Assembly: GCF_000027125.1 (NCBI RefSeq)
Contig: NC_017626.1
DNA from: Escherichia coli 042
GTDB lineage: Bacteria > Pseudomonadota > Gammaproteobacteria > Enterobacterales > Enterobacteriaceae
Direction: 5' to 3' (one strand)
Length of the DNA stretch: 64,000 bases
In this document: positions 1 to 64,000 of the stretch, in pieces
Position numbering within the stretch: position 1 is the stretch's first letter
How the letters are laid out: each line of letters opens with the position of its first letter
Notes under the pieces: generated by a model
Told to the model about the DNA's origin: nothing
Seen by the model: only the letters and a program-made list of their open reading frames with translations
Databases searched by the model: none
Made by a program: the position numbers and the translations under genes

Positions 1-686
1 GTTTTGAACTGGAAGCAATGCTGGAAAAACGTGTAAAACGTCAACTGCTTGATGAAGTGCAGTCTATTTGTCCGCCGCACGTGACTATTATGCAAGTTCG
101 TCAGGGGCTGGCGAAAGGCCTGGGACACGCGGTATTGTGTGCTCACCCGGTAGTGGGTGATAAACCTGTGGCTGTTATTTTGCCTGACGTTATTCTGGAT
201 GAATATGAATCCGATTTGTCACAGGATAACCTGGCAGAGATGATCCGCCGCTTTGATGAAACGGGTCATAGCCAGATCATGGTTGAACCGGTTGCTGATG
301 TGACCGCATATGGCGTTGTGGATTGCAAAGGCGTTGAATTAGCGCCGGGTGAAAGCGTACCGATGGTTGGCGTGGTTGAAAAACCAAAAGCGGATGTTGC
401 GCCGTCTAATCTCGCTATTGTGGGTCGTTACGTACTTAGCGCGGATATTTGGCCGTTGCTGGCAAAAACCCCTCCGGGAGCTGGTGATGAAATTCAGCTC
501 ACCGACGCAATTGATATGCTGATCGAAAAAGAAACGGTGGAAGCCTATCATATGAAAGGGAAGAGCCATGACTGCGGTAATAAATTAGGTTACATGCAGG
601 CCTTCGTTGAATACGGTATTCGTCATAACACCCTTGGCACGGAATTTAAAGCCTGGCTTGAAGAAGAGATGGGCATTAAGAAGTAA
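1..686 (+). CDS. galU: UTP-glucose-1-phosphate uridylyltransferase GalU, 5'-truncated by window edge (C-terminal ~222 aa present)
   Basis: ORF 18..686 continues in frame to window start; sequence recognisable as GalU C-terminus; conserved neighbour of hns. Confidence 0.9.
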
Positions 687-710
687 CATCCGTATCGGTG
701 TTATCCACGA

Positions 711-742
711 AACGGCGTTGAGTAATCGACGCCGTTTTTTTA
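711..742 (+). terminator. intrinsic terminator downstream of galU
   Basis: GC hairpin aacggcg...cgccgtt followed by T-run. Confidence 0.55.
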
Positions 743-780
743 TAGCTTATTCTTATTAAATTGTCTTAAACCGGACAATA

Positions 781-808
781 AAAAATCCCGCCGATGGCGG
801 GATTTTTA
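781..808 (-). terminator. intrinsic (bidirectional-looking) terminator downstream of hns
   Basis: A-run, hairpin atcccgcc gatg gcgggat, T-run just 3' of hns stop. Confidence 0.6.
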
Positions 809-830
809 AGCAAGTGCAATCTACAAAAGA

Positions 831-1244
831 TTATTGCTTGATCAGGAAATCGTCGAGGGATTTACCTTGCTCATCCATTGCTTTTTTGATTACAGCTGGA
901 GTACGGCCCTGGCCAGTCCAGGTTTTAGTTTCGCCGTTTTCGTCAACGTAGCTATATTTTGCCGGACGCTGAGCACGTTTAGCTTTGGTGCCAGATTTAA
1001 CGGCAGCAAGGCTATTCAGCAGTTCGTTCGGGTCAATACCGTCAGCGATCAGCATTTCGCGATATTGCTGCAGTTTACGAGTGCGCTCTTCAACTTCAGC
1101 AGCAGCCGCGCTTTCTTCTTCGCGACGTTCGTTAACAACAACTTCTAATTTTTCCAGCATTTCTTCCAGCGTTTCAAGTGTACATTCTCTTGCCTGCGCA
1201 CGAAGAGTACGGATGTTGTTCAGAATTTTAAGTGCTTCGCTCAT
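831..1244 (-). CDS. hns: nucleoid protein H-NS (137 aa)
   Basis: full-length ORF, sequence [20 protein letters not shown]... recognised as H-NS. Confidence 0.97.
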
Positions 1245-1847
1245 TGTAGTAATCTCAAACTTATATTGGGGTGGTTTGTTGAGGTAATAATAGAGCCTTA
1301 AATTCAGTTGTGCAATAGCCAGGAATGTAAGGAATTCAAAATTGTTCTTTATTTTGTGCCGCCAATAAATATCTTTTCATAAAATTAGCCAGAAAAGACG
1401 CGGCATATAGCCCTATTTGCGCCGATGATTTCGCAGCACGTGAGGTTAAAACTTCCTGATTCATGTCACATTTTATGGGGAGATTATCGTAGGCTGACGA
1501 CCTTTCAGTCTTCTGTATTAGTCGTGTTTACGAGAATTCCCTATTAAGCGAATGATGAAAAGTAGAACAGTCGCAATAAGAGCAGGGACTTAGTATTGCA
1601 CTATCTCCAGGAGGTCAACAGAGGGCTATTACTTGCGCAACAGGTTAAAGATTGTGAATAGTTACCAGCAGTCATTTACCCGCTTATAACAAGCGAGGCA
1701 GTTGTAATGATAGCTCAGAAGGATTATGCAAGGCTTCGTAAGGGAGAACGCATATACCACTTCTGTGCATACTGTTGAGCTGAAAAACTGACGAATTATG
1801 ATAAACTCCAGCCAACTTTAATTCATATCATTGAGGGCCTGTGGCTG

Positions 1848-2465
1848 ATGGCACAGCTATATTTCTACTATTCCGCAATGAATGCGGGTAAGTCTACAGC
1901 ATTGTTGCAATCTTCATACAATTACCAGGAACGCGGCATGCGCACTGTCGTATATACGGCAGAAATTGATGATCGCTTTGGTGCCGGGAAAGTCAGCTCG
2001 CGTATAGGTTTGTCATCGCCTGCAAAATTATTTAACCAAAATTCATCATTATTTGATGAGATTCGTGCGGAACATGAACAGCAGGCAATTCATTGCGTAC
2101 TGGTTGATGAATGCCAGTTTTTAACCAGACAACAAGTATATGAATTATCGGAGGTTGTCGATCAACTCGATATACCCGTACTTTGTTATGGTTTACGTAC
2201 CGATTTTCGAGGTGAGTTATTTATTGGCAGCCAATACTTACTGGCATGGTCCGACAAACTGGTTGAATTAAAAACCATCTGTTTTTGTGGCCGCAAAGCA
2301 AGCATGGTGCTGCGTCTTGATCAAGCAGGCAGACCTTATAACGAAGGTGAGCAGGTGGTTATTGGTGGTAATGAACGCTACGTTTCTGTATGCCGTAAAC
2401 ACTATAAAGAAGCGTTAGAAGTCGGCTCATTAACGGCTATTCAGGAAAGGCATCGCCACGATTAA
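1848..2465 (+). CDS. tdk: thymidine kinase (205 aa)
   Basis: ORF with P-loop NAGKST and C-terminal Cys zinc motif; matches Tdk. Confidence 0.95.
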
Positions 2466-2706
2466 TAAGAATTTCTTTACTGACAGGGTGAGCAGGGCGC
2501 TTTTATCCTGTCAGTTCGTTTTACTCACTTCATCCGGTGTATATACCCTTCTCGACAGTTCTTTAACGCCACTATACCCCTCACAGAGCGCTTTTACAGT
2601 GACGTTGACTTGTGACCTGTAAAGTACAATATCGCTGTGTGTAGGCGTTATACATCGCCGTAAATATGATGAAGGCAAATGCTGTCGGTTTATGGGAAAG
2701 TTGCTT

Positions 2707-2748
2707 TGGGTAAAAAAAACGGCCCCAGAAGGGACCGTTTATGTTGCC
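2707..2748 (-). terminator. intrinsic terminator downstream of adhE
   Basis: hairpin followed by T-run on minus strand immediately 3' of adhE stop. Confidence 0.5.
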
Positions 2749-2763
2749 AGACAGCGCTACTGA

Positions 2764-5439
2764 TTAAGCGGATTTCTTCGCTTTTTTCTCAGCTTTAGCC
2801 GGAGCGGCTTCTTTTTTCGCTGCAGTTTCACCTTCTACATAATCACGACCGTAGTAGGTATCCAGCAGAATCTGTTTCAGCTCGGAGATCAGTGGGTAAC
2901 GCGGGTTAGCGCCGGTGCACTGGTCATCGAATGCATCTTCAGACAGTTTATCCACATTCGCCAGGAAGTCTGCTTCCTGAACGCCAGCTTCACGGATAGA
3001 TTTCGGAATACCCAATTCAGCTTTCAGCGTTTCCAGCCATGCCAGCAGTTTCTCGATCTTAGCAGCAGTACGGTCGCCCGGTGCGCTCAGACCCAGGTGG
3101 TCAGCAATTTCAGCATAACGACGGCGAGCCTGCGGACGGTCATACTGGCTGAATGCAGTCTGCTTGGTCGGGTTGTCGTTCGCGTTGTAGCGAATAACGT
3201 TACAAATCAGCAGGGCGTTTGCCAGACCGTGCGGAATATGGAACTGGGAACCCAGTTTGTGCGCCATTGAGTGACATACACCCAGGAAGGCGTTCGCAAA
3301 CGCGATACCCGCGATAGTTGCTGCACTGTGAACACGTTCACGCGCTACCGGATTTTTAGATCCTTCGTGGTAGGACGCTGGCAGATATTCTTTCAGCAGT
3401 TTCAGCGCCTGCAGAGCCTGACCATCAGAGAACTCAGATGCCAGTACAGAAACATAAGCTTCCATGGCGTGAGTTACTGCGTCCAGACCACCGAAAGCAC
3501 ACAGGGACTTCGGCATGTCCATAACCAGGTTGGCATCGACAATCGCCATATCCGGGGTCAGCGCATAGTCTGCCAGCGGATATTTCTGACCAGTAGCGTC
3601 GTCAGTTACAACCGCAAACGGAGTGACTTCAGAACCTGTACCAGAAGTGGTGGTGACAGCGATCATTTTCGCTTTCACGCCCATTTTCGGGAACTTGTAG
3701 ATACGTTTACGGATATCCATAAAGCGCAGCGCCAGTTCTTCGAAGTGAGTTTCCGGATGTTCGTACATGACCCACATGATCTTCGCGGCGTCCATCGGGG
3801 AACCACCACCCAGCGCGATAATCACGTCTGGTTTGAAGGAGTTTGCCAGTTCTGCACCTTTACGAACGATGCTCAGGGTCGGGTCAGCTTCTACTTCGAA
3901 GAAGACTTCAGTTTCAACGCCTGCTGCTTTCAGTACGGAAGTGATCTGATCAGCATAACCATTGTTGAACAGGAAGCGGTCAGTCACGATGAGCGCACGT
4001 TTGTGGCCATCAGTAATCACTTCATCCAGCGCGATTGGCAGGGAGCCACGGCGGAAGTAGATAGATTTCGGAAGTTTGTGCCACAACATGTTTTCAGCTC
4101 GCTTAGCAACGGTTTTCTTGTTGATCAGGTGTTTCGGACCAACGTTTTCAGAGATGGAGTTACCACCCCAGGAACCACAACCCAGAGTCAGGGAAGGTGC
4201 GAGTTTGAAGTTATACAGGTCACCGATACCACCCTGAGAAGCCGGGGTGTTAATCAGGATACGAGCCGTTTTCATTTTCTGACCGAAGTAAGAAACGCGA
4301 GCCGGTTGGTTATCCTGGTCAGTGTACAGGCAAGAGGTATGACCGATACCGCCCATAGCAACCAGTTTCTCTGCTTTTTCTACCGCGTCTTCGAAATCTT
4401 TAGCGCGGTACATTGCCAGAGTCGGGGACAGTTTTTCATGTGCGAACGGTTCGCTTTCATCAACAACGGTCACTTCACCGATCAGAATCTTGGTGTTTTC
4501 TGGTACAGAGAAGCCTGCCAGTTCAGCAATTTTATAGGCTGGCTGACCAACGATAGCCGCGTTCAGCGCACCGTTTTTCAGGATAACGTCCTGAACAGCT
4601 TTCAGCTCTTTACCCTGCAACAGATAGCCGCCGTGGGTTGCGAAACGTTCACGTACTGCGTCATAAACAGAGTCAACAACAACAACAGACTGTTCAGAAG
4701 CACAGATTACGCCGTTGTCGAAGGTTTTGGACATCAGTACAGATGCAACTGCACGTTTGATATCAGCAGTTTCATCGATAACAACTGGAGTGTTGCCCGC
4801 GCCTACACCGATAGCTGGTTTACCGGAGCTGTATGCGGCTTTAACCATGCCCGGACCACCAGTCGCGAGGATCAGGTTGATGTCTGGGTGGTGCATCAGT
4901 GCGTTAGACAGTTCAACAGAAGGTTGATCGATCCAGCCGATCAGATCTTTCGGAGCACCGGCAGCGATAGCAGCCTGCAGAACGATATCAGCTGCTTTGT
5001 TGGTGGCATCTTTTGCTCGCGGGTGCGGGGAGAAGATAATGGCGTTACGGGTCTTCAGGCTGATCAGCGATTTGAAGATAGCAGTTGAAGTCGGGTTAGT
5101 GGTCGGAACGATACCGCAAATAATACCGATTGGTTCAGCGATAGTGATGGTACCAAAAGTGTCGTCTTCAGACAGAACACCACAGGTTTTTTCATCTTTA
5201 TAGGCGTTATAGATATATTCAGAAGCAAAGTGGTTTTTGATCACTTTATCTTCGACGATACCCATGCCGGATTCGGCAACGGCCATTTTCGCGAGTGGGA
5301 TTCGAGCATCTGCAGCAGCCAGAGCGGCGGCGCGGAAGATTTTGTCTACTTGCTCTTGAGTGAAACTGGCATATTCACGCTGGGCTTTTTTTACACGCTC
5401 TACGAGTGCGTTAAGTTCAGCGACATTAGTAACAGCCAT
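2764..5439 (-). CDS. adhE: bifunctional aldehyde/alcohol dehydrogenase AdhE (891 aa)
   Basis: 891-aa ORF, recognisable AdhE sequence. Confidence 0.97.
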
Positions 5440-5915
5440 AATGCTCTCCTGATAATGTTAAACTTTTTTAGTAAATCATCTGCTCGAATACGAGAGTATA
5501 GTCAGTGCGGTGATGATTTGCTTAACCGATGAAAATCAAAAGCTTACTCGCGCTCACACTCACTGTGATTTACTAAAAGAGTTTAAACATTAGAGTTATT
5601 ATCTCTAATGCGTCACTTCCAGGTGGCGTAAGCAAGATTACTCACTTCTGGGTACTGATTACGTGATCCAAATCAAATTTTTGCAAAGCTGACACCTTTC
5701 AGCATCGCTTTTCGCCATTATAGCTAACAGTTAATAAATTGTAGTATGATTTGTTGGCTACATTATCATGTTTTGCACAACCAGATAACAATAACGAATG
5801 ATAGCAATTTTAAGTAGTTAGGAGGTGAAAAATGCTGTCAAAAGGCGTATTGTCAGCGCGTCTTTTTAACCTTATTTATGGCTAACATTATCCGGCTTTT
5901 GCTTCGGAGCTAACC

Positions 5916-6563
5916 GTGATTCAGACCCTTTTTGATTTTCCCGTTTACTTCAAATTTTTCATCGGGTTATTTGCGCTGGTCAACCCGGTAGGGATTATTC
6001 CCGTCTTTATCAGCATGACCAGTTATCAGACAGCGGCAGCGCGAAACAAAACTAACCTTACAGCCAACCTGTCTGTGGCCATTATCTTGTGGATCTCGCT
6101 TTTTCTCGGCGACACGATTCTGCAACTTTTTGGTATATCAATTGATTCGTTCCGTATCGCCGGGGGCATCCTGGTGGTGACGATAGCGATGTCGATGATC
6201 AGCGGCAAGCTTGGCGAGGATAAACAGAACAAGCAAGAAAAATCAGAAACCGCGGTACGTGAAAGCATTGGTGTGGTGCCACTGGCGTTGCCGTTGATGG
6301 CGGGGCCAGGGGCGATCAGTTCTACCATCGTCTGGGGTACGCGTTATCACAGCATTAGCTATCTGTTTGGTTTCTTTGTGGCTATTGCATTGTTCGCTTT
6401 ATGTTGCTGGGGATTGTTCCGCATGGCACCGTGGCTGGTACGGGTTTTACGCCAAACCGGCATCAACGTGATCACGCGTATTATGGGGCTATTGCTGATG
6501 GCATTGGGGATTGAATTTATCGTTACTGGTATTAAGGGGATTTTCCCCGGCCTGCTTAATTAA
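5916..6563 (+). CDS. ychE: MarC-family inner membrane protein YchE (215 aa)
   Basis: hydrophobic multi-TM ORF, GTG start; conserved position between adhE and oppA. Confidence 0.85.
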   Translation: MIQTLFDFPVYFKFFIGLFALVNPVGIIPVFISMTSYQTAAARNKTNLTANLSVAIILWISLFLGDTILQLFGISIDSFRIAGGILVVTIAMSMISGKLGEDKQNKQEKSETAVRESIGVVPLALPLMAGPGAISSTIVWGTRYHSISYLFGFFVAIALFALCCWGLFRMAPWLVRVLRQTGINVITRIMGLLLMALGIEFIVTGIKGIFPGLLN

Positions 6564-7300
6564 TTCCTTTCAAATGAAACGGAGCTGTCATGCTCCGTTT
6601 ACTTCGTCATTATTTTTACTTTGTTCCCGCGCAGTTATCAAAAGCAAAAGGAATGGGTGAAAATATTCTTCTCAAATTACAGTTGGTTATAAGGATTTCC
6701 TTAACTGCTTCTCCTCACCATCATGTTATTTTCGCCACATCATAATCCTGGGCTTGCTGAAGAATAATTGAAATGATATTAGTAATTCCACTGCTTTTGG
6801 TAGAGGAAAGTGCTAAATAATAATCAATTGTTAAATTATTGTGCATTTCACTACTGGAACTGTAATCAGAAAAGAGAGACATGCTTAACCAATCTCTATT
6901 TGATTGAATTAAAAGATGTTTGTTAAGACATGGATGCAAGCTATAGATTCTGATACGGTCAATAAAAGAGAATTGCTTAACAATTTTGCAAAATGTATTG
7001 GCGAGTAAGAAGCGCATTTGGTACTTTCCGGGCAACCGCCAGACGATTCTTTATTGGTAATGAGAATAATTAACAATTAAAGAGCGTCGCGAAAGAATAA
7101 TGTGTCTCGACAGGGGAGACACAGTACGAATCGACATAAGGTGATCGTCTGAATCACCAGAATAAATAAAGTCGGTGATAGTAATACGTAACGATAAAGT
7201 AACCTGACAGCAGAAAGTCTCCGAGCCTGTGCAGGGTCCCAATCCGGGATTACACATGCTGGTTAATACCAGTAATTATAATGAGGGAGTCCAAAAAACA

Positions 7301-8932
7301 ATGACCAACATCACCAAGAGAAGTTTAGTAGCAGCTGGCGTTCTGGCTGCGCTTATGGCAGGGAATGTCGCGCTGGCAGCTGATGTACCCGCAGGCGTCA
7401 CACTGGCGGAAAAACAAACGCTGGTACGTAACAATGGTTCAGAAGTTCAGTCATTAGATCCGCACAAAATTGAAGGTGTTCCGGAGTCTAATATCAGCCG
7501 AGACCTGTTTGAAGGCTTACTGGTCAGCGATCTTGACGGCCATCCGGCACCTGGCGTCGCTGAATCCTGGGATAATAAAGATGCGAAAGTCTGGACCTTC
7601 CATTTGCGTAAAGATGCGAAATGGTCTGATGGCACGCCAGTCACAGCCCAAGACTTTGTGTATAGCTGGCAACGTTCTGTTGATCCGAACACCGCTTCTC
7701 CGTATGCCAGTTATCTGCAATATGGGCATATCGCCGGTATTGATGAAATTCTTGAAGGGAAAAAACCGATTACCGATCTCGGCGTGAAAGCTATTGATGA
7801 TCACACATTAGAAGTCACCTTAAGTGAACCCGTTCCGTACTTCTATAAATTACTTGTTCACCCGTCAACTTCACCGGTGCCAAAAGCCGCTATCGAGAAA
7901 TTCGGCGAAAAATGGACCCAGCCTGGTAATATCGTCACCAACGGTGCCTATACCTTAAAAGATTGGGTCGTAAATGAACGAATCGTTCTTGAACGCAGCC
8001 CGACCTACTGGAACAACGCGAAAACCGTTATTAACCAGGTAACCTATTTGCCTATTGCTTCTGAAGTTACCGATGTCAATCGCTACCGTAGTGGTGAAAT
8101 CGACATGACTTATAACAACATGCCGATCGAATTGTTCCAGAAGCTGAAAAAAGAGATCCCGGACGAAGTTCACGTTGATCCATACCTGTGCACTTATTAT
8201 TACGAAATTAACAACCAGAAACCGCCATTTAACGATGTACGTGTGCGTACCGCACTGAAACTGGGTATGGACCGCGATATCATTGTTAATAAAGTGAAAG
8301 CGCAGGGCGACATGCCCGCCTATGGTTACACTCCACCGTATACTGATGGCGCAAAATTGACTCAGCCGGAATGGTTTGGCTGGAGCCAGGAAAAACGTAA
8401 CGAAGAAGCGAAAAAACTGCTGGCTGAAGCGGGTTATACCGCAGACAAACCGTTAACCATCAACCTGTTGTATAACACCTCCGATCTGCATAAAAAGCTG
8501 GCGATTGCAGCCTCTTCATTGTGGAAGAAAAACATTGGTGTAAACGTCAAACTGGTTAACCAGGAGTGGAAAACGTTCCTCGACACCCGTCACCAGGGCA
8601 CTTTTGATGTGGCCCGTGCAGGCTGGTGTGCAGACTACAACGAACCAACTTCCTTCCTGAACACCATGCTGTCGAACAGCTCGATGAATACCGCGCATTA
8701 TAAGAGCCCGGCCTTTGACAGCATTATGGCGGAAACGCTGAAAGCGACTGACGAGGCGCAGCGCACAGCTCTGTACACTAAAGCAGAACAACAGCTGGAT
8801 AAGGATTCGGCCATTGTTCCTGTTTATTACTACGTGAATGCGCGTCTGGTGAAACCGTGGGTTGGTGGCTATACCGGCAAAGATCCGCTGGATAATACCT
8901 ACACCCGGAATATGTACATTGTGAAGCACTAA
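7301..8932 (+). CDS. oppA: periplasmic oligopeptide-binding protein OppA (543 aa, start at internal ATG of listed ORF)
   Basis: signal peptide MTNITKRSLVAAGVLAALMAGNVALA; SBP family 5; first gene of opp operon. Confidence 0.95.
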   Translation: MTNITKRSLVAAGVLAALMAGNVALAADVPAGVTLAEKQTLVRNNGSEVQSLDPHKIEGVPESNISRDLFEGLLVSDLDGHPAPGVAESWDNKDAKVWTFHLRKDAKWSDGTPVTAQDFVYSWQRSVDPNTASPYASYLQYGHIAGIDEILEGKKPITDLGVKAIDDHTLEVTLSEPVPYFYKLLVHPSTSPVPKAAIEKFGEKWTQPGNIVTNGAYTLKDWVVNERIVLERSPTYWNNAKTVINQVTYLPIASEVTDVNRYRSGEIDMTYNNMPIELFQKLKKEIPDEVHVDPYLCTYYYEINNQKPPFNDVRVRTALKLGMDRDIIVNKVKAQGDMPAYGYTPPYTDGAKLTQPEWFGWSQEKRNEEAKKLLAEAGYTADKPLTINLLYNTSDLHKKLAIAASSLWKKNIGVNVKLVNQEWKTFLDTRHQGTFDVARAGWCADYNEPTSFLNTMLSNSSMNTAHYKSPAFDSIMAETLKATDEAQRTALYTKAEQQLDKDSAIVPVYYYVNARLVKPWVGGYTGKDPLDNTYTRNMYIVKH

Positions 8933-9017
8933 TGGCAATACGTGGGGCAGGCGTGTCCTGCTCCACGGTGTCTGATTTTTATCGCATTACAGAAGGCACA
9001 GGCCAGAAGGTAGGGCA

Positions 9018-9938
9018 ATGTTAAAATTTATTCTACGTCGCTGTCTGGAAGCGATTCCGACGCTATTTATTCTTATTACTATTTCGTTCTTCATGATGCG
9101 CCTCGCGCCGGGAAGCCCTTTTACCGGCGAACGTACTTTACCGCCAGAAGTGATGGCCAATATCGAAGCGAAATATCATCTTAATGATCCGATCATGACA
9201 CAGTATTTCAGCTACCTGAAACAACTGGCGCATGGCGATTTCGGTCCATCGTTTAAATATAAAGATTATTCGGTCAACGACCTGGTTGCATCCAGTTTTC
9301 CCGTTTCTGCCAAACTGGGAGCCGCAGCATTTTTCCTTGCGGTAATACTGGGTGTTAGTGCTGGCGTTATTGCAGCATTAAAACAAAACACCAAATGGGA
9401 CTATACCGTGATGGGGCTGGCAATGACCGGGGTTGTTATCCCCAGTTTTGTGGTTGCGCCATTATTAGTCATGATATTTGCGATCATTTTGCATTGGCTG
9501 CCGGGCGGTGGCTGGAATGGTGGTGCGCTTAAATTCATGATATTGCCGATGGTGGCGTTGTCACTCGCCTATATCGCCAGTATTGCGCGCATTACCCGTG
9601 GCTCTATGATTGAGGTTTTACACTCCAACTTTATTCGTACTGCCCGGGCGAAAGGGTTACCTATGCGGCGGATCATTTTACGCCACGCATTAAAACCTGC
9701 TCTGTTACCCGTGCTCTCCTATATGGGCCCCGCATTTGTCGGCATTATTACCGGTTCTATGGTTATCGAAACCATTTATGGTTTGCCGGGGATTGGGCAA
9801 CTGTTCGTTAATGGCGCATTGAACCGTGACTATTCCTTAGTGTTAAGCCTGACTATCCTGGTTGGTGCGTTAACCATTTTGTTTAATGCCATTGTCGATG
9901 TGCTATATGCGGTTATCGACCCGAAAATCCGTTACTGA
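9018..9938 (+). CDS. oppB: oligopeptide ABC permease OppB
   Basis: 306-aa multi-TM ORF, operon position. Confidence 0.95.
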   Translation: MLKFILRRCLEAIPTLFILITISFFMMRLAPGSPFTGERTLPPEVMANIEAKYHLNDPIMTQYFSYLKQLAHGDFGPSFKYKDYSVNDLVASSFPVSAKLGAAAFFLAVILGVSAGVIAALKQNTKWDYTVMGLAMTGVVIPSFVVAPLLVMIFAIILHWLPGGGWNGGALKFMILPMVALSLAYIASIARITRGSMIEVLHSNFIRTARAKGLPMRRIILRHALKPALLPVLSYMGPAFVGIITGSMVIETIYGLPGIGQLFVNGALNRDYSLVLSLTILVGALTILFNAIVDVLYAVIDPKIRY

Positions 9939-9952
9939 TACTGGAGCTCGCG

Positions 9953-10861
9953 ATGATGTTAAGTAAGAAAAACAGCGAGACGCTGGAAAATTTCAGTGAA
10001 AAGCTGGAGGTCGAAGGGCGCAGCTTGTGGCAGGACGCACGTCGACGTTTTATGCATAACCGTGCGGCGGTTGCCAGTCTGATAGTGCTGGTGCTAATCG
10101 CGTTATTTGTCATCCTGGCACCGATGCTTTCGCAGTTTGCCTATGACGATACTGACTGGGCGATGATGTCCAGCGCCCCAGATATGGAGTCCGGTCACTA
10201 CTTTGGTACTGACTCATCCGGTCGCGACCTGCTTGTGCGTGTTGCGATTGGCGGGCGTATCTCACTCATGGTCGGTGTTGCTGCGGCACTGGTGGCTGTG
10301 GTCGTCGGGACACTTTATGGTTCGCTTTCCGGTTATCTGGGCGGTAAAGTGGATTCGGTAATGATGCGTCTGCTGGAAATCCTCAACTCCTTCCCATTCA
10401 TGTTCTTCGTCATTTTGCTGGTGACCTTTTTCGGTCAAAACATCCTGCTGATTTTCGTGGCGATAGGCATGGTTTCCTGGCTGGATATGGCTCGTATTGT
10501 GCGTGGGCAAACCCTGAGTCTGAAGCGTAAAGAGTTTATTGAGGCGGCACAAGTTGGCGGTGTATCGACGCCGGGCATTGTTATTCGCCACATTGTACCG
10601 AACGTACTCGGTGTGGTGGTGGTCTACGCATCGCTACTGGTGCCCAGCATGATCCTCTTTGAATCTTTCCTTAGCTTCCTGGGGTTGGGGACGCAAGAGC
10701 CGTTAAGCAGCTGGGGCGCATTGCTGAGTGATGGCGCGAACTCGATGGAAGTCTCTCCATGGTTACTGTTGTTCCCAGCGGGATTCCTCGTGGTGACGCT
10801 ATTTTGTTTCAACTTTATCGGCGATGGCTTGCGTGATGCCCTCGACCCGAAAGATCGTTAA
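9953..10861 (+). CDS. oppC: oligopeptide ABC permease OppC
   Basis: 302-aa multi-TM ORF, operon position. Confidence 0.95.
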   Translation: MMLSKKNSETLENFSEKLEVEGRSLWQDARRRFMHNRAAVASLIVLVLIALFVILAPMLSQFAYDDTDWAMMSSAPDMESGHYFGTDSSGRDLLVRVAIGGRISLMVGVAAALVAVVVGTLYGSLSGYLGGKVDSVMMRLLEILNSFPFMFFVILLVTFFGQNILLIFVAIGMVSWLDMARIVRGQTLSLKRKEFIEAAQVGGVSTPGIVIRHIVPNVLGVVVVYASLLVPSMILFESFLSFLGLGTQEPLSSWGALLSDGANSMEVSPWLLLFPAGFLVVTLFCFNFIGDGLRDALDPKDR

Positions 10862-10872
10862 GGAGTGCAGCC

Positions 10873-11886
10873 ATGAGCGTAATTGAAACTGCAACTGTGC
10901 CGCTCGCACAACAACAGGCTGACGCACTGCTGAACGTGAAAGATTTGCGTGTCACCTTTTGTACCCCGGACGGCGACGTCACGGCGGTCAATGATTTGAA
11001 TTTTTCCCTACGTGCCGGAGAAACGCTGGGCATTGTAGGTGAGTCTGGTTCGGGTAAATCGCAAACTGCATTTGCGTTGATGGGCCTGTTGGCTGCCAAC
11101 GGACGTATTGGCGGATCGGCAACCTTCAATGGGCGTGAAATCCTCAATTTGCCAGAGCGTGAACTCAATAAACTGCGCGCTGAACAAATCTCAATGATTT
11201 TTCAGGACCCAATGACTTCGTTGAATCCCTATATGCGTGTCGGTGAGCAGTTGATGGAAGTGCTGATGCTGCATAAGAACATGAGCAAAGCTGAGGCGTT
11301 TGAAGAGTCGGTGCGGATGCTCGATGCGGTAAAAATGCCGGAAGCGCGTAAACGCATGAAAATGTACCCGCATGAATTTTCTGGTGGCATGCGTCAGCGA
11401 GTCATGATTGCGATGGCATTGCTATGTCGACCTAAGCTGCTGATTGCTGATGAACCCACTACTGCGCTGGACGTCACCGTACAGGCGCAGATCATGACTC
11501 TATTGAATGAACTGAAGCGGGAATTTAATACCGCCATCATTATGATCACCCACGATCTTGGCGTGGTGGCGGGGATCTGCGACAAAGTGCTGGTAATGTA
11601 CGCCGGGCGCACGATGGAATATGGCAACGCGCGCGATGTCTTTTATCAACCCGTTCATCCTTATTCTATCGGTTTACTCAACGCGGTGCCGCGTCTCGAT
11701 GCGGAAGGTGAAACAATGTTGACCATCCCGGGTAATCCGCCAAACTTGCTGCGATTACCGAAAGGTTGCCCGTTCCAGCCACGTTGTCCACATGCGATGG
11801 AAATTTGTAGTAGCGCACCGCCGCTGGAAGAGTTTACGCCTGGCCGTCTGCGTGCTTGCTTTAAACCGGTGGAGGAACTGTTATGA
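10873..11886 (+). CDS. oppD: oligopeptide ABC ATPase OppD
   Basis: Walker A GESGSGKS, ABC signature, Walker B. Confidence 0.95.
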   Translation: MSVIETATVPLAQQQADALLNVKDLRVTFCTPDGDVTAVNDLNFSLRAGETLGIVGESGSGKSQTAFALMGLLAANGRIGGSATFNGREILNLPERELNKLRAEQISMIFQDPMTSLNPYMRVGEQLMEVLMLHKNMSKAEAFEESVRMLDAVKMPEARKRMKMYPHEFSGGMRQRVMIAMALLCRPKLLIADEPTTALDVTVQAQIMTLLNELKREFNTAIIMITHDLGVVAGICDKVLVMYAGRTMEYGNARDVFYQPVHPYSIGLLNAVPRLDAEGETMLTIPGNPPNLLRLPKGCPFQPRCPHAMEICSSAPPLEEFTPGRLRACFKPVEELL

Positions 11887-12887
11887 ATGCTGTAACTGAA
11901 GGAAGAAAAGTCCTCCTTGAAATCGCCGATCTGAAAGTGCACTTTGAAATCAAAGATGGCAAACAGTGGTTCTGGCAACCGCCGAAAACGCTCAAAGCCG
12001 TCGATGGTGTCACTCTTCGCCTGTATGAAGGGGAAACATTAGGTGTGGTAGGGGAATCGGGATGCGGTAAGTCCACCTTTGCTCGCGCCATCATCGGTTT
12101 GGTCAAGGCGACCGACGGTCATGTTGCCTGGTTAGGTAAAGAGTTGCTGGGCATGAAGCCCGATGAATGGCGTGCCGTTCGCAGTGATATTCAGATGATT
12201 TTCCAGGATCCGTTGGCATCGCTAAACCCGCGTATGACCATCGGCGAGATTATCGCTGAACCGATGCGTACCTATCATCCGAAAATGTCACGCCAGGAAG
12301 TTCGCGAGCGCGTGAAGGCGATGATGCTGAAAGTCGGGTTATTGCCTAACCTGATTAACCGCTATCCGCATGAGTTCTCCGGTGGGCAGTGCCAGCGTAT
12401 CGGGATTGCTCGTGCACTTATTCTTGAACCGAAGCTGATTATCTGTGATGAGCCGGTGTCGGCGCTGGACGTGTCAATTCAGGCGCAGGTGGTCAACCTG
12501 CTCCAGCAGCTGCAACGTGAGATGGGATTGTCATTAATTTTTATCGCTCACGACCTGGCCGTGGTAAAACACATTTCCGATCGTGTGTTAGTGATGTATC
12601 TCGGCCATGCGGTAGAACTGGGGACCTATGATGAGGTCTATCACAATCCGCTACATCCTTACACCAGGGCATTGATGTCGGCAGTCCCCATACCTGATCC
12701 GGATCTGGAGAAGAACAAAACCATCCAGTTACTGGAAGGGGAATTACCGTCGCCGATCAACCCGCCTTCCGGTTGTGTTTTCCGTACCCGTTGCCCGATT
12801 GCCGGTCCGGAGTGTGCCAAAACACGTCCTGTGCTGGAGGGGAGTTTCAGACACGCCGTTTCTTGCCTGAAAGTCGATCCGCTTTAA
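11883..12887 (+). CDS. oppF: oligopeptide ABC ATPase OppF
   Basis: Walker A GESGCGKST, ABC signature; 4-nt overlap with oppD. Confidence 0.95.
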   Translation: MNAVTEGRKVLLEIADLKVHFEIKDGKQWFWQPPKTLKAVDGVTLRLYEGETLGVVGESGCGKSTFARAIIGLVKATDGHVAWLGKELLGMKPDEWRAVRSDIQMIFQDPLASLNPRMTIGEIIAEPMRTYHPKMSRQEVRERVKAMMLKVGLLPNLINRYPHEFSGGQCQRIGIARALILEPKLIICDEPVSALDVSIQAQVVNLLQQLQREMGLSLIFIAHDLAVVKHISDRVLVMYLGHAVELGTYDEVYHNPLHPYTRALMSAVPIPDPDLEKNKTIQLLEGELPSPINPPSGCVFRTRCPIAGPECAKTRPVLEGSFRHAVSCLKVDPL

Positions 12888-12904
12888 ACACAATAAGGGC
12901 TGAC

Positions 12905-12932
12905 AGTTGTCAGCCCTTTTTCACGCCGAAAG
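12905..12932 (+). terminator. intrinsic terminator of opp operon
   Basis: hairpin gggctgaca gtt gtcagccc followed by T-run. Confidence 0.65.
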
Positions 12933-12939
12933 TGATTAT

Positions 12940-14764
<1,825 letters not shown>

Positions 14765-14906
14765 AGATTAGAAATCCTTTTGAAAGCGCATTGTTATGAG
14801 TTTACGCATATGGATTCATCTGGCAAATAAAAACGCGGGAAAAGCACTGGTCAGCGTCGGGGGCGGGGGTATAATGACCATTCTGTTATTGCATAGAGTA
14901 GTTAAC

Positions 14907-15080
14907 ATGAAGCGGAGTAGAACGGAAGTGGGGCGCTGGCGTATGCAGCGTCAGGCTAGCCGACGTAAATCGCGTTGGCTTGAGGGGCAGTCGCGCCGAA
15001 ATATGCGTATCCACAGCATCAGGAAGTGCATTCTAAACAAACAGCGTAACTCGTTATTGTTTGCGATCTACAATATCTAA
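14907..15080 (+). CDS. small basic protein, possibly YciY (57 aa)
   Basis: internal ATG of ORF 14796..15080; arginine-rich small ORF in the cls-kch intergenic position. Confidence 0.4.
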   Translation: MKRSRTEVGRWRMQRQASRRKSRWLEGQSRRNMRIHSIRKCILNKQRNSLLFAIYNI

Positions 15081-15134
15081 ATGTACTGGGCACCATTGCG
15101 GTGCCCAATAAGTTTACTCTTCCGTCTTTAAACT

Positions 15135-16388
15135 CTATTTTTGCGCCGATTCTTTATTGTCAGCTTTCGTTTCTTGTTCATCGTTATCGCTGAAAATACC
15201 ATGACCTGAGTTCAACAACATTGAAACGAGCATATCATTATTAATCTCTTCACCATTTAAAACTCGCGCCAGAATTTCGCTGCCAAACAGTTGCGGTGAG
15301 AGAATGATATCCGGATGTACCATCTTAATCTTATTCAGGTTTTTGCTATCACTGACGGCGAGAACTGTTTTGACATCACTGCTCATATCTTTTGCCGATA
15401 GTACAACAAACGCGTTATCAGCATCGTTATCACTCAGCGCCAGAATGGCCCGGCATCGATCGATTCCTGCTTTCTTTAATACTGAACTGTCATTACTGTC
15501 ACCGGGGATAACATCAGCGTTATCACCTAAGCGTTGCTCAAGTTGCTTGATATCATCTTCAGGCAAGTTGCTGATAACCGTTACATTTTGTCCGCGTTGA
15601 TTCAGTTGCAGAATCGTATTGATGGCGAGAATCGAATGCCCGCAAACAATAAAATGATCTTTACGATGCATTGTATGATTGTTTCCTTTTACAAGTTTGT
15701 TGAATCCCCCGCGGATAAGCGGACCAAAAATTGAAGTCATGGAGGTGGCAAAAACGGTAATGCCGGAAATAATGACCGAAATAGTGAACAATCGTGCTGA
15801 TTCAGAAACAGGGACAATATCGCCATAGCCGACGGTTGACATGGTTTCTATCGAAAAATAGAACGCGGTCATCAAACTTTCTATTCGCGGATTAAAACCT
15901 TCGCTTAAATAAAGCGCACCGTAGGTGGAGTAAAACAGTAACGTCGTGAAACTAATAAATGCGAAAATTGTCCCGGCTGCGGCGCTACTGTGGGAGAAGT
16001 CTTTGCGCAGTATCAGCAAAAACACCAGCGTAAAAATGCAAAATCCAATACTAAATTTCAGCCAGGGATAAAAATGCAGGGTGTAAATTAGCGCTATCAA
16101 CAACAAAATGATACTGATTGCCCATGCGAGCTTTGCCCGGAACAGTAAGCCAATGGAGTTCAGGACAAGAAAGACGCCGAGCATAAAGAGTGGGGCGTTT
16201 GCCAGCAAGGAGAGATCTAACTCTGAAAAGGCTTTGATATGGAAAATATCAAGCAAATTGACCGACATACCATAGATTGTTTTAAAAATAAGCAATCCAT
16301 TTAAAAAGACGGCCAGCGCGAGAATGTCGTGCCGTAGGGTCACCCATAAATTTGTTGCTGTTTGTTTGAATGTAGCCCAGTGACTCAC
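15135..16388 (-). CDS. kch: voltage-gated potassium channel Kch (417 aa, GTG start; listed ORF extends 6 codons further 5')
   Basis: TM region with selectivity filter TVGYGD, C-terminal RCK/TrkA domain. Confidence 0.9.
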   Translation of the reverse strand: MSHWATFKQTATNLWVTLRHDILALAVFLNGLLIFKTIYGMSVNLLDIFHIKAFSELDLSLLANAPLFMLGVFLVLNSIGLLFRAKLAWAISIILLLIALIYTLHFYPWLKFSIGFCIFTLVFLLILRKDFSHSSAAAGTIFAFISFTTLLFYSTYGALYLSEGFNPRIESLMTAFYFSIETMSTVGYGDIVPVSESARLFTISVIISGITVFATSMTSIFGPLIRGGFNKLVKGNNHTMHRKDHFIVCGHSILAINTILQLNQRGQNVTVISNLPEDDIKQLEQRLGDNADVIPGDSNDSSVLKKAGIDRCRAILALSDNDADNAFVVLSAKDMSSDVKTVLAVSDSKNLNKIKMVHPDIILSPQLFGSEILARVLNGEEINNDMLVSMLLNSGHGIFSDNDEQETKADNKESAQK

Positions 16389-16688
16389 TGATACCTCTGT
16401 AACCACAATTTTGTTTAATTATCGTAACGTGCACATTTTCTGAACATACATGCAGCACGTGAATGTGTTAAACAATAGTAGATGACTTCATCCGCAGTAA
16501 TCAAAGGTTTTGAGTGAGCAACTCTGCGTCAGGAAAGGGCATTTTTCCTGAATATGCTCGCATCATATAAAGAAATACAGATAAAGTTATTATCTGCTTG
16601 TGGGGTTGAATGCACTGACCGACCTATAAGGAAAGGCCAAACAAGAACACGGTTGCAAAAACCGTGCCCTTAAATATTGAATCTCTAT

Positions 16689-16985
16689 TCAGAACACTTT
16701 CTTAAATGGTTTCACTGAAACGTGTTCATAGACACCTGCCGCTACGTACGGGTCAGCATCGGCCCAGGCCTGAGCTGCTTCCAGCGATTCAAATTCAGCA
16801 ATAACGGTTGAGCCAGTAAATCCCGCAGCCCCTGGATCGTTACTGTCTACTGCTGGCATTGGACCAGCTGTCAACAAACGACCTTCATCATGCAGTAACT
16901 GTAAACGTGCTAAATGTGCCGGACGAACGGAAAGGCGTTTTTCGAGGCTATCAGCTTTGTCTTGAGCGTAAATAACATACAACAC
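16689..16985 (-). CDS. yciI: YciI-like protein (98 aa, GTG start preceded by AAGGAG)
   Basis: ORF 16689..17048 trimmed to GTG at 16985 with strong Shine-Dalgarno; length fits 98 aa. Confidence 0.8.
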
Positions 16986-17137
16986 GGGCACAACTCCTTG
17001 TTCGGGAAAGTTGTAAAGTACGTTATTTGAAAGGGCGAAGATCTGCAACGGAAAGATGATGTCTTTGTTAAGACCATTTAAAAAGTAAGGTCAATTACGC
17101 CAAAAATGACATTTTCACTGATCCTGATCGTCTTGCC

Positions 17138-17170
17138 TTATTGAATATGATTGCTATTTGCATTTAAAAT
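17138..17170 (+). promoter_or_regulatory. tonB promoter region with Fur-box-like AT-rich dyad
   Basis: ttgaatatgattgctatttgcatttaaaat resembles Fur box (GATAATGATAATCATTATC-like) about 40-70 nt upstream of tonB start. Confidence 0.5.
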
Positions 17171-17208
17171 CGGGGCCTGGTTTTTCTACTGAAATGATTA
17201 TGACTTCA

Positions 17209-17928
17209 ATGACCCTTGATTTACCTCGCCGCTTCCCCTGGCCGACGTTACTTTCGGTCTGCATTCATGGTGCTGTTGTGGCGGGTCTGCTCTATACCTC
17301 GGTACATCAGGTTATTGAACTACCTGCGCCTGCGCAGCCAATTTCTGTCACGATGGTTGCGCCTGCGGATCTCGAACCGCCACAAGCCGTTCAGCCACCA
17401 CCGGAGCCGGTGGTAGAGGCAGAACCGGAACCTGAGCCGATCCCCGAACCGCCAAAAGAAGCACCGGTGGTCATTGAAAAGCCGAAGCCGAAACCTAAGC
17501 CAAAACCGAAGCCGGTGAAAAAGGTACAGGAGCAGCCAAAACGCGATGTCAAACCCGTAGAGTCGCGTCCGGCATCACCGTTTGAAAATACGGCACCCGC
17601 GCGCCCGACATCAAGTACGGCAACGGCTGCAACCAGCAAGCCGGTTACCAGTGTGGCTTCAGGACCACGCGCATTAAGCCGCAATCAGCCGCAGTATCCG
17701 GCACGAGCACAGGCATTGCGCATTGAAGGGCAGGTTAAAGTTAAATTTGATGTCACGCCGGATGGTCACGTGGATAACGTGCAAATCCTCTCAGCCAAGC
17801 CTGCGAACATGTTTGAGCGTGAGGTGAAAAATGCGATGCGCAGATGGCGTTATGAGCCGGGTAAGCCAGGCAGTGGGATTGTGGTGAATATCCTGTTTAA
17901 AATTAACGGCACCACCGAAATTCAGTAA
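17209..17928 (+). CDS. tonB: TonB energy transducer (239 aa; start at internal ATG of listed ORF)
   Basis: [17 protein letters not shown]..., Pro-rich EP/KP repeats, C-terminal TonB domain. Confidence 0.95.
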
Positions 17929-17935
17929 GCAGAAA

Positions 17936-17964
17936 GTCAAAAGCCTCCGACCGGAGGCTTTTGA
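17936..17964. terminator. bidirectional intrinsic terminator between tonB and yciA
   Basis: perfect hairpin aagcctccg a ccggaggctt flanked by A-run and T-run. Confidence 0.8.
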
Positions 17965-17967
17965 TTA

Positions 17968-18366
17968 TTACTCAACAGGTAAGGCGCGAGGTTTTCCTTC
18001 AGGATCAACCGCGACATACTTAAATAATGCTTCTGTCGCTTTATAGCGTTGCCCGATGGGTTCAGACGCGACTTTTTTCACCCACACTTCAATATTAATG
18101 CTGACCGATGTCGTCCCTTTCTGGACACAGCGTGCATAGCAGCACACTACATCGCCGACCGCAACCGGTCGTAAGAAAGTCATTCCTTCAACCCGCACGG
18201 TCACTACGCGACCGTGGGCAATTTCTTTCGCCAGAATAGCGCCGCCAATATCCATTTGTGACATTAACCAACCACCAAAGATGTCACCATTGGCATTGGT
18301 ATCGGCGGGCATGGCTAAAGTACGTAAAACAAGATCGCCCTGAGGGACGTTATGTGTTGTAGACAT
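17968..18366 (-). CDS. yciA: acyl-CoA thioesterase YciA (132 aa)
   Basis: hot-dog fold thioesterase-like ORF in conserved position. Confidence 0.93.
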   Translation of the reverse strand: MSTTHNVPQGDLVLRTLAMPADTNANGDIFGGWLMSQMDIGGAILAKEIAHGRVVTVRVEGMTFLRPVAVGDVVCCYARCVQKGTTSVSINIEVWVKKVASEPIGQRYKATEALFKYVAVDPEGKPRALPVE

Positions 18367-18470
18367 GGTAAAACCGACTTAAAAGGAAAATCACAGGCGC
18401 GATGCTACTATGATTTTCCTGAGGAGAACAGAGGAGATACAGTGCCAGCCCCGAAGGACTGGCAGTCTGG

Positions 18471-19010
18471 TTAGGATTTATCTTCCTGCGGCATGTGGCG
18501 GTAGATATAGATACCGCTTAACAATGTGAAGATTAAGGTAAGAGCGGTCAGGCCAAACACTTTAAAGTTGACCCAAATATTTTGCGGCAGCCAGAATGCG
18601 ATGTAGATGTTTGCCAGACCGCAAAGGATAAAGAAAACAGCCCAGGCCAGATTCAGCTTCGACCATACCGGTTGCGGCAGCGTGAGTTCTTTACCCAGCA
18701 TCCGCTGAATTAGCGGCTTTTTCATCACCCATTGGCTGACTAACAGGGCACCTGCAAACAGGGCATAAATGACAGTAACCTTCCATTTAATAAACTCATC
18801 ATTGTGGAAGAACAGCGTCAAGCCACCGAAGACGACCACCAGAACAAAAGTGATCAGGGCCATCTTCTCAACCTTACGAAAGCGAACCCAGCTATATATA
18901 AGCACAATCGCCGTGGCGACGATCAGCGCCGCAGTAGCCGCATAGATGTCATAAATCTTGTAAAACGCGAAAAAGACAACCAGCGGTAAAAAATCAAGAA
19001 ACTGCTTCAT
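18471..19010 (-). CDS. yciB: inner membrane protein YciB (intracellular septation protein A family, 179 aa)
   Basis: hydrophobic 179-aa ORF, conserved position. Confidence 0.93.
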
Positions 19011-19039
19011 TTTACGATTCCGTAATCAAATGCTTAAGG

Positions 19040-19783
19040 TTATTGGCGAATCAACATATACAGGCGGAACAGATAGATGAGCAGTACGGCTGAAATCAGG
19101 TTGCTCAAGGTGTTCGCCAGTACGGCACCAATTTCCGGGGTTAATGCGGCAAAAGAAGAGGCAAAAAGCAGCAACAGTGTCTTTGCCAGCAACCAGCTCA
19201 GTACTGCGGGTGCCACCAGACGCATATTCGCCCAAGTCAGCCGCATACTGCTACGCATCGAGGCAAAAACGCCCATTTTGTCCTGTACCAACATCACCGG
19301 TGCCAGAGCCAGTAAAATGGCCATGATAATTCCCGGAACGACCACCAGCATGATGCCAATCTGTACTAAAAGGGTAGTCAGAAAAATCAGAATAAATAAC
19401 TTTGGCAATATCGGCGCACTGGCACCAATAGCTCGCAGCGCACTGACTCTCTGACCCGCAGACACCAGCTGGATAATTAATATTACGCCTCCGGCGAGAA
19501 TGGCGTTACCGATTAATCCTGAAAAAGTGGACGCCGCTGAAGCCTGCAGCAAAATTTGTTGCTGTTCCGGTGACATATTCTGAACCAGGTCGAACAACCC
19601 ACTACTGCCGCTAACGGGCACGCCGTCATTGAGCTGCGCAAGCTGTGCATCACTGGGTGAGAAAACATGCCCTAACACCACTGTGATAAACGCACATAGC
19701 AACGATACCAACAGAATGGTCATAAATTGATTACGGAAGAAATTTCCGGTGTCACGGTATACGGACTGCGCCGTGATAGACAT
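19040..19783 (-). CDS. yciC: inner membrane protein YciC (247 aa)
   Basis: multi-TM 247-aa ORF, conserved position. Confidence 0.9.
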
Positions 19784-20139
19784 GCACTCTCCTTGAGTTT
19801 TATGCAGGTGTTAATTAGCGGGCAATTGTACCCTGGTTAAGCCTCGGGTGGCAGCATCAGGTCTTGTATGGAAAAGCATATCTTTGTAAAGCGGAGGTAA
19901 TTGCTGGCCTTCAGGCGTGGGCAAACCGCGGCAAGTGGCGAACGAGTTAATATTTGCGTAGCGAAAATATTTAAAAATTGATTTAAATCACGTTAACCAG
20001 GATTCTCAATGCAACTTCTAAATTAATCCAGATCAATAAAGGGTGAATTATCATATGTAATGTGATCTATGTAGGATCATTTGTTACTCCAATGTAGGTA
20101 TATTCGTCACGTTTTTATAACCATAACGACGGAGCGGAT

Positions 20140-20778
20140 ATGAAAAAGTTAACAGTGGCGGCTTTGGCAGTAACAACTCTTCTCTCTGGCAGTGCCTTTG
20201 CGCATGAAGCAGGCGAATTTTTTATGCGTGCAGGTTCTGCAACCGTACGTCCAACAGAAGGTGCTGGTGGTACGTTAGGAAGTCTGGGTGGATTCAGCGT
20301 GACCAATAACACGCAACTGGGCCTGACGTTTACTTATATGGCGACCGATAACATTGGTGTGGAATTGCTGGCAGCGACGCCGTTCCGCCATAAGATCGGC
20401 ACCCGGGCGACCGGCGATATTGCAACCGTTCATCATCTGCCGCCAACACTGATGGCGCAGTGGTATTTTGGTGATGCCAGCAGCAAATTCCGTCCTTACG
20501 TTGGGGCAGGTATTAACTACACCACCTTCTTTGATAATGGATTTAACGATCATGGCAAAGAGGCGGGGCTTTCCGATCTCAGTCTGAAAGATTCCTGGGG
20601 AGCTGCCGGGCAGGTGGGGGTTGATTATCTGATTAACCGTGACTGGTTGGTTAACATGTCAGTGTGGTACATGGATATCGATACCACGGCTAAGTACAAA
20701 TCTGGTGTTACTACCGTAAAAGACTCGGTACGACTGGATCCGTGGGTGTTTATGTTCTCCGCAGGATATCGTTTTTAA
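20140..20778 (+). CDS. ompW: outer membrane protein OmpW (212 aa)
   Basis: signal peptide MKKLTVAALAVTTLLSGSAFA, beta-barrel ending in ...GYRF. Confidence 0.95.
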   Translation: MKKLTVAALAVTTLLSGSAFAHEAGEFFMRAGSATVRPTEGAGGTLGSLGGFSVTNNTQLGLTFTYMATDNIGVELLAATPFRHKIGTRATGDIATVHHLPPTLMAQWYFGDASSKFRPYVGAGINYTTFFDNGFNDHGKEAGLSDLSLKDSWGAAGQVGVDYLINRDWLVNMSVWYMDIDTTAKYKSGVTTVKDSVRLDPWVFMFSAGYRF

Positions 20779-20782
20779 TTTT

Positions 20783-20817
20783 CTCTGCAAAACCTCTGCA
20801 AAACCCCTCTGCAAAAC
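20783..20817. repeat. three tandem 11-bp direct repeats (ctctgcaaaac) at the prophage left junction (candidate attL / Int arm-site region)
   Basis: ctctgcaaaac x3 directly after ompW stop and directly before the int stop. Confidence 0.5.
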
Positions 20818-20842
20818 TGGTCATCAAATGACCAGTTTTTTC
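20817..20842 (+). terminator. ompW intrinsic terminator, overlapped by the int stop codon
   Basis: hairpin ctggtcat caaa tgaccag followed by tttttt. Confidence 0.7.
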
Positions 20843-21954
20843 CATTCCTTACCGCGTGCGTCGTTGTAAATATCGGTCATTTTTTGATTCGAATGGCCTA
20901 GCAAAATTTTGGTATCAACCCCCTGCTCTCTGAACAATCGCTCTGATAAAGATCTCTGCTCATGGAAAGAGGGAGGGGTGCCATTAGCACGCCAGTTGTA
21001 ATCCACAGAATCCCGGGCTTTTTTAAATGCAACGGTTAATGTTGCTGGCTTAACCATCCCGCCGCGCTTAGCTGTCCCTTTCGCGTGATGGTGGTGCAAT
21101 AGCCACGGACTAAGAACGCAATCGCGGCAGGATGACACCACATCATCCAGGGTGAGATTTAATTTATCGCAACGCAGAGCCAGAGGGATGGCAATCCGGG
21201 TTCCTGTTTTTTGCTGTTCGACATGAAGATAACCATCCCGGATATCCGAAAATTGCATTTTGCAAATATCTGAAAGGCGCTGGCCTGTCATCAGTGCCAG
21301 CAGCATACCGCGCTGTAAAAAGTAACCATCCTTTTCCGCTGCGTTATAAATCATCATCCACTCATCAAAAGTCAGTCGCTGTCTTGATATCCGCACCTGC
21401 GGTTTTTTTGCCGATTCTGCAGGGTTAAAGCCTGGCGGGACATCGCCCGTTTGCTGAGCTTCCCGGAAAACATCGATCAGTACTTTCCTGAAAATTTGTC
21501 CCATTCTGTTATGTCCTCTGGCCTTGTACTCTTCCAGTACTGATACCACATCTTTTACGGTTATGGCATCTAACGGTCTGGTGCCAAAACGTTCATCAAA
21601 TACCCTGAGAGGGGCCGCTTTCTGTTTCAGCGTGTTGAGTTTGATCTCGCCGTTTTCATATCTTTCCTGTTGAATTTTTCTGTAATTATTCAGAAAAATG
21701 GTAACGGTTGATGAACCGCCGGTATCACTAATAATTTTCTCCTGCAGACTGAGCATTTGTTCCATTTGCTGCCGGGCAAGACGGCTGTTCGCTTCTGCTG
21801 CAATAGTTTCTGCCAGTTTCTGGTCAATACTGCCGAGACCGTGATTTTTGCCTGTTATGGGATGCCTGTAACGCCAGTAAACTTTGTTATTTCTTTTGTC
21901 AAAATACGGAGATAATCCCGGAACATCGGTTTTATATTTTCGCGGGCGCGCCAT
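20824..21954 (-). CDS. int: phage tyrosine integrase (376 aa)
   Basis: C-terminal catalytic region with R...HxxR...Y pattern; adjacent to att junction and xis. Confidence 0.9.
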   Translation of the reverse strand: MARPRKYKTDVPGLSPYFDKRNNKVYWRYRHPITGKNHGLGSIDQKLAETIAAEANSRLARQQMEQMLSLQEKIISDTGGSSTVTIFLNNYRKIQQERYENGEIKLNTLKQKAAPLRVFDERFGTRPLDAITVKDVVSVLEEYKARGHNRMGQIFRKVLIDVFREAQQTGDVPPGFNPAESAKKPQVRISRQRLTFDEWMMIYNAAEKDGYFLQRGMLLALMTGQRLSDICKMQFSDIRDGYLHVEQQKTGTRIAIPLALRCDKLNLTLDDVVSSCRDCVLSPWLLHHHHAKGTAKRGGMVKPATLTVAFKKARDSVDYNWRANGTPPSFHEQRSLSERLFREQGVDTKILLGHSNQKMTDIYNDARGKEWKKLVI

Positions 21955-22180
21955 CTTCCAGTATCCTCTTCAAAGCAGGGTGATCTGTGGCGATCACCTC
22001 CGGCTTGTTTACCATTCCGACAAAGCGAGCTTGCGGATCCACTCGCCAGCGTCTCCCAACTTTTTTGGGGAGAGGAAATATCATTCCGGCTTTAGCGTAT
22101 TTACTTAACGTACTCGGAGTAGGGACCGGTTCACTGAATTCCTCTTTTGCCCACTCAGTGAGCAGAATAAGTCTTGCCAT
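21932..22180 (-). CDS. xis: excisionase-like DNA-binding protein (82 aa)
   Basis: small basic winged-helix-like ORF overlapping the int start. Confidence 0.7.
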   Translation of the reverse strand: MARLILLTEWAKEEFSEPVPTPSTLSKYAKAGMIFPLPKKVGRRWRVDPQARFVGMVNKPEVIATDHPALKRILEDGAPAKI

Positions 22181-22244
22181 GAGCGTCGTTCGCTAATCAT
22201 GGTCGCCGCCACTATAGCTGGTGGGCAACGACCGGGGTTGAACA

Positions 22245-24716
22245 TTAAAAATCAGCCTGATTCGGGATCAGTTTTTGCCAGATAACTGAAACGTATTTTG
22301 CCTGGTAACGGGCGTCATCAAGTGCATTATGGCGCTCACCTTCGAATGGAATAGCCGTTCTGGCATCGAAGTCTATGGCTTTCCCCAGCTCAACGATTGT
22401 GCGTACATCGCGATCGTTGTAGTAACGCCACGGGCAGGGGATCCCCTGCCGTTCGTATGAACGGCGCAAAATCGTGTTGTCGAAGTTGGCTCCATTTCCC
22501 CAGACCTGAACAAAAAATTCGCCGGAGTTTTCGTCGATAAATTCCCGCAATTGCAGCAGTGCATCATCTAACGGGATTTCATCGGTCAGAATGGCAGATT
22601 GCGCCTCCCGTGATTGCTTAAGCCACCATTTAATGGTGCCACGATCAATGACTCCGCCAGCAGTATCCATATCGATGGTCTTACTAAATTCCGGCCCCAT
22701 ATCTCCGGTTTGCGGATCGAAAAATATTGCACCTATTGAGATAAGCGGGGCATCGGGATTTTTTCCCATGGTTTCAAGGTCGATCATCATGTGGTGCCAC
22801 ATTCTGCTGGTGGATGTGATAACGTGATGACCGTTCATCGCAATTAAGGGATCTGCCGTCTCGCCAGTTTCACTATCGCTGGCGTGATCCTGAGCGCTAC
22901 CAGCATTCTCCTTGTGTGGATGTTCAGCGCCTTCCATTTCCTTCGGATCATTTTCCTGAACTTCAACCTGATTCTCTTCATCGAATGTTTCCTGGTATGT
23001 TGCGTCACCCATCACCGCGCCACAATCAGGGCAGTTGCCGCCACCGCTTTGACCGCAGGCGGTGCAGACTTTTTCCGGTTCCTGTTGCGCTACTGGCTCA
23101 GGTTGTTTCGTTTCTGGCTCGTTTTGTTGCGTATTTGGGCTGTTTTGTTCCGCTTTCTGGTCGTTCTGTTCCGATTCTTGCTGGTTCTGGTTTACAGAAT
23201 CGTGGGTTTCAATCCCCTTTACCCATTTCGGATCATTCGGGTCGCTAATCCCTGCAACAAATTCTCCGCGAGAGGCAGCAAGCAACTTATCGGCGTCAGG
23301 CTGGCTGATATTGGCTGCCTGCATAATTTTGTTTACTTCGTCAGCGGTAACTTTTACCGGCTCTGGTTGTGCGGTCGTGTCAGATGCACCAGTATTTTGT
23401 TGTGAACCTGAGTACGTGCCGTTTTTACGTGCGAAGTATTCCTCTTTTGTGATTTCCGTAGCTCCCAAGGCTAGTGCTTTTTCCAGACCAGAAAGTTTGT
23501 TTGCGCGACCGTATTTTTCGCCATCCTTGTCGGTGAAGAGGAAGTAGAACGGCCCCTCACGCTCTACAGATGGTTCGACTTCCACTTTGCATTCGGTTTT
23601 TTCGTTGCCCGGAATTGCCGTTTCCACTGCATCAGTTTCTGGTACTGGCGACGAGAGAGTATCAGTTGCGCTCTGATTTCTTCCTTCATCTTCAAACACG
23701 CCCTTTGTAGTCAGGTATTCAGTAATGTATTTGTTCAGTGCCACAGGGTCTTTGTGAATGTCGATCGGACGTTCACGGACAAGGACAAAAATAGTCTGGC
23801 GGTCGTAGCGAAGGGCATCAGGCTGTTTGCGCATTGATGCCGAGATACGCTTCCAGTCTTCGCGGTCGTTGTCGATAACTTCATTTTTTGCCCAGCGATG
23901 GATGCTGCCGTCAATGTTTCCGGCATCCACATCACCAGGCCAGAGAGCGTAGGCCAGTTCGTCATCCAGTGTTTTCCATGTCTGCTTGTATTCGCGATGA
24001 ATGGCAGCAATGACCGGGCTGATTTTTCCTGTTGAATTTTCAGTGTGCTGTTGATTGGTTCTGGCGCGGGCGAGATCAACAACAGACGTGTATTTTCCGG
24101 TTTCCTTGCGTTCACCTTCGCGACGTTTTTTCCAGATGCGCATCTCTGCCTGAATTTCGGGCCATTTGGCACCAGGCTTACATTTATGCTTAACCCACCC
24201 GATGGCATGCAGCTTAAGCTCCGGATACATGGCGTTAACTTCTGGCATTTTCATCAACGCTTCAACGATATGTCCGTCGAATGTTGCCATGTCTTCCTGC
24301 AACAATTCCTGTGCGCTAATAACCATATCAACGGTGATGTTTTCACATGTGTCGAACTTAACCATGACAGCGTTCTGTACTTCAGGGGCCAGCTTGTCAA
24401 AAGTGACGTTCATCGGATCTGATTCAGTCTCAACCGGGACAAAGGAAGCAGATTCCTCATCCCAGCGGTTTTCCTGCATATATTCAGCATCCCAGGAATC
24501 GAGGGCAGGGCGGGGTATACCGGGTTTATCCTCGCAGACAAGAAATTTATAAGCGCAGTCCTGAGCAGCCGGATAATGTTCCAGGAATTGCCAGTGAAAT
24601 TTTGCGCGGGCGCGACGTTCATCACCGGCTTCAATGGCAGTGGCTACAGCGACGGCACCTTCTTCCTTTATTGCCTGTTCGTCCGGAATGGCGGCGCAAA
24701 TAAAGACTTTACTCAT
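22245..24716 (-). CDS. large early protein with C-terminal DEDDh 3'-5' exonuclease domain (823 aa), central acidic/Q-rich linker and Cys4 zinc ribbon
   Basis: C-terminus has DLETMG ... GNGANFD ... HNALDDARYQ motifs (DnaQ-like exo I/II/III); CTACGQ...CPDCG zinc ribbon. Confidence 0.75.
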   Translation of the reverse strand: MSKVFICAAIPDEQAIKEEGAVAVATAIEAGDERRARAKFHWQFLEHYPAAQDCAYKFLVCEDKPGIPRPALDSWDAEYMQENRWDEESASFVPVETESDPMNVTFDKLAPEVQNAVMVKFDTCENITVDMVISAQELLQEDMATFDGHIVEALMKMPEVNAMYPELKLHAIGWVKHKCKPGAKWPEIQAEMRIWKKRREGERKETGKYTSVVDLARARTNQQHTENSTGKISPVIAAIHREYKQTWKTLDDELAYALWPGDVDAGNIDGSIHRWAKNEVIDNDREDWKRISASMRKQPDALRYDRQTIFVLVRERPIDIHKDPVALNKYITEYLTTKGVFEDEGRNQSATDTLSSPVPETDAVETAIPGNEKTECKVEVEPSVEREGPFYFLFTDKDGEKYGRANKLSGLEKALALGATEITKEEYFARKNGTYSGSQQNTGASDTTAQPEPVKVTADEVNKIMQAANISQPDADKLLAASRGEFVAGISDPNDPKWVKGIETHDSVNQNQQESEQNDQKAEQNSPNTQQNEPETKQPEPVAQQEPEKVCTACGQSGGGNCPDCGAVMGDATYQETFDEENQVEVQENDPKEMEGAEHPHKENAGSAQDHASDSETGETADPLIAMNGHHVITSTSRMWHHMMIDLETMGKNPDAPLISIGAIFFDPQTGDMGPEFSKTIDMDTAGGVIDRGTIKWWLKQSREAQSAILTDEIPLDDALLQLREFIDENSGEFFVQVWGNGANFDNTILRRSYERQGIPCPWRYYNDRDVRTIVELGKAIDFDARTAIPFEGERHNALDDARYQAKYVSVIWQKLIPNQADF

Positions 24717-24795
24717 TTTGTTTTACCTCATTACAGATTTAAGGGTGAACAAATCCCTGCCATTGCTGGCATATAAAAATGAAACTGGATATTAA

Positions 24796-24999
24796 TTACG
24801 GCGCTGTTTTTAATCCTGCCGGGATTTCGTTATTGTCCATGTGAATAACTTTATCGACCGGATAACAGTTGCCGGGAATTTTCTGTTCCGCTGCGGCAGC
24901 CATGCATTCTTTCATTGAGTTGTACATGCCGGTGATTGCATCAAGCGACTCACCAGTATTGAGATGTACAGTCAGAATGAGTACGAATAATGTGTTCAT
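24796..24999 (-). CDS. hypothetical small protein with hydrophobic N-terminus (67 aa)
   Basis: ATG preceded by GGAGAG; ATGA-type stop/start overlap with upstream ORF. Confidence 0.55.
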   Translation of the reverse strand: MNTLFVLILTVHLNTGESLDAITGMYNSMKECMAAAAEQKIPGNCYPVDKVIHMDNNEIPAGLKTAP

Positions 25000-25184
25000 C
25001 GCCACTCTCCGAAAATACCGAGTTTAAGAAGGGCAATTCTGGAGAGTATGGAATTGTCATTCAGCAGGTAGGGTTCATATTTTCTCATATTGATTGCATC
25101 CTCGGTGAAATCCCTGTTACTGAGCAGAACACCAATATTAAAGCACCCGTCAGACGTATTAACGTTTGGTAGTGACGTTTCCAT
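24996..25184 (-). CDS. hypothetical protein (62 aa)
   Basis: ORF with GAGGA Shine-Dalgarno, translationally coupled to the next gene. Confidence 0.5.
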   Translation of the reverse strand: METSLPNVNTSDGCFNIGVLLSNRDFTEDAINMRKYEPYLLNDNSILSRIALLKLGIFGEWR

Positions 25185-25194
25185 TATCGCGTCC

Positions 25195-25752
25195 TCAACA
25201 ATGAATTTTTAGCAATTGCTCCACAGTCATATTTTTAATTGCGCTCCGGTTTACAAGAGTCCATCCTTGTTTCTCCAGATAAAACCGGAAGGTATCCAGG
25301 GTGCAGACCATTGCGCCGTCAGGAACGGTTTCAGTGAATTTGATATTGCCGTGTTCGTCGAGACGGATAACCAGGGTGCGTCCGTCCCCGTGAATCATTT
25401 TGTCGGGAGACGGGGCGTTATTCTGGCGCAGTTCTGCTTCCATGCGGTCGAACTCAGCAATGTATGCCTCTTTAAATGCAGCGGCTTTTTTGCCAGTGAA
25501 GCCCATCACCAGGAAAACGAAGCCGTTTTTGGTGATTTGGTACATTGGGAGTTTGCGCCCGGTTGAGTCGGTGTATTCGCTTGACACAAAATTGTGCTCA
25601 GTGAATTTTGCTGAACAGTCCAGATTGCGAATTTTATCCAACACTCGTTCGTGGCGTTTGCCAAAGAACTCGGCGATCGCAACAGACGTAGTGACAGCGC
25701 GACCATTTTCGATGGTTACGTCAGGGTGAGAAAGGGTAAGGATAGTAGCCAT
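25195..25752 (-). CDS. rha: Rha-family phage regulatory protein (185 aa; internal ATG of listed 284-aa ORF)
   Basis: N-terminus TSVAIAEFFGKRHERVLDKIRNL...YQITKNGFVFLVMGFTGKKAAAFKEAYIAEFDRME typical of Rha domain; GGAGG 8 nt upstream of ATG at 25752. Confidence 0.8.
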   Translation of the reverse strand: MATILTLSHPDVTIENGRAVTTSVAIAEFFGKRHERVLDKIRNLDCSAKFTEHNFVSSEYTDSTGRKLPMYQITKNGFVFLVMGFTGKKAAAFKEAYIAEFDRMEAELRQNNAPSPDKMIHGDGRTLVIRLDEHGNIKFTETVPDGAMVCTLDTFRFYLEKQGWTLVNRSAIKNMTVEQLLKIHC

Positions 25753-25921
25753 GATGGCAGCCTCCGCGATGAATTTGATTAACTCACCACCGAGGTTTTC
25801 CACGACCATAAGGGTGGTGAGACGTACAGGGGTGGAAATACCGGTCATCACGGAACCCGGCCAGCCTTGCGGCTGCCCTGCACGCCCCACCATAATGCGA
25901 ATGTGGCTGTGCTTAACGCAT

Positions 25922-25946
25922 AAAAAAACCGCCTGAGCGCGGTTAT
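25922..25946 (-). terminator. intrinsic terminator on minus strand upstream of rha (tL-like)
   Basis: hairpin aaccgc gctcag gcggtt followed by T7 on minus strand. Confidence 0.5.
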
Positions 25947-26621
25947 GCGCCGTGAATGATTTCGGGTTTCCACGCCCGGCACCCGTTTTATGAGGTGCAG
26001 GTGCACTATAATTCCACCCGTTCTGGTTTTCAATAGCTACATTCAACATTTTCTCTACCTTTCATCACCGAAGTGAACTTTGTTGATGCGGTGCCTGGTG
26101 CCTCCAGGTGACGTTAACCAGTTAACAATTAACGTCGGATACAGAGCATTCCCGTTACGCCCGTAAAAGACCGCTTGTTTTAACTGTTCCGCGTGCGCTG
26201 AGCCGCATTCACCGCATCACAAAATTCACTTTAAAAAGGGCGGCAGAGCAGTCACGGAGTAGAACTGATACCGCCAAAAGTCACCAGAAAATTGATAACA
26301 GAGGGCGTTGCAGCGGAGTTGTCACTTAAGCGTATGGTCAACCTGACAACCCGGTGTCCTCAGCGGGGAAGGAATAACCCCGCCATACTTACCGCCGCGC
26401 CATTTCGCGGATTGCCACAACCGGAAGCGCACGGTCGAACTAAATTTAACGACACCGTACAGAGAGACCAATTTCGCCGTGCGCTTTCGCGTTATGCCCT
26501 GACTTTTCAGGGACATATCCTTTCAGTAAACTGTCAGTGCCGGATGCTCACCCGTGTCCGGCGCACGCACTCCACCTGACCCGTGGAGAACTCCTTAATT
26601 ACCAACCCTCAGGAGGGTGAA

Positions 26622-26900
26622 ATGGATAAAAAGCAAATTGAGGCCCTGCAATCTATTATTGAAAAACAAGATGAAGCTATCAGGATTCTTTCATATCGCA
26701 CTGATATGATACTAAATATGCTTTCTGCATTAACGGCTGCGCTTGGTGGTACAAAAACAAACGTATACCGCGAAGTTGTTATTCAACAGATAGATAAATT
26801 TGAAAAAACCATACCAGGTATTAATGCTCATCTTGCAGAACAAGAGAAAGACCATGCTCTTATGGCAATTTCTTCAGTAGCTCTCCCGAAAGTTGAGTAG
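26622..26900 (+). CDS. hypothetical coiled-coil protein (92 aa), opposite orientation to the leftward operon
   Basis: ATG with AGGAGG Shine-Dalgarno; AT-rich. Confidence 0.55.
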   Translation: MDKKQIEALQSIIEKQDEAIRILSYRTDMILNMLSALTAALGGTKTNVYREVVIQQIDKFEKTIPGINAHLAEQEKDHALMAISSVALPKVE

Positions 26901-27261
26901 TTTTAATTGTTGTTTTGAAATAATCACTGCTTTCACATTTGAGTGATTTCATGGCAATCCAAATGCGGGCCACTGTGCCTGCATTTGGTTCCAGTTGCTG
27001 TAGACGTTTTGCGTCTTCCAAAAGTAAGGCGATAATGTGTTTCAGCTTCTCATCATTTGCTTGATTCTTGTTTTCAGGCGAATTCTGTCCGCCGAATAGG
27101 CGCTTCTCTTCATACAGACCTATAAAGGCACGACGCACGTTACCGGATATAGTATCGATGGTTTCCTTTTCTACAGTACTCAGGTCAAGAGTCGCCAGTT
27201 GAGAGCGAACCACATTCGCTGCCATTTCCTGGAATGGCATTGGTAAATCTTTAAATTCCAT
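26860..27261 (-). CDS. hypothetical protein (133 aa)
   Basis: ORF with GAGG Shine-Dalgarno; 3' end overlaps the convergent 92-aa gene by 41 nt. Confidence 0.55.
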   Translation of the reverse strand: MEFKDLPMPFQEMAANVVRSQLATLDLSTVEKETIDTISGNVRRAFIGLYEEKRLFGGQNSPENKNQANDEKLKHIIALLLEDAKRLQQLEPNAGTVARIWIAMKSLKCESSDYFKTTIKTTQLSGELLKKLP

Positions 27262-27283
27262 TATTAGCCTCGTTGGTTAGCTA

Positions 27284-27502
27284 TTAACGTGGGTATGTAA
27301 CCATTCTGGCAATGCTTAATGCCGCTGCTTTTTCCAGCCTGGTGATATCCTGCTCCAGAGCGGACAGATTTTCAGCCTGCTTAGTCCTGGCTTCATTGGC
27401 CCATTTCAGATCCTGCACTGCATTAATTTTCTGGCGCATCCACTCATAAAGTTCATCATCGGTATAGTCTGGCGCGATGATGACGGGTTCTCGTTTCTGC
27501 AT
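27284..27502 (-). CDS. hypothetical early protein (72 aa), at the position of kil in Rac-type prophages
   Basis: ORF with GAGGA Shine-Dalgarno. Confidence 0.5.
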   Translation of the reverse strand: MQKREPVIIAPDYTDDELYEWMRQKINAVQDLKWANEARTKQAENLSALEQDITRLEKAAALSIARMVTYPR

Positions 27503-27531
27503 ACTGATTCCTCGCGGTGCTGTTTCGCTTA

Positions 27532-27660
27532 TCAGCCGTTAGATTTTCCCGAACTGGAAAGCGCCTGTTTAAATTCACTGAAGCTGAGAGCTTCTTCGCC
27601 TTCGGCAAGACCATCGAAGTATTCTTCGTAAGCCTTTTCCATGATTGTGTCGAAATCCAT
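27532..27660 (-). CDS. small acidic protein (42 aa), YdaG-like by size and position
   Basis: not in the >=60-aa track; found by manual translation. Confidence 0.45.
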   Translation of the reverse strand: MDFDTIMEKAYEEYFDGLAEGEEALSFSEFKQALSSSGKSNG

Positions 27661-27661
27661 A

Positions 27662-27817
27662 TCACTCACCTGAGTTTCTTTCCAGCCAGCGACGGGCACC
27701 ATTTTCGGTTTTAAACGTTTTGCTTTTGGTATACGTCATCGCGGTGAATGTGCCGTCCTGGTTGGGAAACACGCCGTACACCAGAGATTCGTTGTTGCCA
27801 AGCTCGATAGTATCCAT
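27662..27817 (-). CDS. small protein (51 aa), YdaF-like by size and position
   Basis: manual translation MDTIELGNNESLVYGVFPNQDG...; first gene of the leftward operon. Confidence 0.45.
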   Translation of the reverse strand: MDTIELGNNESLVYGVFPNQDGTFTAMTYTKSKTFKTENGARRWLERNSGE

Positions 27818-28013
27818 GCTGACCTCATTTCCCCTTAACGCCGGGTGGCGGAACTAAAACCTACAGCGCCGTGCTGTTCTTGATAGAAATATTAGTAACG
27901 CGGATATTTTAAGTCAACAGTATGGCGTATGATATTTTTGATTTGGTAACTATGTAAATGTTTTTTCAAGGGAAAAATATTAGTTATACAGCTGATTTGC
28001 AGAAGTTATGGCA

Positions 28014-28045
28014 CAAAAAAACCGACTAAGACGTCGGTTTTTTTG
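28014..28045. terminator. intrinsic terminator 3' of the repressor gene
   Basis: A7, hairpin ccgac taagac gtcgg, T7. Confidence 0.55.
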
Positions 28046-28070
28046 TTGTGGATGGGGTAGTGAGCGGTGG

Positions 28071-28532
28071 CTACTGGTTACGTTTCTTTAGTGCCAGCAT
28101 GTTCTCGAAGGCTTCCTCGTAGAGCTTGTTTAGTCCACGTAGCTGGTTAAGGAGTTTGGCTTTTTCTGACGCAGGTAGAATCTCGAAGAGGTTAAGTAAC
28201 TCTGCCTGTTCTTCATTGACCAGCCTCCATCCTTTGCCTGAAAAGTTATCATCATAAGTATCTGATGATCTTACATAATTCATTAAGTCTTTAAGGTCTT
28301 CTCGAATGTCCTCTGGTTTTACCTTTAACAGAGCCGCAAATTTTAGCGCAGCGTCGGTATTTACCGGTATCTTGCCGTTCAGATACTGGCTAACGGTGCC
28401 TTGAGATTCGAATCCCAACAACTCAGCCGCCAGCTCTTGAGTCAGCTTCAGCTCTTTTTTTCTTGCATTCCATGCGGCTTTTAAATTCTTGCTCGCTTCT
28501 GGAGTTGCAATCACTTCGCGTGTTTTTTTCAT
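28071..28532 (-). CDS. racR: prophage repressor, XRE-type HTH (153 aa), RacR-like
   Basis: HTH LTQELAAELLGFESQGTVSQYLNGK; divergent from a cro-like gene; Rac-like gene order. Confidence 0.75.
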   Translation of the reverse strand: MKKTREVIATPEASKNLKAAWNARKKELKLTQELAAELLGFESQGTVSQYLNGKIPVNTDAALKFAALLKVKPEDIREDLKDLMNYVRSSDTYDDNFSGKGWRLVNEEQAELLNLFEILPASEKAKLLNQLRGLNKLYEEAFENMLALKKRNQ

Positions 28533-28639
28533 ACATAGAGTTTATTTGTTTTACCAATATTATCAAAGATAGTCTGGCTATTGATCTTTAAAATTAGCGG
28601 GGCTAATATTTGCTCGAGGCATAACGTAGAAGGTTGGCT
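28533..28639. promoter_or_regulatory. divergent repressor/cro promoter-operator region
   Basis: AT-rich 107-bp intergenic region with imperfect inverted repeat atcaaagat-N12-atctttaaa between divergent HTH genes. Confidence 0.45.
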
Positions 28640-28915
28640 ATGAACTTAAGAGACTATTTAAAAGAGAAACATATCACCCAGCTACAGTTTGGGAAGCTAA
28701 CGGGTTTATCTCAGGTGCATGTAAGTCGAGTGCTGGGGGGCTATGAAAGATTCAGCCCTGAAAAAGCATTACGTGTTGCTGAAGTAACGAATTTCGAGGT
28801 TACACCTCATGAACTCCGGCCTGATATTTACCCGAATCCAACCGACGGCTTACCTGTTGGATTCAAGGCTAACACACCAAATGCATCGGAGTTGATTCAT
28901 GAAAATCAGGCATGA
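28640..28915 (+). CDS. ydaS: Cro-like HTH protein, YdaS-like (91 aa)
   Basis: HTH LQFGKLTGLSQVHVSRVL; GAAGG Shine-Dalgarno; first gene of the rightward operon. Confidence 0.7.
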   Translation: MNLRDYLKEKHITQLQFGKLTGLSQVHVSRVLGGYERFSPEKALRVAEVTNFEVTPHELRPDIYPNPTDGLPVGFKANTPNASELIHENQA

Positions 28916-29324
28916 GCACATCCGCATGGCGATGAATGCCTGGGCGCATCCGGACGGTGAAAAAGTTCCGGCAGCTGAAATAACCCGGGCTTATTTTGAG
29001 CTTGGTATGACGTTCCCGGAATTATATGACGACAGCCATCCGGAAGCCCTGGCTCGCAATACCCAGAAAATTTTCCGCTGGGTGGAGAAAGACACTCCTG
29101 ATGCGGTTAAAAAAATTCAGGCGTTGTTACCAGCGATCGAAAAAGCAATGCCGCCTCTGCTGGTGGCCCGAATGCGCAGCCACAGTTCAGCTTATTTTCG
29201 GGAGCTGGTGGAGACGCGGGAACGACTGGTGAGAGACGCTGATGATTTTGTCGCAGTGGCGATCGCTGGTTTCAACCAGATGAATCGTGGTGGCCCTGCA
29301 GGAAATATTGTGGCTGTGCATTGA
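28899..29324 (+). CDS. ydaT: YdaT-like protein (141 aa; Rac prophage YdaT family)
   Basis: MKIRHEHIRMAMNAWAHPDGEKVPAAEIT... recalled as matching K-12 YdaT; overlaps ydaS-like stop. Confidence 0.75.
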   Translation: MKIRHEHIRMAMNAWAHPDGEKVPAAEITRAYFELGMTFPELYDDSHPEALARNTQKIFRWVEKDTPDAVKKIQALLPAIEKAMPPLLVARMRSHSSAYFRELVETRERLVRDADDFVAVAIAGFNQMNRGGPAGNIVAVH

Positions 29325-29395
29325 CTCGCAATATTCATACCGGATCACTTCCGGCAATTTGTGAGTAAAAAGATTCGGTATCAGAAGAGGTGAGT

Positions 29396-30436
29396 ATGGC
29401 TAACGCCTGGCTCAGATTATGGCATGACATGCCAAATGACCCTAAGTGGCGAACAATTGCCAGGGTGTCAGGGCAGCCAATTGCAACAGTGATGGCAGTG
29501 TATATCCACCTTCTGGTGAGCGCGTCACGAAATGTCACGACATGTCACGGCGTGTCACTACGTGGTCACATTGATGTCACGACGGAAGATTTAGCAAGTG
29601 CGCTTGATGTGACGGAAGAAGTAATTGATTCAATTTTACAGGCAATGCAGGGGCGGGTACTTGATGGAGATTTAATCACCGGATGGGAAAAACGCCAGGT
29701 ACTGAAAGAGGACAATGGCAACGTTTCACAAACCGCGAAATCCCCGGCAGAGCGCAAGAGAGCGCAGCGCGAGAGGGAAAAATTACGAAAACAGAATGAG
29801 GGGTGTCACGACGAGTCACGCATATGTCACGACATGTCACGACGAGTCACGACAGATAAAGATACAGATAAAGAATTAAACCCCACACATAACGCGCACG
29901 TGCGCGAGAGTGCTCCGACCAGTGAGTCGAGTGGTACGCCGTTGCAGGCAGCAGAACCTGCATCCCTGGATGGACTGAGCGAACCCATCGGGAAATTTCC
30001 GATGGTCGATGACTGGCATCCGTCGCCGGATTTTCGACGACGGGCTGCGTTGTGGGGGATGGCTTTGCCGGAGCCGGAATTTACACCTGCTGAACTTGCC
30101 GCTTTCCGGGACTACTGGGCAGCGGAGGGGAAAGTTTTCACGCAGGTTCAGTGGGAGCAGAAATTCGCCCGTCACGTAAATCACGTCAGGGCGCAGGTTA
30201 AGCCAGTCAGCAAGGGGGTAAACCATGCAGCAGCACCAGGTGGCACCGCATCACGGGCAGTTCAGGAAATTCGGGCAGCACGTGAGCAGTGGGAACGTGA
30301 AAACGGATTTATCAGCGACGGAAACGGTCTGGAAGCTGTGGGAACTCATGGGGGAGGTTTATTCGAACCGCTGGACCCAGAAGAACGGGGCCGCACCTTC
30401 GAAGCTCTGGATTGCACAGATTGGCGCGATGACTGA
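29396..30436 (+). CDS. replication initiator, lambda O-like role (YdaU/DUF1376-like N-terminus), 346 aa; contains ori iterons
   Basis: AAGAGG Shine-Dalgarno; two internal iteron arrays; followed by a lambda P-like gene. Confidence 0.8.
   Translation: MANAWLRLWHDMPNDPKWRTIARVSGQPIATVMAVYIHLLVSASRNVTTCHGVSLRGHIDVTTEDLASALDVTEEVIDSILQAMQGRVLDGDLITGWEKRQVLKEDNGNVSQTAKSPAERKRAQREREKLRKQNEGCHDESRICHDMSRRVTTDKDTDKELNPTHNAHVRESAPTSESSGTPLQAAEPASLDGLSEPIGKFPMVDDWHPSPDFRRRAALWGMALPEPEFTPAELAAFRDYWAAEGKVFTQVQWEQKFARHVNHVRAQVKPVSKGVNHAAAPGGTASRAVQEIRAAREQWERENGFISDGNGLEAVGTHGGGLFEPLDPEERGRTFEALDCTDWRDD
29521..29585. repeat. ori iteron array 1: six GTCAC-core repeats at ~10-bp spacing inside the initiator gene
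   Basis: gtcacgaaatgtcacgacatgtcacggcgtgtcactacgtggtcacattgatgtcacgac. Confidence 0.75.
29801..29880. repeat. ori iteron array 2: five GTCACG repeats at 10-11-bp spacing followed by an AT-rich tandem cagataaaga element
   Basis: gtcacgacgagtcacgcatatgtcacgacatgtcacgacgagtcacgac then agataaagatacagataaagaattaaa. Confidence 0.75.
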
Positions 30437-30890
30437 GCAGCAAATCCGACAGGTCTGCCGCCAGTGCATGGACCGCTGCCGGGCGGGTGAAACATGGCCT
30501 CCGGACCTGGCTGAGTTTGTGGCGCTGATTTCAGAAAGCGGGGCCAATCCATTTGGCCTGACGGTGGATGCTGTGATGGAGGAGTACCGCCGCTGGCGTG
30601 ATGAATCCTGGCGATATGACGGAAGCGACAAATATCCGTGGCCTCAGCCTGTGCTGTACCACATCTGCCTCGAAATGCGTACCAGAGGGATTGAGCGCCA
30701 GATGACGCAGGGTGAGTTAAAACGACTTGCGGAACGGCAACTGACGAAATGGGCAAAGCATGTTGGTAACGGGATGAGTGTTCCGCCAGTGCGACGACAA
30801 CTGGAAGGGGCGAAACACCCGCAAGGGCCAACGCCAATTGAACGGCTGAAACAGGAATACGAACGCCGGAAGGCAGCTGGTTTTATTTGA
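30225..30890 (+). CDS. lambda P-like replication protein (helicase loader family), 221 aa
   Basis: C-terminal half resembles lambda P (YDGSDKYPWPQP..., ...ELKRLAERQLTKWAKHV...); ATG with AGGGGG Shine-Dalgarno; overlaps the initiator 3' end out of frame. Confidence 0.65.
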   Translation: MQQHQVAPHHGQFRKFGQHVSSGNVKTDLSATETVWKLWELMGEVYSNRWTQKNGAAPSKLWIAQIGAMTEQQIRQVCRQCMDRCRAGETWPPDLAEFVALISESGANPFGLTVDAVMEEYRRWRDESWRYDGSDKYPWPQPVLYHICLEMRTRGIERQMTQGELKRLAERQLTKWAKHVGNGMSVPPVRRQLEGAKHPQGPTPIERLKQEYERRKAAGFI

Positions 30891-30923
30891 ATCTGAGAAA
30901 CGATTTTGTCGGAGGAAATTTTA

Positions 30924-31694
30924 ATGGAAACCGTATTTGACGCACTGAAAGCAATGGGAAAAGCCACATCGGTAGAACTGGCCGCGCGACTTGATATCAG
31001 TCGTGAAGAGGTTCTCAACGAGCTGTGGGAACTCAAAAGAAATGGCGTCGTTGATAAAACTGGTCACACCTGGTTTCTGGCTGGCGAAGGTGAATCCCGG
31101 GTAACCGAAGAGCGGCCAGTAAAATCTGAAGCACAGGATATGCTGACCGGGGAGGTCGAACAAAAAGTTACCGCAGACATGATGATTGAGTTTATCGGTC
31201 AGGATGGTGCTAAAACGTGTGAGGAACTGGCGGGTAAGTTCGGCGTCAGTACTCGCAAGGTTGCCTCCACGCTGGCGGTGGTAACCGCAACGGGGCGGCT
31301 GGCACGCGTTAATCAGAACGATAAATTTCGTTACTGCATGCCGGGCGATAATTTACCAGCAGAGCCGAAAGCCGCGCTGGTAACGGAAAGTGATGGTAAG
31401 GCCTTTCCTCAGCCAGCAGGTGCTGCGTTACCAGTCCGGGAAGCCGCAACACAGGAAGAAATTAAAACAGAAACTGTGGCGGACATTGTGCAGCCGTTGC
31501 CATCGTTTACCGAAACGCAAGCAGATGAGCTGATTTTTCCGTCCCTTCGCAGGGCAAACCTGGCGCTGCGCAGGGCGAAAAGTGATGTTCAGAAGTGGGA
31601 GCGAGTCTGCGCCGCGCTGCGGGAGGTGAACAAGCACCGGGATATTGTTCGACAGATTACTGATTCTTCCCGCCGTGTTGTATCGGAAAAGTGA
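30924..31694 (+). CDS. hypothetical protein (256 aa), predicted winged-helix at N-terminus
   Basis: internal ATG with GGAGG Shine-Dalgarno. Confidence 0.65.
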
Positions 31695-31709
31695 TTGCCG
31701 GAGGCGCTT

Positions 31710-32102
31710 ATGGCAAAAGTATTTACACCAGAAGAGCGGGAAGAAGTGAAGGCGCGCATTGTGGAATTCGTGCGCCTGAGCGGACGAGAAACTTTTCGAC
31801 AACTGGCAGATAAAACGGGTGTCAGTAAGACCGCTATTCGTCGTTTATCTGGTGCGCTTGCGGCCAGTGGTGATGTCTGGCTCTCTGGTTGCGGGGTATT
31901 TCCATCAGAGCAGGCGTATCGCGTATGGCGTAAGACACCGGAGAAGGCTGCTGACCCGACACTGATTCGAAAGTTACCTGACGGAGAAATACGTCGTTAC
32001 AACAGACGGCAGAACATAATTTGTCGTGAGTGCCGCCAGAGCGAAGTTATGCAGCGTGTGCTGGCGTTCTATCGGGGAAACTTTCAGGAGGTGATGGAGT
32101 GA
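31710..32102 (+). CDS. hypothetical protein (130 aa)
   Basis: ATG with GGAGG Shine-Dalgarno. Confidence 0.6.
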   Translation: MAKVFTPEEREEVKARIVEFVRLSGRETFRQLADKTGVSKTAIRRLSGALAASGDVWLSGCGVFPSEQAYRVWRKTPEKAADPTLIRKLPDGEIRRYNRRQNIICRECRQSEVMQRVLAFYRGNFQEVME

Positions 32103-32395
32103 GGGTCAGAGTTTATATTGCCGGTCCAATGACGGGATATGAAAATTTCAACCGTGAGGCGTTTCACAAGGCGGAAGAGGAACTGAAACGGGAAGGGCAT
32201 ACCGTCTTAAACCCGGCAGTACTTCCGGACGGGCTGACACAGCCGCACTACATGGATATTTGCATGGCAATGATTCGTTGTGTGGATGCGATTTACATGC
32301 TGAATGGCTGGCAGCGGTCAGCGGGCGCTAAGGCAGAGCTGGCACTGGCGGAGAAACTGGGGCATGCAGTGATTTATCAGGAGGTGGCTCAATGA
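32099..32395 (+). CDS. DUF4406-like protein (nucleoside 2-deoxyribosyltransferase-like fold), 98 aa
   Basis: GTG start after AGGAGG; VYIAGPMTG motif. Confidence 0.55.
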   Translation: MRVRVYIAGPMTGYENFNREAFHKAEEELKREGHTVLNPAVLPDGLTQPHYMDICMAMIRCVDAIYMLNGWQRSAGAKAELALAEKLGHAVIYQEVAQ

Positions 32396-32853
32396 GAGAG
32401 GTTAACTATGAGGCGCTTCGTGAGGCAGCACAAAACTATCAGTCGACGCTGGCGTGGTATCAGGCTATCCCGGACAGCCCAAATGCTGAACGGGATTGTG
32501 ATGCGGCTCTTGCTGCGTTTAAGCGTCACATCCGTCATCGGGAAGCGGATATTATCGCTGATTTGCTGGATGGACTGGAAGAAGCAAAATCACAACTCAA
32601 AGAGCAGCGTGAGTATTACGAAGGCGTTATCTCTGATGGGAGCAAGCGTATTGCTGAACTGGAAGCGCGGGAAGTTCAATTACCGACTCGCTACGACCTT
32701 CGATATGGACACCCGATAAATGCAGATGAGCGACATGTCATGATACCTAAAGAAAATGGCAGTTGGCTTTACCTGATTGACTTAGAACACGCATTACGCG
32801 TCGCTGGCATTCGCATCAAAGGAGAGGAGCATGGAAATAAAACCAGAGGATGA
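32392..32853 (+). CDS. hypothetical nin-region protein (153 aa)
   Basis: ATG with AGGAGG; ATGA overlap with upstream gene. Confidence 0.6.
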   Translation: MREVNYEALREAAQNYQSTLAWYQAIPDSPNAERDCDAALAAFKRHIRHREADIIADLLDGLEEAKSQLKEQREYYEGVISDGSKRIAELEAREVQLPTRYDLRYGHPINADERHVMIPKENGSWLYLIDLEHALRVAGIRIKGEEHGNKTRG

Positions 32854-33187
32854 GTTAAGCAATATCGTTTTATTTCCGGTAAAAGAGGATGACCCTCGTA
32901 ATCAGGTTAATTTTCTTTATGAGCCATCGGAAAGACCATATTGTCATCACGCCTCTGTTCGGGTTGACGAAAAAGAGCGTCAGGTCCGCTGTAAAATCTG
33001 CGGTGCAGTTGTGGAGCCGTTTGACTGGATGCTCTCTGTGGCGAAAAGAGAAACCAGACTGGCAGATGATGTAAGGCTATTGCGCCAGGAGGAACAGGAA
33101 AGGCGGAAAAATATAGAAAAGTTAATTCAGATTGAGCGTAACGCGAAAGCGCGGATATGCAGGGCGACAAAATCCAGAACTGAATAA
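32831..33187 (+). CDS. hypothetical protein with putative zinc ribbon (118 aa)
   Basis: C..H...CxxC spacing; GGAGAGGAG Shine-Dalgarno. Confidence 0.6.
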   Translation: MEIKPEDELSNIVLFPVKEDDPRNQVNFLYEPSERPYCHHASVRVDEKERQVRCKICGAVVEPFDWMLSVAKRETRLADDVRLLRQEEQERRKNIEKLIQIERNAKARICRATKSRTE

Positions 33188-33282
33188 TTAAATTTAGCAC
33201 TGTAAATAAAATCAAATCCTTAACCGGAGGGATTTCTGCACCCTCAGAACATCAGGAGGCCGTCCGAAAGGGCGGTAGTGAA

Positions 33283-33465
33283 ATGCGAAAATTCAAAATA
33301 ATTATTGAAACGGGAATAGCCGGTGGAGATTTCGAGGATGAATTCGAAGTGGATGATGATGCAACACCAGATGAAATACAGGATGAAGCTAAAGATATTT
33401 TCTTTAACTACTGCAATTACTCATACCACGAAATAAAAGACGAAGAGGAAGAACAAAATGGCTGA
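33283..33465 (+). CDS. small highly acidic protein (60 aa)
   Basis: about 19 of 60 residues are D/E; GGAGG Shine-Dalgarno. Confidence 0.55.
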   Translation: MRKFKIIIETGIAGGDFEDEFEVDDDATPDEIQDEAKDIFFNYCNYSYHEIKDEEEEQNG

Positions 33466-33634
33466 TTTTGGTTCAACTAAATATAACGCCAGTTTTGAAG
33501 AATGGCATGAACTGTTAATGGATTATGCAGAGTTACGCGGTGGAAGTGCCGCTGATGCTGAAGCATGGCGTGATGATTATGAAGCAGGGAAAACACCGGT
33601 CGAAGCATATTGTGATGAGTGGGGCGATGAATGA
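33458..33634 (+). CDS. small acidic protein (58 aa)
   Basis: manual translation; overlapping start and stop codons with both neighbours. Confidence 0.45.
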   Translation: MADFGSTKYNASFEEWHELLMDYAELRGGSAADAEAWRDDYEAGKTPVEAYCDEWGDE

Positions 33635-33990
33635 GCGAGATTAATTATCAGGAAGGGCATGAAAAGGTAGGGCAGGCAAAACCAGTGGCATGGCGATATC
33701 GCTACGTGAAAAAAGGCGTTACAGACTTTCAGGGGAAGCAGTGGGTTGGTGACTGGAAATATGTCCCGACAAAAGAGGATTGTAACGACAGACCAAACTA
33801 TGAAATTCAGGCGTTATTCACGGCCCCGCCAGCTTCGGTGACATCAGAAGGACTGGTTAAAGCTGTGCGCTTTTATGAACAGGTACGGCGTGAGGATCCG
33901 CCAGTTGAAACCGGAGCATGGAAAGACGCTATTGACTGGGTACTCAAGGAGGCCTGCCTGGTTGTAAACACGGGCATCAAAGGAGGCTGA
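33631..33990 (+). CDS. hypothetical protein (119 aa)
   Basis: ORF translationally coupled to upstream gene. Confidence 0.6.
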   Translation: MSEINYQEGHEKVGQAKPVAWRYRYVKKGVTDFQGKQWVGDWKYVPTKEDCNDRPNYEIQALFTAPPASVTSEGLVKAVRFYEQVRREDPPVETGAWKDAIDWVLKEACLVVNTGIKGG

Positions 33991-34206
33991 ATGGGTATTG
34001 CCGCAAGTTATACCATGCATCTCTATTGTGATTGCCGCCAGTGTACGGATGGCAAATATCAGTCGCCAGATTTTGGTGAGTATATCGGTACGTCATGGGC
34101 TGGCTGTGCAAAAGAGGCACGTAAAGATGGGTGGCGAATAAGTGCCGACAAAACGCGTGCTTTTGCGCCAGGGCATAAAATTTTGAGGAGCAACAAAGGA
34201 GAGTGA
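33991..34206 (+). CDS. hypothetical Cys-rich small protein (71 aa)
   Basis: AGGAGG Shine-Dalgarno. Confidence 0.55.
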   Translation: MGIAASYTMHLYCDCRQCTDGKYQSPDFGEYIGTSWAGCAKEARKDGWRISADKTRAFAPGHKILRSNKGE

Positions 34207-34207
34207 T

Positions 34208-34426
34208 GTGCCTACATTATTCAGAAAAGAATATCCGCGAAAAAGTAGAGCGACAGAATTTTTGTTTCTCATTCTGTTTATCGTGTTGATGATACCGATA
34301 TCCCCGTTAATTCTGGTATGGGGAATCGGAAAAATAATTGAGCCAGTTATTGAATTGTATAACGACGTGGTATGGGCTCCGTTCAACACACTGCACAATA
34401 AAATTAATCCGTATAAGGAAAACTGA
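34208..34426 (+). CDS. small membrane protein (72 aa, GTG start)
   Basis: hydrophobic core FLFLILFIVLMIPISPLILVWGIG; AAGGAG Shine-Dalgarno. Confidence 0.5.
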   Translation: MPTLFRKEYPRKSRATEFLFLILFIVLMIPISPLILVWGIGKIIEPVIELYNDVVWAPFNTLHNKINPYKEN

Positions 34427-34427
34427 T

Positions 34428-34691
34428 ATGGCAACTTTGACAAAAAAAGAACAGGCATGGTTGAACGAATTACAGGACGTTCTTGATCGCTGTCCATCAC
34501 CGAAAAAAATTGGTTTTTACACCATTGGCGATAAAAGCATTTACCTGTATGACCTGCGCCGCATGGATGAAATCATGGAGGCTCTTGATAATCGTTCGTC
34601 AATGGATTGGTGTGTTGCTGTCCATGATATGAATGCAGGGTTTGATGAAAAGATTTTGTTCCCCTCATCAGTTGAAAGCACTGCGGGTTAA
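34428..34691 (+). CDS. hypothetical protein (87 aa)
   Basis: internal ATG of listed ORF with AAGGAA Shine-Dalgarno. Confidence 0.55.
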   Translation: MATLTKKEQAWLNELQDVLDRCPSPKKIGFYTIGDKSIYLYDLRRMDEIMEALDNRSSMDWCVAVHDMNAGFDEKILFPSSVESTAG

Positions 34692-34701
34692 GGAGTAACA
34701 C

Positions 34702-34869
34702 ATGACCACTATTACCAAAGAACGTATTGAATTGTTCATTAAAAACCCGCTTGAAAACGGGCTTACCCGTGGTGAACAAATGGAACTGGCACGGATTGCG
34801 CTGGCATCGCTGGAAGCAGAGCCGGTTGTGTTCTGGTTTGAAAAATATCAAGAAGGGGCTACGGCATGA
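34702..34869 (+). CDS. hypothetical small protein (55 aa)
   Basis: manual translation; AAGGAG Shine-Dalgarno; ATGA overlap with next gene; shares an IAL.SL.AEP motif with the next protein. Confidence 0.5.
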
Positions 34870-35210
34870 CGACTTTTACCAGAGAGCAGTTAATAGCTCA
34901 CGCAGAGGAGACTATTGAAGCACAGAGACTGTGCATACCGGGCACAATCGACCATGACATCATCCGCACATATAAGATGGATATTGCTGTTCTGGAAATC
35001 GCACTGGTATCGCTGGCAGCAGAGCCAGCCGGTAAATTGCATGAATACAAACCAGTGGGATATCAGCGTCTGGTCGATGAGTTAACCATGCTGGTAAAGC
35101 AGTTAACCTGGCAACTGAGGAAAGCGAAGCCAGACTGCAAATTACCGGATAAGGCGATGAGTTATCTGGAGCGGAACGGACTGATAAGCGTGGAGGATAT
35201 TTTACGATGA
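34866..35210 (+). CDS. hypothetical protein (114 aa)
   Basis: ORF translationally coupled to neighbours. Confidence 0.6.
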
Positions 35211-35290
35211 CCTGGCCTGAAGCATTAACAACGGTAGGAATTGCGATGGCGGTGGCGCTGGTGGTGTATTCGATTTGCCGCTGGGGATAA
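35207..35290 (+). CDS. 27-aa hydrophobic peptide ([27 protein letters not shown])
   Basis: manual translation; GGAGG 10 nt upstream; ATGA overlap with upstream stop. Confidence 0.35.
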
Positions 35291-35501
35291 AAACGGTTTG
35301 CGGGAAAAGGAGAGTTAAGTAGAATTGCAGCGGGTGCTTGAGGCTATCTGTCTCAGGCATGAACACCAAAAGGCAGATAGAGAAAAGCCCCAGTTAACAT
35401 TACGCGTCCGGCAAGACGCTTAACATTAATCTGAGGCCATATCTATGCTCTACACACGTAGGTTAGCCTCTTACGTGCCGAAAGGCAAGGAGAAGCAGGC
35501 T

Positions 35502-35657
35502 ATGAAGCAGCAAAAGGCGATGCTAATCGCCCTGATCGTCATCTGTTTAACCGTCATTGTGACGGCACTGGTAACGAGGAAAGACCTCTGCGAGGTACGA
35601 ATCCGAACCGGCCAGACGGAGGTCGCTGTCTTCACAGCTTACGAACCTGAGGAGTAA
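35502..35657 (+). CDS. hok: Hok/Gef-family type I toxin (51 aa), HokD/RelF-like
   Basis: MKQQKAMLIALIVICLTVIVTALVTRKDLCEVRIRTGQTEVAVFTAYEPEE matches the Hok family signature. Confidence 0.8.
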   Translation: MKQQKAMLIALIVICLTVIVTALVTRKDLCEVRIRTGQTEVAVFTAYEPEE

Positions 35658-35726
35658 GAGACCCGGCGGGGGAGTAATCTCCCGCCACCTCTGATGTGCC
35701 AGGCATCCTCAACGCACCCGCACTTA

Positions 35727-35746
35727 ACCCGCTTCGGCGGGTTTTT
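35727..35746 (+). terminator. intrinsic terminator after hok (copy 1 of a duplicated terminator)
   Basis: cccgc ttcg gcggg ttttt. Confidence 0.7.
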
Positions 35747-35822
35747 GCATTAGTCTGGTTGACAAAAATAGAAAAATGCGAAAATATGTGGTTTACGAAT
35801 TCTAAAAAAAGCGAAACTTGAA

Positions 35823-36473
35823 ATGAATGAAAATCAGTTAGCTCCTTGTTGGGAATTTCAACCTTATCTTGCTGAAAACTATGTTCGCCACTTGTTGGCG
35901 GAGATCGCTAACGTACTTGAGCAGCTGTACTATCATAAGCACGCATTAGACAGCAACTGGTCTGAAGGTGTAAGGGCTTATGATTGGGTCAGAAATCATC
36001 TTATTCAAAATGAAGATGCAATTCCTGGCCTTGAGATGATTTCCAAGGGGTTGGACTATGTAGTTGCTTTAAATAAAGTTCCGCTACAATTTACCAAAGA
36101 TTGCATTAATAACCCCAAAAAGAAACATCGTCTGCGTCGAAATAAAGTAGAGTATGAGCAGCTCTCATTGTTTGGTGATGTTGAGGCTGAGCAAGATATT
36201 ACATGGCGAGTCATAGCTGAGCCTTTTTTATCCGAAGAGGGCGATGGTGAATTAGAGTCCACACTGCCTCGTTGGGAGGTAGCTCTTGTTGGATTTAATA
36301 CTTATGGTGCTCAGATTAGTATAGTTTCTCATCAATCTACAGCATCGATGCCGCTTATGCCTCTTGATTATAACACACTCCCTGACGAAGCGGAGATTAA
36401 TAAGGTGCCTCTTCGTCGGCGTACGAAGGATAAAGATTTGGATGTGAGCAGTGATGGAACATCAGGTGAATAA
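35823..36473 (+). CDS. hypothetical protein (216 aa), first gene of a low-GC two-gene cassette
   Basis: ORF after TTGACA-containing promoter-like sequence; no motif recognised by eye. Confidence 0.7.
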   Translation: MNENQLAPCWEFQPYLAENYVRHLLAEIANVLEQLYYHKHALDSNWSEGVRAYDWVRNHLIQNEDAIPGLEMISKGLDYVVALNKVPLQFTKDCINNPKKKHRLRRNKVEYEQLSLFGDVEAEQDITWRVIAEPFLSEEGDGELESTLPRWEVALVGFNTYGAQISIVSHQSTASMPLMPLDYNTLPDEAEINKVPLRRRTKDKDLDVSSDGTSGE

Positions 36474-37557
36474 CTTCACTGAGTATCGGGGTGATAAGCT
36501 CAAACTAGCGAGAATGGCTGTTGGGCTTTCTTGTGAAGAGTTAGCCGAAAAAATTGGCAAGACAAAGCAATTCGTTAGCAAACTGGAGAAGGGGTGCAGG
36601 CCATCGGAGCAATGTCTTGAGTTAATATCTTCAGCGCTTATGATTAAGTCCAGTTTTCTTTTTACTGAACGAAAATACGCTCTGGAAAGTGATGTCTGCC
36701 ATTTTCGGAGTAAGAAGTCCAGGACTCAAACGCTGACTAATAGTGTATTGGCCAGGGCTGAGATTCTTAATATTATAATTTCTGCTGTTGAAGGTGAAAT
36801 CGAATTTCCTGACGTTAACATACCGGAGCACCCAGGGGCTGAATTACTTACTCCGAATGATATTGAGCGAGTGGCAGAAGATTGTCGCCGTGCCTGGAAT
36901 TTAGGTCTTGGCCCTATATCATCAATGGTTAAATTGGCGGAGAGTTTAGGGGTAATCGTTGCGCATGTTACGGGAGTCGATGATCGTGTTGATGCTTTTA
37001 CTGTTCACAATAACAGGCCTGTTATCATCAGGAACAATGTTAAAAAAAGCATATGTAGATTTCGCTCTGATTTAGGTCATGAATTAGGGCATTTAGTAAT
37101 GCATGAGGGCATAACGACAGGTGATAAACTTACGGAATCACAAGCCGATCACTTTTCGAGCGCCTTATTAGTTCCCAGGTTATCTTTCATTAAAGAATTT
37201 CCACGAATACGAGGTAAGCAATTCGACTGGAATGCTCTGGTTGAATTTAAACTTAGATGGAAAATCAGCCTTAAAATGTGTATTTATCGAGCCAGCGCAT
37301 TAGGCTTATTGACCCAGGAACAGGCAAGAACTGGCTATATGCATCTTAATTCCAGAGGGTATACGAGAGTTGAACCTGGTGATGAACTTTTGCGCCCTGA
37401 AGAACCCGGCATGCTGGCCGAGGCGATTGAAATGCTGGATGATGCAACCTGGCTAAGAATTCTTATGAAAACTGGCTTGAGCCAAGATTTAATTCGTGAG
37501 TTGTTCTCCATCAACAGACCTATTACAAATCCAAGAAATATTTTCCAGATTGTTTGA
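36454..37557 (+). CDS. fused XRE-family HTH / ImmA-IrrE (COG2856-type) zinc metallopeptidase (367 aa)
   Basis: N-terminal HTH (LSCEELAEKIGKTKQFVSKLEKG) and HExxH motif HELGHLVMHE; overlaps upstream gene by about 20 nt. Confidence 0.8.
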   Translation: MEHQVNNFTEYRGDKLKLARMAVGLSCEELAEKIGKTKQFVSKLEKGCRPSEQCLELISSALMIKSSFLFTERKYALESDVCHFRSKKSRTQTLTNSVLARAEILNIIISAVEGEIEFPDVNIPEHPGAELLTPNDIERVAEDCRRAWNLGLGPISSMVKLAESLGVIVAHVTGVDDRVDAFTVHNNRPVIIRNNVKKSICRFRSDLGHELGHLVMHEGITTGDKLTESQADHFSSALLVPRLSFIKEFPRIRGKQFDWNALVEFKLRWKISLKMCIYRASALGLLTQEQARTGYMHLNSRGYTRVEPGDELLRPEEPGMLAEAIEMLDDATWLRILMKTGLSQDLIRELFSINRPITNPRNIFQIV

Positions 37558-37561
37558 GTAT

Positions 37562-37582
37562 ACCCGCTTCGGCGGGTTTTTT
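37562..37582 (+). terminator. intrinsic terminator (copy 2, identical core to 35727-35746)
   Basis: acccgcttcggcgggtttttt. Confidence 0.7.
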
Positions 37583-37714
37583 GTTTTTATTTTCAACGTG
37601 TTTGAAGTTTTGGACGGTGCCAGAATAGAATCAAAAATACTTAAGTAGCGCGCAGGGAGAAGAGGGATGGACCCCGAACAGGGGGAGTGCTATTTATCTG
37701 GAAGGATTCTGTTG

Positions 37715-37888
37715 ATGAAAATCGAAGAATTACGTGAAATTTTTAGTGAAGATGGCCTCTATGCTGTGCGCGTTGAGAATGGGGGTATTACCTACACAGC
37801 GTTAATTCCTGATGATCATGTAGTGTTATCTGTTGAGGCATTCATTGAATACTTGGAAAGACTCGGTTTCAAGGTAGTTCGGGAATAA
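37715..37888 (+). CDS. hypothetical small protein (57 aa)
   Basis: internal ATG with GGAAGG upstream. Confidence 0.45.
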   Translation: MKIEELREIFSEDGLYAVRVENGGITYTALIPDDHVVLSVEAFIEYLERLGFKVVRE

Positions 37889-37947
37889 GTTATAATACGT
37901 GAGCCAGCCTGAACAACTGGCAACCTGCAGCGCCATTGGAGATGACA

Positions 37948-38220
37948 ATGGCGCATAATTTCAAATTTCGCAATTCTGATTCTGCCTTTGCCAGCAGGCA
38001 CGGGTGGCGTTCTCACGCATTCAAATATGACTGGTATCAGCACGATCCCTGTACTGAAGAACAGGCCGAATGGCTGATTCATAACTACCGCAGACGTGGA
38101 TATGAGTTTAGGAAAGCCCTCACCCTCGATTATCGTCACTGGATAATCTACGTCAGACTCCCTTATTCCGAACGCCCACCGCGTCCGTCCCGCACATTCC
38201 AGCAACGCATCTGGAGGTAA
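37948..38220 (+). CDS. hypothetical protein (90 aa)
   Basis: ATG 6 nt after GGAG. Confidence 0.5.
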   Translation: MAHNFKFRNSDSAFASRHGWRSHAFKYDWYQHDPCTEEQAEWLIHNYRRRGYEFRKALTLDYRHWIIYVRLPYSERPPRPSRTFQQRIWR

Positions 38221-38221
38221 C

Positions 38222-39268
38222 GTGCGGGTATTACTTCGACCTGTTCTGGTACCGGAACTCGGGCTGGTGATCGTTAAGCCGGGCCGTGAATCCATGCCGG
38301 TATTCCACAATACCCGGGTACTGGTGGAGCCGGAACCGAAAAGCATGCGTAATCTGCCGTCCGGGGTCGTTCCTGCCGTTCGCCAGCCGCTGGCGGAGGA
38401 TAAATCATTACTGCCATTTTTCAGCGACGAACGAGTGATTCGTGCTGCTGGTGGCGCTGGCGCATTGTCTGATTGGTTACTGCGCCATGTTAAATCCTGC
38501 CAGTGGCCACACGGCGATTATCACCACAGTGAAACCGTCATTCACCGTTATGGTACCGGCGCAATGGTGTTGTGCTGGCACTGCGACAACCAGCTGCGCG
38601 ACCAGACCTCCGAATCACTCGGGCAACTTGCTCACCAAAACCTGTCTGCATGGATGATTGACGTCATACGCCATGCAATGAATGGCTCGCAGGAACGGGA
38701 ATTATCGCTGGCTGAATTATCCTGGTGGGCGGTCCGCAATCAGGTGGCGGACGCGCTACCGGAAGCGGTATTACGTCGTTCGCTGGGGTTGCGTGCGGAA
38801 AAAATCCGCTCAATGTACCGTGAAAGCGACATCGTACCGGGAGAGCAGACCGCCACCAGCATACTGAAGCAGCGCACAAAAAATCTTGCGCCGCTGCCTC
38901 ACGCCCACCAGCAAAACCCGCCACAGGAAGAGACGGTGGTCAGCATTGCCGTTGATCCTGAGTCTCCGGAATCTTTCATGAAACGACCTAAACGTCGCCG
39001 CTGGGTTAACGAGAAATACACACGCTGGGTGAAGACACAGCCGTGTGCGTGTTGTGGTAAGCCAGCCGACGATCCCCATCACCTGATTGGTCATGGTCAG
39101 GGCGGAATGGGGACAAAATCTCACGATATTTTCACGCTACCGCTGTGTCGGGAGCATCACAACGAGCTTCATGCGGATCCGCTGGCGTTCGAAGAAAAGC
39201 ATGGTTCTCAGGTTGATTTAATTTTTCGTTTTCTTGATCACGCCTTTGCAACTGGCGTGCTTGGGTAA
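38222..39268 (+). CDS. DUF968-family prophage protein with C-terminal HNH-like zinc motif (348 aa), YdfU-like
   Basis: C-terminus CACCGK...DDPHHLIGHG...LCREHHNELH; GTG start after GGAGG. Confidence 0.7.
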   Translation: MRVLLRPVLVPELGLVIVKPGRESMPVFHNTRVLVEPEPKSMRNLPSGVVPAVRQPLAEDKSLLPFFSDERVIRAAGGAGALSDWLLRHVKSCQWPHGDYHHSETVIHRYGTGAMVLCWHCDNQLRDQTSESLGQLAHQNLSAWMIDVIRHAMNGSQERELSLAELSWWAVRNQVADALPEAVLRRSLGLRAEKIRSMYRESDIVPGEQTATSILKQRTKNLAPLPHAHQQNPPQEETVVSIAVDPESPESFMKRPKRRRWVNEKYTRWVKTQPCACCGKPADDPHHLIGHGQGGMGTKSHDIFTLPLCREHHNELHADPLAFEEKHGSQVDLIFRFLDHAFATGVLG

Positions 39269-39280
39269 AAGAGGTGACTG

Positions 39281-39655
39281 ATGCTCATAGATTTGGTTTT
39301 ACCTTACCCGCCGACGGTGAACACTTACTGGCGACGCCGTGGCAGCACATATTTTATCTCGGAGGAGGGAAAGCGTTATCGCCGGGCTGTGGCGCTTATT
39401 GTTCGCCAGCAGCGGCTGAAATTAAGCCTGTCCGGAAGGCTGGCGATAAAGGTGATTGCAGAGCCACCGGATAAGCGTCGTCGCGACCTGGACAATATCC
39501 TGAAAGCACCGCTGGATGCGCTGACGCATGCGGGAGTGTTAATGGACGATGAGCAGTTTGATGAAATCAATATCGTTCGTGGTCAGCCAGTATCTGGTGG
39601 ACGTCTGGGGGTGAAGATTTACCCCATAATGCTTGAAGGGCAGGTCAAAAAATGA
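39281..39655 (+). CDS. rusA: Holliday junction resolvase RusA family (124 aa)
   Basis: conserved ...PDKRRRDLDNILKAPLDALTHAGV... as in RusA. Confidence 0.85.
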   Translation: MLIDLVLPYPPTVNTYWRRRGSTYFISEEGKRYRRAVALIVRQQRLKLSLSGRLAIKVIAEPPDKRRRDLDNILKAPLDALTHAGVLMDDEQFDEINIVRGQPVSGGRLGVKIYPIMLEGQVKK

Positions 39656-48038: not shown

Positions 48039-48272
48039 TCAATCTGGTCTGACCTGTTTTCTGAGCAATTCAGTAATGTCACTCTTTTCTTTGTTTGCTT
48101 CAGGCGAAACTCTTTTTTCTGAGCACAGTCTCCGGCGGCAGGCTTCAATGACCCAGGCTGAGAAATTCCCGGACCCTTTTTGAACAAGAGCGATGTTAAT
48201 TTGTTCAATCATTTGGTTAGGAAAGCGGATGTTGCGGGTTGTTGTTCTGCGGGTTCTGTTCTTCGTTGACAT
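48039..48272 (-). CDS. small basic DNA-binding-like protein (77 aa), YlcI/DUF3950-like
   Basis: Arg/Thr-rich N-terminus; position next to the DUF1398 gene as in DLP12. Confidence 0.55.
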   Translation of the reverse strand: MSTKNRTRRTTTRNIRFPNQMIEQINIALVQKGSGNFSAWVIEACRRRLCSEKRVSPEANKEKSDITELLRKQVRPD

Positions 48273-48439
48273 GAGGTTGCCCTGTATTCAGTGTCGCTGA
48301 TTTGTATTGTCTGAAGTTGTTTTTACGTTAGGTTGATGCAGATCAATTAATACGATACCTGCGTCATAATTGATTATTTGACGTGGTTTGATGGCCTCCA
48401 CGCACGTTGTGATATGTAGATGATAATCATTATCGCTTT

Positions 48440-48660
48440 ACGGGTCCTTTCCGGTGATCCGACAGGTTACGGGGCGGCGACCTCGCGGTTTTTCACTATT
48501 TATGAAAATTTTTCAGGGAAAATCGTGTCGGTACTTCTCGAATATAACTTTTTGTTTTTTTTAATATTACATCCGTAAAGGTCCGACATGAAAGTGTCCG
48601 AAAATGACTTTTTCTGGCGTTTTCATGTCGGGCCTTGTATTTGATAATGGGTTGTTTTCA
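48440..48660. other. cos: cos site (cosQ-cosN-cosB); cosN cohesive-end sequence gggcggcgacct at 48472-48483
   Basis: ggggcggcgacctcgcggtttttcactatttatgaaaatttttcaggg nearly identical to lambda cos as recalled; immediately upstream of Nu1. Confidence 0.8.
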
Positions 48661-49208
48661 TGAAGGTTAATAAAAAGAGGCTTGCCGAAATTTTCAACGT
48701 GGACCCGCGGACGATTGAACGCTGGCAGTCTCAGGGACTCCCTTGCGCCTCCAAAGGTAGTAAGGGCATTGAATCTGTATTTGATACTGCCATGGCAATT
48801 CAGTGGTATGCGCAGAGGGAAACTGATATCGAAAACGAAAAGCTCCGCAAAGAACTGGACGATTTGCGTGCGGCAGCGGAGTCAGATTTACAACCCGGCA
48901 CCATTGACTATGAACGCTACCGGCTCACAAAAGCGCAGGCAGATGCGCAGGAACTGAAAAATGCCCGTGAAGACGGAGTAGTGCTGGAAACTGAACTGTT
49001 TACCTTCATTCTGCAACGTGTGGCACAGGAGATTTCGGGGATACTTGTGCGTGTGCCGTTGACATTACAGCGTAAATATTCGGACATTTCACCATCACAC
49101 CTTGATGTGGTGAAAACTGAAATCGCGAAAGCCTCCAATGTTGCAGCTAAGGCCGGTGAAAACGTGGGCGGGTGGATCGATGATTTCAGACGCGCAGAAG
49201 GCAGCTAA
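48660..49208 (+). CDS. nu1: terminase small subunit Nu1 (182 aa)
   Basis: [12 protein letters not shown]... lambda Nu1-like with winged HTH. Confidence 0.9.
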
Positions 49209-51108
49209 TGCAGCCGGTGCGATAGCTACAGGGCTTTTATCTCTCATTATTCCTGTTCCACTGACGACAGTTCAGTGGGCCAATAAACATTATTACCTTC
49301 CTAAAGAGTCGTCTTATACCCCCGGGCGGTGGGAAACACTGCCGTTTCAGGTTGGCATCATGAACTGTATGGGCAACGATCTGATTCGCACGGTTAACCT
49401 GATTAAATCTGCCCGTGTTGGTTATACAAAGATGTTGCTGGGAGTGGAGGCTTATTTTATTGAGCATAAATCACGCAACAGCCTTCTTTTTCAGCCCACG
49501 GACTCAGCTGCTGAAGATTTTATGAAATCTCATGTTGAGCCAACGATAAGGGATGTTCCTGCATTGCTGGAGCTGGCTCCATGGTTCGGAAGAAAACACC
49601 GCGATAATACGCTCACCCTGAAGCGTTTTTCCTCCGGTGTGGGGTTCTGGTGTCTGGGTGGTGCGGCAGCAAAAAACTACCGTGAAAAATCCGTGGATGT
49701 GGTCTGTTATGACGAGCTTTCCTCGTTCGAACCGGATGTTGAAAAAGAGGGTTCGCCAACCCTGCTGGGGGATAAACGTATTGAGGGCTCTGTATGGCCA
49801 AAATCCATTCGCGGCTCGACGCCTAAAATCAAAGGCTCCTGCCAGATCGAAAAAGCCGCTAACGAGTCGGCACACTTCATGCGTTTTTATGTGCCCTGTC
49901 CGCACTGTGGGGAGGAGCAGTATCTGAAATTTGGCGATGATGCCTCGCCTTTCGGTCTTAAGTGGGAGAAGAATAAACCAGAAAGTGTTTTCTACCTTTG
50001 TGAGCATCATGGCTGTGTGATCCATCAGTCTGAGCTTGACCAGAGTAACGGGCGGTGGATCTGTGAAAACACGGGCATGTGGACCCGTGACGGCCTGATG
50101 TTTTTCAGCGCCCGGGGTGATGAAATTCCGCCGCCGCGTTCCATCACTTTCCATATCTGGACGGCGTACAGTCCGTTCACCACCTGGGTACAGATTGTCT
50201 ATGACTGGCTGGATGCACTGAAAGATCCCAACGGCCTGAAAACCTTTGTGAACACCACGCTGGGCGAGACCTGGGAAGAGGCCGTGGGCGAAAAACTCGA
50301 TCACCAGGTACTGATGGATAAGGTTGTGCGTTACACGGCGGCGGTGCCTGCCCGGGTGGTTTATCTGACGGCGGGCATTGACTCGCAGCGAAACCGTTTC
50401 GAGATGTATGTCTGGGGATGGGCTCCGGGAGAGGAAGCCTTTCTGGTGGATAAAATCATCATTATGGGGCGTCCCGATGAGGAAGAGACGCTGTTACGTT
50501 TGGATGCGGCGATCAACAAAAAATACCGCCATGCAGACGGAACCGAAATGACTATTTCCCGTGTCTGCTGGGACATCGGGGGGATCGATGGCGAAATCGT
50601 TTATCAGAGGTCAAAAAAACACGGTGTTTTCCGGGTGCTGCCGGTAAAAGGCGCATCTGTCTATGGCAAGCCGGTGATCACCATGCCAAAAACCCGCAAT
50701 CAGCGGGGCGTGTATCTGTGTGAAGTGGGGACGGACACCGCAAAAGAAATTCTCTATGCCCGTATGAAAGCCGATCCCACGCCTGTGGATGAAGCCACGT
50801 CGTATGCCATCCGTTTTCCTGATGATCCGGAGATTTTTTCGCAGACAGAGGCGCAGCAACTGGTCGCGGAAGAGCTTGTGGAGAAGTGGGAAAAAGGAAA
50901 GATGCGTCTGCTGTGGGATAACAAAAAGCGGCGTAACGAAGCGCTGGACTGCCTGGTGTATGCCTACGCGGCATTACGTGTGTCCGTGCAACGCTGGCAG
51001 CTTGATCTGGCTGTACTGGCAAAATCCCGGGAAGAAGAGACGACCCGGCCAACCCTTAAAGAACTGGCAGCGAAGCTGTCCGGAGGAGTGAATGGTTACA
51101 GTCGCTGA
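49180..51108 (+). CDS. A: terminase large subunit A (642 aa; internal ATG of listed ORF overlapping Nu1 end)
   Basis: lambda gpA-like ([12 protein letters not shown]...GRWETLPFQ..., ATPase and nuclease regions). Confidence 0.9.
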
Positions 51109-51298
51109 ACTGCAGGCGCTGCGTCAGGCGCGCCTTGATTTATTAACCGGTAAACGGGTGGTGTCTGTCCAGAAAGATGGTCGCAGAATTGAATATACGG
51201 CGGCTTCTCTGGATGAGCTTAACCGGGCGATCAATGATGCGGAGTCGGTACTGGGGACAACCCGGCGTCGCCGTCGTCCGCTGGGAGTGAGGTTATGA
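51092..51298 (+). CDS. W: head-tail joining protein W (68 aa)
   Basis: size and sequence lambda gpW-like; GGAGGAG Shine-Dalgarno. Confidence 0.85.
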   Translation: MVTVAELQALRQARLDLLTGKRVVSVQKDGRRIEYTAASLDELNRAINDAESVLGTTRRRRRPLGVRL

Positions 51299-52887
51299 AA
51301 CGAACGCCTGTCCTGATTGATGTGAACGGCGTTCCGCTTCGTGATAGTCTCAGCTACAACGGGGGCGGTGCAGGATTTGGCGGGCAAATGGCTGAGTGGT
51401 TGCCACCGGCGCAGAGTGCCGATGCGGCCCTGCTGCCCGCGTTGCGTCTGGGGAATGCCCGGGCAGATGATCTGGTGCGCAATAACGGAATAGCGGCTAA
51501 TGCGGTGGCTCTGCATAAGGATCACATTGTCGGGCATATGTTTCTGATCAGCTACCGTCCGAACTGGCGCTGGCTGGGGATGCGGGAGACCGCAGCAAAA
51601 AGCTTTGTCGATGAGGTGGAGGCGGCCTGGTCGGAATACGCCGAAGGGATGTTTGGCGAGATCGACGTGGAAGGAAAACGCACCTTCACGGAATTTATCC
51701 GTGAAGGTGTGGGCGTTCATGCGTTTAACGGCGAAATCTTTGTGCAGCCGGTCTGGGATACGGAAACCACGCAGTTATTCCGTACGCGTTTTAAAGCCGT
51801 GAGTCCGAAACGGGTGGACACGCCTGGACACGGTATGGGGAACCGTTTTCTGCGGGCCGGTGTGGAGGTCGATCGATATGGCCGTGCCGTCGCGTACCAT
51901 ATCTGTGAGGATGATTTTCCGTTCTCTGGTAGTGGACGATGGGAACGGATCCCGCGTGAACTTCCCACCGGGCGTCCGGCCATGCTGCATATTTTCGAGC
52001 CGGTGGAGGACGGGCAGACCCGTGGGGCTAATCAGTTTTACAGCGTCATGGAACGGCTGAAGATGCTCGATTCCCTGCAGGCAACACAGCTTCAGTCGGC
52101 CATAGTGAAGGCGATGTATGCAGCGACGATTGAAAGTGAACTTGATACCGAAAAGGCCTTTGAATATATCGCCGGCGCGCCACAGGAGCAGAAGGATAAT
52201 CCGCTTATTAATATTCTGGAGAAGTTCTCCAGCTGGTATGACACGAATAACGTGACACTGGGCGGTGTCAAAATTCCGCACCTTTTCCCTGGTGATGATC
52301 TGAAACTACAGACTGCGCAGGATTCAGACAATGGATTTTCTGCGCTTGAACAGGCGCTGCTGCGGTATATCGCCGCCGGTCTTGGCGTTTCCTACGAACA
52401 GTTGTCCCGTGATTACTCGAAGGTCAGTTACTCAAGTGCCCGCGCCTCCGCCAATGAGTCGTGGCGCTATTTTATGGGGCGGCGAAAATTTATTGCGGCC
52501 CGGCTGGCCACGCAGATGTTTTCCTGCTGGCTGGAAGAGGCACTTCTTCGGGGGATTATTCGTCCGCCACGGGCACGTTTTGATTTTTATCAGGCGCGAT
52601 CAGCCTGGTCACGGGCAGAGTGGATTGGTGCCGGAAGAATGGCCATTGACGGGCTCAAGGAAGTCCAGGAATCAGTGATGCGCATTGAGGCCGGACTGAG
52701 CACGTATGAGAAAGAGCTGGCGCTGATGGGCGAGGATTATCAGGACATTTTCCGCCAGCAGGTCAGGGAATCTGCTGAGCGGCAAAAAGCCGGACTCTCA
52801 CGTCCGGTGTGGATAGCGCAGGCGTATCAGCAGCAGATAGCGGAGAGTCGCAGGCCGGAAGAGGAGACAACACCACGTGAGACGTAA
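51295..52887 (+). CDS. B: portal protein B (530 aa)
   Basis: lambda gpB-like. Confidence 0.9.
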   Translation: MKRTPVLIDVNGVPLRDSLSYNGGGAGFGGQMAEWLPPAQSADAALLPALRLGNARADDLVRNNGIAANAVALHKDHIVGHMFLISYRPNWRWLGMRETAAKSFVDEVEAAWSEYAEGMFGEIDVEGKRTFTEFIREGVGVHAFNGEIFVQPVWDTETTQLFRTRFKAVSPKRVDTPGHGMGNRFLRAGVEVDRYGRAVAYHICEDDFPFSGSGRWERIPRELPTGRPAMLHIFEPVEDGQTRGANQFYSVMERLKMLDSLQATQLQSAIVKAMYAATIESELDTEKAFEYIAGAPQEQKDNPLINILEKFSSWYDTNNVTLGGVKIPHLFPGDDLKLQTAQDSDNGFSALEQALLRYIAAGLGVSYEQLSRDYSKVSYSSARASANESWRYFMGRRKFIAARLATQMFSCWLEEALLRGIIRPPRARFDFYQARSAWSRAEWIGAGRMAIDGLKEVQESVMRIEAGLSTYEKELALMGEDYQDIFRQQVRESAERQKAGLSRPVWIAQAYQQQIAESRRPEEETTPRET

Positions 52888-54382
52888 TCTTTCACACATT
52901 ATTGCCGCAGCATTCAATGAACCGCTGCTTCTGGAGCCCGCCTATGCGCGGGTTTTCTTTTGCGCGCTCGGGCGCGAGATGGGGGCAGCAAGTCTTTCGG
53001 TACCACAACAGCAGGTACAGCTTGATGCTCCCGGAATGCTGGCTGAAACGGACGAGTATATGGCCGGAGGTAAACGACCGGCCCGTGTTTACCGGGTGGT
53101 GAACGGTATTGCTGTACTGCCGGTGACCGGCACGCTGGTGCACCGGCTGGGTGGTATGCGGCCATTTTCCGGAATGACAGGCTATGACGGCATTGTCGCC
53201 TGTCTTCAGCAGGCAATGGCGGATAGCCAGGTGCGGGGCGTACTGCTGGACATTGACAGTCCGGGCGGGCAGGCCGCCGGCGCGTTTGACTGCGCTGACA
53301 TGATTTACCGCCTCCGTCAGCAGAAGCCGGTCTGGGCACTGTGCAATGACACGGCCTGTTCTGCAGCCATGCTGCTGGCGTCTGCCTGCTCCCGACGGCT
53401 GGTTACCCAGACATCCCGTATCGGCTCCATTGGCGTGATGATGAGCCATGTCAGCTATGCCGGTCATCTGGCGCAGGCCGGTGTGGATATCACGCTGATT
53501 TACTCAGGGGCGCACAAGGTGGATGGCAATCAGTTTGAAGCGTTGCCGGCAGAGGTTCGCCAGGACATGCAGCAGCGGATTGATGCGGCGCGCCGGATGT
53601 TTGCCGAAAAAGTGGCGATGTTTACCGGTCTGTCTGTTGATGCAGTCACGGGAACAGAGGCCGCCGTTTTTGAAGGTCAGTCCGGCATTGAGGCCGGGCT
53701 GGCGGATGAATTAATCAATGCGTCGGATGCCATCAGTGTGATGGCCACGGCGCTGAACAGTAATGTCAGAGGAGGCACTATGCCGCAATTAACTGCAACG
53801 GAAGCCGCCGTGCAGGAGAACCAGCGAGTGATGGGGATCCTGACATGCCAGGAAGCGAAAGGACGTGAACAGCTTGCCACGATGCTGGCAGGGCAACAGG
53901 GCATGAGCGTTGAACAGGCCCGGGCGATTCTGGCCGCGGCGGCACCGCAGCAGCCGGTGGCATCCGCGCAGAGTGAAGCCGATCGCATTATGGCGTGTGA
54001 AGAAGCGAACGGTCGTGAACAACTGGCGGCAACGCTGGCGGCGATGCCGGAGATGACGGTGGAAAAAGCCCGCCCGATCCTGGCGGCTGCACCACTGGCG
54101 GATGCCGGGCCCTCACTTCGTGATCAGATCATGGCCCTGGATGAGGCAAAAGGGGCAGAAGCGCAGGCTGAAAAACTGGCGGCCTGCCCGGGAATGACCG
54201 TGGAGAACGCCCGGGCTGTGCTGGCTGCGGGATCAGGTAAGGCCGAACCGGTCTCTGCATCCACAACCGCCCTGTTTGAACATTTCATGGCGAATCATTC
54301 ACCGGCAGCGGTGCGGGGTGGCGTGTCACAGACGTCAGCAGACGGTGATGCGGACGTGAAAATGCTCATGGCCATGCCATGA
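52877..54382 (+). CDS. C: head maturation protease / minor capsid protein C (S49 family), 501 aa, with triplicated C-terminal repeat
   Basis: lambda gpC-like (AFNEPLLLEPAYARVFFCAL...); GTG start. Confidence 0.88.
   Translation: MRRNLSHIIAAAFNEPLLLEPAYARVFFCALGREMGAASLSVPQQQVQLDAPGMLAETDEYMAGGKRPARVYRVVNGIAVLPVTGTLVHRLGGMRPFSGMTGYDGIVACLQQAMADSQVRGVLLDIDSPGGQAAGAFDCADMIYRLRQQKPVWALCNDTACSAAMLLASACSRRLVTQTSRIGSIGVMMSHVSYAGHLAQAGVDITLIYSGAHKVDGNQFEALPAEVRQDMQQRIDAARRMFAEKVAMFTGLSVDAVTGTEAAVFEGQSGIEAGLADELINASDAISVMATALNSNVRGGTMPQLTATEAAVQENQRVMGILTCQEAKGREQLATMLAGQQGMSVEQARAILAAAAPQQPVASAQSEADRIMACEEANGREQLAATLAAMPEMTVEKARPILAAAPLADAGPSLRDQIMALDEAKGAEAQAEKLAACPGMTVENARAVLAAGSGKAEPVSASTTALFEHFMANHSPAAVRGGVSQTSADGDADVKMLMAMP
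53780..54382 (+). CDS. nu3: Nu3-like scaffolding protein from in-frame internal start within C (200 aa)
   Basis: internal ATG preceded by GGAGG, same frame as C, as in lambda C/Nu3. Confidence 0.45.
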   Translation: MPQLTATEAAVQENQRVMGILTCQEAKGREQLATMLAGQQGMSVEQARAILAAAAPQQPVASAQSEADRIMACEEANGREQLAATLAAMPEMTVEKARPILAAAPLADAGPSLRDQIMALDEAKGAEAQAEKLAACPGMTVENARAVLAAGSGKAEPVSASTTALFEHFMANHSPAAVRGGVSQTSADGDADVKMLMAMP

Positions 54383-54418
54383 AGTCAGTGCTGACCATCA
54401 ATATGAGGTTTTAACAAA

Positions 54419-54766
54419 ATGGTGACGAAAACCATCACTGAACAGCGTGCGGAAGTACGTATTTTTGCCGGTAATGATCCGGCTCATACCGCCACAGGCA
54501 GCAGCGGGATTTCTTCTGCAACACCGGCTCTGACGCCCCTGATGCTGGATGAAGCCACCGGGAAACTGGTGGTCTGGGATGGACAGAAAGCCGGTAGTGC
54601 GGTTGGCATACTGGTACTGCCGCTTGAAGGCACAGAGACGGTGCTGACCTATTACAAGTCGGGGACCTTTGCGACGGAGGCAATCCGCTGGCCTGACAGT
54701 GTGGATGAACACAAAAAGGCAAATGCCTTTGCCGGCACAGCCCTGAGTCACGCGGCTCTGCCGTAA
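54419..54766 (+). CDS. D: head decoration protein D (115 aa)
   Basis: lambda gpD-like (...DPAHTAT...TPLMLD...WDG...AFAGTA...). Confidence 0.9.
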   Translation: MVTKTITEQRAEVRIFAGNDPAHTATGSSGISSATPALTPLMLDEATGKLVVWDGQKAGSAVGILVLPLEGTETVLTYYKSGTFATEAIRWPDSVDEHKKANAFAGTALSHAALP

Positions 54767-54823
54767 CACGTTATCAGGCCACCATGGTGGCCTGACTGAT
54801 TTCTGAATGAAAGGAACTGATTT

Positions 54824-55852
54824 ATGGGATTGTTTACGACCCGCCAGTTACTCGGTTATACCGAACAAAAAGTTAAATTCCGTGCGCTATTTCTGGAGCT
54901 GTTTTTCCGCCGTACGGTGAATTTCCACACCGAAGAGGTGATGCTGGACAAAATTACCGGAAAAACGCCGGTGGCGGCCTATGTCTCCCCGATCGTTGAA
55001 GGAAAAGTGCTGCGCCATCGTGGTGGTGAAACCCGCGTGTTGCGTCCGGGCTACGTCAAGCCGAAACACGAATTTAATTACCAGCAGGCGGTTGAGCGCC
55101 TTCCCGGTGAAGATCCGGCTCAGCTGAACGACCCGGCCTACCGTCGTCTGCGTATCATTACCGATAACCTCAAACAGGAAGAGCACGCTATTGTCCAGGT
55201 GGAAGAAATGCAGGCGGTGAATGCCGTGCTGTATGGCAAATACACCATGGAAGGGGAACAGTTTGACACGGTCGAGGTGGATTTCGGACGCTCTGAAGGA
55301 AATAACATTGAGCAGGCCGACGGTAAAAAATGGTCTGAGCAGGACCGTGATACGTTTGATCCGACGCATGATATTGACCTTTACTGCGATCAGGCCAGCG
55401 GTCTTGTGAATATTGCCATTATGGACGGTACGGTCTGGCGTCTGCTGAATGGCTTTAAGCTGTTCCGCGAAAAACTGGATACCCGTCGCGGCTCAAATTC
55501 ACAACTCGAAACGGCAGTGAAAGACCTGGGGGCGGTGGTGTCTTTCAAAGGGTATTACGGTGATCTGGCCATTGTGGTGGCGAAAACGTCTTATGTGGCA
55601 GACGACGGTACCGAAAAACGTTATCTGCCGGAGGGCACACTGGTCCTGGGGAATACGGCAGCAGAGGGCATTCGTTGCTATGGTGCCATTCAGGATGCGC
55701 AGGCGTTGTCCGAAGGTGTGGTGGCCTCTTCCCGTTATCCGAAACACTGGCTGACTGTGGGCGATCCGGCCCGTGAATTCACCATGACGCAGTCCGCACC
55801 GCTGATGGTGCTGCCGGATCCGGATGAGTTTGTGGTGGTGCAGGTGAAATAA
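54824..55852 (+). CDS. E: major capsid protein E (342 aa)
   Basis: lambda gpE-like (...YVSPIVEGKV...GYVKPKHE...TMTQSAPLMVLPDPDEF...). Confidence 0.92.
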   Translation: MGLFTTRQLLGYTEQKVKFRALFLELFFRRTVNFHTEEVMLDKITGKTPVAAYVSPIVEGKVLRHRGGETRVLRPGYVKPKHEFNYQQAVERLPGEDPAQLNDPAYRRLRIITDNLKQEEHAIVQVEEMQAVNAVLYGKYTMEGEQFDTVEVDFGRSEGNNIEQADGKKWSEQDRDTFDPTHDIDLYCDQASGLVNIAIMDGTVWRLLNGFKLFREKLDTRRGSNSQLETAVKDLGAVVSFKGYYGDLAIVVAKTSYVADDGTEKRYLPEGTLVLGNTAAEGIRCYGAIQDAQALSEGVVASSRYPKHWLTVGDPAREFTMTQSAPLMVLPDPDEFVVVQVK

Positions 55853-55857
55853 TCCGT

Positions 55858-55890
55858 GAGCGGGGGCGAAATGCCCCCGTGTCTTTTTTC
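55858..55890 (+). terminator. intrinsic terminator/attenuator after the major capsid gene
   Basis: cgggggc gaaat gcccccg followed by tgtctttttt. Confidence 0.55.
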
Positions 55891-55903
55891 ACAGGAGGCT
55901 GAG

Positions 55904-56287
55904 ATGGCAACAAAAGAAGAAAATCTGAATCGTCTTCGTCAACTGGCTGGCCTGCTGGGGCGCGAGGCGGATATGTCGGGGAGTGCTGCGGATATTGCTC
56001 AACGTGTGTCTGAGTGGGAAGAGGAGCTTGCTGTTTCCCCGGAGGGCATTATGCACTCTGATGAGAGCGGGGCTGATCAAAATCACACAGACGATGGTGA
56101 GCAGTTGAACAACACGGATGCTCCGGATGATGTTAAAGCCGTCCGGGTACGGAAGTGCCTGCAAGTAATGGGGTATTGCCCGGAGACAGGTCGTCCCGTT
56201 GAGCTGGCGTTACGGGGTATGCGTGTTCTGGTGCCATCATCACTGGCAACGGCCATGATACAGCACGGAACGGCTGAATATGCGTGA
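55904..56287 (+). CDS. DNA-packaging protein FI-like (127 aa)
   Basis: acidic protein in the FI position between E and FII; CAGGAGG Shine-Dalgarno. Confidence 0.55.
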   Translation: MATKEENLNRLRQLAGLLGREADMSGSAADIAQRVSEWEEELAVSPEGIMHSDESGADQNHTDDGEQLNNTDAPDDVKAVRVRKCLQVMGYCPETGRPVELALRGMRVLVPSSLATAMIQHGTAEYA

Positions 56288-56633
56288 TTTTCAGAATGCC
56301 TTTGATGCTGCCCTTGCCGGGGTGGACAGTACGATCGTTGAAGTGATGGGGATCCGTGCGCAGTTCACCTCCGGAGCACAACGTGGCGGCGAAGTTCAGG
56401 GGGTTTTTGACGATCCGGAGTCGCTGGGTTTTGCCGGTGGCGGGGTCCGTATTGAAGGAAGCAGCCCGTCATTATTTGTGCGGACGGATACGGTGCGTGC
56501 CGTGCGGCGTGGTGACACGCTGACCATTAACGGCGAGATGTTCTGGGTGGATCGTGTTTCTCCGGATGACGGGGGAAGCTGTTATCTCTGGCTCAACCGT
56601 GGGCAACCACCCGCTGTTAACCGGCGACGATAA
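56280..56633 (+). CDS. FII: head-tail connector FII (117 aa)
   Basis: lambda FII-like (...FWVDRVSPDDGGSC.LWL.RG.PPAVNRRR). Confidence 0.88.
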   Translation: MRDFQNAFDAALAGVDSTIVEVMGIRAQFTSGAQRGGEVQGVFDDPESLGFAGGGVRIEGSSPSLFVRTDTVRAVRRGDTLTINGEMFWVDRVSPDDGGSCYLWLNRGQPPAVNRRR

Positions 56634-56648
56634 ACGCAGGGTGAAATT

Positions 56649-57224
56649 ATGGCGATAAAAGGGCTTGATCAGGCGATTGATAATCTGAGCCGGGTTCGTA
56701 AAAACGCCATTCCGGCTGCTTCTGCAATGACCATTAACCGCGTGGCCACAACGGCGATTAATCAGTCTTCGTCACAGGTTGCCCGGGAAACCAGGGTGAG
56801 ACGGAAACTGGTAAAGGAACGGTCCAGACTGAAACGGGCGACGGTCAGAAATCCGAATGCCAGAATTATCGTTAACCGCGGTGATCTCCCTGTGATTAAG
56901 CTGGGGATCAGAATGCTGGGGCGTCGTCCGAACAGCATACTCAAAGCCGGTCAGCATCGTTATCAGCGGGCATTTATCCAGCGATTAAATAATGGGCGCT
57001 GGCATGTTATGCAACGTCTTCCCCAGGCCAGATATGAGGAGGGCAATGACGACAAGGGAAGGAAAAAGCGTAATCGCCTTCCCATTCAGGTGGTGAAAAT
57101 CCCGATGGCGGCCCCACTGAAACAGGCATTTGATGAGAATGTTGACCGTATCCGGCGTGAACGCCTGCCCGGAGAACTGGCATCCGCGCTGAAACAACAA
57201 CTGAGGATTGCGATAAAACGATGA
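56649..57224 (+). CDS. Z: minor tail protein Z (191 aa)
   Basis: lambda gpZ-like (MAIKGL.QA..NLSR...). Confidence 0.9.
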   Translation: MAIKGLDQAIDNLSRVRKNAIPAASAMTINRVATTAINQSSSQVARETRVRRKLVKERSRLKRATVRNPNARIIVNRGDLPVIKLGIRMLGRRPNSILKAGQHRYQRAFIQRLNNGRWHVMQRLPQARYEEGNDDKGRKKRNRLPIQVVKIPMAAPLKQAFDENVDRIRRERLPGELASALKQQLRIAIKR

Positions 57225-57616
57225 AACACACTGATATCCGTGCTGCAGTGCTGGATGTACTCGAGCAGCATGAACACGGGGCGACGCTGTTTGATGGTCG
57301 CCCCGTTGTTTTTGACGAAGAGGATTTTCCTGCGATCGCGGTTTATCTGACGGATGCAGAGTATACCGGTGAAGAGCTGGATGCAGATACCTGGCGGGCC
57401 ACACTGCATATTGAGGTGTTTTTACCGGCACAGGTACCGGATTCAGAGCTTGATCAGTGGATGGAAAGCCGGATTTATCCGGCGATGACTGCGATCCCGG
57501 CACTGGCAGGACTGATTACCACGATGGTTACGCAGGGCTATGAGTATCGTCGTGATGACGATATGGCGTTATGGAGCTCTGCGGATCTGACTTATTCCAT
57601 TACATACGAGATGTGA
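57221..57616 (+). CDS. U: tail terminator U (131 aa)
   Basis: lambda gpU-like, same length. Confidence 0.9.
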
Positions 57617-57623
57617 GGACGAT

Positions 57624-58376
57624 ATGGCAACACCAAATCCCCTGGAGCCAGTAAAAGGTGCCGGTACCACTCTGTGGGTTTACAACGGCAAGGGTGATGC
57701 TTATGCAAACCCGTTGTCAGACGCTGACTGGCAGCGACTGGCTAAGGTGAAGGATCTGACGCCGGGCGAGATGACGGCAGAATCCTACGATGATAACTAC
57801 CTGGATGATGAAGACGCAGACTGGACCGCGACCGGGCAGGGGCAGAAATCTGCAGGTGATACCAGTTTTACGCTGGCCTGGAAACCGGGAGAGGAAGGTC
57901 AGAAAGGGCTTATAGGCTGGTTTGAAAGCGGCGATGTCCGGGCCTATAAAATCCGTTTTCCGAATGGCACGGTGGATGTGTTTCGTGGCTGGGTCAGCAG
58001 TATCGGTAAGGCCGTGACGGCGAAAGAAGTGATCACCCGCACGGTGAAAGTCACTAACGTGGGTAAACCTTCTGTAGCGGAAGAACGCAGCAAAATTACG
58101 CCGGTCAGTGCGATTAAGGTGACGCCGACATCCGGTACGGTGGCAAAAGGGAAAACAACCACCCTGACGGTTTCTTTTGAGCCGGAAAGTGCAACCGACA
58201 AGACGTTCAGAGCGGTTTCCGCCGATCCGTCGAAAGCCACCATTAGTGTGAAAGATATGACAATTACGGTAAACGGCATGGCGACAGGTAAGGTGCAGAT
58301 CCCTGTGGTGAGCGGAAATGGTCAGTTCGCCGCAGTGGCTGAAGTCACCGTTACTGAAGCGGGCGCTGCAGGGTAA
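57624..58376 (+). CDS. V: major tail protein V (250 aa) with C-terminal Ig-like domain
   Basis: lambda gpV-like. Confidence 0.9.
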
Positions 58377-58389
58377 ACGGAGGTAATAC

Positions 58390-58821
58390 ATGTTTCTGAA
58401 AACAGAACAATTTGAATATAACGGTGTGTCTGTCACGCTTTCCGAATTGTCTGCGCTGCAGCGTATCGAGCATCTTGCCCTCCTGAAACGGCGTGCAGAA
58501 CAGGCAGAATCCAGCGGCAACCTGCAGGTAAGCGTGGAAGATCTCGTCAGAACCGGCGCGTTTCTGGTGGCGATGTCCCTGTGGCATAACCATCCGCAGA
58601 AAACGGGGTCACCGTCAATGAATGAGGCCGTGATGAAGATAGAGCAGGAAGTGCTCACCACCTGGCCTGCCGATGCCATTGCCCGGGCGGAAGACGTGGT
58701 GTTGTGCCTGTCCGGGATGATCGAAGCTGTTCGTCCGGATACTGATATTACTGAAGTGGCGAAAAATAACACGCTGACTGATGATGATTTTTCTGCGGGA
58801 AAGTCTTCGACGGCGAGCTGA
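58390..58821 (+). CDS. G: tail assembly chaperone G (143 aa)
   Basis: lambda gpG-like (MFLKTE.FE.NGV.VTLSELSALQRIEHLAL.KR.AEQAES...). Confidence 0.9.
   Translation: MFLKTEQFEYNGVSVTLSELSALQRIEHLALLKRRAEQAESSGNLQVSVEDLVRTGAFLVAMSLWHNHPQKTGSPSMNEAVMKIEQEVLTTWPADAIARAEDVVLCLSGMIEAVRPDTDITEVAKNNTLTDDDFSAGKSSTAS
58797..58803 (+). other. programmed -1 ribosomal frameshift slippery heptamer G GGA AAG (G to G-T fusion)
   Basis: heptamer gggaaag in G zero frame near G 3' end; -1 frame continues into the T ORF. Confidence 0.7.
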
Positions 58822-59261
58822 ACTTTGCCCTCAGACTGGCGCGTGAGATGGGGAGACCCGACTGGCGCGCCATGCTTGCCGGGATGACATCCACCGAATA
58901 TGCCGACTGGCACCGTTTTTACCGCACGCATTATTTTCAGGATACCCAGCTGGATATGCATTTTTCCGGGCTGACGTACGCTGTACTCAGCCTGTTTTTT
59001 TGCGATCCGGATATGCATCCCTCTGATTTCAGTCTGCTTGTCCCCCGGCATGAGGAAGAGCAGGTGGAGAGGCCGGATGAGGACAAAATGCTGATGCAGA
59101 AAGCGGCAGGACTTGCCGGAGGCGTCCGGTTCGGTGGGGACGGAGGGCGCGATATTTTATCGTCTGCGGATGTGGCGGATGTCATGGTGGATGATGCCGC
59201 ATTAATGATGGCTTCAGCGGGGATTCCGGGAGGTGTGAGATATGTCCCAGCCGGTTGGTGA
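58803..59261 (+). CDS. T: T segment of tail assembly chaperone GT (expressed via -1 frameshift from G)
   Basis: ORF 58848..59261 is open in the -1 frame back to the slip site; lambda gpT-like position. Confidence 0.7.
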   Translation, partial: VFDGELNFALRLAREMGRPDWRAMLAGMTSTEYADWHRFYRTHYFQDTQLDMHFSGLTYAVLSLFFCDPDMHPSDFSLLVPRHEEEQVERPDEDKMLMQKAAGLAGGVRFGGDGGRDILSSADVADVMVDDAALMMASAGIPGGVRYVPAGW

Positions 59262-61812
59262 TCTTGTTATTGACCTTAGTCTGGATGCTGTCCGTTTCGA
59301 TGAGCAGATGAGCCGGGTAAGGCGTCATTTTTCAGGTCTGGATACCGACGCCAGAAAAACCGCCAGTGCTGTTGAACAGGGCCTGAGCCGCCAGGCGCTG
59401 GTTGCACAAAAAGCCGGGATTTCCGTCGGGCAGTATAAAGCGGCCATGCGAACCCTGCCCGCACAGTTTACGGATATCGCCACGCAGCTTGCCGGTGGTC
59501 AGAATCCCTGGTTGATCCTGCTGCAACAGGGCGGTCAGGTGAAGGACTCCTTCGGCGGGATGATCCCCATGTTCAGGGGGCTTGCCGGTGCGATCACCCT
59601 GCCGATGGTCGGGGTCACCTCGCTGGCGGTGGCGACAGGTGCGCTGGCGTACGCCTGGTACCAGGGCGACGCCACGCTTTCAGAATTTAATAAAACGCTG
59701 GTCCTTTCCGGCAATCAGGCCGGACTGACTGCCGATCGTATGCTGACGCTCTCAAGAGCCGGGCAGGCAGCAGGGCTGACGTTTAACCAGGCGAGAGAGT
59801 CACTGGCAGCCCTGGTGAATGCCGGTGTGCGTGGTGGTGAACAGTTTGATGCCATCAACCAGAGTGTCGCGCGTTTTGCGTCTGCATCCGGAGTGGAGGT
59901 AGATAAAGTCGCTGAAGCCTTCGGGAAGCTGACCACTGACCCGACGTCGGGACTGATGGCGATGGCGCGCCAGTTCCGTAACGTGACGGCAGAGCAGATT
60001 GCGTATGTTGCACAACTGCAGCGTTCCGGAGACGAGGCCGGGGCCTTACAGGCGGCGAACGATATCGCCACGAAAGGCTTTGATGAGCAGACCCGTCGCC
60101 TGAAAGAAAACATGGGAACACTGGAGACCTGGGCGGATAAAACAGGGAAGGCATTCAAATCGATGTGGGATGCCATTCTGGATATCGGTCGTCCGGAATT
60201 CTCAGCGGATATGCTCGCCAGTGCACAGAAGGCATTTGATGAGGCGGATAAAAAATGGCAGTGGTACCAGAGTCGGAGCCAGCGCCGCGGTAAAACCTCC
60301 TCTTTCCGGGCCAACCTTCAGGGCGCATGGGATGACCGGGAAAATGCCCGTCTGGGTCTGGCAGCGGCAACGCTGCAGTCGGATATGGAAAAAGCCGGTG
60401 AACTGGCGGCAAGGGACAGGGCTGAGCGTGAGTCGTCACAGCTGAAGTATACCGGAGAGGCGCAGAAGGCGTATGAGCGCCTGCTGACGCCACTGGAGAA
60501 ATATACCGCCCGGCAGGAAGAGCTGAATAAGGCCCTGAAAGACGGGAAAATCCTGCAGGCGGATTACAACACGCTGATGGCGTCGGCAAAAAAGGATTAT
60601 GAGTCGACGCAGAAAAAGCCGTCCGGTGTGAAGGTGTCTGCCGGTGAGCGCCAGGAAGACCAGGCGCATGCAGCCCTGCTGGCGCTTGAAACTGAGCTCA
60701 GGACGCTGGAGAAGCACAGCGGTGCGAATGAAAAAATCAGCCAGCAGCGCCGTGATTTATGGAAAGCGGAAAATCAGTATGTGGTCCTGAAAGAGGCCGC
60801 CACGAAACGGCAGTTATCTGAGCAGGAAAAATCCCTGCTGGCTCATGAGAAAGAGACGCTGGAGTACAAACGCCAGCTGGCTGAGCTGGGCGACAAGATT
60901 GAACACCAGAAGCGGCTGAATGAGCTGGCACAGCAGGCGGCGCGGTTTGAACAGCAGCAAAGCGCGAAGCAGGCGGCAATCAGCGCAAAAGCCCGCGGCC
61001 TCACCGACCGTCAGGCGCAGCGGGAGTCGGAAGAGCAGCGCCTTCGTGAGGTGTACGGTGATAATCCGGCTGCGCTGGCGAAGGCCACATCGGCACTGAA
61101 GAACACCTGGTCTGCGGAGGAGCAGCTTCGTGGAAGCTGGATGGCCGGGATGAAGTCCGGCTGGGGCGAGTGGGCGGAAAGTGCGACGGACAGTTTTTCG
61201 CAGGTTAAAAACGCGGCCACGCAGACCTTTGATGGTATTGCACAGAATATGGCGGCGATGCTGACCGGCAGTGAACAGAACTGGCGCAGCTTCACCCGTT
61301 CCGTGCTGTCCATGATGACAGAAATTCTGCTTAAGCAGGCAATGGTGGGGATTGTCGGGAGTATCGGCAGCGCTATTGGCGGGGCTGTTGGTGGCGGCGC
61401 ATCCGCGTCAGGCGGTACAGCCATTCAGGCCGCTGCGGCGAAATTCCATTTTGCAACCGGAGGATTTACGGGAACCGGCGGCAAATATGAGCCAGCGGGG
61501 ATTGTTCATCGTGGTGAATTTGTCTTCACGAAGGAGGCAACCAGCCGGATTGGTGTCGGCAACCTGTACCGCCTGATGCGGGGCTATGCGGAAGGTGGTT
61601 ATGTGGGCGGTGCCGGAAGTCCGGCGCAGATGCGGCGGGCTGAAGGCATTAATTTTAATCAGAACAATCACGTGGTGATTCAGAACGACGGTACGAATGG
61701 TCTGCCAGGTCCACAGATGATGAAGGCAGTGTATGACATGGCCCGCAAGGGTGCCCGTGATGAAATTCAGGCACAGATGCGCGATGGTGGTCTGTTCTCC
61801 GGAGGTGGATGA
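59242..61812 (+). CDS. H: tail tape measure protein H (856 aa)
   Basis: lambda gpH-like over full length (MSQPVGDLVIDLSLDAVRFDEQM...). Confidence 0.92.
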   Translation: MSQPVGDLVIDLSLDAVRFDEQMSRVRRHFSGLDTDARKTASAVEQGLSRQALVAQKAGISVGQYKAAMRTLPAQFTDIATQLAGGQNPWLILLQQGGQVKDSFGGMIPMFRGLAGAITLPMVGVTSLAVATGALAYAWYQGDATLSEFNKTLVLSGNQAGLTADRMLTLSRAGQAAGLTFNQARESLAALVNAGVRGGEQFDAINQSVARFASASGVEVDKVAEAFGKLTTDPTSGLMAMARQFRNVTAEQIAYVAQLQRSGDEAGALQAANDIATKGFDEQTRRLKENMGTLETWADKTGKAFKSMWDAILDIGRPEFSADMLASAQKAFDEADKKWQWYQSRSQRRGKTSSFRANLQGAWDDRENARLGLAAATLQSDMEKAGELAARDRAERESSQLKYTGEAQKAYERLLTPLEKYTARQEELNKALKDGKILQADYNTLMASAKKDYESTQKKPSGVKVSAGERQEDQAHAALLALETELRTLEKHSGANEKISQQRRDLWKAENQYVVLKEAATKRQLSEQEKSLLAHEKETLEYKRQLAELGDKIEHQKRLNELAQQAARFEQQQSAKQAAISAKARGLTDRQAQRESEEQRLREVYGDNPAALAKATSALKNTWSAEEQLRGSWMAGMKSGWGEWAESATDSFSQVKNAATQTFDGIAQNMAAMLTGSEQNWRSFTRSVLSMMTEILLKQAMVGIVGSIGSAIGGAVGGGASASGGTAIQAAAAKFHFATGGFTGTGGKYEPAGIVHRGEFVFTKEATSRIGVGNLYRLMRGYAEGGYVGGAGSPAQMRRAEGINFNQNNHVVIQNDGTNGLPGPQMMKAVYDMARKGARDEIQAQMRDGGLFSGGG

Positions 61813-62141
61813 TGAAGACCTTCCGCTGGAAAGTGAAACCCGGTATGGATGTGGCTTCGGCCCCTTCTGTAAGAAAGGTGCGCTTTGGTGATGGCTATTC
61901 TCAGCGAGCGCCTGCCGGGCTGAATGCCAACCTGAAAACGTACAGCGTGACGCTTTCTGTCCCCCGTGAGGAGGCCACGGTACTGGAGTCGTTTCTGGAA
62001 GAGCACGGGGGCTGGAAAGCCTTTCTGTGGACGCCGCCTTATGAGTGGCGGCAGATAAAGGTGACCTGCGCAAAATGGTCGTCGCGGGTCAGTATGCTGC
62101 GTGTTGAGTTCAGCGCAGAGTTTGAACAGGTGGTGAACTGA
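61809..62141 (+). CDS. M: minor tail protein M (110 aa)
   Basis: lambda gpM-like. Confidence 0.9.
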   Translation: MMKTFRWKVKPGMDVASAPSVRKVRFGDGYSQRAPAGLNANLKTYSVTLSVPREEATVLESFLEEHGGWKAFLWTPPYEWRQIKVTCAKWSSRVSMLRVEFSAEFEQVVN

Positions 62142-62839
62142 TGCAGGATATCCGGCAGGAAACACTGAATGAATGCACCCGTGCGGAGCAGTCGGCCAGC
62201 GTGGTGCTCTGGGAAATCGACCTGACAGAGGTCGGTGGAGAACGTTATTTTTTCTGTAATGAGCAGAACGAAAAAGGTGAGCCGGTCACCTGGCAGGGGC
62301 GACAGTATCAGCCGTATCCCATTCAGGGGAGTGGTTTTGAACTGAATGGCAAAGGCACCAGTACGCGCCCCACGCTGACGGTTTCTAACCTGTACGGTAT
62401 GGTCACCGGGATGGCGGAAGATCTGCAGAGTCTGGTCGGCGGAACGGTGGTCCGGCGTAAGATTTACGCCCGTTTTCTGGATGCGGTGAACTTCGTCAAC
62501 GGAAACAGTGACGCCGATCCGGAGCAGGAGGTGATCAGCCGCTGGCGCATCGAGCAGTGCAGCGAACTGAGCGCGGTGAGTGCCTCCTTTGTACTGTCCA
62601 CGCCGACGGAAACGGATGGCGCTGTTTTTCCGGGGCGTATCATGCTGGCCAACACCTGCACCTGGACCTATCGCGGTGATGAGTGCGGTTATCACGGTCC
62701 GGCAGTCGCGGATGAATATGACCAGCCGACGTCCGATATCACGAAGGATAAATGCAGCAAATGCCTGAGCGGCTGTAAGTTTCGCAATAACGTCGGCAAC
62801 TTTGGCGGCTTCCTTTCCATTAACAAACTTTCGCAGTAA
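62141..62839 (+). CDS. L: minor tail protein L (232 aa)
   Basis: lambda gpL-like, same length. Confidence 0.9.
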   Translation: MQDIRQETLNECTRAEQSASVVLWEIDLTEVGGERYFFCNEQNEKGEPVTWQGRQYQPYPIQGSGFELNGKGTSTRPTLTVSNLYGMVTGMAEDLQSLVGGTVVRRKIYARFLDAVNFVNGNSDADPEQEVISRWRIEQCSELSAVSASFVLSTPTETDGAVFPGRIMLANTCTWTYRGDECGYHGPAVADEYDQPTSDITKDKCSKCLSGCKFRNNVGNFGGFLSINKLSQ

Positions 62840-62843
62840 TCCC

Positions 62844-63587
62844 ATGACAGAGACAGAATCAGCGATTCTGGCGCACGCCCGGCGATGTGCGCCAGCGGAG
62901 TCGTGCGGCTTCGTGGTGAGAGCGCCGGAGGGGGAAAGATATTTTCCCGGCGTGAATATTTCCGGTGAGCCGGAGGATTATTTCCGGATGGCTCCGGAGG
63001 ACTGGCTGCAGGCAGAAATGCAGGGTGAGATTGTGGCGCTGGTCCACAGCCACCCCGGTGGTCTGCCCTGGCTGAGTGAGGCTGACCGGCGGCTGCAGGT
63101 GCAGAGTGATTTGCCGTGGTGGCTGGTCTGCCGGGGGGCGATTCATAAGTTCCGCTGTGTGCCGCATCTCACCGGGCGGCGCTTTGAGCACGGGGTGACG
63201 GACTGTTACACGCTGTTCCGGGATGCTTATCATCTGGCGGGGATTGAGATGCCGAATTTTCATCGCGGGGATGACTGGTGGCGTCACGGTCAGAATCTCT
63301 ATCTTGACAATATGGAGGCTACTGGTTTTTACCGTGTCGCACTGACAGAGGCGCAGCCGGGCGATGTGCTGCTGTGCTGTTTTGGTTCATCGGTGCCGAA
63401 TCATGCCGCCATTTACTGTGGTGACGGCGAGCTGCTGCACCATATTCCTGAACAACTGAGCAAACGAGAGAGGTACACCGACAAATGGCAGCGACGCACA
63501 CACTCCCTCTGGCGTCACCGGGCATGGCACGCATCTGCCTTTACGGGGATTTGCAACGATTTGGCCGCCGCATCGACCTTCGTGTGA
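62844..63587 (+). CDS. K: tail assembly protein K (NlpC/P60 + JAB/MPN-like), 247 aa
   Basis: MTETESAILAHARRCAPAESCGFVV... lambda gpK-like; internal ATG of listed ORF. Confidence 0.85.
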   Translation: MTETESAILAHARRCAPAESCGFVVRAPEGERYFPGVNISGEPEDYFRMAPEDWLQAEMQGEIVALVHSHPGGLPWLSEADRRLQVQSDLPWWLVCRGAIHKFRCVPHLTGRRFEHGVTDCYTLFRDAYHLAGIEMPNFHRGDDWWRHGQNLYLDNMEATGFYRVALTEAQPGDVLLCCFGSSVPNHAAIYCGDGELLHHIPEQLSKRERYTDKWQRRTHSLWRHRAWHASAFTGICNDLAAASTFV

Positions 63588-64000
63588 AAACGGGGGCTGA
63601 AGCCATCCGGGCACTGGCCACACAGCTCCCGGCGTTTCGTCAGAAACTGAGCGATGGCTGGTATCAGGTACGGATTGCCGGGCGGGATGCAGGAGAAACC
63701 GAATTATCATCCCGTCTTAATGAGCCGCTGGCAAATGGTGCCGTGATCCACATCGTACCGCGTCTGGCGGGTGCCAAAAGTGGTGGTGTTTTTCAGGCAG
63801 TGCTGGGTGCGGCGCTGATTGCTACGGCAATCTGGATGCCAGGAATCAGTATCGCTTTCAGTAACATTCTCTTTTCTATGGGGGCAGCGATGACGCTTGG
63901 TGGTGTCGCACAGATGCTGGCCCCTAAACCCAAAACTCCACGTACACAGACAACGGATAACGGCAAACAGAACACCTATTTCTCCTCACTGGATAACATG
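63485..64000 (+). CDS. I: tail assembly protein I, 3'-truncated by window edge
   Basis: manual translation MAATHTLPLASPGMARICLYGDLQRFGRRIDLRVKTGAEAIRALATQLPAFRQKLSDGWYQVRIAGRD... lambda gpI-like; open to window end. Confidence 0.85.
   Translation, partial: MAATHTLPLASPGMARICLYGDLQRFGRRIDLRVKTGAEAIRALATQLPAFRQKLSDGWYQVRIAGRDAGETELSSRLNEPLANGAVIHIVPRLAGAKSGGVFQAVLGAALIATAIWMPGISIAFSNILFSMGAAMTLGGVAQMLAPKPKTPRTQTTDNGKQNTYFSSLDNM

What the first reader, a model, noticed from the sequence alone, without database searches (positions are those of the whole stretch)
25753..26621. About 870-bp ORF-free, GC-balanced, hairpin-rich region upstream of rha
Between the Rha start (25752, strong GGAGG) and the divergent 92-aa gene (26622) no reading frame encodes a convincing protein, yet the region is not AT-rich like typical promoter DNA. 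It contains several stable inverted repeats (aaccgc...gcggtt terminator at 25928-25945; CCTGGtgcctCCAGG; GACGTTAAccagTTAACaaTTAACGTC; a long-range pair aagcgcacgg / ccgtgcgctt about 40 nt apart near 26425-26490; gtgccgga...tccggcgcac). The in-frame 99-codon stop-free stretch 5' of the Rha start has odd composition and no RBS. This could be a long structured non-coding RNA or leader (antitermination or processing sites), or a decayed gene.
Basis: seen in the sequence. Interest (0 to 1): 0.5.

Follow-up and report, generated by a model that had tools for sequence, protein, structure and literature searches.

The report
Prophage small-RNA cluster upstream of rha
The "empty" 870 bases are the minus-strand, RNA-only middle of a prophage early operon, holding three already catalogued small RNAs (DicF, IsrK, C4) that control cell division and an antirepressor, plus a conserved folded RNA domain in front of DicF that is absent from Rfam and from the papers I could search.

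Summary
Window 25753-26621 has no convincing protein gene, is 52.6% GC, and as minus-strand RNA folds far better than shuffles (z = -5.3). Everything reads on the minus strand.

Rfam matches above gathering score:
- DicF, 26289-26238
- IsrK, 25998-25922, with a promoter-like site placing the start at its first base, and its own terminator
- C4 antisense RNA, 25897-25810

Positions 26607-26074 are 90% identical to the ydfC-dicF-dicB spacer of E. coli K-12 prophage Qin.

Positions 26073-25210 are an inserted cassette built like the P1 immI region and the Gifsy-1 isrK locus. The C4 loops pair with sites in IsrK and with sites in front of rha, one overlapping the rha ribosome-binding site. In five other alleles these loops and sites co-vary.

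The 99-codon stretch is the DNA of IsrK and C4. PGAP and Pfam (Phage_ASH) read it as protein.

One part is not catalogued: a ~137-nt domain (26434-26298), the 5' part of the DicF precursor. It is a four-way junction with a probable pseudoknot, supported by covariation, also found in P1/P7 ban leaders and lambdoid early-left leaders, with no Rfam match. Its function is unknown.

The parts
26435..26607 (-). 5' part of the untranslated spacer, homologous to the Qin ydfC-dicF spacer. It contains local hairpins, including 26538-26566 and about 26494-26512. At 26608 it abuts a 656-bp insertion carrying the 133-aa and 92-aa genes.
   Evidence: blastn against K-12 Qin: window 26607-26074 equals locus 2563-3092 at 90% identity; alignment; fold.
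26422..26489 (-). Long-range stem (CGAAAGCGCACGG / CCGUGCGCUUCCG) enclosing a variable loop. Its position matches the RNase III site that creates the 5' end of the 190-nt DicF precursor, expected near 26426-26427.
   Evidence: Inverted repeat I1, 13 nt, 92% complementary. The 190-nt RNase III-dependent species in K-12 is published (PMC10448788). Counting 190 nt back from the DicF 3' end lands in the 3' arm. The stem is kept in K-12 through a G-U change while the loop differs.
26298..26434 (-). Conserved structured domain of the DicF precursor. Helices: P0 GUUGUGGC/GCUGCAAC closing a four-way junction, P1 CCGCG/CGCGG, P2 CGGU/ACCG holding the variable hairpin P3, and P4 GUUGUCA/UGACAAC. A probable pseudoknot pairs GUAUGG with CCAUAC. 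Function unknown.
   Evidence: Alignment A4 of 23 copies: 94.5% of cells paired; 11 pairs changed on both sides against 3.3 +/- 1.4 in shuffles (0/500); slid controls at most 56% paired. The same pattern holds on 24 copies including Citrobacter, Trabulsiella and Izhakiella. Covariance model R1 scores 161 bits here. No Rfam match at E <= 10.
26238..26289 (-). DicF small RNA (antisense regulator of ftsZ), with an intrinsic terminator whose U-run extends to about 26233.
   Evidence: Rfam RF00039, 71.5 bits (gathering score 48), model positions 1-52 of 52. 50 of 52 bases identical to K-12 dicF.
26074..26237 (-). Remnant of the Qin dicF-dicB spacer (the dicB 5' leader in K-12). It carries a bi-allelic variable patch and two conserved hairpins: GACGUUAA..UUAACGUC at 26110-26136 and CCUGG..CCAGG at 26094-26108.
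   Evidence: Homology to Qin runs up to 18 nt before the K-12 dicB start and breaks at 26074. Sub-threshold STnc100 match, 35.6 bits against 47. PGAP's 'partial DicB' here translates to a peptide unlike DicB.
26005..26033 (-). Promoter-like site for IsrK (TTGAAA, 17-nt spacer, TATAGT), placing the transcript start at about 25998.
   Evidence: Consensus scan, 10 of 12 matches. -35-like and -10-like hexamers sit at the same distance from the IsrK 5' end in five other alleles although the sequence differs.
25922..25998 (-). IsrK small RNA. It carries the upstream C4 target copies a1 (GUGGAAA, 25967-25973) and b1 (AUCAUUCACGG, 25950-25960) and an intrinsic terminator (stem 25927-25944 plus U7).
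   Evidence: Rfam RF01394, 67.7 bits (gathering score 50), model positions 1-77 of 77. Terminator scan. Overlapping c4-a1b1 match of 25.7 bits, below its gathering score. Duplexes with the C4 loops of -13.8 and -8.9 kcal/mol.
25810..25897 (-). C4-type antisense RNA: a 17-bp closing stem and two inner hairpins. b' (CCGUGAUGA, 25845-25853) lies in the second loop and a' (UUUCCAC, 25832-25838) in the single-stranded stretch. An AUG at 25891-25893 inside its 5' stem opens a 47-codon frame that runs into rha without a stop.
   Evidence: Rfam RF01695, 81.9 bits (gathering score 45), model positions 1-87 of 87. Fold of -47.3 kcal/mol with the same architecture as P1 c4. The frame was read from the sequence.
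25753..25809 (-). rha leader with C4 targets a2 (GUGGAAA, 25797-25803) and b2 (UCAUCGCGG, 25764-25772). b2 overlaps the ribosome-binding site GGAGG (25761-25765). GGUGGUGAG (25783-25791) can pair instead with the 3' strand of the C4 stem.
   Evidence: Duplexes: b' with b2 -19.3 kcal/mol, covering the ribosome-binding site; a' with a2 -9.1 kcal/mol. Inverted repeat I3. a'/b' co-vary with a1/b1 and a2/b2 across five further alleles.
25195..25752 (-). rha (185 aa), a Rha-family antirepressor-type regulator and the gene controlled by the cassette. It lies outside the finding's coordinates.
   Evidence: Pfam PF09669 Phage_pRha, E = 2e-30, at residues 120-204 of the 284-aa ORF. PHROGs label it Rha-like regulator or anti-repressor.

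Best explanation
The region is the untranslated, small-RNA-dense middle of the prophage's repressor-controlled early-left operon (the dicBF type). It is read on the minus strand and made of two joined modules.

Module 1 (26607-26074) is the Qin-type DicF unit.
- A transcript coming from upstream, through ydfABC and the inserted 133-aa gene, is cut by RNase III in the long-range stem near 26426. This releases a ~190-nt precursor made of a conserved folded domain plus DicF.
- RNase E then frees the 53-nt DicF, which ends at its own terminator and represses ftsZ and other host mRNAs.
- These processing steps are inferred from 90% identity to the K-12 locus, where they were shown by experiment.

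Module 2 (26073-25753) is an antisense-RNA switch of the P1 immI / Gifsy-1 isrK type, inserted between dicF and dicB.
- A promoter starts IsrK at about 25998. Most transcripts stop at the IsrK terminator.
- Read-through transcripts, and transcripts from upstream, carry C4 and rha.
- C4 pairs through its loop b' and single strand a' with b2 and a2 in the rha leader. This covers the ribosome-binding site and keeps the antirepressor-type protein Rha untranslated.
- IsrK carries decoy copies a1 and b1. By titrating C4 or refolding the long RNA it turns rha translation on, as published for Gifsy-1.
- This mechanism is inferred from complementarity and co-variation. It has not been shown for this locus.

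For the conserved domain in front of DicF, I think a maturation or stability scaffold and Hfq-binding 5' domain shared by a family of DicF-like RNAs with variable seeds is the most likely role. That part is a guess.
For: Rfam matches:
- Three matches above gathering score, all on the minus strand and all full length.

Promoter and terminator:
- A promoter-like site places +1 at the first base of IsrK, and the terminator sits at its end.
- The promoter geometry is kept in five other alleles.

Module 1:
- Window 26607-26074 is 90% identical to the K-12 ydfC-dicF-dicB spacer. ydfABC lies upstream at 96% identity and dicB downstream at 80%.
- 190 nt back from the DicF 3' end falls in the 3' arm of inverted repeat I1.

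Module 2:
- The C4 architecture and the order a1 b1 - c4 - a2 b2 are the same as in annotated P1.
- The b':b2 duplex is -19.3 kcal/mol and covers GGAGG.
- In mEp460, ST64B, Stx1_14040, PhiR49_2 and Stx2_131990 the a' and b' sequences differ, and a1, b1, a2 and b2 differ in step. b2 always abuts the ribosome-binding site.
- In a cross-allele duplex matrix the cognate pair is the lowest in every row.
- The Gifsy-1 isrK-orf45-anrP mechanism is published (PMC4825925). The window's AUG at transcript position 106 matches the first AUG of orf45 (A107).

Overall:
- Rha carries Pfam Phage_pRha.
- The full composite is present in 314 of 5426 complete E. coli genomes.
- The whole region folds with z = -5.3.
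Against: - No expression, end-mapping or processing data exist for this locus. The promoter and terminator are pattern matches.
- In the window's own allele b1 pairs with a bulged U and b2 needs one G-U pair.
- The c4-a1b1 Rfam match is below its gathering score (25.7 against 46.7 bits).
- The duplex matrix is noisy: for ST64B and PhiR49_2 the cognate pair beats the next best by less than 1 kcal/mol.
- Rha's antirepressor role is taken from family labels and from AnrP of Gifsy-1. Its target repressor here is unknown.
- The P1 model (C4 represses) and the Gifsy-1 model (IsrK activates through refolding) have never been reconciled by experiment.
- The reading frame in phase with rha is stop-free across IsrK and C4 in all alleles examined, and matches Pfam Phage_ASH. 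Some translation of this DNA cannot be excluded.
- The function I assign to the conserved domain has no direct support.
Confidence: 0.85

Rival explanations
1. The 99 codons upstream of the Rha start (26049-25753) are genuine coding sequence: an N-terminal 'Ash' domain of a 284-aa Rha, as annotated by PGAP. On this view the RNA-family matches are secondary.
For: - PGAP annotates 284-aa Rha proteins in all the best-matching genomes.
- Pfam PF10554 Phage_ASH matches residues 14-109 with E = 3.5e-16. PHROGs 995, 821 and 6928 match the 99 residues on their own.
- The frame is stop-free over IsrK through rha in all 7 sequences examined, and the two length differences are multiples of 3.
- In mEp460, ST64B, WGPS2 and cdtI the annotated ORF starts a further ~360 nt upstream.
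- An AAAGG sequence lies 9 nt before the ATG at 26049.
Against: - The stretch contains a promoter-like site with conserved geometry, a full-length IsrK match, an intrinsic terminator with U7 and a full-length C4 match.
- The 'conserved residues' coincide with RNA elements: HNRAxAVFL is the terminator and IMVGRAG is the C4 5' stem.
- Variation between alleles is concentrated in the a and b sites and is compensatory at the RNA level, not synonymous at the codon level.
- The translated sequence further upstream in mEp460 and ST64B differs by many non-conservative changes.
- In Gifsy-1 only a 45-codon uORF starting inside C4 is translated (PMC4825925).
Confidence: 0.1
2. Only the distal part is translated. 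The AUG at 25893 inside C4 opens a Gifsy-1 orf45-like upstream frame which, lacking a stop here, yields an N-terminally extended 232-aa Rha alongside the 185-aa form, like the in-frame Ant1/Ant2 pair of P1. This is a refinement of the best explanation rather than an alternative.
For: - The AUG lies at transcript position 106-108, matching orf45's first AUG at A107. orf45 translation and its coupling to anrP were shown by experiment.
- 47 codons run in frame with rha without a stop.
- P1 annotates in-frame ant1 and ant2.
Against: - No ribosome-binding site precedes 25893.
- The AUG is buried in the 17-bp C4 stem.
- The strong GGAGG serves the AUG at 25752.
- I did not read the Gifsy-1 sequence itself, so the fused-versus-separate contrast rests on the paper's description.
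Confidence: 0.35
3. The conserved domain 26434-26298 is a cis-acting processive antiterminator (put-like in function). It would modify RNA polymerase so that it reads through the DicF and IsrK terminators into rha, dicB and recE.
For: - The domain always lies in a repressor-controlled early operon. In P1/P7 it begins about 25 nt after the C1-controlled Pban -10; elsewhere it is in lambdoid early-left leaders.
- An intrinsic terminator always follows within about 40-110 nt, ahead of genes that must be expressed.
- The unpaired nucleotides are invariant, which suggests binding to a conserved host machine.
- cdtI and F1055 show no N-like first gene after the domain.
- Both terminated and read-through dicBF transcripts exist in K-12.
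Against: - No sequence or covariance-model similarity to HK022 putL or putR, beyond one shared 9-mer.
- The architecture differs: a four-way junction with a pseudoknot, against two stem-loops.
- In Qin-type operons it lies about 0.8 kb (K-12) or about 1.5 kb (this window) from the promoter, and in cdtI about 270 nt.
- There is a single copy per genome, with none on the PR side.
- The RNA accumulates as a discrete 190-nt species cut off by RNase III, which fits a small-RNA precursor.
Confidence: 0.2
4. The region is a decayed or frameshifted protein gene.
For: - PGAP places a 'partial DicB' pseudogene at the equivalent of about 26079-26162 in some genomes.
- There are stop-free stretches of 64-99 codons.
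Against: - The 'partial DicB' peptide (VLWVDSLYPALIVNWLTSPGGTRHRINK) is unlike DicB and is a translation of the dicB leader.
- The 95-aa ORF has no PHROG match.
- The same spacer is non-coding in K-12.
- The variation pattern is compensatory for RNA helices.
Confidence: 0.03
5. The region is a divergent promoter-operator between rha and the 92-aa gene, with the palindromes acting as protein-binding DNA sites.
For: - The two flanking genes diverge.
- GACGTTAA-N11-TTAACGTC is a perfect DNA palindrome.
Against: - The region is internal to an operon that is transcribed through in K-12.
- Its hairpins lie in catalogued RNAs.
- No consensus + strand promoter for the 92-aa gene was found.
- rha has its own upstream promoter-like site at 26033-26005.
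Confidence: 0.04

Closest known systems
Qin (Kim) cryptic prophage dicBF operon of E. coli K-12 (ydfA-ydfB-ydfC-dicF-dicB-ydfD)
   Same: - Same gene order, with high identity: ydfABC 96%, the spacer with dicF 90%, dicB 80%.
- DicF is identical at 50 of 52 bases.
- The same RNase III stem and 190-nt precursor region.
- A repressor-controlled early-left operon.
   Different: The window has two insertions relative to Qin:
- a 656-bp low-GC segment with a 133-aa gene and an opposite-strand 92-aa gene, between ydfC and the dicF leader;
- the 864-bp IsrK-C4-rha cassette, between the dicF-dicB spacer and dicB.

Two short patches are replaced by alternative alleles.
immI region of phages P1 and P7 (c4 antisense RNA - icd - ant1/ant2)
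   Same: - Same RNA fold, with b' in the second hairpin loop and a' in the single strand.
- Same order a1 b1 - c4 - a2 b2, and a similar a2-b2 spacing (24 nt against 22 nt).
- b2 overlaps the ribosome-binding site of the first downstream frame.
- The controlled gene is an antirepressor-type regulator.
- Specificity alleles differ in a/b, as P1 and P7 do.
   Different: - There is no icd gene. b2 covers the ribosome-binding site of rha itself.
- The regulator is Rha family (PF09669). I did not test it for similarity to P1 Ant.
- a1 and b1 lie in a separately terminated small RNA (IsrK).
- The cassette sits inside a lambdoid early-left operon.
- No C1-type operator was identified at the promoter.
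Gifsy-1 isrK - orf45 (STnc1160) - anrP locus of Salmonella (Hershko-Shalev et al. 2016, PMC4825925)
   Same: - An IsrK family match, with its own promoter and a leaky terminator.
- A processed RNA downstream, which here matches C4.
- A first AUG about 106-107 nt into the transcript.
- A downstream antirepressor-like gene.
- Pairing of the middle of IsrK with the downstream RNA. This corresponds to a1/b1 pairing with a'/b'.
   Different: - The upstream frame is not closed by a stop codon here. It runs in frame into rha.
- The neighbours differ: dicF and dicB here, against antQ and isrJ in Gifsy-1.
- I did not align the Gifsy-1 sequence itself.
P4 immunity (CI RNA with seqA / seqB / seqC)
   Same: Both have a processed antisense RNA flanked by upstream and downstream target copies. 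Pfam's Phage_ASH family matches the window's IsrK/C4 DNA. Its association with P4 is from my own knowledge, not tested here.
   Different: P4 CI acts by transcription termination. Here, as in P1, the target overlaps a ribosome-binding site. P4 was not analysed here beyond one 45-nt blast match.
HK022 putL / putR antiterminator RNAs (comparison for the conserved domain 26434-26298 only)
   Same: Both are cis-encoded structured RNAs in the leaders of repressor-controlled early operons of phages without a recognisable N, located upstream of terminators.
   Different: - No detectable homology by blastn or covariance model.
- put is two stem-loops of about 70 nt. This domain is about 125-137 nt with four helices and a pseudoknot.
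- There is one copy per genome.
- It is released as part of a 190-nt small-RNA precursor.

Membership tests
DicF RNA (Rfam RF00039) | Covariance-model score above the curated gathering score over the full model | tested here: met
   71.5 bits against 48, model positions 1-52 of 52, window 26289-26238 minus strand
DicF RNA (Rfam RF00039) | Lies in the untranslated stretch of a dicBF-type operon, with ydfABC upstream and dicB downstream | tested here: met
   blastn against K-12 Qin and the RefSeq annotation of near-identical loci. dicB is displaced by the inserted rha cassette.
DicF RNA (Rfam RF00039) | Matured from a polycistronic RNA by RNase III (190 nt) and RNase E (53 nt) | not testable with these tools
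   Only the homologous stem and spacing can be shown
C4 antisense RNA / P1 immI-type control (Rfam RF01695) | Covariance-model score above the gathering score over the full model | tested here: met
   81.9 bits against 45, model positions 1-87 of 87, window 25897-25810 minus strand
C4 antisense RNA / P1 immI-type control (Rfam RF01695) | Long closing stem enclosing two hairpins, with recognition sequences b' (loop) and a' (single strand) exposed | tested here: met
   The minimum-free-energy fold of -47.3 kcal/mol has the same layout as P1 c4
C4 antisense RNA / P1 immI-type control (Rfam RF01695) | Downstream targets a2 and b2 complementary to a' and b', with b2 covering the ribosome-binding site of the controlled frame | tested here: met
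   a2 at 25797-25803 and b2 at 25764-25772, overlapping GGAGG at 25761-25765. Duplexes of -9.1 and -19.3 kcal/mol.
C4 antisense RNA / P1 immI-type control (Rfam RF01695) | Upstream target copies a1 and b1 in the same transcript | tested here: met
   a1 at 25967-25973 and b1 at 25950-25960, inside IsrK. The Rfam c4-a1b1 model itself scores only 25.7 against 46.7, and b1 pairs with one bulge.
C4 antisense RNA / P1 immI-type control (Rfam RF01695) | Recognition sequences and targets change together between immunity types | tested here: met
   Five further alleles have different a' and b' and matching a1, b1, a2 and b2. The cognate duplex is the lowest in each row of the matrix.
C4 antisense RNA / P1 immI-type control (Rfam RF01695) | An icd-like small frame between c4 and the antirepressor gene, translationally coupled to it | tested here: not met
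   There is no separate frame. The only upstream frame starts inside C4 and is fused in frame to rha.
C4 antisense RNA / P1 immI-type control (Rfam RF01695) | C4 excised from the precursor by RNase P | not testable with these tools
   -
IsrK RNA (Rfam RF01394) / Gifsy-1 isrK locus | Covariance-model score above the gathering score over the full model | tested here: met
   67.7 bits against 50, model positions 1-77 of 77, window 25998-25922 minus strand
IsrK RNA (Rfam RF01394) / Gifsy-1 isrK locus | Its own promoter at the 5' end and a leaky intrinsic terminator at the 3' end | tested here: inconclusive
   TTGAAA-17-TATAGT lies 6 nt before position 1, and there is a 6-bp stem plus U7. The geometry is conserved in other alleles. 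Activity and read-through were not measurable.
IsrK RNA (Rfam RF01394) / Gifsy-1 isrK locus | Followed by a short upstream frame (orf45) and an antirepressor-like gene | tested here: met
   The AUG at transcript position 106 matches A107 in Gifsy-1. It is followed by rha with Pfam Phage_pRha. Here the frame is fused to rha.
HK022 put antiterminator RNA (considered for 26434-26298) | Sequence or structure similarity to putL or putR (two stem-loops of about 70 nt) | tested here: not met
   blastn finds only 9-mers. Model R1 finds nothing in the HK022 immunity region at E <= 10. The consensus structure is a four-way junction.
tRNA / tmRNA-like element (considered for 26434-26298) | Recognised by ARAGORN | tested here: not met
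   No gene found in 25700-26700
Phage_ASH protein family (Pfam PF10554) | Profile match | tested here: met
   E = 3.5e-16, residues 14-109 of the 284-aa ORF
Phage_ASH protein family (Pfam PF10554) | The matched sequence is actually translated | tested here: inconclusive
   It overlaps a promoter-like site, a terminator and two RNA genes, and its variation is compensatory at the RNA level. The frame nevertheless stays open in all alleles.

The most novel reading that the evidence does not exclude
The ~137-nt domain immediately 5' of DicF (26434-26298) may be an undescribed class of structured phage RNA.

- It is a pseudoknotted four-way junction with invariant loops.
- It is conserved from the P1/P7 ban-operon leader to lambdoid early-left operons in Escherichia, Salmonella, Citrobacter, Trabulsiella and Izhakiella.
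- It is always followed by a hypervariable 'seed plus terminator' cassette, of which DicF is only one allele.

The most novel reading not excluded by my evidence is that it acts on a host machine. It could modify RNA polymerase for terminator read-through, as a put-independent RNA antiterminator in N-less phages. Or it could direct the precise maturation of a whole family of interchangeable prophage small RNAs.
Probability: 0.2. Interest if true: 0.75.

Novelty: new member of a known kind. Interest (0 to 1): 0.4.

Why it matters
For the finding as given, the value is mainly corrective.

- A stretch that looks empty is packed with regulators, and its annotation is misleading. RefSeq extends Rha by 99 codons over two RNA genes, and Pfam holds a "protein" family that matches the same DNA.
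- The locus places DicF (division and metabolism control) and an IsrK/C4 antirepressor switch (prophage induction control) next to each other in one operon. It recurs in about 6% of complete E. coli genomes.
- The set of alleles in which the C4 loops co-vary with both target pairs is a ready-made natural compensatory-mutation series. It links the P1 c4 model with the Gifsy-1 IsrK model.

The part that could matter more is the conserved domain of the 190-nt DicF precursor. It is more conserved than DicF itself, is shared with P1, has no Rfam family, and has no known function. It offers a concrete handle on how prophages make and exchange small-RNA cassettes, or on how N-less phages pass early terminators.

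Tried and rejected
- **HK022 put homology for the conserved domain.** I located putL and putR in HK022 using the numbering of the cryo-EM paper. blastn gave only chance-level 9-mers, one of them (GCGCGGCGG) inside putL. Covariance model R1 found nothing in the HK022 immunity region at E <= 10. Rejected as homology; functional analogy remains open.
- **tRNA-like element.** ARAGORN found nothing.
- **Second, PR-side copy of the domain.** None in the window or in the whole cdtI genome.
- **Other Rfam families in 26225-26625.** At E <= 10 only DicF appears.
- **AgvB/AsxR anti-sRNA family.** I considered it because some alleles carry CACAACA after the domain. Those RNAs map 3' of PR', not here. Dropped.
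- **'Partial DicB' pseudogene.** An artefact.
- **Literature.** King 2011 on new put RNAs and Lobocka 2004 on the P1 genome are not held in the library. The only information I obtained on P1's 'dicF-like region' is its feature label. The put alignment of the 2022 paper is an image and could not be read.
- **STnc100.** I did not pursue the sub-threshold match (35.6 against 47 bits).
- **Promoter for the 92-aa gene.** I did not look for a + strand promoter beyond the consensus scan.
Full report
**1. Observation**

The stretch 25753-26621 lies between the Rha start (ATG at 25752-25750 on the minus strand, behind GGAGG) and the ATG of a 92-aa + strand gene at 26622.

- It is 52.6% GC, against 50.0% for the window and 37-48% for the neighbouring genes.
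- Folded as minus-strand RNA, the 869 nt give -347.2 kcal/mol, against -300.9 +/- 8.8 for shuffles (z = -5.26).
- The 95-aa + strand ORF matches no PHROG family.

The caveat is that PGAP and Pfam treat the 99 in-frame codons before the Rha start as coding.

**2. What is there**

Everything makes sense on the minus strand. Rfam gives three full-length matches above gathering score:

| RNA | Coordinates (minus strand) | Score (bits) | Gathering score |
|---|---|---|---|
| DicF | 26289-26238 | 71.5 | 48 |
| IsrK | 25998-25922 | 67.7 | 50 |
| C4 antisense RNA | 25897-25810 | 81.9 | 45 |

Two matches fall below their gathering scores: c4-a1b1, which overlaps IsrK, and STnc100 at 26226-26079.

Comparison with K-12 prophage Qin shows how the region was assembled:

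- Window 27855-27264 is ydfA-ydfB-ydfC, at 96% identity.
- Window 26607-26074 is the untranslated ydfC-dicF-dicB spacer, at 90% identity.
- Window 25209-25073 is dicB, at 80% identity.

So the window differs from Qin by two insertions. One is 27263-26608, carrying a 133-aa gene and the opposite-strand 92-aa gene, both low in GC. The other is 26073-25210, the IsrK-C4-rha cassette, dropped between the dicB leader and dicB. The finding's 869 nt are therefore about 534 nt of Qin-type DicF leader plus about 320 nt of the rha control cassette. The full composite occurs in 314 of 5426 complete E. coli genomes, and parts of it in 4751.

**3. The DicF half**

In K-12, DicF is cut from the polycistronic dicBF RNA. 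RNase III makes the 5' end of a 190-nt species and RNase E that of the 53-nt DicF (PMC10448788). An Hfq-enriched interval lies upstream of dicF (PMC4152368).

Counting 190 nt back from the DicF 3' end gives about 26426-26427. The stem is kept in K-12 through a G-U change, while its loop is replaced by a different sequence. I therefore read this pair as the RNase III stem. This is an inference from homology.

**4. A conserved domain in front of DicF**

The first ~130 nt of the 190-nt species recur without the rest of the Qin spacer in several contexts:

- about 270 nt downstream of a PL-like promoter in phage cdtI, in Stx2c phages, Ayreon, 2H10 and Salmonella phage F1055;
- after a DicA-type repressor gene in phage pPE4;
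- about 25 nt after the -10 of the C1-controlled Pban promoter in P1, P7 and RCS47. P1's record labels the region only 'dicF-like region'.

It also found genomes of Escherichia albertii, Citrobacter, Trabulsiella and Izhakiella.

RNAalifold and manual inspection give the following structure:

- a closing helix P0 (GUUGUGGC / GCUGCAAC);
- P1 (CCGCG / CGCGG);
- P2 (CGGU / ACCG), holding a variable hairpin P3;
- P4 (GUUGUCA / UGACAAC);
- a probable pseudoknot, GUAUGG with CCAUAC.

On 23 diverse copies, 94.5% of cells pair. Eleven pairs change on both sides, against 3.3 +/- 1.4 in shuffles (0 of 500), and slid controls reach at most 56% paired. A model-fitted alignment with the more distant genomes gives 12 pairs and 30 cells changed on both sides. 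That alignment leans towards the structure by construction. The pseudoknot rests on one compensatory pair (P1 phage) and one wobble, so it is only probable.

Rfam has nothing here at E <= 10, and ARAGORN sees no tRNA. Covariance model R1, built from these copies, finds no similarity to HK022 putL or putR and no second copy in the window or in cdtI.

Downstream of the domain, the seed and the terminator hairpin are hypervariable. DicF is only one of many alleles. So the domain is more conserved than the small RNA it precedes.

Its function is unknown. I rank the possibilities as follows:

- a maturation, stability or Hfq-binding scaffold of a modular small-RNA family, because it is released as a discrete 190-nt RNA;
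- terminator read-through, because it always sits between a repressor-controlled promoter and an intrinsic terminator, and the phages I checked lack an N-like gene.

**5. The rha half**

A promoter-like site (TTGAAA, 17 nt, TATAGT; 26033-26005) puts +1 at the first base of the IsrK match, and the IsrK match ends in the 25944-25927 terminator.

C4 folds like P1 c4. In P1, b' sits in the second hairpin loop and a' in the following single strand, and the targets are ordered a1 b1 - c4 - a2 b2, with b2 at the icd ribosome-binding site. In the window the layout is:

| Element | Sequence | Coordinates | Location |
|---|---|---|---|
| b' | CCGUGAUGA | 25845-25853 | C4, second hairpin loop |
| a' | UUUCCAC | 25832-25838 | C4, single strand |
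| a1 | GUGGAAA | 25967-25973 | IsrK |
| b1 | AUCAUUCACGG | 25950-25960 | IsrK |
| a2 | GUGGAAA | 25797-25803 | rha leader |
| b2 | UCAUCGCGG | 25764-25772 | rha leader |

b2 overlaps the rha ribosome-binding site GGAGG (25761-25765). The b':b2 duplex is -19.3 kcal/mol.

The strongest evidence comes from relatives at 67-77% identity: mEp460, ST64B, Stx1_14040, PhiR49_2 and Stx2_131990. All have full IsrK and C4 matches. In each, a' and b' differ and a1, b1, a2 and b2 differ in step. In mEp460, for example, b' is CUUUGGUGA and both b1 and b2 are UCACCAAAG. b2 always abuts the ribosome-binding site. In a cross-allele duplex matrix the cognate pair is the lowest in every row, though for two alleles the margin is under 1 kcal/mol.

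This is the logic of P1/P7 immunity I. It also explains the Gifsy-1 result that short IsrK, acting in trans, opens a silent isrK-orf45-anrP RNA (PMC4825925). The 'middle of IsrK' that pairs with 'orf45' there corresponds to a1/b1 pairing with a'/b'. The downstream GGUGGUGAG (25783-25791) can replace the 5' strand of the C4 stem, which gives the alternative conformer described for Gifsy-1.

**6. The 99-codon stretch**

The 284-aa ORF that PGAP calls Rha starts at 26049. It runs through the promoter-like site, IsrK, the terminator and C4. Pfam places Phage_ASH on residues 14-109 and Phage_pRha on residues 120-204.

The apparent protein conservation tracks RNA elements. The terminator encodes HNRAxAVFL, and the C4 5' stem encodes IMVGRAG. 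However, the frame in phase with rha is stop-free in all seven sequences, and the two length differences are multiples of three. Translation of orf45, from an AUG at the same transcript position as the window's 25893, was shown in Gifsy-1.

My reading is this. Initiation at 26049 is unlikely. Initiation at 25893 is plausible and, with no stop codon here, would give a 232-aa Rha in addition to the 185-aa form. This remains open.

**7. Verdict**

- The 'structured RNA with processing sites' idea is right in kind. But the region is a mosaic of catalogued small RNAs, not a new long RNA or a decayed gene.
- Identification of the parts is secure. The mechanism of the rha switch is well supported by co-variation but is not shown for this locus. 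The processing steps are inferred from K-12.
- The uncatalogued element is the conserved domain at 26434-26298.

Noticed in passing
window 25753-26049 (minus strand); also L132, L133, L136 and L149:36117-37265: Pfam PF10554 (Phage_ASH), several PHROGs and PGAP's long 'Rha' all correspond to the DNA of the IsrK promoter, IsrK, its terminator and C4. In mEp460, ST64B, WGPS2 and cdtI the annotated ORF even begins about 360 nt upstream of isrK. The frame stays open in every allele examined. It could be a protein family built on RNA genes, or real dual coding.
   Followed up: partly
window 26238-26297, and the equivalent stretch in L006, L012, L048, L073, L078, L089, L094, L119, L128 and L129: After the conserved leader domain, the single-stranded seed and the terminator hairpin are hypervariable between prophages. 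DicF is one allele of an exchangeable 'seed plus terminator' cassette. The targets of the other alleles are unknown.
   Followed up: partly
window about 26440-26475 and about 26140-26170: There are two short bi-allelic replacement patches: the loop of the RNase III stem, and a stretch after DicF. They reassort independently among the window, K-12 and two other E. coli strains.
   Followed up: no
window 26608-27263: A 656-bp low-GC (37-43%) insertion relative to Qin carries a 133-aa minus-strand gene (phrog_1363) and a 92-aa + strand gene (phrog_18692), both of unknown function. Their 3' ends overlap by 41 bp. The 92-aa gene is antisense to the early-left transcript, has a strong AGGAGG, and has no consensus promoter.
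   Followed up: partly
window 26079-26162 (equivalent to L001:4327-4410): RefSeq annotates a 'partial DicB' pseudogene here in some genomes. The peptide is unlike DicB and is a translation of the dicB 5' leader.
   Followed up: yes
window 26422-26434 and the 5' flank of the domain in L006, L128 and L012: Directly 5' of helix P0 the sequence GUGC(G/U)CU(U/C) is nearly invariant. In the PL-leader copies it reads UGCUCUC, which resembles the boxA consensus (YGCUCUUUA, from my own knowledge). Not tested.
   Followed up: no
window 26171-26183 with 26231-26243: The 3' half and U-run of the DicF terminator can pair with UUAAAACAAGCGG 47 nt downstream (13 nt, 77% complementary). This is possibly related to the published RNase III-dependent 72-nt DicF 3' end.
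   Followed up: no
window 26079-26226 (minus strand): A sub-threshold match to the Salmonella small RNA family STnc100 (35.6 against 47 bits) covers the dicF-dicB spacer with its two fully conserved hairpins.
   Followed up: no
L142, L144, L146, L147: The enterobacterial prophage domain also turns up on short contigs binned as Bacillota, Collinsella and Lachnospiraceae metagenome-assembled genomes. These are most likely mis-binned enterobacterial phage contigs.
   Followed up: no

Follow-up and report, generated by a model that had tools for sequence, protein, structure and literature searches.

The gene pair analysed here lies at positions 26622-27261 of a 64,000-nt stretch of DNA from Escherichia coli 042 (contig NC_017626.1; hereafter the window), within a lambdoid prophage of the Qin/dicBF type, between ydfC and the DicF sRNA. 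The initial annotation had placed the pair inside the leftward early operon, and the gene order bears this out: on the - strand, a gene for a cI/DicA-like repressor (28071-28532) is followed by ydfA (27662-27817), ydfB (from 27532), ydfC as the upstream operon neighbour of the pair (27284-27502), the pair itself, DicF (26238-26289) and dicB (24996-25184). DicF, which is downstream in the leftward transcript, was identified by Rfam (RF00039, 71.5 bits with a gathering cut-off of 48, E 1.4e-14), and an IsrK/C4/Rha module occupies about 25195-26049 on the same strand. The YdaS/YdaT genes read rightward on the + strand at 28634-29324. In E. coli K-12, a single dicBp transcript covers ydfA, a long untranslated region, dicF and dicB (PMC5069750; PMC10448788), and an internal promoter was not found in this operon (PMC10448788). 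The location of the pair is the start of this ydfC-dicF untranslated region, and because the K-12 transcript is single and no internal promoter is known from it, leftward transcripts must cross the + gene. The literature search returned nothing on the accessions of the pair or on antisense transcription at ydfC.

The rightward gene (+ strand; ATG at 26622, stop at 26900) encodes a protein of 92 aa and has a Shine-Dalgarno sequence (SD), AGGAGG, at 26611-26616, 5 bases before the ATG. The leftward gene (- strand; ATG at 27261, stop at 26860) encodes 133 aa, and its SD, GAGG, reads as CCTC on the + strand at 27268-27271. Both genes and both SDs were found where the initial annotation had put them, and the ORF coordinates confirm that the two converge and share 41 nt of coding sequence at their 3' ends, on both strands (26860-26900). 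The claimed AT-richness relative to the rha region was also borne out: the GC content is 0.37 in the 92-aa gene, 0.43 in the 133-aa gene and 0.40 in the whole inserted cassette described below, compared with 0.50 in both the rha ORF and the window, 0.54 in the left flank (26290-26607) and 0.48 in the other flank. In RefSeq, the two products are labelled as hypothetical proteins (WP_000358771.1 and WP_000394529.1) on a 99.9%-identical E. coli chromosome. A scan for intrinsic terminators found none in 26622-27261, either between or within the two genes, and none on the + strand before 27307, where a weak candidate falls inside ydfC. With no terminator between the genes, each transcript is expected to run antisense through the other. 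The overlap length of 41 nt is kept in two Salmonella loci (L004 and L009) and at another locus, L010, that carries a 45%-identical homologue. In the AF2 models, the overlap corresponds to a tail of low confidence in the leftward protein (residues 121-133) and, in the rightward one, to residues 80-92, which form the final turns of helix 3 and then a low-confidence end.

Both ORFs are real genes under purifying selection in their own frames. Between the E. coli and Salmonella copies of the 92-aa gene (72-74% identity), dN/dS was 0.08-0.23, with substitutions mainly at third codon positions, and a six-frame control gave the lowest ratio in the gene's own frame (0.15; next 0.32; the remainder near or above 1). 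An open run of 91 codons arose by chance in 0.12% of composition-matched shuffles. For the 133-aa gene, the non-overlapping part of the C-terminal module gave dN/dS values of 0.13 and 0.43, a third comparison yielding no ratio because synonymous sites were saturated, and the full-length gene gave 0.21 when compared with an 88%-identical allele (locus L003). It could be argued that the rightward ORF is not a gene at all and that the region serves solely as an antisense RNA or as 3' UTR for the leftward gene, given that the ORF has no family annotation, lies antisense inside the operon and follows a leader that also exists in empty sites without any ORF. However, the low dN/dS with the own frame lowest of six, the mere 0.12% of shuffles that remain open, the strong and correctly spaced SD, the existence of homologues with 40-45% identity in other contexts and the confident AF2 model of the product make this explanation extremely improbable.

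The 92-aa protein had been described as a coiled coil; AF2 instead gives a three-helix bundle (pLDDT 82, pTM 0.68). Its family is narrow, with 22 clusters among 5.8 billion sequences, and an exhaustive phmmer scan recovered 15 relatives. The three long phmmer matches look like chance, and the one examined (P0146) is internally repetitive. No relatives were found in GTDB species-representative genomes. Homologues sharing 40-45% identity are found in different mobile-element settings: one adjoins an S24-type repressor (L011), one adjoins an integrase (L012/L013), and one is convergent with the gene for a helix-turn-helix (HTH) protein, downstream of a Cox-like gene, with the 41-nt overlap mentioned above (L010). 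A comparison by hhalign points to remote homology (probability 96.5%) between the 92-aa protein and the + protein of another cassette type (MSTENDEII...). The initial annotation had recognised no motif in either protein, and the searches agree, since neither these two proteins nor the other cassette proteins had a significant match in Pfam, NCBIfam or PADLOC. The PHROG matches were to families of unknown function only (phrog_18692 for the 92-aa protein and PHROG 1363 for the 133-aa protein), and PDB searches with single sequences and profiles gave no match. As to exclusion or defence proteins, no homology of the 92-aa protein was found, PADLOC giving noise and generic HTH matches.

The 133-aa protein, a member of the early-left (dicBF-type) operon, is a mosaic of three parts. 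Its N-terminal module (MEFKDLP..., residues 1-53; 27103-27261, - strand) is common to alleles with other C-termini, its middle module occurs across alleles in three unrelated kinds, and its tail differs according to which + gene it overlaps. In the allele of the window, residues 69-108 (26938-27057, - strand) form a YmfJ-like module, which BLASTP aligned with the first ~40 residues of K-12 YmfJ (LKHVIALLLEDAKRLQQIEPNAGTEARI; 40 aa, 73% identical, E 5e-19); the alignment is limited to this module, and full-length similarity to YmfJ is absent. The YmfJ-like module is also found alone, as proteins of 67-75 aa that start at the module (L134, L004 and L009), and such stand-alone proteins, in Salmonella and some E. 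coli loci, retain the 41-nt overlap with the + gene. AF2 predicts two helical modules, a disordered linker (residues 48-65) and a disordered tail (121-133), at a low pLDDT of 64.5.

The two genes are present or absent as a unit, a cassette of 656 nt (26608-27263) that lies between ACCAACC and TTAGCCTCGTTGGTTAGC. In empty sites, which include that of Qin in K-12, ACCAACC is directly followed by TTAGCTTCGTTGGTTAGC, with ydfC immediately adjacent. Because the insert lies exactly between these two strings, it spans the region from the SD of the + gene to a point 2 bases past the - gene's start codon, and the comparison of empty with occupied sites gives exact junctions at both ribosome-binding sites. 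Among the matches listed, ~54 of 112 distinct IMG/VR sequences were empty sites. A 28-nt leader motif, GCCGGATGCTCACCCGTGTCCGGCGCAC (26539-26566), just 5' of the + gene, matched at least 120 IMG/VR contigs, and the 142 nt around it are present, unannotated, in 3341 of 5426 complete E. coli genomes, with up to 6 copies per genome. After this same leader we found at least nine different types of + ORF (57-97 aa), the ATG of which lies ~83 nt past the motif. They overlap the 3' end of the convergent - gene by 11, 23, 30, 32, 41 or 66 nt, the sole exception being L003, where a gap of ~80 nt separates the genes. Two more of these + ORF types are under purifying selection (dN/dS 0.30 and 0.15); in the remaining comparisons the differences were too few to judge. 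The pair is most fittingly seen as a two-gene insert, one of many that can replace one another at a hot spot in a common E. coli prophage operon, and its layout is that of known prophage pairs in which each gene turns the other off. In the literature available there was no description of a ydfC-dicF hot spot. Like a moron-type insertion, the cassette is present or absent between the same flanks and has a deviating GC content (0.40 vs 0.54 and 0.48). As the scan found no terminator belonging to the + gene, this gene departs from the textbook form of a moron.

A conserved structured leader (26538-26621, + strand), delineated by alignment and covariation, precedes the rightward gene and is conserved before unrelated + ORFs as well as in empty sites. 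It comprises two hairpins, H1 (26538-26547 with 26554-26563) and H2 (26570-26575 with 26583-26588), and a third helix in which an anti-SD, CUCCU (26591-26595), pairs with the SD (26611-26615). Pairing is kept in 93.9% of alignment cells versus 39-49% in slid controls, and 6 pairs show compensatory changes, a level reached in 0 of 500 shuffles. Such changes are present in all three helices, with CTCCAC/GTGGAG, TTCCCRAC/GTYGGGAA and ACCACACG/CGTGTTGGT as variants of H2, and CUCCU:AGGAG, CUCCAU:AUGGAG and CUCCAU:GUGGAG as variants of the anti-SD:SD helix. The wobble cells favour the + strand (51 G.U vs 3 A.C, or 10 G.U vs 3 A.C without three constant columns). Within the window, the leader has neither an Rfam match nor a second copy.

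Upstream of the leader, a candidate promoter for the + gene consists of a -35 element TTTTCA (26504-26509), a 17-nt spacer and a -10 element TAAACT (26527-26532), altogether 26504-26532 on the + strand; it is weak, with 8 of 12 matches, and falls under the scan threshold. A -10-like hexamer was nevertheless seen 4-9 nt before H1 in 10 of 12 independent upstream contexts, with a TGn extended -10 in 6. The recurrence of a -10-like box just before H1 suggests that the rightward RNA probably starts at the first hairpin, and from these sequence features we infer promoter activity for the + gene. Since empty sites have the leader too, and since it is part of the leftward untranslated region, it may serve the leftward transcript instead. 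Two other candidate roles were rejected. The leader is not the RNase III site that yields the 190-nt DicF, which is near 26427 and outside the leader, and the predicted pairing of DicF, C4 or IsrK with the + leader or with the start region of the - gene had energies no better than those of shuffles (z -0.5 to +1.5).

Compared with known systems, the locus is a prophage accessory gene in an excludon arrangement with an early gene and not a new kind of system. It shares with excludons the convergent genes, the overlapping coding regions and the terminator-free interval. Excludons are also defined by transcripts that overlap and by expression of one gene at the expense of the other, which are predictions here. 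The closest analogues, the K-12 prophage pairs ymfI-ymfJ and sieB-ydaF, are both in the list of convergent excludons derived from MG1655 RNA-seq (PMC12288877). Together with the missing terminator, this makes the antisense interference put forward in the initial annotation a reasonable consequence of the layout. In e14, the small rightward gene ymfI overlaps the leftward gene ymfJ by 63 nt downstream of a cI-like repressor. The homology of YmfJ to the 133-aa protein is confined to residues 69-108 of the latter, and YmfJ has no MEFKDLP module at its N-terminus. The 92-aa protein and YmfI are unrelated, although the + gene of one alternative cassette is weakly similar to YmfI (E 3e-8, below the family cut-off). 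The e14 leader is different as well, and DicF is not annotated in the stretch examined. During the SOS response ymfJ is strongly induced at a late stage and the YmfJ protein has been detected, whereas ymfI is barely induced (PMC11002266).

In the Rac prophage, sieB (+) converges on and overlaps the DUF1391 gene ydaF (-), and the order of elements is like that found here, namely a repressor, a DUF1391 gene (ydaF/ydfA-like), a rightward gene, an sRNA and a cell-division inhibitor, with KilS/kilR as the counterparts of DicF/dicB. The differences are that sieB and ydaF overlap by 4 nt only and that the leader is another one. SieB is a larger membrane protein, in contrast to the 92-aa sequence, which has no long hydrophobic stretch, and no similarity in sequence or fold was found between the two. 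As background, sieB, which lambda and P22 also carry, is an abortive-infection gene that is expressed in lysogens, and sieB of P22 was reportedly found by Ranade and Poteete in 1993 to be controlled by antisense RNA. The 92-aa gene has the same position in the early-left operon and the same orientation as sieB. The exclusion role suggested in the initial annotation is therefore plausible by positional analogy with Rac sieB only, similarity to SieB giving no support. Because its rightward position matches those of Rac sieB and e14 ymfI, the product of the 92-aa gene most likely provides a lysogen-benefit function, which by this analogy may be superinfection exclusion, defence or another one.

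Convergent genes with overlapping 3' ends are also known from the type I toxin-antitoxin (TA) pairs bsrG/SR4 and txpA/RatA of Bacillus prophages, which combine a short hydrophobic toxin peptide with a non-coding RNA partner. Unlike these, both partners here encode conserved proteins with helical models and no obvious membrane segment. The pair also differs from type II TA systems in being on opposite strands rather than co-oriented in one operon. The best match in the Pfam, NCBIfam and PADLOC searches was RelB-like and not significant (E 0.011, 15.9 bits vs a cut-off of 50).

The two genes could form a cognate pair (toxin-antitoxin or effector/neutraliser) in which the variable tail of the leftward protein binds the rightward protein and the cassettes are specificity alleles. 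Such a relationship would agree with the movement of the cassette as a unit bounded by both start sites, with the matching of each + type by a type-specific - tail (for instance, MTQEEKV + genes come with a ...SELEK(H/N)NIKPT... extension regardless of the middle module) and with the constant N-terminal module and variable C-terminus, which are reminiscent of polymorphic toxins. However, the co-variation of + type and - tail is forced by the physical overlap itself, and several loci break the partnership. At L003, the gene opposite a type-A - gene (88% identical) is an unrelated + gene of 57 aa, and the two do not overlap; this combination may be common, since the cluster of its - protein (P0086) has 220 member sequences. 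In L007/L008, the product of the + gene diverges from residue 74 onwards and a - partner is missing; the + genes of L011 and L012 are without an intact - partner, and that of L010 faces an unrelated HTH protein which resembles the - protein of the window only in the overlapped tail. In addition, TA and defence family matches are absent, disorder is predicted for the tail that the overlap encodes in the - protein, and the genes are not in one operon. The initial annotation had considered that one of the ORFs might lack conservation in homologous loci. This does not apply to their coding capacity, as both are conserved, but it does apply to their linkage, as either gene can occur where its partner is missing. 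Because each gene occurs without the other, an obligate toxin-antitoxin pair is unlikely, and the earlier suggestion of a toxin-antidote pair finds no support, the genes being separable (L003; L007, L010, L011 and L012) and neither of them resembling a toxin or antitoxin family. Overall, we consider any cognate pairing improbable.

It is also possible, but on balance rather unlikely, that the two are incidental neighbours, that is, unrelated accessory genes packed together by mosaic recombination, whose ORFs run to the first antisense stop and whose coupling is immaterial. The overlap lengths of 4, 11, 23, 30, 32, 41, 63 and 66 nt fit our own estimate for random read-through into AT-rich antisense sequence, the overlap partly encodes the low-confidence ends of both proteins, and the modules are freely shuffled; the overlap itself probably does reflect tight packing. 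On the contrary, the convergent and overlapping layout is kept in nearly every cassette type, the 41-nt overlap is kept from E. coli to Salmonella and in the 45%-identical homologue, and antisense exposure is unavoidable because leftward transcripts cannot get to DicF and dicB without passing through the + gene. Furthermore, the K-12 analogues behave as excludons in RNA-seq (PMC12288877).

The reading that we prefer, with a probability of roughly 0.55, is that of a mobile cassette combining an early leftward gene with an autonomous, antisense rightward gene that is expressed in the lysogen, silenced on induction in the manner of an excludon, and beneficial to the lysogen. The layout of the locus, the coding status of both ORFs, the presence-absence polymorphism of the cassette, the conserved and covarying leader and the relationship to YmfJ are shown by the data, while the mutually exclusive expression and the biological role of the pair are what we infer from them. 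The site, where the ydfC-dicF untranslated region begins, would be a hot spot of recombination. Release of the cI/DicA-like repressor would lead to transcription of the 133-aa gene together with ydfABC, DicF and dicB, and the 92-aa gene would act as an autonomous accessory 'moron' placed antisense in the early-left operon. It would be driven by a portable unit, namely a promoter of the weak or extended -10 type, a pair of 5' hairpins and an SD that the anti-SD upstream of it partly masks. In the lysogen, the repressor would silence the leftward operon and the rightward gene would be transcribed from its own weak promoter; the 5' hairpins may stabilise the rightward mRNA, and the anti-SD helix may limit its translation. 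Rightward transcription, being antisense into the - gene and ydfCBA, may also dampen leaky expression of the toxic operon. Upon induction, the strong leftward transcript would shut the rightward gene off via polymerase collision and double-stranded RNA, and the prophage would have to silence this gene for its own lytic growth. If the preferred reading holds, prophages can park lysogen-benefit genes antisense in a toxic early operon, where they would be switched off automatically upon induction.

A further-reaching version, which we regard as doubtful, is that the hot spot, present in ~60% of complete E. coli genomes, swaps at least nine exclusion or abortive-infection cassettes that are on in lysogeny and off on induction, with the portable structured leader driving the small rightward gene and the convergent YmfJ-type early gene conferring self-immunity. 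Self-immunity would then come first from antisense silencing and possibly from the cognate protein tail too, and the cassettes would represent a new class of defence and self-immunity module. The hot spot, with its portable structured leader and at least nine convergent cassettes, may be a more interesting by-product of this analysis than the pair itself. Its common site, many small genes and single leader would make it a compact and testable site in which to search for new exclusion or defence genes, and the site may be useful for studying antisense transcription versus DicF and DicB production. The comparison with e14 also gives a first genomic context for YmfJ and YmfI, two uncharacterised proteins of K-12.

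Empty sites without the cassette, such as that of the K-12 Qin prophage, also carry the structured leader together with its candidate -10 element (26480-26621 in the window; approximately 2570-2700 on the reverse strand of the K-12 Qin locus, L185), and in these sites both elements are oriented antisense into ydfC. Because the leader and the candidate -10 are kept there, an unannotated rightward antisense RNA may oppose the dicBF operon even when the cassette is missing. Within ydfC, the plus strand holds a hairpin and T-run that resemble a weak terminator (27307-27333). The linker preceding the leader in the window (GCGCyTTCGyGTTrTGCC) is also present upstream of sieB in the K-12 Rac prophage, and the hairpin TTTCACCACyTCmGGnCTyCGGTGGT is common to the stretches upstream of sieB (K-12 Rac, L186 2540-2600) and of ymfI (K-12 e14, L184 2920-2965). 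These sequence matches suggest that several lambdoid prophages have a common junction sequence upstream of their rightward genes.

Behind the same leader, two IMG/VR loci (L127 and L131) carry an additional cassette type, which appears to have a TTG start (TTGAACACAATAAAAACC...) and faces a stand-alone YmfJ-like gene of 63 aa; this type was overlooked by our ORF scan for cassette types, which considered ATG starts only. Some copies of the 92-aa plus-strand gene, found by tblastn in four further IMG/VR loci (L179-L182; 94-97% identity), are frameshifted near codon 20, with a match longer by one nucleotide. The minus-strand gene remains intact, so the plus-strand gene can decay while its partner persists. 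Accessory modules accumulate around the cassette site: a ParE/Phd toxin-antitoxin pair (L007 2032-2594, minus strand) and a hok/sok-type sok RNA (L103 9609-9775, plus strand) lie within a few kb of it in related prophage loci.

Immediately left of DicF, RefSeq annotates a partial dicB pseudogene (approximately 26084-26167, minus strand), and farther left a complete dicB (24996-25184, minus strand); a sub-threshold STnc100 match (35.6 bits) is found at 26079-26226. The two dicB copies are separated by an IsrK/C4/Rha module, which looks like an insertion into the dicF-dicB interval that duplicated the 5′ end of dicB. The 284-aa "Rha family" ORF of this module (25195-26049, minus strand) matches phrog_995 best (residues 1-284), and the Rha-like profile phrog_518 covers residues 111-212 only. 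Two RNA matches, at 25810-25998 on the minus strand, fall within its N-terminal ~100 codons: C4, an antisense RNA, scores 81.9 bits, and IsrK scores 67.7 bits. Given this overlap and the restricted phrog_518 match, the true start may lie downstream of the annotated one, and the N-terminal stretch may represent RNA genes rather than coding sequence.

Follow-up and report, generated by a model that had tools for sequence, protein, structure and literature searches.

The region at positions 28071–29324 of the window, the 64-kb stretch of Escherichia coli 042 DNA that was analysed, is very probably the lysis–lysogeny (immunity) switch of a lambdoid prophage, built from a DicA-like non-cleavable repressor, a Cro analogue and a CII-like YdaT protein. 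The switch is of the ordinary on/off type and does not consist of a RacR homologue that guards a pair of toxins. The locus consists of three intact ORFs: the repressor gene (28071–28532, − strand), cro (28634/28640–28915, + strand) and ydaT (28899–29324, + strand). The repressor gene is divergent from cro across 107 bp of intergenic DNA, and cro and ydaT overlap by 17 nt. Downstream of ydaT lie an O-like gene encoding a DnaT-like domain (29396–30436, + strand; PHROG 1408/15931, the NCBIfam DnaT domain and the PGAP name) and a gene for a P-like helicase loader (30429–30890, + strand; PHROG 109 and the PGAP name), and the lambda order of repressor, cro, ydaT and O/P genes is kept. The prophage around the switch carries O-like and P-like replication genes together with Q, holin, lysozyme, terminase, head and tail genes; it is a structurally complete, lambdoid prophage with ompW-adjacent integration in E. 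coli. The ORFs, their divergence, the Cro/YdaT overlap and the lambda-like prophage described by an earlier, sequence-only reading are all borne out by the coordinates and the surrounding gene content.

The repressor, a CI analogue of 153 aa, combines a lambda-CI-type HTH N-terminal domain with a DicA/PaaR2-type helical C-terminal domain. Its Pfam content is HTH_3 alone (residues 23–75), which agrees with the earlier statement that an autocleavage domain is missing: Peptidase_S24 (PF00717) is absent, and the protein has no C-terminal domain with the Ser/Lys dyad of the LexA/CI S24 self-cleaving class. RecA-stimulated self-cleavage is therefore not expected. The label "RacR-like" fails, since blastp against K-12 RacR returned zero matches and hhalign with a 10-sequence profile of the repressor family gave a probability of 1% for RacR, versus 94.9% for DicA and 89.6% for PaaR2; the RacR identity was dropped on the strength of these comparisons with K-12 proteins. 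The profile alignments with DicA and PaaR2 run full length, and the C-terminal motif ELLxLFxxLPxxE is common to all. A blastp comparison with PaaR2 was blank, and the relationship surfaced only by profile comparison. The NCBIfam DicA model (NF007257) covers residues 18–152 of 153 with 35.1 bits (E = 9.9e-9), which against a cutoff of 101 does not make the repressor a DicA-family member by the curated threshold, although hhalign still supports the homology. Pairwise similarity to DicA is limited to the last 42 residues (38%). The N-terminal domain matches that of lambda CI in the PDB (E about 3e-4) and is 49–64% identical to that of S24-bearing repressors, which carry PF00717 and whose C-terminal halves are unalignable with the repressor. 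In the AlphaFold (AF2) model the N-terminal domain is confident, and the C-terminal helices 107–118 and 121–152 have pLDDT below 60. With an HTH, a short helical C-terminal domain bearing the motif and no S24 domain, the protein falls into the DicA/PaaR2-type class of non-cleavable lambdoid repressors.

The Cro analogue (28640–28915, + strand) is a YdaS-family HTH protein of 91 aa. It matches YdaS_toxin (PF15943; 30.6 bits, E = 3e-7), HTH_3 and PHROG 35 (90.8 bits), and shares 32% identity with Rac YdaS and 28% with CP-933P YdaS, the latter being PDB entry 8c7k, deposited as "Cro". The match to the YdaS family is weak but consistent; the gene is divergent from the repressor gene and upstream of ydaT, and PGAP gives it a YdaS-family name. 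YdaT (28899–29324, + strand; 141 aa) matches Pfam YdaT_toxin (PF06254) and is the predicted CII-equivalent tetrameric transcription activator, as indicated by PDB entries 3c4r (E = 3e-91, about 97% identity) and 8bt1 (E = 4e-79) and by PHROG 163, "CII-like transcriptional activator" (155.6 bits). Its similarity to characterised YdaT proteins is full length, with 83% identity to CP-933P YdaT and 32% to Rac YdaT. The assignment of both proteins to the YdaS/YdaT families in the sequence-only reading is thus upheld by Pfam and by blastp to K-12 Rac (32% each).

The YdaT box TTGATTCATGAAAATCAG (28892–28909, + strand; TTGATTN6AATCAg) spans the ydaT start codon and is the only site in the window that fits TTGATTN6AATCAA when up to one mismatch is allowed. 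This inverted repeat at the cro/ydaT junction has the same location in loci of the CP-933P type and in Rac, where it reads ATGATTCATGAAAATCAA. In both systems YdaT footprints on the box and acts through it (PMC9986795, PMC11879457). CP-933P YdaT is CII-like and activates a PRE-like promoter; toxicity was not detected, and its authors reject a toxin-antitoxin role (PMC8630535). Rac YdaT turns on racR through a reverse promoter within ydaS, and the toxicity of its forced expression is a regulatory side effect exerted via rcsA (PMC11879457). In CP-933P and Rac, YdaT has been shown to switch on a leftward promoter from which the repressor is made (PMC8630535, PMC11879457). A search by sequence for a PRE-like leftward promoter within the present cro gave a best candidate with 8/12 consensus positions, and nothing convincing.

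The OR region (28533–28639) contains predicted PRM-like and PR-like promoters, a near-palindrome and CTAATATT-type motifs. Specifically, the candidate PRM-like promoter (− strand) has a −35 element TTGATA at 28566–28561 and a −10 element TAAACT at 28544–28539, and the repressor ATG at 28532 follows 6 nt past the −10 hexamer with no Shine-Dalgarno sequence. This arrangement is conserved in all relatives and has a geometry identical to that of paaR2, whose transcript is leaderless by experiment (PMC8630535); by analogy, the repressor mRNA is probably leaderless as well. The candidate PR-like promoter (+ strand; −35 TTGATC at 28581–28586, −10 TAATAT at 28604–28609) agrees with the consensus at only 8 of 12 positions and was missed by the promoter scan. 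Its −10 element is covered by the 21-bp near-palindrome AAAATTAGCGGGGCTAATATT (28590–28610), and a further motif, AATATTGGTAA, lies at 28551–28561. An alignment of the intergenic DNA with four relatives shows that both −10 elements and the TTGATC and TAATAT motifs are all kept.

On the other side of the repressor gene, the promoter scan points to a candidate OL/PL region (27888–27983, − strand), to which we assign this role tentatively. It contains a candidate PL promoter (− strand; −35 TTGACT at 27917–27912, a 17-nt spacer, −10 TAATAT at 27894–27889), a second candidate leftward promoter (27958–27929, − strand) and two CTAATATT operator-like motifs, at 27888–27895 and 27976–27983, 88 bp apart. 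Both motifs recur 88 bp apart in an Enterobacter relative, together with TTGACA-N17-TAATAT. All three exact copies of CTAATATT in the window flank the repressor gene within OL and OR, where they overlap −10 elements of the candidate PL and PR promoters. The significance of the motif is its placement and not its count, since three copies are found versus 1.5 expected. The operators for repressor and Cro are motif predictions; partial palindromes do not fix their exact boundaries, and only the recurring CTAATATT core is given. Between OL and the repressor gene lies a hairpin terminator (28013–28046) with a 14-bp perfect stem, a 6-nt loop and flanking A and T runs, 25 nt past the repressor stop codon. 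An equivalent GC hairpin with a T run follows the repressor gene in three relatives (L008, L012 and L013). The hairpin makes the repressor gene monocistronic, unlike paaR2-paaA2-parE2.

The left arm begins with ydfA/DUF1391 (27662–27817, − strand), the first gene of the leftward early (PL) operon, followed by ydfB (27532–27660, − strand) and ydfC (27284–27502, − strand). Small ORFs of YdaF/YdaG type in the Rac arrangement had been proposed here; the proteins are instead 98, 95 and 94% identical to YdfA, YdfB and YdfC of the K-12 Qin prophage, and no YdaG homologue was found among the small ORFs left of the repressor. YdfA also shares 84% identity with Rac YdaF. The three genes carry the same names in PGAP annotations of identical genomes, and as far as about 27855 the DNA of the arm shares 96% identity with Qin. 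The arm continues with the DicF RNA and dicB, and this is the layout of the Qin dicBF operon, not that of Rac.

Farther along, an ORF for a Rha-family protein (25195–25725; phrog_995, 518, 373 and 63) is preceded by IsrK-like and C4-like RNAs. Such a protein could be the dedicated antirepressor of the non-cleavable repressor, with induction under RNA control rather than SOS control. Its Rha/antirepressor PHROG families, the C4 antisense RNA and IsrK that Rfam places directly upstream, and the lack of an S24 domain in the repressor all speak for this. We nevertheless consider it quite improbable, since the cassette (25210–26073) is an insertion absent from VR50, whose immunity region is 100% identical, and the switch therefore exists without it; moreover, the insertion sits within the PL operon, an operon expected to be shut off by the repressor itself. 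A search for LexA boxes with CTGTN8ACAG, which might point to an antirepressor under SOS control, returned four sites, at 37001 inside rmrA, at 38049 inside a hypothetical CDS and two in host or tail genes, and none upstream of an antirepressor-like gene.

To return to the immunity switch itself, its DNA is mosaic. The DNA of the segment 27856–28887 shows no resemblance to Qin, Rac or Sp12, while that of both flanks does; homology to Qin, Sp12 and a further locus (L006) ends at about 27855–27862 and resumes at 28888–28893. These breaks are sharp at both ends, as in a lambdoid immunity cassette, and the YdaT box marks the right-hand junction. Identity values of the repressor and Cro vary together from genus to genus (92/77, 71/54 and 58/47%), and those of YdaT do not follow. 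In L006, a ydaT identical to that of CP-933P stands beside an S24 CI and a P22-type Cro; the same ydaT thus occurs beside quite different repressor/cro pairs and is not a partner of the repressor studied here. Judged from these alignments, the region comprises two DNA units, a swappable immunity cassette of about 1 kb (OL/PL, terminator, repressor, OR and cro) and a separately inherited ydaT.

This independence bears on the proposal of the sequence-only reading that the locus is a module of the Rac type, whose RacR-like repressor would be retained chiefly for keeping toxic YdaS and YdaT silent, as in a toxin-repressor or atypical toxin-antitoxin system. Both proteins do match families that Pfam names YdaS_toxin and YdaT_toxin, depletion of RacR was reported in two papers from 2017 to kill by way of ydaS/ydaT (PMC5700373, PMC5700377), and Rac YdaT expression leads to filamentation and death (PMC11879457); the same cassette also occurs in Rac-SA53, a phage of the Rac family. 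However, the repressor is unrelated to RacR, the present YdaT is far closer to the CII-like activator of CP-933P, in which toxicity was not detected, than to the Rac protein (PMC8630535), and recombination of ydaT independently of the repressor/cro cassette is unexpected for a co-adapted pair of toxin and guard. Additionally, the "toxin" names in Pfam go back to a prediction that has since been disputed (PMC5917428), and YdaS/YdaT toxicity has been reported for the Rac proteins only. We therefore regard a toxin-guarding module as very unlikely, and the "repressor-guarded toxic pair" as originally worded is unsupported, given the CP-933P homologue without detected toxicity, the rcsA side effect behind the Rac toxicity and the exchange of repressor/cro neighbours by ydaT. 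Tolerance of a repressor deletion does not discriminate here, since the loss of whatever repressor controls a prophage with dicB, dicF and lysis genes should be harmful (PMC5917428, PMC11481867).

Of 5426 complete E. coli genomes, 179 contain the cassette. It recurs with at least 99% identity in 140 records, and the 2.3-kb segment 27200–29500 (ydfABC, repressor, cro and ydaT) does so in 134. In phage Rac-SA53, where GenBank annotates dicA/dicC, the cassette occurs alone, with 97.3% identity and different flanks. That the locus is a decaying, non-functional remnant with no working switch, as might be suggested by the first description of related modules in the cryptic prophages Qin, Rac and CP-933P, is hardly credible in view of the intact ORFs, this near-identity of cassette and segment across records, the conservation of promoter and operator motifs across genera, and the full sets of replication, lysis, head and tail genes.

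The immunity switch resembles several known systems in part. In layout it agrees with the cryptic prophage CP-933P/Sp12 of E. coli O157:H7 (PMC8630535, PMC9986795), in which a non-cleavable HTH repressor is divergent from a YdaS-family Cro followed by YdaT; shared features include the 83% identical YdaT, the box on the ydaT start, the leaderless geometry and an OL/PL beyond the repressor unit. The immunity type is nevertheless another one, with a repressor that has no blastp match to PaaR2, a Cro of 28% identity and dissimilar DNA over the cassette. The operator half-site is CTAATATT here versus GTTTAGTAA in CP-933P, the N-terminal domain is a clear lambda-CI-type HTH, and the monocistronic repressor gene with its own terminator has no paaA2-parE2 toxin-antitoxin genes downstream. 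With Qin dicA-dicC the locus shares the full-length architecture of a DicA-like repressor and ydfA-ydfB-ydfC-dicF-dicB DNA that is 90–96% identical. It differs from Qin in the DicA model score (35 bits versus a cutoff of 101), in a YdaS-family Cro that has no DicC similarity, and in a full-length ydaT, the YdaT-like ydfX of Qin being truncated. Rac racR-ydaS-ydaT offers the same gene order, the YdaT family, the YdfA/YdaF similarity and the box on the start codon, whereas RacR is unrelated to the repressor and the genes for YdaG, SieB and KilR are absent here. Lambda cI-cro-cII is the functional template, with divergent PRM/PR, a distant OL/PL, a leaderless repressor mRNA and a CII-type activator whose site overlaps its own gene start. 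In contrast to lambda, an S24 C-terminal domain is missing from the repressor, the POU-like tetramer YdaT has no sequence relation to CII, and equivalents of rexAB, N and cIII were not identified next to the switch.

Together, these features suggest how the switch would work. The 153-aa CI analogue is probably made from the leaderless PRM-like transcript and would bind CTAATATT-containing operators at OR (28533–28639) and OL (about 27888–27983). Bound repressor would shut PR, and with it cro, ydaT, the O/P replication genes and onward, as well as PL, which would serve ydfABC, dicF, dicB, exo, xis and int. The 91-aa YdaS-family Cro analogue would compete for the same operators, and YdaT, as the CII analogue, would bind the box on its own start codon and fire a leftward promoter inside cro, by which repressor synthesis would be established. 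Induction, if any, would need another route than self-cleavage, such as an antirepressor, proteolysis or stochastic switching.

The recognition helix SQGTVSQYLNGK is common to the repressor and to SOS-cleavable S24 repressors of distant high-G+C bacteria. The CTAATATT motif also occupies the equivalent promoter positions next to S24-type repressors with this helix (on contigs of 62–67% G+C), and the CTAATAT half-site is apparently the same as theirs. It is possible, and we put it forward tentatively, that the repressor family is a natural chimera in which a lambda-CI-type domain is joined to a DicA/PaaR2-type oligomerisation domain that replaces the S24 cleavage domain. If so, the operator specificity (the output) would have been kept while the induction signal (the input) was exchanged, giving an SOS-blind prophage, and the inducing signal might come from accessory cassettes, for example the one in this window with its candidate Rha antirepressor under IsrK/C4 control.

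For the annotation of E. coli prophages, our findings mean that the labels "toxin YdaT" and "YdaS toxin", and the guard idea that comes with them, should not be transferred to this widespread module, which is a switch of the CI/Cro/CII type. The sharp cassette edges, with the YdaT box exactly at the right junction, provide a clean example of lambdoid immunity recombination. Many prophages with a DicA-like repressor that has no cleavage domain carry dicB/dicF and defence genes that affect the physiology of the host.

The repressor region contains three ORFs, all lying where the sequence-only reading had placed them: a repressor ORF of 153 aa (28071–28532, minus strand), a Cro-like ORF of 91 aa (28640–28915, plus strand; its ATG start is that of PGAP, a TTG 6 bases upstream being less likely), and a YdaT ORF of 141 aa (28899–29324, plus strand) that overlaps the 91-aa ORF by 17 nt. 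PGAP names their products 'helix-turn-helix domain-containing protein', 'YdaS family helix-turn-helix protein' and 'toxin YdaT family protein', respectively. The DNA of the window is from E. coli, and the 2.3 kb around the switch recurs at 100% identity in numerous complete genomes. The host element is a lambdoid prophage adjoining ompW; it has integrase, excisionase and exonuclease, replication genes resembling O and P, Q, holin and lysozyme, and its head and tail genes form a complete lambda-type set. Elsewhere in the prophage, a gene pair (35823–36473 and 36451–37557, both plus strand) matches PADLOC RmrT (86 bits) and RmrA (349 bits), presumably the Rosmer anti-phage system; RmrA contains an HTH and an ImmA/IrrE-like (capP-like) metalloprotease region, while PGAP names the pair only 'hypothetical protein' and 'helix-turn-helix domain-containing protein'. 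RNA features at 35332–35507, 42147–42393, 42472–42662 and 42940–43149 (plus strand) comprise a sok antitoxin RNA adjoining hokD, three tRNA genes (tRNA-Ile, tRNA-Arg and tRNA-Arg, from the annotation of a near-identical genome) and two copies of the STnc100 sRNA, upstream of a SASA-family esterase gene.

The repressor had been described as RacR-like and devoid of an S24 cleavage domain. The second point is borne out by the Pfam scan, which finds HTH_3 only and no Peptidase_S24; the first is not. In direct protein comparison, with the K-12 Rac and Qin loci taken as references, the repressor shows no similarity to RacR, and its sole pairwise match is to the C-terminal 42 residues of DicA (38%). 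The alignment to the NCBIfam DicA model covers nearly the whole repressor but scores 35 bits, against a cutoff of 101. Ten full-length relatives, drawn from E. coli, Enterobacter, Hafnia, Serratia and metagenomes, were combined into a profile, which hhalign matches to DicA over the full length with 94.9% probability (E=4.7e-8) and to PaaR2 of the O157:H7 prophage CP-933P with 89.6% (E=1.9e-6), compared with 1% for RacR. A C-terminal motif is common to the three proteins, reading VNEEQAELLNLFEILPASEKAKLLNQLR in our repressor, LSPKELELLELFNALPESEQDTQLAEMR in DicA and LTSNQLELLQIFSAFPEDEQRQIISELK in PaaR2. The N-terminal domain is of the lambda-CI type, with CI N-terminal domains as PDB matches; it is 49–64% identical to those of S24 peptidase-bearing repressors, and the recognition-helix stretch SQGTVSQYLNGK is identical in these relatives. 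The repressor thus consists of a CI-type DNA-binding domain joined to a DicA/PaaR2-type C-terminal domain. PaaR2 itself is CI-like and leaderless, has no peptidase motif and is unresponsive to mitomycin C (Jurenas et al., PMC8630535).

The assignment of the other two genes to the YdaS and YdaT families stands. The Cro-like protein carries Pfam YdaS_toxin and HTH_3 and shares 32% identity with Rac YdaS and 28% with CP-933P YdaS. The structure of CP-933P YdaS (8c7k) is deposited as 'Cro'; direct comparison of the Cro-like protein with DicC gives no similarity. The 141-aa protein carries YdaT_toxin, is classed by PHROGs as 'CII-like transcriptional activator', and shares 32% identity with Rac YdaT along its full length, 83% with CP-933P YdaT (PDB 8bt1) and ~97% with PDB 3c4r from E. 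coli O6. Two 2017 papers describe Rac YdaS and YdaT as toxins that RacR represses (PMC5700373, PMC5700377), and the sequence-only reading likewise saw a repressor-guarded toxic pair here. Jobling argued instead that Rac YdaS and YdaT are that prophage's Cro and CII (PMC5917428). Rac YdaT switches on racR from a reverse promoter lying within ydaS, via the box ATGATTCATGAAAATCAA on its own start codon, and its toxicity upon expression runs through rcsA (PMC11879457). CP-933P YdaS is Cro-like and shares the PaaR2 operators, at OR and at a PL region, while CP-933P YdaT activates a PRE-like promoter with no toxicity detected (PMC8630535). The guarded-pair reading is therefore not supported for this YdaT subtype, nor is ydaT the partner of the repressor, as the mosaic structure argues.

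When the window is compared by blastn with Qin, Rac, a CP-933P-type locus and one further locus, homology extends to ~27855–27862 and resumes at 28888–28893, with none between; the right-hand break falls where the YdaT box starts on its left. The ~1 kb that the breaks enclose, holding OL/PL, the terminator, the repressor gene, OR and cro, behaves at the sequence level as a classical immunity cassette. It occurs in 179 of 5426 complete E. coli genomes, and phage Rac-SA53 carries it at 97.3% identity (annotated dicA/dicC) between Rac-type flanks (intR, recET, kilR), with a different ydaT next to it. From genus to genus, repressor and Cro diverge in step (92/77, 71/54 and 58/47% identity) next to YdaT proteins of 31–41% identity, and the exact CP-933P YdaT lies beside PaaR2/YdaS in one genome and beside an S24 CI and a P22-type Cro in another. 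Since ydaT thus keeps company with differing repressor/Cro pairs, it is not the partner of this repressor, and appears to be a CII-type module outside the immunity cassette. At one Enterobacter ludwigii locus (GCA_034107145.1, 3190–3651 plus flanks), where the repressor is 92%, Cro 77% and the adjacent YdaT 31% identical, the left arm is Rac-like (SieB, KilR, YdaE, Exonuc_VIII), so one and the same cassette is in circulation on both Rac-like and Qin-like backbones, and in more than one genus.

YdaT is a POU-like tetramer that targets TTGATTN6AATCAA at the ydaS/ydaT junction (PMC9986795); here the box TTGATTCATGAAAATCAG (28892–28909) spans the ydaT ATG, occurs once in the 64 kb and aligns with that of CP-933P-type loci. 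The predicted repressor promoter (minus strand) is TTGATA, 16 nt, TAAACT, followed after 6 nt by the repressor ATG, upstream of which there is no Shine-Dalgarno sequence; this -10–6 nt–ATG geometry is shared by all relatives and by paaR2. In the intergenic alignment with four other taxa, conservation extends to a PR-like promoter (TTGATC, 17 nt, TAATAT; 28581–28609). Exact CTAATATT copies number three in the window, all flanking the repressor gene: one on the PR -10, within a 21-bp near-palindrome (28590–28610), and two, 88 bp apart, in the stretch from the repressor terminator to ydfA, of which one sits on the -10 of a candidate leftward promoter, TTGACT-N17-TAATAT. The Enterobacter relative also has two copies at 88-bp spacing, with TTGACA-N17-TAATAT. 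In S24-type relatives on contigs of 62–67% G+C, CTAATATT lies on the PR -10 and CTAATAAT on the PRM -10, a placement that supports CTAATAT as a candidate half-site for this HTH. Two such metagenome contigs (L015, 1670–1752; L016, 2420–2500) keep this AT-rich motif on both divergent -10 elements, and their repressors share the recognition helix and have start codons with leaderless geometry. A perfect 14-bp terminator hairpin flanked by T runs (28013–28046) lies 3' of the repressor gene; relatives have a hairpin there as well.

Of the small ORFs left of the repressor, taken earlier as YdaF/YdaG-like, only the YdaF likeness survives: they are Qin YdfA (98%), YdfB (95%) and YdfC (94%), the first 84% identical to Rac YdaF, and no YdaG homologue is found against the K-12 Rac/Qin proteins. 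Further left lie DicF (26238–26289, minus strand; Rfam 71.5 bits) and a divergent dicB allele (24996–25184, minus strand), so the left arm is a Qin-type dicBF operon, and PL derepression should block cell division. Prophage repressors, DicA among them, generally score as essential because they keep DicB and DicF in check (PMC11481867; bioRxiv 10.1101/708461), and repressor loss here would be harmful through DicF/DicB whatever cro and ydaT do. Directly upstream of dicB is an 864-bp cassette (25210–26073, minus strand), with a Rha/antirepressor-family ORF in the PL operon (25195–25725) behind an IsrK-like RNA (25922–25998) and a C4 antisense RNA of the P1/P7 immI type (25810–25897), all on the minus strand. 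PGAP's 284-aa Rha ORF has an N-terminal extension covering both RNAs, and its start is probably over-long; PGAP also marks a dicB 5' remnant on the far side of the cassette. The cassette is absent at the corresponding position from VR50, which has the identical immunity region, and from Qin and Sp12; being an insertion missing from genomes with the same switch, it cannot be an integral part of it. The window holds four LexA-box-like CTGTN8ACAG sites, against 0.6 expected by chance, and no antirepressor linked to any of them was found; two of them, perfect palindromes at 37001–37016 and 38049–38064, fall within CDSs of the rightward early region.

On the best reading, the region is very probably a lambda-like switch. 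A leaderless CI analogue would bind OR (28533–28639) and OL (~27888–27983), a YdaS-family Cro would compete for the same operators, and YdaT, as the CII analogue, would act via its box to establish repressor synthesis. The module, already annotated in public records, is a new immunity type of a well-known kind.

What the first reader, a model, noticed from the sequence alone, without database searches (positions are those of the whole stretch)
29521..29880. Replication origin embedded in the initiator gene: two iteron arrays at helical-turn spacing plus an AT-rich element
Inside the O-like initiator ORF there are two clusters of GTCAC(G)-core repeats spaced 10-11 bp apart (six copies at 29524-29583, five at 29805-29853), the second followed by the AT-rich tandem cagataaaga (29851-29880). 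This mirrors lambda, where ori iterons lie within the O gene next to an AT-rich unwinding element, and argues that this protein is the true initiator and the segment is the prophage ori. The split into two arrays about 280 bp apart is unusual.
Basis: partly seen in the sequence, partly recalled or inferred. Interest (0 to 1): 0.5.

Follow-up and report, generated by a model that had tools for sequence, protein, structure and literature searches.

The report
Bipartite phage origin inside initiator gene
Inside the replication-initiator gene of a lambda-like Escherichia prophage lie two clusters of short DNA repeats and an A/T-rich run that are conserved as DNA rather than as protein, which marks them as the likely, so far undescribed, replication origin of a prophage module found in about 40% of complete E. 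coli genomes.

Summary
There are six GTCAC(G) copies at 29524-29581 and five at 29805-29851, all on the + strand and 10-11 bp apart, followed by a 29-nt A-rich run (29852-29880).

The origin interpretation is supported by comparison, not by experiment:
- The two-array layout recurs in 114 of 122 distinct related loci, from Enterobacterales to Pseudomonas, Bordetella and Ralstonia phages.
- The cores are fixed at synonymous sites and are read in all three frames.
- The core changes with the initiator subfamily (GTCACG, CGAACGC, GCAACGC), but both arrays always carry the same one.
- The A-rich run uses GAT/AAA codons even in genomes of 57-69% G+C.

The initiator is not a lambda O homologue. Its N-domain is winged-helix-like and matches no Pfam family. 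Its C-terminal part carries a DnaT-like ssDNA-binding domain. A lambda P-like loader gene follows.

The split into two arrays is the family norm, not an oddity. Array 1 encodes a surface loop of the DNA-binding domain. Array 2 and the A-rich run encode the disordered inter-domain linker, which is also the recombination joint of the mosaic gene.

I found no literature on this origin type. Verdict: a new variant of the iteron-plus-unwinding-element origin, of moderate interest.

The parts
29396..30436 (+). Initiator gene (346 aa). It has an N-terminal origin-binding domain (aa 1-~105), a basic helix (117-136), a disordered linker (138-~190), a DnaT-like ssDNA-binding domain (193-270) and a C-terminal tail.
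   Evidence: ORF and ribosome-binding site. PHROG 'replication initiation protein' families 1408 and 3729. Pfam DnaT PF17948, E 2e-17. PDB DnaT chains, E 2e-20. AF2 model. RefSeq name 'DnaT-like ssDNA-binding domain-containing protein' in an identical E. coli module.
29524..29581 (+). Iteron array 1: six direct GTCAC(G) cores at 10-11-bp spacing. It encodes the loop SRNVTTCHGVSLRGHIDVT of the N-domain. The family norm is four copies; this allele has two extra (+21 bp, +7 aa).
   Evidence: Conserved at gene nt 129/139/149/160 in about 100 loci. Synonymous-site conservation. 21-bp indel relative to phage Evi.
29609..29613 (-). Single inverted core copy (GTGAC on the + strand), 33 bp after the last copy of array 1.
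   Evidence: Present at the equivalent place (gene nt 193) in 19 of 23 GTCAC-subfamily loci (L001-L024). In three loci it is kept as DNA although shifted and coding for other residues.
29805..29851 (+). Iteron array 2: five direct GTCACG cores at spacings of 10, 11, 10 and 10. It encodes part of the disordered inter-domain linker.
   Evidence: The cores are identical in phage Evi while the spacers change from 11/10 to 10/11, so the third core is read in another frame (ICHD versus NVTH). There are 3-6 copies in relatives.
29852..29880 (+). A-rich, purine-rich run ACAGATAAAGATACAGATAAAGAATTAAA. It is the candidate DNA unwinding element and also the recombination joint of the mosaic gene.
   Evidence: Lowest 0.3% of 24-nt G+C in the window. 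(GATAAA)n or (GATACA)n directly follows array 2 in nearly all relatives, including genomes of 57-69% G+C, and is read in different frames. Codon bias GAT:GAC 32:4 versus 88:156, p 1.5e-9. megablast hits to two different phage sets overlap at gene nt 459-479.
29893..29906 (.). Perfect 14-bp palindrome CGCGCACGTGCGCG, 12 nt after the A-rich run. It may belong to the origin, but this is uncertain.
   Evidence: Unrelated inverted repeats occur at the same relative place in some relatives but not all.
30225..30890 (+). Lambda P-like helicase loader gene. RefSeq starts it at 30429. The long ORF from 30225 overlaps the initiator's 3' end in another frame.
   Evidence: phrog_109 'P-like helicase loader', E 2e-63. 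RefSeq 'replication protein P'. Substitution pattern in the overlap.
28071..29324 (.). Immunity and early-regulation context: repressor-like HTH gene (28071-28532, -), cro/YdaS-like gene (28640-28915, +) and cII-like/YdaT-family gene (28899-29324, +), immediately upstream of the initiator.
   Evidence: phrog_163, CII-like; RefSeq annotation of the identical module.

Best explanation
The segment is the origin of lytic (theta) replication of this lambdoid prophage, and it lies within the gene of its own initiator.

Proposed mechanism (inferred, not shown):
- The N-terminal winged-helix-like domain of the initiator binds as monomers, head to tail, to the 6-bp GTCACG cores.
- The cores repeat every helical turn, so the proteins line up on one face of the DNA at two arrays about 230 bp apart.
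- The two protein-DNA assemblies act together, probably by interacting with each other and bending or looping the intervening DNA.
- This destabilises the A-rich (GATAMA)n run that abuts array 2.
- The C-terminal part of the initiator (DnaT-like ssDNA-binding domain plus tail) engages the opened strand and recruits the P-like loader with host DnaB.

Shown here:
- The repeats and the A-rich run are under DNA-level selection.
- The repeats co-vary with the initiator subfamily.
- They sit in a surface loop and in the disordered linker of the protein.
For: (1) Non-random arrays at helical spacing. Across relatives the spacing is 10 nt (87 cases), 11 nt (31) or 12 nt (1) in the GTCAC subfamily, and 10 nt (30) or 11 nt (2) in the CGAACGC subfamily.

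(2) The same two-array layout occurs in 114 of 122 distinct loci from genomes of 46-69% G+C.

(3) DNA-level constraint. Third-codon-position entropy is 0.27 bits inside the cores and 1.35 bits outside (p 1.4e-4). Outside the cores the only invariant third positions belong to Trp or Met codons. The core is read in all three frames, and in different frames in close alleles.

(4) Covariation. Three N-domain subfamilies carry three cores (GTCACG, CGAACGC, GCAACGC). Each core is present in both arrays, at the same two gene positions.

(5) The A-rich run after array 2 is in the lowest 0-6% of local G+C (lowest 1.5% in most) in nearly all GTCAC-subfamily loci and in most CGAACGC-subfamily loci. It has strongly A/T-biased synonymous codons in GC-rich hosts.

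(6) Module structure. The N-domain plus both arrays is inherited as one unit. The DnaT-like C-terminal half plus P is inherited as another, joined at the A-rich run.

(7) Protein. The predicted fold is winged-helix-like. Array 1 lies in a hairpin loop, and array 2 and the A-run lie in a linker with pLDDT below 50. PHROG assigns 'replication initiation protein', and a P-like loader gene follows.

(8) Precedent. In lambda and Stx phages the origin (iterons plus AT-rich tract) lies in the middle of O, and extra iterons add residues to O (PMC7466680). SPP1 oriL (direct repeats plus an AT-rich DUE) lies within gene 38 (PMC6316719).
Against: There is no experimental evidence for this family: no studied phage carries it and I found no literature. 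The A-rich run is short (29 nt here), shorter than lambda's AT-rich region of about 40 bp (from memory). It could owe its conservation partly to hexamer slippage or to its role as a recombination joint. The fold search gave no significant match (best E 0.15), so the DNA-binding assignment of the N-domain rests on fold resemblance and weak PHROG hits. There is no DnaA box nearby. The role of array 1, and any interaction between the arrays, is pure inference. The inter-array distance is constrained by coding, so it says little about phasing.
Confidence: 0.75

Rival explanations
1. Only array 2 plus the A-rich run is the origin proper. Array 1, with its inverted copy, is an auxiliary control site. 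It could be a roadblock or autoregulatory operator inside the initiator's own reading frame, or a titration or handcuffing site like incA of P1 or incC of F.
For: The A-rich run is next to array 2 only. Array 1 alone has a conserved inverted copy downstream, at gene nt 193, which recalls the inverted-repeat operators of iteron plasmids (from memory). A Pantoea relative (L030) lacks array 1 but keeps repeats and an A-rich run in the linker. In lambda the two iterons next to the AT-rich region suffice in vitro (PMC7466680).
Against: Array 1 is as conserved as array 2 in copy spacing, orientation and core identity across three specificities. That is also what an essential part of a bipartite origin would show. 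No promoter-like site lies near it.
Confidence: 0.3
2. The repeats are a by-product of protein-level repeats or of replication slippage in a low-complexity coding region, and have no function as DNA.
For: Copy number varies between alleles (4 versus 6 copies in array 1, 3 to 6 in array 2), as slippage would produce.
Against: The peptides are not repeated, because the 10-nt period rotates the frame. Synonymous positions of the cores are fixed across genomes of 48-69% G+C. Cores are kept while frame and residues change. Two separate arrays share one core in each of three subfamilies.
Confidence: 0.03
3. The arrays are binding sites for some other protein, such as a host factor or another phage regulator. 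They would serve transcription control, packaging or partition rather than replication initiation.
For: No binding data exist. Short direct repeats at 10-11-bp spacing are also typical of response-regulator and centromere-binding sites (from memory).
Against: The core changes with the subfamily of the N-domain that the arrays lie in, while flanking genes and C-terminal modules are exchanged freely. The host range spans several proteobacterial classes, which argues against a host factor with three specificities. The position next to an A-rich run and upstream of a helicase loader or DnaB gene fits an origin.
Confidence: 0.07
4. The (GATAMA)n run is not an unwinding element. It would be only a flexible acidic/basic linker (DKDTDK) and a conserved microhomology at which N- and C-terminal modules recombine.
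For: It is exactly the joint of the mosaic. Rac-SA53 ydaU, which has an unrelated N-domain, has the same AAAGATACAGATACAGAT at the junction. Tandem hexamers can spread by slippage.
Against: The run is kept as DNA in loci that read it in other frames (LDKIREE, DRLDKRR). It always abuts the last iteron. Its A/T codon bias holds against host G+C of 0.53-0.69. The two roles are not exclusive.
Confidence: 0.2

Closest known systems
ori-lambda within gene O of phage lambda and Stx phages (O initiator, P loader)
   Same: The origin lies inside the initiator gene, in the part that codes for the link between the N- and C-terminal domains. Direct repeats lie next to an A/T-rich tract. Extra repeats add residues to the protein. 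The N-domain and iterons form one exchangeable specificity module, and the C-domain and P-type loader form another. A P-like loader gene follows.
   Different: The N-domain is not homologous to O; there is no Phage_rep_O hit. The iterons are 6-7-bp asymmetric cores every 10-11 bp, not 19-bp dyad-symmetric sites about two turns apart (the lambda figures are from memory). There are two arrays about 230 bp apart, one of them inside the sequence coding for the DNA-binding domain. The C-terminal part carries a DnaT-like domain.
Phage replisome organizers of Gram-positive phages (SPP1 gp38/G38P with oriL; Pfam Phage_rep_org_N)
   Same: The origin-binding protein binds direct repeats that lie within its own gene, next to an AT-rich DUE. 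SPP1 has a second copy of the repeat set (oriR) elsewhere (PMC6316719). NCBI names this protein 'phage replisome organizer'. There are weak PHROG hits to replisome organizer and DnaD-like families.
   Different: Sequence relationship is marginal (Pfam PF09681 in only 2 of 35 members, at E about 0.01). Both repeat sets here lie within one gene, 230 bp apart, not kilobases apart. The partner is a lambda P-type loader or a DnaB, and the hosts are Proteobacteria.
Iteron plasmids with two iteron sets flanking rep (P1 incC/incA, F incB/incC), and P4 ori plus crr (from memory)
   Same: Two clusters of the same initiator-binding repeat lie on either side of (here, inside) the initiator coding sequence. 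Only one cluster adjoins the unwinding region. Looping or handcuffing between clusters is an established mode of action in those systems.
   Different: Those iterons are 19-22 bp (8 bp in P4) and lie outside the coding sequence. The second set there limits copy number of a stably maintained plasmid. Here the element is a lytic phage module rarely found on plasmids.
SaPI/PICI replication origins (from memory; cf. PMC9371898 listed)
   Same: Short (6-8 bp) iterons in two sets, specific for the cognate initiator, associated with an AT-rich melting region.
   Different: SaPI iteron sets flank the AT-rich region and lie downstream of rep. The initiator there is itself a helicase.

Membership tests
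lambda O / ori-lambda type origin | Initiator N-domain homologous to lambda O (Pfam Phage_rep_O) | tested here: not met
   A Pfam scan of the protein and of 35 N-domain relatives gave no Phage_rep_O hit. The only significant domain is DnaT, at aa 201-267.
lambda O / ori-lambda type origin | Origin located inside the initiator gene, between the regions coding for the N- and C-terminal domains | tested here: met
   Array 2 and the A-rich run fall in the predicted disordered linker, aa 138-166.
lambda O / ori-lambda type origin | About four 19-bp dyad-symmetric iterons bound by O dimers | tested here: not met
   The cores are 6 bp, asymmetric, all in one orientation and spaced 10-11 bp apart.
lambda O / ori-lambda type origin | A/T-rich tract adjacent to the iterons | tested here: met
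   The 29-nt run at 29852-29880 is in the lowest 0.3% of 24-nt G+C in the window. It is conserved in relatives and has A/T codon bias.
lambda O / ori-lambda type origin | Partner P-type helicase loader encoded immediately downstream | tested here: met
   phrog_109, E 2e-63. RefSeq 'replication protein P'.
Phage replisome organizer (Pfam Phage_rep_org_N, SPP1 gp38-like) | Sequence membership in PF09681 | tested here: inconclusive
   No hit for the window protein. Two of 35 relatives hit at E about 0.01. PHROG hits: DnaD-like loader E 4.8e-7, replisome organizer E 4.5e-5.
Phage replisome organizer (Pfam Phage_rep_org_N, SPP1 gp38-like) | Direct repeats plus an AT-rich DUE within the organizer's own gene | tested here: met
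   The SPP1 description is from PMC6316719.
DnaT (primosomal protein I) | DnaT ssDNA-binding domain PF17948 | tested here: met
   Pfam E 2.2e-17 at aa 201-267. PDB DnaT chains 4ou6, 4ou7 and 9zbt, E about 2e-20.
DnaT (primosomal protein I) | Full-length equivalog of E. coli DnaT (NCBIfam NF002770 cut-off) | tested here: not met
   97.4 bits against a cut-off of 201. Only profile positions 80-166 match.
Iteron-type replication origin (generic) | Three or more direct repeats in helical phase, more than chance | tested here: met
Iteron-type replication origin (generic) | Repeats conserved as DNA beyond what coding requires | tested here: met
Iteron-type replication origin (generic) | Repeat sequence co-varies with the cognate initiator | tested here: met
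   Three cores for three N-domain subfamilies, with the same core in both arrays.
Iteron-type replication origin (generic) | Initiator binds the repeats, and the repeats are required in cis for replication | not testable with these tools
   This needs EMSA or footprinting and a replication assay.

The most novel reading that the evidence does not exclude
The iteron array may encode the part of the initiator that reads it.

Within the folded N-domain (aa 1-105), only four residues consistently separate the GTCACG subfamily from the CGAACGC subfamily. These are positions 46, 47, 48 and 58 (N-V-T...H versus A-T-E...R). All four lie in the hairpin loop that array 1 itself encodes. The putative recognition helix and the wing do not discriminate.

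If that loop contacts the bases, a change of the repeat would alter the binding site and the reading head in a single step. That would give a built-in route to new, mutually exclusive origin specificities.

The alternative is that the loop merely tolerates whatever the DNA dictates, and that specificity sits in the basic helix at positions 117-124, which also discriminates.
Probability: 0.12. Interest if true: 0.8.

Novelty: new variant of a known kind. Interest (0 to 1): 0.5.

Why it matters
- **Prevalence.** The module is in 2200 of 5426 complete E. coli genomes, with up to five copies per genome and three in the O157:H7 strains sampled. It is also in prophages and isolated phages of Pseudomonas, Aeromonas, Ralstonia, Bordetella and others. 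Its origin appears never to have been described.
- **Uses.** Knowing the origin and its three specificities gives testable predictions for prophage induction biology and for replication incompatibility between co-resident prophages. It also gives predictions for satellite or defence systems that sense phage replication, and for vector design.
- **Overlapping code.** A protein loop and a linker have sequences dictated by a DNA-binding-site array and an unwinding element. The helical repeat (10/11 nt) is reconciled with the reading frame by 21-nt indels of two repeats.

Tried and rejected
- **Literature.** Searches for this initiator family, for ydaU origins, for GTCACG iterons and for DnaT-like phage initiators found nothing relevant. 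The Pf-5 paper's iterons concern an unrelated plasmid-like island.
- **Plasmids.** I looked for autonomous plasmids that use the module as their replicon. There were only 11 hits, on large plasmids, mislabelled chromosomes or phage-sized circles, so there is no support from natural mini-replicons.
- **Fold search.** The search of the N-domain model against the PDB gave no significant match, only a list dominated by winged-helix proteins.
- **Downstream hairpin.** I tested whether a hairpin or palindrome after the A-rich run is a general feature. It is strong in some loci (stems of 7-11 bp) but absent in others, so it is not established.
- **Phasing between arrays.** The gap is mostly 227-231 bp but is tied to coding length and copy number, so it is uninformative.
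- **Other checks.** There are no Rfam families, no DnaA boxes and no promoter- or terminator-like sites beyond chance.
- **First viral scan.** The first viral-contig scan returned only near-identical alleles. A second scan, led by a distant sequence, was needed.
Full report
**Observation**

- Array 1: GTCACG at 29524, 29534 and 29544, GTCACT at 29554, GTCACA at 29565 and GTCACG at 29576.
- Array 2: GTCACG at 29805, 29815, 29826, 29836 and 29846.
- All copies are on the + strand. Spacings are 10, 10, 10, 11, 11 and 10, 11, 10, 10.

Nine of the 38 GTCACG sites of the 64-kb window lie in these two stretches. Tandem Repeats Finder calls both period-10 arrays and a period-6/12 repeat at 29852-29874. 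In 300 first-order Markov simulations of the window, no 60-nt stretch held more than three GTCAC on one strand, against six here.

The 29-nt run ACAGATAAAGATACAGATAAAGAATTAAA (29852-29880) abuts the last copy. It falls in the lowest 0.3% of 24-nt G+C values of the window. One inverted copy, GTGAC at 29609-29613, lies 33 bp after array 1.

**Context**

The arrays lie in ORF 29396-30436 (346 aa). Upstream are a repressor-like gene (28071-28532, minus strand), a cro/YdaS-like gene and a cII-like/YdaT-family gene. Downstream is a lambda P-like helicase loader (phrog_109, E 2e-63).

An identical module in E. coli 118UI is annotated 'DnaT-like ssDNA-binding domain-containing protein' followed by 'replication protein P'. 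E. albertii NBRC 107761 has a 98% identical protein.

The protein is not a lambda O homologue. The only significant Pfam domain is DnaT, at aa 201-267, which is confirmed against solved DnaT structures at E about 2e-20. The N-terminal 160 residues match PHROG 'replication initiation protein' families, match DnaD-like and replisome-organizer families weakly, and match no Pfam family at significance.

An AlphaFold2 model of the N-domain (mean pLDDT 76.5) has these elements:
- three helices (aa 4-45);
- a hairpin loop (46-62);
- two further helices and a wing (63-95);
- a long basic helix (117-136);
- a disordered tail (138-166).

The Foldseek matches are not significant, but they are dominated by winged-helix DNA-binding domains and include a plasmid initiator. 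Array 1 therefore encodes the 46-62 loop. Array 2 and the A-rich run encode the disordered linker.

**Mosaicism**

megablast against phage genomes splits the gene in two. Nucleotides 1-479 (N-domain plus both arrays) match one set of induced E. coli prophages (Evi, Tritos and others) at about 88%. Nucleotides 459-1041 match Rac-SA53 ydaU and relatives at about 92%, and the N-domain of those is unrelated. The two match sets overlap exactly in the A-rich run.

Rac-SA53 ydaU carries its own inverted repeats just upstream of the same AAAGATACAGATACAGAT junction. So the specificity module (N-domain plus arrays) and the recruitment module (DnaT-like C-terminal half plus P) are exchanged at this joint. 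The O N-terminus with its iterons and the O C-terminus with P behave the same way among lambdoid phages (from memory).

**The repeats are selected as DNA**

Four results support this.

1. The 10-nt period rotates the reading frame, so GTCACG is translated as S-R, V-T or C/G-H. The peptide is therefore not repetitive.
2. In phage Evi the five cores of array 2 are identical, but two spacers change from 11/10 to 10/11 nt. The third core is then read in another frame (ICHD becomes NVTH). Array 1 differs by a 21-nt indel, which is two repeats or seven codons.
3. I compared 19 diverse loci with genome G+C of 47-69%. Third-codon positions inside the cores have a mean entropy of 0.27 bits, against 1.35 bits outside (Mann-Whitney p 1.4e-4). 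All invariant third positions outside the cores belong to Trp or Met codons.
4. The inverted copy is kept as GTGAC in three loci where it is shifted and encodes other residues.

**The layout is the family norm, and the core co-varies with the initiator**

A scan of one genome per species returned 42 loci. In Enterobacterales, Pseudomonas, Chromobacterium, Bordetella, Stenotrophomonas and others the layout is as follows:
- GTCAC at gene nt 129, 139, 149 and 160;
- one inverted copy at nt 193;
- three to five further copies at nt ~387-430.

A more distant subfamily includes Janthinobacterium, Variovorax, Methylibium, Sphingobium, Collimonas, Acidovorax, Rhodoferax and a Negativicutes MAG. It has no GTCAC. 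It carries CGAACGC at the same two places with the same 10-nt spacing.

Ralstonia phage Firinga has an N-domain only 37% identical. It carries a third core, GCAACG(C), at nt 130-161 and nt 401-431, and a dnaB gene follows.

An automated search covered 122 distinct loci, including two scans of viral contigs. It found 10/11-nt periodic chains in both zones in 114 loci, and the two zones shared the core in 103. Most of the remaining 11 are CGAACGC-subfamily loci in which the method picked overlapping 6-mers of the same core. Spacings within arrays were 10 nt (117 cases), 11 nt (33) and 12 nt (1).

The window's allele is an expanded form, with 6+5 copies against the commoner 4+3 to 4+5.

**The A-rich run**

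Directly after the last copy of array 2, nearly every locus of both subfamilies has (GATAAA)n, (GATACA)n or a close variant. This holds in genomes of up to 69% G+C, where the run is in the lowest 0-1% of local G+C. It is read in different frames in different loci (DKDKDK, LDKIREE, DRLDKRR).

In 11 loci with 53-69% G+C, I compared the 16 codons after array 2 with the rest of the same genes:

| Codon pair | After array 2 | Rest of gene | p |
|---|---|---|---|
| GAT:GAC | 32:4 | 88:156 | 1.5e-9 |
| AAA:AAG | 29:5 | 46:80 | 4e-7 |
| GAA:GAG | 13:3 | 82:119 | 0.003 |

This is what a DNA unwinding element embedded in coding sequence should look like. Hexamer slippage and the run's role as a recombination joint may also contribute.

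**Mechanism**

The best-supported reading is an iteron-type origin. Monomers of a winged-helix-like domain bind 6-7-bp cores once per helical turn, on one face of the DNA, at two arrays about 230 bp apart. The adjacent A-rich run melts. The DnaT-like domain and the tail then engage single-stranded DNA and bring in P-DnaB.

Only the anatomy, the DNA-level selection and the covariation are shown. Binding, cooperation between the arrays and melting are inferred.

The main open point is the role of array 1. It could be an essential half of a bipartite origin, or an auxiliary or autoregulatory site. Precedents for two sets of initiator sites include SPP1 oriL/oriR (PMC6316719). From memory they also include P1 incC/incA, F incB/incC, P4 ori/crr and SaPI origins. 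For lambda and Stx phages, the position of the origin in the middle of O, the 4-versus-6 iteron polymorphism that adds 13 residues to O, and O binding to A/T-rich single strands are described in PMC7466680.

**An unexpected detail**

Inside the folded domain, the only residues that consistently separate the GTCACG and CGAACGC subfamilies are positions 46, 47, 48 and 58, all encoded by array 1 itself. Outside it, positions 117, 122 and 124 of the basic helix also discriminate. The putative recognition helix varies within subfamilies and does not discriminate.

Either the loop is a passive passenger of the DNA constraint, or it takes part in reading the repeat that encodes it. The data do not decide between these.

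**Novelty and prevalence**

No classical or experimentally studied phage carries this N-domain, and four literature searches found no description. The module is nevertheless present in 2200 of 5426 complete E. coli genomes, with up to five copies per genome and three in the O157:H7 strains sampled. It is rare on plasmids.

I class it as a new variant of a known kind: an origin within the initiator gene, made of iterons plus a DUE. It is distinguished by one-turn-spaced short cores, a conserved bipartite layout with one array inside the sequence coding for the DNA-binding domain, a hexamer-repeat unwinding element and a DnaT-like recruitment domain.

Interest is moderate. The finding is solid and widely relevant, but it conforms conceptually to the lambda/SPP1 paradigm.

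Noticed in passing
window 30225-30436: The initiator ORF and a long P-frame ORF (30225-30890, 221 aa) overlap by 212 nt in different frames. RefSeq starts P at 30429. However, the PHROG P-like loader profile aligns almost end to end (positions 22-236 of 236) with the long ORF, and a 482-aa PHROG family (phrog_15931) spans both proteins as if they were fused. Substitutions against three relatives never hit initiator codon position 2, which is P position 1. They are spread over the other two positions, which suggests dual coding or a mis-set P start.
   Followed up: partly
L030 (Pantoea sp. BAV 3049), gene nt 328-725: This locus has the same N-domain family but no array 1. Instead, two clusters of CTACGTA/TTCGTAG (direct and inverted) flank an AT-rich in-frame insert of about 270 nt, followed by (ACAGAT)4. 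It looks like a different origin cassette inserted at the same linker position.
   Followed up: partly
window 29893-29906: A perfect 14-bp palindrome, CGCGCACGTGCGCG, lies 12 nt after the A-rich run. Several relatives have unrelated strong inverted repeats at the same relative place (L024 has an 11-bp stem, L008 and L032 have 8 bp), but others have none. Lambda also has a palindrome to the right of its AT-rich region (from memory).
   Followed up: partly
L035, L036, L039, L041 (one betaproteobacterial MAG, Day6-1_bin-090): Four copies of an N-domain homologue occur in a single MAG. Their arrays are degenerate or absent, they have no A-rich run, and their C-terminal region is different. They may be a domesticated or non-origin use of the domain.
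   Followed up: no
window 29396-29893 versus E. coli genomes: The module is present in 2200 of 5426 complete E. coli genomes, with up to five places per genome and three in the O157:H7 strains sampled. Many NCBI protein records of the family are 'partial', which suggests that draft assemblies often break in or near this repeat-bearing, multi-copy gene.
   Followed up: no
L002 (Rac-SA53 ydaU), locus nt ~2440-2480: The DUF1376-type YdaU initiator, which has an unrelated N-domain, has its own inverted repeats (GTGTTCAAACA and GTGTTTGAACA) immediately upstream of the same KDTDTD/AAAGATACAGAT junction. They may be the equivalent origin of Rac-type prophages.
   Followed up: no
L020 (Serratia marcescens 106R), gene nt ~330 onward: The initiator homologue shifts out of frame after about codon 110, although both arrays and the (GATAAA)n run are intact as DNA. 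It may be a pseudogene that keeps a cis-acting origin, or a sequencing error.
   Followed up: no
window 17752-17770: Two further + strand GTCACG copies lie 13 nt apart, far from the initiator gene. With only two copies and off-phase spacing, this is probably chance.
   Followed up: no

What the first reader, a model, noticed from the sequence alone, without database searches (positions are those of the whole stretch)
30225..30436. About 212-nt out-of-frame overlap between the initiator gene and the P-like gene
The P-like ORF has a good start (ATG 30225 with AGGGGG Shine-Dalgarno), and the region resembling the lambda P N-terminal part (WIAQIGAMTEQQIRQVCR...) lies upstream of the initiator stop (30436), so the two genes would overlap by about 70 codons in different frames. 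Either both frames are really translated (rare but known in phages), or the initiator in this prophage carries a frameshift-derived C-terminal extension.
Basis: seen in the sequence. Interest (0 to 1): 0.3.

Follow-up and report, generated by a model that had tools for sequence, protein, structure and literature searches.

The report
Conserved initiator / helicase-loader gene overlap
In this E. coli prophage the last 70 codons of the replication initiator gene and the first 70 codons of the lambda-P-like helicase-loader gene are written in the same DNA in two reading frames, an arrangement conserved from enterobacterial to Vibrio phages, which most current annotations (RefSeq included) miss by starting the loader gene too late.

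Summary
The initiator ORF (29390/29396..30436) and the P-like ORF (30225..30890, frame +1) share 212 nt.

In this one sequence that is not beyond chance. The chance of the initiator frame staying open is 0.075. Comparison settles it.

- All 242 related loci that could be scored keep the arrangement: 236 with a 209-224 nt overlap, the other six explained in the report. Eight Vibrio-phage and metagenome lineages with unrelated initiator domains have 113-230 nt.
- The ATG with a Shine-Dalgarno site is the only start shared by all lineages.
- P residues 26-66 (three confident helices, lambda P domain II) lie upstream of the start that RefSeq uses (30429).
- P-frame similarity between distant lineages exceeds a synonymous-recoding null (z 7-15).
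- The initiator frame never acquires a stop: 0 of 303 at-risk codons against 270 of 884 downstream. It carries a conserved helix and an acidic, glycine-rich disordered tail.

Constraint changes frame inside the overlap. The initiator helix lies over P's disordered leader, and P's folded domain lies over the initiator's disordered tail.

Both frames are therefore very probably translated. This is not a private frameshift. The function is inferred only: the tail may adapt the initiator to its cognate loader. It is a new, widespread example of a known kind (overprinted phage genes).

The parts
29390..30436 (+). Replication initiator gene (frame A). The likely start is ATG 29396. The stop is TGA 30434-30436.
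   Evidence: ORF list. RefSeq annotates the CDS from the equivalent of 29396 in a 99.9% identical E. coli copy. Pfam DnaT domain PF17948, 64.1 bits against a cut-off of 25.
29523..29571 (+). First cluster of TGTCACG iterons at 10-nt spacing inside the initiator gene (probable origin).
   Evidence: the repeat finder families D1 and D2.
29804..29874 (+). Second iteron cluster, followed by two copies of ACAGATAAAGA (A+T-rich).
   Evidence: the repeat finder families D1, D2 and D4.
29972..30205 (+). DnaT-like ssDNA-binding domain of the initiator (residues 195-272). It ends just before the overlap.
   Evidence: phmmer match to E. coli DnaT structures 9zbt and 4ou6, E 2e-20. AF2 pLDDT 82-90.
30212..30218 (+). 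Shine-Dalgarno site (AAGGGGG) for the P-like gene, inside the initiator coding sequence.
   Evidence: Sequence. A GGAGG, GAGG or GGGGG site sits 6-9 nt upstream of the same ATG in all enterobacterial lineages and is weaker in Vibrio phages.
30225..30890 (+). Full-length lambda-P-like helicase-loader gene (frame B, 221 aa).
   Evidence: PF06992, 59.3 bits against a cut-off of 26. Full-length 212-223 aa homologues down to 48% identity. Foldseek best hits are lambda P in the DnaB-P complex 9oa1.
30225..30436 (+). The 212-nt region that codes in two frames.
30225..30314 (+). Proximal part of the overlap, where the initiator frame dominates. It encodes the initiator helix (residues 288-304, nt 30251-30301) and the disordered, unconserved P leader (residues 1-26).
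   Evidence: Codon-position diversity peaks at A3 (0.36 and 0.29). Frame A is conserved beyond the null in most distant pairs and frame B is not. AF2: helix at model residues 100-116 and P residues 1-26 with pLDDT below 50.
30315..30436 (+). Distal part of the overlap, where the P frame dominates. It encodes P helices 26-46, 48-54 and 60-66 (lambda P domain II) and the acidic, Gly-rich disordered tail of the initiator (residues 305-348).
   Evidence: Diversity peaks at B3 (0.30-0.35) and B2 is 0.04-0.12. Frame B z 6-12. pLDDT 87-92 for the P helices. Tail pLDDT 36-45. D+E 22.7%, Gly 16%.
30429..30431 (+). ATG used as the P start by RefSeq and several phage records (153-aa product, 8-nt overlap ATGACTGA). 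Probably not the main start.
   Evidence: Annotations. This codon is Leu in many lineages. No in-frame start is present there in K249, L249, L172 or L173.
30348..30350 (+). Internal ATG (Met42), used as the start in about 180-aa database entries. It lies inside predicted helix 26-46.

Best explanation
This is a genuine, ancient same-strand overlap in two frames between the replication initiator gene and the lambda-P-like helicase-loader gene.

How it is read: ribosomes read the initiator in frame A to TGA 30436. Other ribosomes start independently at SD 30212-30218 / ATG 30225 in frame +1 and make a 221-aa P protein.

How the 212 shared bases are divided:
- The first third or so encodes a conserved amphipathic helix of the initiator (residues 288-304) over the unconserved, disordered N-terminal leader of P.
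- The remainder encodes the first three helices of P's lambda-P-domain-II-like fold over an acidic, glycine-rich, disordered initiator tail. That tail is kept free of stops and acidic by the choice of P-synonymous codons.

Likely origin (inference): P's frame is ancestral in the distal part, because it is homologous to non-overlapped lambda P. The initiator tail there would then have arisen by overprinting after its stop moved downstream.

Likely function (inference by analogy with the lambda O / lambda P interaction): the helix plus acidic tail is the adaptor through which the initiator recruits its cognate P-DnaB complex. Because the adaptor is encoded inside the P gene, the two always recombine together. 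This would explain why the same tail-plus-P module is found grafted onto at least four unrelated origin-binding domains.
For: Shown by the sequences:
1. The arrangement is kept in all 242 loci that could be scored: frame B = A+1, with the A stop 61 or 37 nt before the WPPDL motif in 241 and 58 nt before it in one. Measured from the first ATG of frame B, 236 have a 209-224 nt overlap; four have an extra in-frame ATG further upstream, one has a 218-nt overlap and one a disrupted frame. There are 112 distinct overlap sequences. Vibrio-phage and metagenome lineages have overlaps of 212, 212, 194, 191, 200, 230, 221, 137 and 113 nt.
2. ATG-1 with an SD site is the only start common to all lineages. 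In L186 it is the only in-frame start before codon 38. The initiator residue over it varies (His, Asn, Asp) but always keeps the bases xAT-G.
3. P-frame similarity between distant lineages is far above a null in which the initiator protein is kept and its codons are redrawn: z 7.4-14.9, 0 of 400 trials. For the distal part z is 6.2-12.5.
4. W39 and the KNG and WI..IG motifs lie upstream of 30429. AF2 places helices 26-46, 48-54 and 60-66 at pLDDT 87-92. A family profile aligns lambda P residues 15-201, and Foldseek's top hits are lambda P.
5. Frame A is kept open. P(open | P protein) is 0.0005-0.13 per lineage. T-ending codons that would create a stop occur at 0 of 303 at-risk sites in the overlap, against 270 of 884 in the rest of P.
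6. The frame A helix region is conserved beyond the null: z above 2 in 12 of 16 distant pairs (2.0-6.8), including z 2.3, 4.4 and 3.5 for the window against the Vibrio lineages L249, L251 and L253.
7. G at the P third position before A-starting codons is 62.6% in the distal overlap against 31.1% downstream (odds ratio 3.7). This gives 22.7% Asp+Glu in the tail.
8. Nucleotide diversity among close relatives is 0.027 in the overlap against 0.071 and 0.086 in the flanks. The three-base periodicity switches from A3 to B3 inside the overlap.
9. There is no unusual RNA structure, z +0.83.
10. The tail-plus-P module sits behind DnaT-domain, DUF1376, HTH_36/DnaD_N, DUF6291 and unclassified initiators.
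Against: - There is no direct evidence of expression: no ribosome profiling and no peptides.
- In the distal part the sequence constraint on the initiator frame is weak. P four-fold synonymous diversity is 0.446 against 0.483 downstream, not significant. Frame A similarity is not above the null in several distant pairs.
- The tail motifs EE[RW]G and LD..DW are largely forced by P's KNG and WI..IG codons (reasoned).
- P's first 25 residues or so show no sequence conservation. The exact start rests on the conserved ATG and SD, not on protein conservation.
- In two lineages (L088, L252) the tail stops after 113-137 nt, so the distal tail is dispensable there.
- The lineage counts are not phylogenetically independent, so the p-values are inflated.
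- The adaptor function is an analogy. No interaction was tested.
Confidence: 0.85

Rival explanations
1. The current RefSeq annotation is right. P starts at ATG 30429 (or 30348), coupled to the initiator stop through ATGACTGA. The upstream open P frame is untranslated, perhaps a relic of an older, longer gene.
For: RefSeq and several phage records annotate it this way. ATGACTGA looks like a classical coupling site. The P frame stays open by chance fairly often, given the initiator protein (0.05-0.88). A short isoform made in addition to the long one cannot be excluded in the E. coli and Klebsiella lineages.
Against: The P-frame protein sequence upstream of 30429 is conserved between lineages whose DNA is saturated (z 6-15), with B3-type periodicity and very low B2 diversity. 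It forms three confident helices of the lambda P domain II fold. Codon 69 is Leu in many lineages, and several lineages have no start codon near it. In K249 the annotated start, Met112, leaves a 121-nt gap and cuts off the WPPDL motif.
Confidence: 0.07
2. Only P is functional in the overlap. The initiator effectively ends after its DnaT domain and helix, and the distal tail is a tolerated, functionless read-on.
For: P four-fold synonymous sites in the distal overlap evolve almost as fast as elsewhere (0.446 against 0.483). The tail is predicted to be disordered. Its motifs are imposed by P codons. L088 and L252 lack the distal tail.
Against: A functionless tail should be cut short at random. 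Instead 0 of 303 at-risk codons end in T, against 30.5% elsewhere, and P(open) is 0.0005-0.13 in each of at least eight deep lineages. Synonymous choices are biased towards G, which makes Asp or Glu (odds ratio 3.7). Distal frame A similarity exceeds the null in several distant pairs (z 3-3.8).
Confidence: 0.1
3. The overlap serves to make an initiator-P fusion protein by programmed +1 ribosomal frameshifting.
For: P is in the +1 frame. Database proteins P0103 and P0119 are in-frame DnaT-domain::P fusions that switch frame inside the overlap.
Against: Those fusions come from loci whose initiator and P genes are broken in several frames, so they are decayed or error-prone assemblies. No shift-prone motif was noticed on reading the sequence (not formally scanned). 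The conserved SD and ATG argue for independent initiation. No RNA structure is present.
Confidence: 0.03
4. A sequencing error or private frameshift mutation in this prophage created an artificial extension of the initiator.
For: None beyond the unusual length of the overlap.
Against: The arrangement is identical in hundreds of independent genomes and phages.
Confidence: 0.01

Closest known systems
Bacteriophage lambda O-P replication module
   Same: An initiator gene with the origin (iterons) inside it is followed directly by the helicase-loader gene. P is homologous to lambda P over its whole length. In lambda, the disordered N-terminal domains I of P are proposed to bind the O-origin complex (PMC12661323).
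   Different: Lambda O and P overlap by 4 nt (ATGA). Here they overlap by 212 nt. The initiator here has a DnaT-like domain instead of Phage_rep_O. The other P subfamilies checked have 4-nt overlaps (phiV10, RothD, HK639) or a 29-nt overlap (TL-2011b).
Lambda O' read-through protein (Yates et al. 1977, as cited in PMC3640518)
   Same: A longer form of the initiator is made in the initiator's frame and ends inside the 5' part of the P gene.
   Different: In lambda this is a minor product of UGA read-through. The O frame is open for only 34 further codons, and that extension is not visibly similar to the tail here (by eye; not aligned). Here the extension is constitutive, about 70 codons long, and conserved.
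Overprinted (dual-frame) virus genes, such as phiX174 A/B and D/E, MS2 L, and lambda Rz/Rz1 (own knowledge; reviewed in PMC8227390)
   Same: One stretch of DNA is read in two frames on the same strand. The newer frame encodes a disordered product of biased composition. Synonymous variation is depressed.
   Different: The two products here belong to one machine (initiator and loader). The overlap is terminal rather than nested. The dominant constraint changes frame part-way along.
E. coli dnaT-dnaC operon (own knowledge)
   Same: A DnaT-domain protein is encoded directly upstream of a DnaB helicase loader.
   Different: dnaC is an AAA+ loader unrelated to P, and no long overlap is involved. This comparison was not examined here.
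Vibrionaceae VdhL helicase loaders and their conserved upstream gene OG4911 (PMC11087808)
   Same: The Vibrio-phage P-like proteins found here have relatives in Vibrio chromosomes, next to an HTH-type upstream gene and close to dnaB. This fits that paper's description of phage-derived loaders transferred together with their upstream gene.
   Different: In the V. maritimus chromosomal pair the two genes are separated by 41 nt (5959/6001) and do not overlap. Identity with VdhL was not verified.

Membership tests
Lambda P helicase-loader family (PF06992) | Sequence match to the family model above the curated threshold | tested here: met
   59.3 bits against a cut-off of 26, residues 55-188. A family profile matches lambda P 8v9t residues 15-201, E 3e-18.
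Lambda P helicase-loader family (PF06992) | Same fold and domain order as lambda P (disordered domain I, helical domains II and III, C-terminal helix) | tested here: met
   AF2 mean pLDDT 79, with residues 1-26 disordered followed by 9 helices. Foldseek's top hits are 9oa1 chains Z, Y and V, probability 1.00, 199-218 aligned columns. TM is only 0.43-0.47, probably because the domain orientations differ.
Lambda P helicase-loader family (PF06992) | Binds and loads DnaB | not testable with these tools
   Needs biochemistry.
DnaT-domain phage replication initiators | DnaT ssDNA-binding domain (PF17948) | tested here: met
   64.1 bits against a cut-off of 25, residues 203-269. Matches solved DnaT structures, E 2e-20.
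DnaT-domain phage replication initiators | Origin iterons within or next to the gene | tested here: met
   Two clusters of TGTCACG repeats at 10-nt spacing inside the gene. Binding was not tested.
Functional dual-frame (overprinted) gene pair | Both reading frames stay open in diverged homologues more often than expected | tested here: met
   All 242 scorable loci. P(frame A open) is 0.0005-0.13 per lineage. 0 of 303 against 270 of 884 stop-creating codons. Frame B openness alone is not informative (0.05-0.88).
Functional dual-frame (overprinted) gene pair | Purifying selection on the protein in both frames | tested here: met
   Frame B: z 6-15. Frame A: the proximal helix has z above 2 in 12 of 16 distant pairs (up to 6.8); the distal tail shows mainly selection on composition and against stops. 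Constraint is partitioned rather than uniform.
Functional dual-frame (overprinted) gene pair | Depressed synonymous variation in the overlap | tested here: met
   Diversity 0.027 against 0.071 and 0.086 among close relatives. A3 is 0.19 against 0.45 and B3 is 0.28 against 0.44. At P four-fold sites in the distal part the reduction is not significant.
Functional dual-frame (overprinted) gene pair | Own translation start for the downstream frame | tested here: met
   Conserved ATG with an SD site in all lineages. This is sequence evidence only.
Functional dual-frame (overprinted) gene pair | Both products detected experimentally | not testable with these tools
   No ribosome-profiling or proteomic data were available. 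Literature searches found no description.
Programmed ribosomal frameshift fusion | Conserved slippery site and stimulator, with the fusion as the normal product | tested here: not met
   No unusual RNA structure. The fused database proteins come from degraded loci. No formal scan for slippery motifs was run.

The most novel reading that the evidence does not exclude
The overlap may be a genetic lock. The initiator's loader-recruiting element (helix plus acidic tail) is encoded inside the loader gene itself, so in mosaic phage genomes any recombination that brings in a new helicase loader automatically gives the resident initiator the matching adaptor. That would be a general way for interacting partners to stay matched during modular exchange. 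It would also be a case where a new protein-protein interface arose by overprinting on its own partner's gene.
Probability: 0.3. Interest if true: 0.7.

Novelty: new member of a known kind. Interest (0 to 1): 0.45.

Why it matters
1. Annotation. RefSeq's 153-aa 'replication protein P' and similar entries lack 68 residues, including three helices of a folded domain. In some Vibrio phage records more than 110 residues are missing. Some part of the 1.5-kb query covering both genes is matched in 2563 of 5426 complete E. coli genomes, and at least 80% of it in 657. Structural or functional work on the short form would use a truncated protein.

2. Biology. Long same-strand overlaps between two essential genes of one machine are rare in tailed phages. 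This one is old enough to be shared by enterobacterial and Vibrio phages. It shows a clear division in which the ordered segment in one frame lies over the disordered segment in the other.

3. Evolution. The tail-plus-P unit moves as one module onto different origin-binding domains. That gives a concrete, testable explanation of how initiator-loader specificity survives mosaic recombination.

4. Experiment. Clean single-base separation-of-function mutations are available because of the frame offset.

Tried and rejected
- Private frameshift or sequencing error: rejected because the arrangement is ubiquitous.
- RNA structure as the cause of low synonymous variation: rejected, fold z +0.83.
- Homology between the lambda O' read-through extension and this tail: rejected by eye only. 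Lambda's O frame is open for 34 codons past the stop and the extension shows no visible similarity to the tail; no alignment was run.
- Natural initiator::P fusions as evidence of a functional link: P0103 and P0119 come from loci broken in several frames, and P0084 is a deletion derivative. They are not reliable.
- The tail motifs EE[RW]G and LD..DW as evidence of tail conservation: rejected, because they are dictated by P's KNG and WI..IG codons. Their resemblance to the lambda O C-terminus (NTDW) may be coincidence.
- Overlap in the chromosomal Vibrio relatives (probable VdhL): not present in V. maritimus.
- A structure prediction of a tail-linker-P fusion, to test an interaction, was considered and dropped.
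- A viral-contig scan with a seven-sequence Vibrio alignment failed for lack of a conserved stretch. The narrower one found only 3 loci.
- Literature searches for a prior description of this overlap found none. The library is incomplete, so prior knowledge cannot be excluded.

Full report
**What is in the window.**

The + strand carries a Rac-like prophage early operon. It holds YdaS-like and YdaT-like genes, then a 348-aa ORF (29390..30436) and a 221-aa ORF (30225..30890) in the +1 frame.

- The first ORF has a DnaT ssDNA-binding domain at residues 195-272. It also holds two clusters of TGTCACG repeats at 10-nt spacing, a probable origin.
- The second ORF is a lambda P homologue.
- AAGGGGG lies 6 nt before ATG 30225. 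A TAA in the P frame at 30219-30221 excludes any start further upstream.

Taken alone, the overlap is not beyond chance. I kept the P protein and redrew its codons, and the initiator frame stayed open in 7.5% of trials. The converse figure is 41%.

**How it is annotated elsewhere.**

- RefSeq calls P from the equivalent of ATG 30429 (153 aa, 8-nt overlap) in a 99.9% identical E. coli chromosome. So do phages Rac-SA53 and vB_Apl-pPE4.
- PPompW, Chris1 and Vibrio phage K249 records start P even later.
- Older GenBank proteins of 221-223 aa also exist.
- Protein databases hold the same gene at about 140, 153, 180 and 221 aa, which reflects uncertainty among gene callers.

**Comparative evidence that the overlap is real.**

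I collected about 260 loci.

- In all 242 loci that could be scored, an upstream ORF in frame B-1 stops inside the open P frame. Measured from the first ATG of the P frame, 236 give a 209-224 nt overlap. Four have an extra in-frame ATG further upstream, one has a 218-nt overlap and one has a disrupted frame. These loci hold 112 distinct overlap sequences.
- Vibrio phages and two metagenomic lineages share only 22-27% P identity with the window. Their initiators have different domains: HTH_36/DnaD_N, DUF6291 with a lambda-O-like C region, or none recognised. They still overlap by 212, 212, 194, 191, 200, 230, 221, 137 and 113 nt.
- Other P subfamilies have 4-nt overlaps (lambda, phiV10, RothD, HK639) or 29 nt (TL-2011b).

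The long overlap is therefore a derived, conserved trait of one P subfamily.

**The P frame is translated from upstream of the initiator stop.**

- In an alignment of full-length homologues, W39, KNG (residues 53-55), P58 and W62 are invariant or nearly so, and all lie before codon 69. Codon 69 itself is Leu in many lineages.
- ATG-1 is the only in-frame start present in every lineage. In the enterobacterial lineages a GGAGG, GAGG or GGGGG site precedes it by 6-9 nt.
- Between distant lineages, P-frame similarity in the overlap exceeds the null in every pair with the long overlap (z 7.4-14.9, 0 of 400). The null keeps both initiator proteins and redraws their codons.
- AlphaFold2 on 42 sequences predicts residues 1-26 as disordered. 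It places helices at 26-46, 48-54 and 60-66 with pLDDT 87-92.
- Foldseek's best PDB hits are lambda P chains of the DnaB-P complex. The family profile aligns lambda P residues 15-201.

So the overlap encodes the counterpart of domain I and the first half of domain II. The 153-aa annotated form would begin in the middle of a folded domain.

**The initiator frame is also maintained.**

- P(no stop in frame A | P protein) is 0.0005-0.13 in each of 18 representative loci.
- In 26 representatives below 93% identity, none of 303 codons that could create a frame-A stop by ending in T does so. In the non-overlapped part of P, 270 of 884 do.
- That count is partly circular, because the overlap ends by definition at the first stop. 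The point is that the stop keeps its place in deep lineages whose synonymous sites are near saturation.
- AlphaFold2 on the initiator C-terminal half predicts a confident DnaT domain, a linker, and one helix (initiator 288-304, TASRAVQEIRAAREQWE). The last 44 residues are disordered.

**Constraint changes frame inside the overlap.**

Nucleotide diversity by codon position:

| Region | Highest diversity | Other values |
|---|---|---|
| Upstream of the overlap | A3, 0.41-0.50 | |
| P codons 1-24 | A3, 0.36 and 0.29 | |
| P codons 37-70 | B3, 0.30-0.35 | B2 0.04-0.12 |
| Downstream of the overlap | B3, 0.42-0.46 | |

- Among close relatives, diversity is 0.027 in the overlap against 0.071 and 0.086 in the flanks.
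- I split the recoding test at about P codon 30. In the proximal part, frame A is above the null with z above 2 in 12 of 16 distant pairs (2.0-6.8), while frame B is not in most.
- In the distal part, frame B has z 6.2-12.5. Frame A is above the null only in some pairs, at z about 3-3.8.
- The distal tail is weakly constrained in sequence. P four-fold synonymous diversity is 0.446 there against 0.483 downstream, which is not significant.
- The tail's composition is under selection. At P third positions followed by an A-starting codon, G is used in 62.6% of cases against 31.1% downstream (odds ratio 3.7). G there makes Asp or Glu in the initiator frame. The distal tail is 22.7% Asp+Glu and 16% Gly.
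- The tail motifs EE[RW]G and LD..DW follow mechanically from P's KNG and WI..IG codons. They are not independent evidence.
- No unusual RNA structure explains the low variation (z +0.83).

**Interpretation.**

What is shown: two reading frames kept by selection, a conserved independent start, and reciprocal placement of ordered and disordered segments.

What is inferred about origin: the distal P frame is ancestral, being homologous to non-overlapped lambda P. The acidic tail would have been overprinted on it after the initiator stop moved downstream. The 113-137 nt forms (L088, L252) look like an intermediate or reduced state.

What is inferred about function: the tail-plus-P unit occurs behind at least four unrelated kinds of origin-binding region, and the junction lies near the SD site (L205). 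By analogy with lambda, where domain I of P is proposed to bind the O-origin complex (PMC12661323), the helix plus acidic tail may be the initiator's adaptor for its own loader. It would be locked to that loader by sharing its DNA. This was not tested.

**Comparison with what is known.**

- The closest precedent in the same system is lambda O'. This is a read-through form of O that ends inside the 5' part of P (Yates et al. 1977, cited in PMC3640518). In lambda the O frame is open for only 34 more codons, and that extension bears no visible resemblance to the tail here.
- In general terms this is an overprinted overlap of the kind known from phiX174, MS2 and lambda Rz/Rz1 (own knowledge; PMC8227390).
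- I found no description of this particular overlap.

**Verdict.**

The 'private frameshift' alternative is rejected.
- It is a new, widespread member of a known kind.
- Interest is moderate (0.45). It matters for correct annotation of a very common prophage gene. It also gives a testable idea about how initiator-loader pairs stay matched in mosaic phages.

Noticed in passing
window 29523-29571 and 29804-29874: About eleven TGTCACG repeats at 10-nt spacing sit in two clusters inside the initiator gene. The second cluster is followed by two copies of ACAGATAAAGA. This is probably the phage origin, placed inside the initiator gene as in lambda O. In the protein the repeats give recurring CHD(E/M)SR-like peptides.
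   Followed up: partly
window 29390-29398: The mechanical ORF starts at GTG 29390. ATG 29396, preceded by GAGG, is the start RefSeq uses and is more plausible. Initiator residue numbers in this report count from 29390.
   Followed up: partly
L007 2212-2334 (Vibrio phage K249); also L248 and L005: Deposited annotations start the P-like gene far downstream: Met112 in K249 and D62, and 47 nt after the initiator stop in Chris1. This leaves apparent intergenic gaps that are in fact conserved coding sequence. In the 1.84-billion-protein library many family members begin at profile positions 36-89.
   Followed up: partly
L260 3001-4158 and L261 1822-2760: Database proteins P0103 and P0119 are DnaT-domain::P fusions that change from the initiator frame to the P frame inside the overlap. 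Both loci have their replication genes broken in several frames, so they are probably decaying prophages or assemblies with indel errors.
   Followed up: partly
L263 5021-6792 (Vibrio maritimus chromosome CP090438.1): A relative of the Vibrio-phage P-like protein lies in a non-prophage chromosomal context, five genes from dnaB. It follows an HTH-type gene resembling the phage initiators. Here the two genes are separated by 41 nt (5959/6001) and do not overlap. This fits the phage-derived VdhL loaders and their upstream gene OG4911 (PMC11087808), but that identity was not verified.
   Followed up: partly
L262 900-986 (lambda O C-terminus); L256, L255, L006, L254: Initiators of several P-type modules end in an acidic and aromatic tip: lambda O ...TNTDWIYGVDL, HK639 ...NNTDWAYGVIR, phiV10 ...PEAWEDFL. 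The tails here end in ...LDCTDWRDD, ...DNGDWSSK or ...DSPDRFDD. The resemblance may reflect a shared function or may be coincidence, because here it is partly dictated by P codons.
   Followed up: partly
L205 about 2182-2661; L249, L250 and L253 initiators: The same tail follows quite different upstream domains. L205 lacks the DnaT domain. L249, L250 and L253 have a lambda-O-like C region (KDSFWCSNILSPDKLRKQF, compare lambda O DNFWSGNVLSPAKLRDKW). This suggests recombination junctions just upstream of the P Shine-Dalgarno site.
   Followed up: partly
window 28634-29324: The YdaS-like ORF (28634..28915) and the YdaT-like ORF (28899..29324) overlap by 17 nt. A divergent repressor-like ORF lies at 28071..28532 on the minus strand. 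This is the usual layout of a Rac-type immunity and early region.
   Followed up: no
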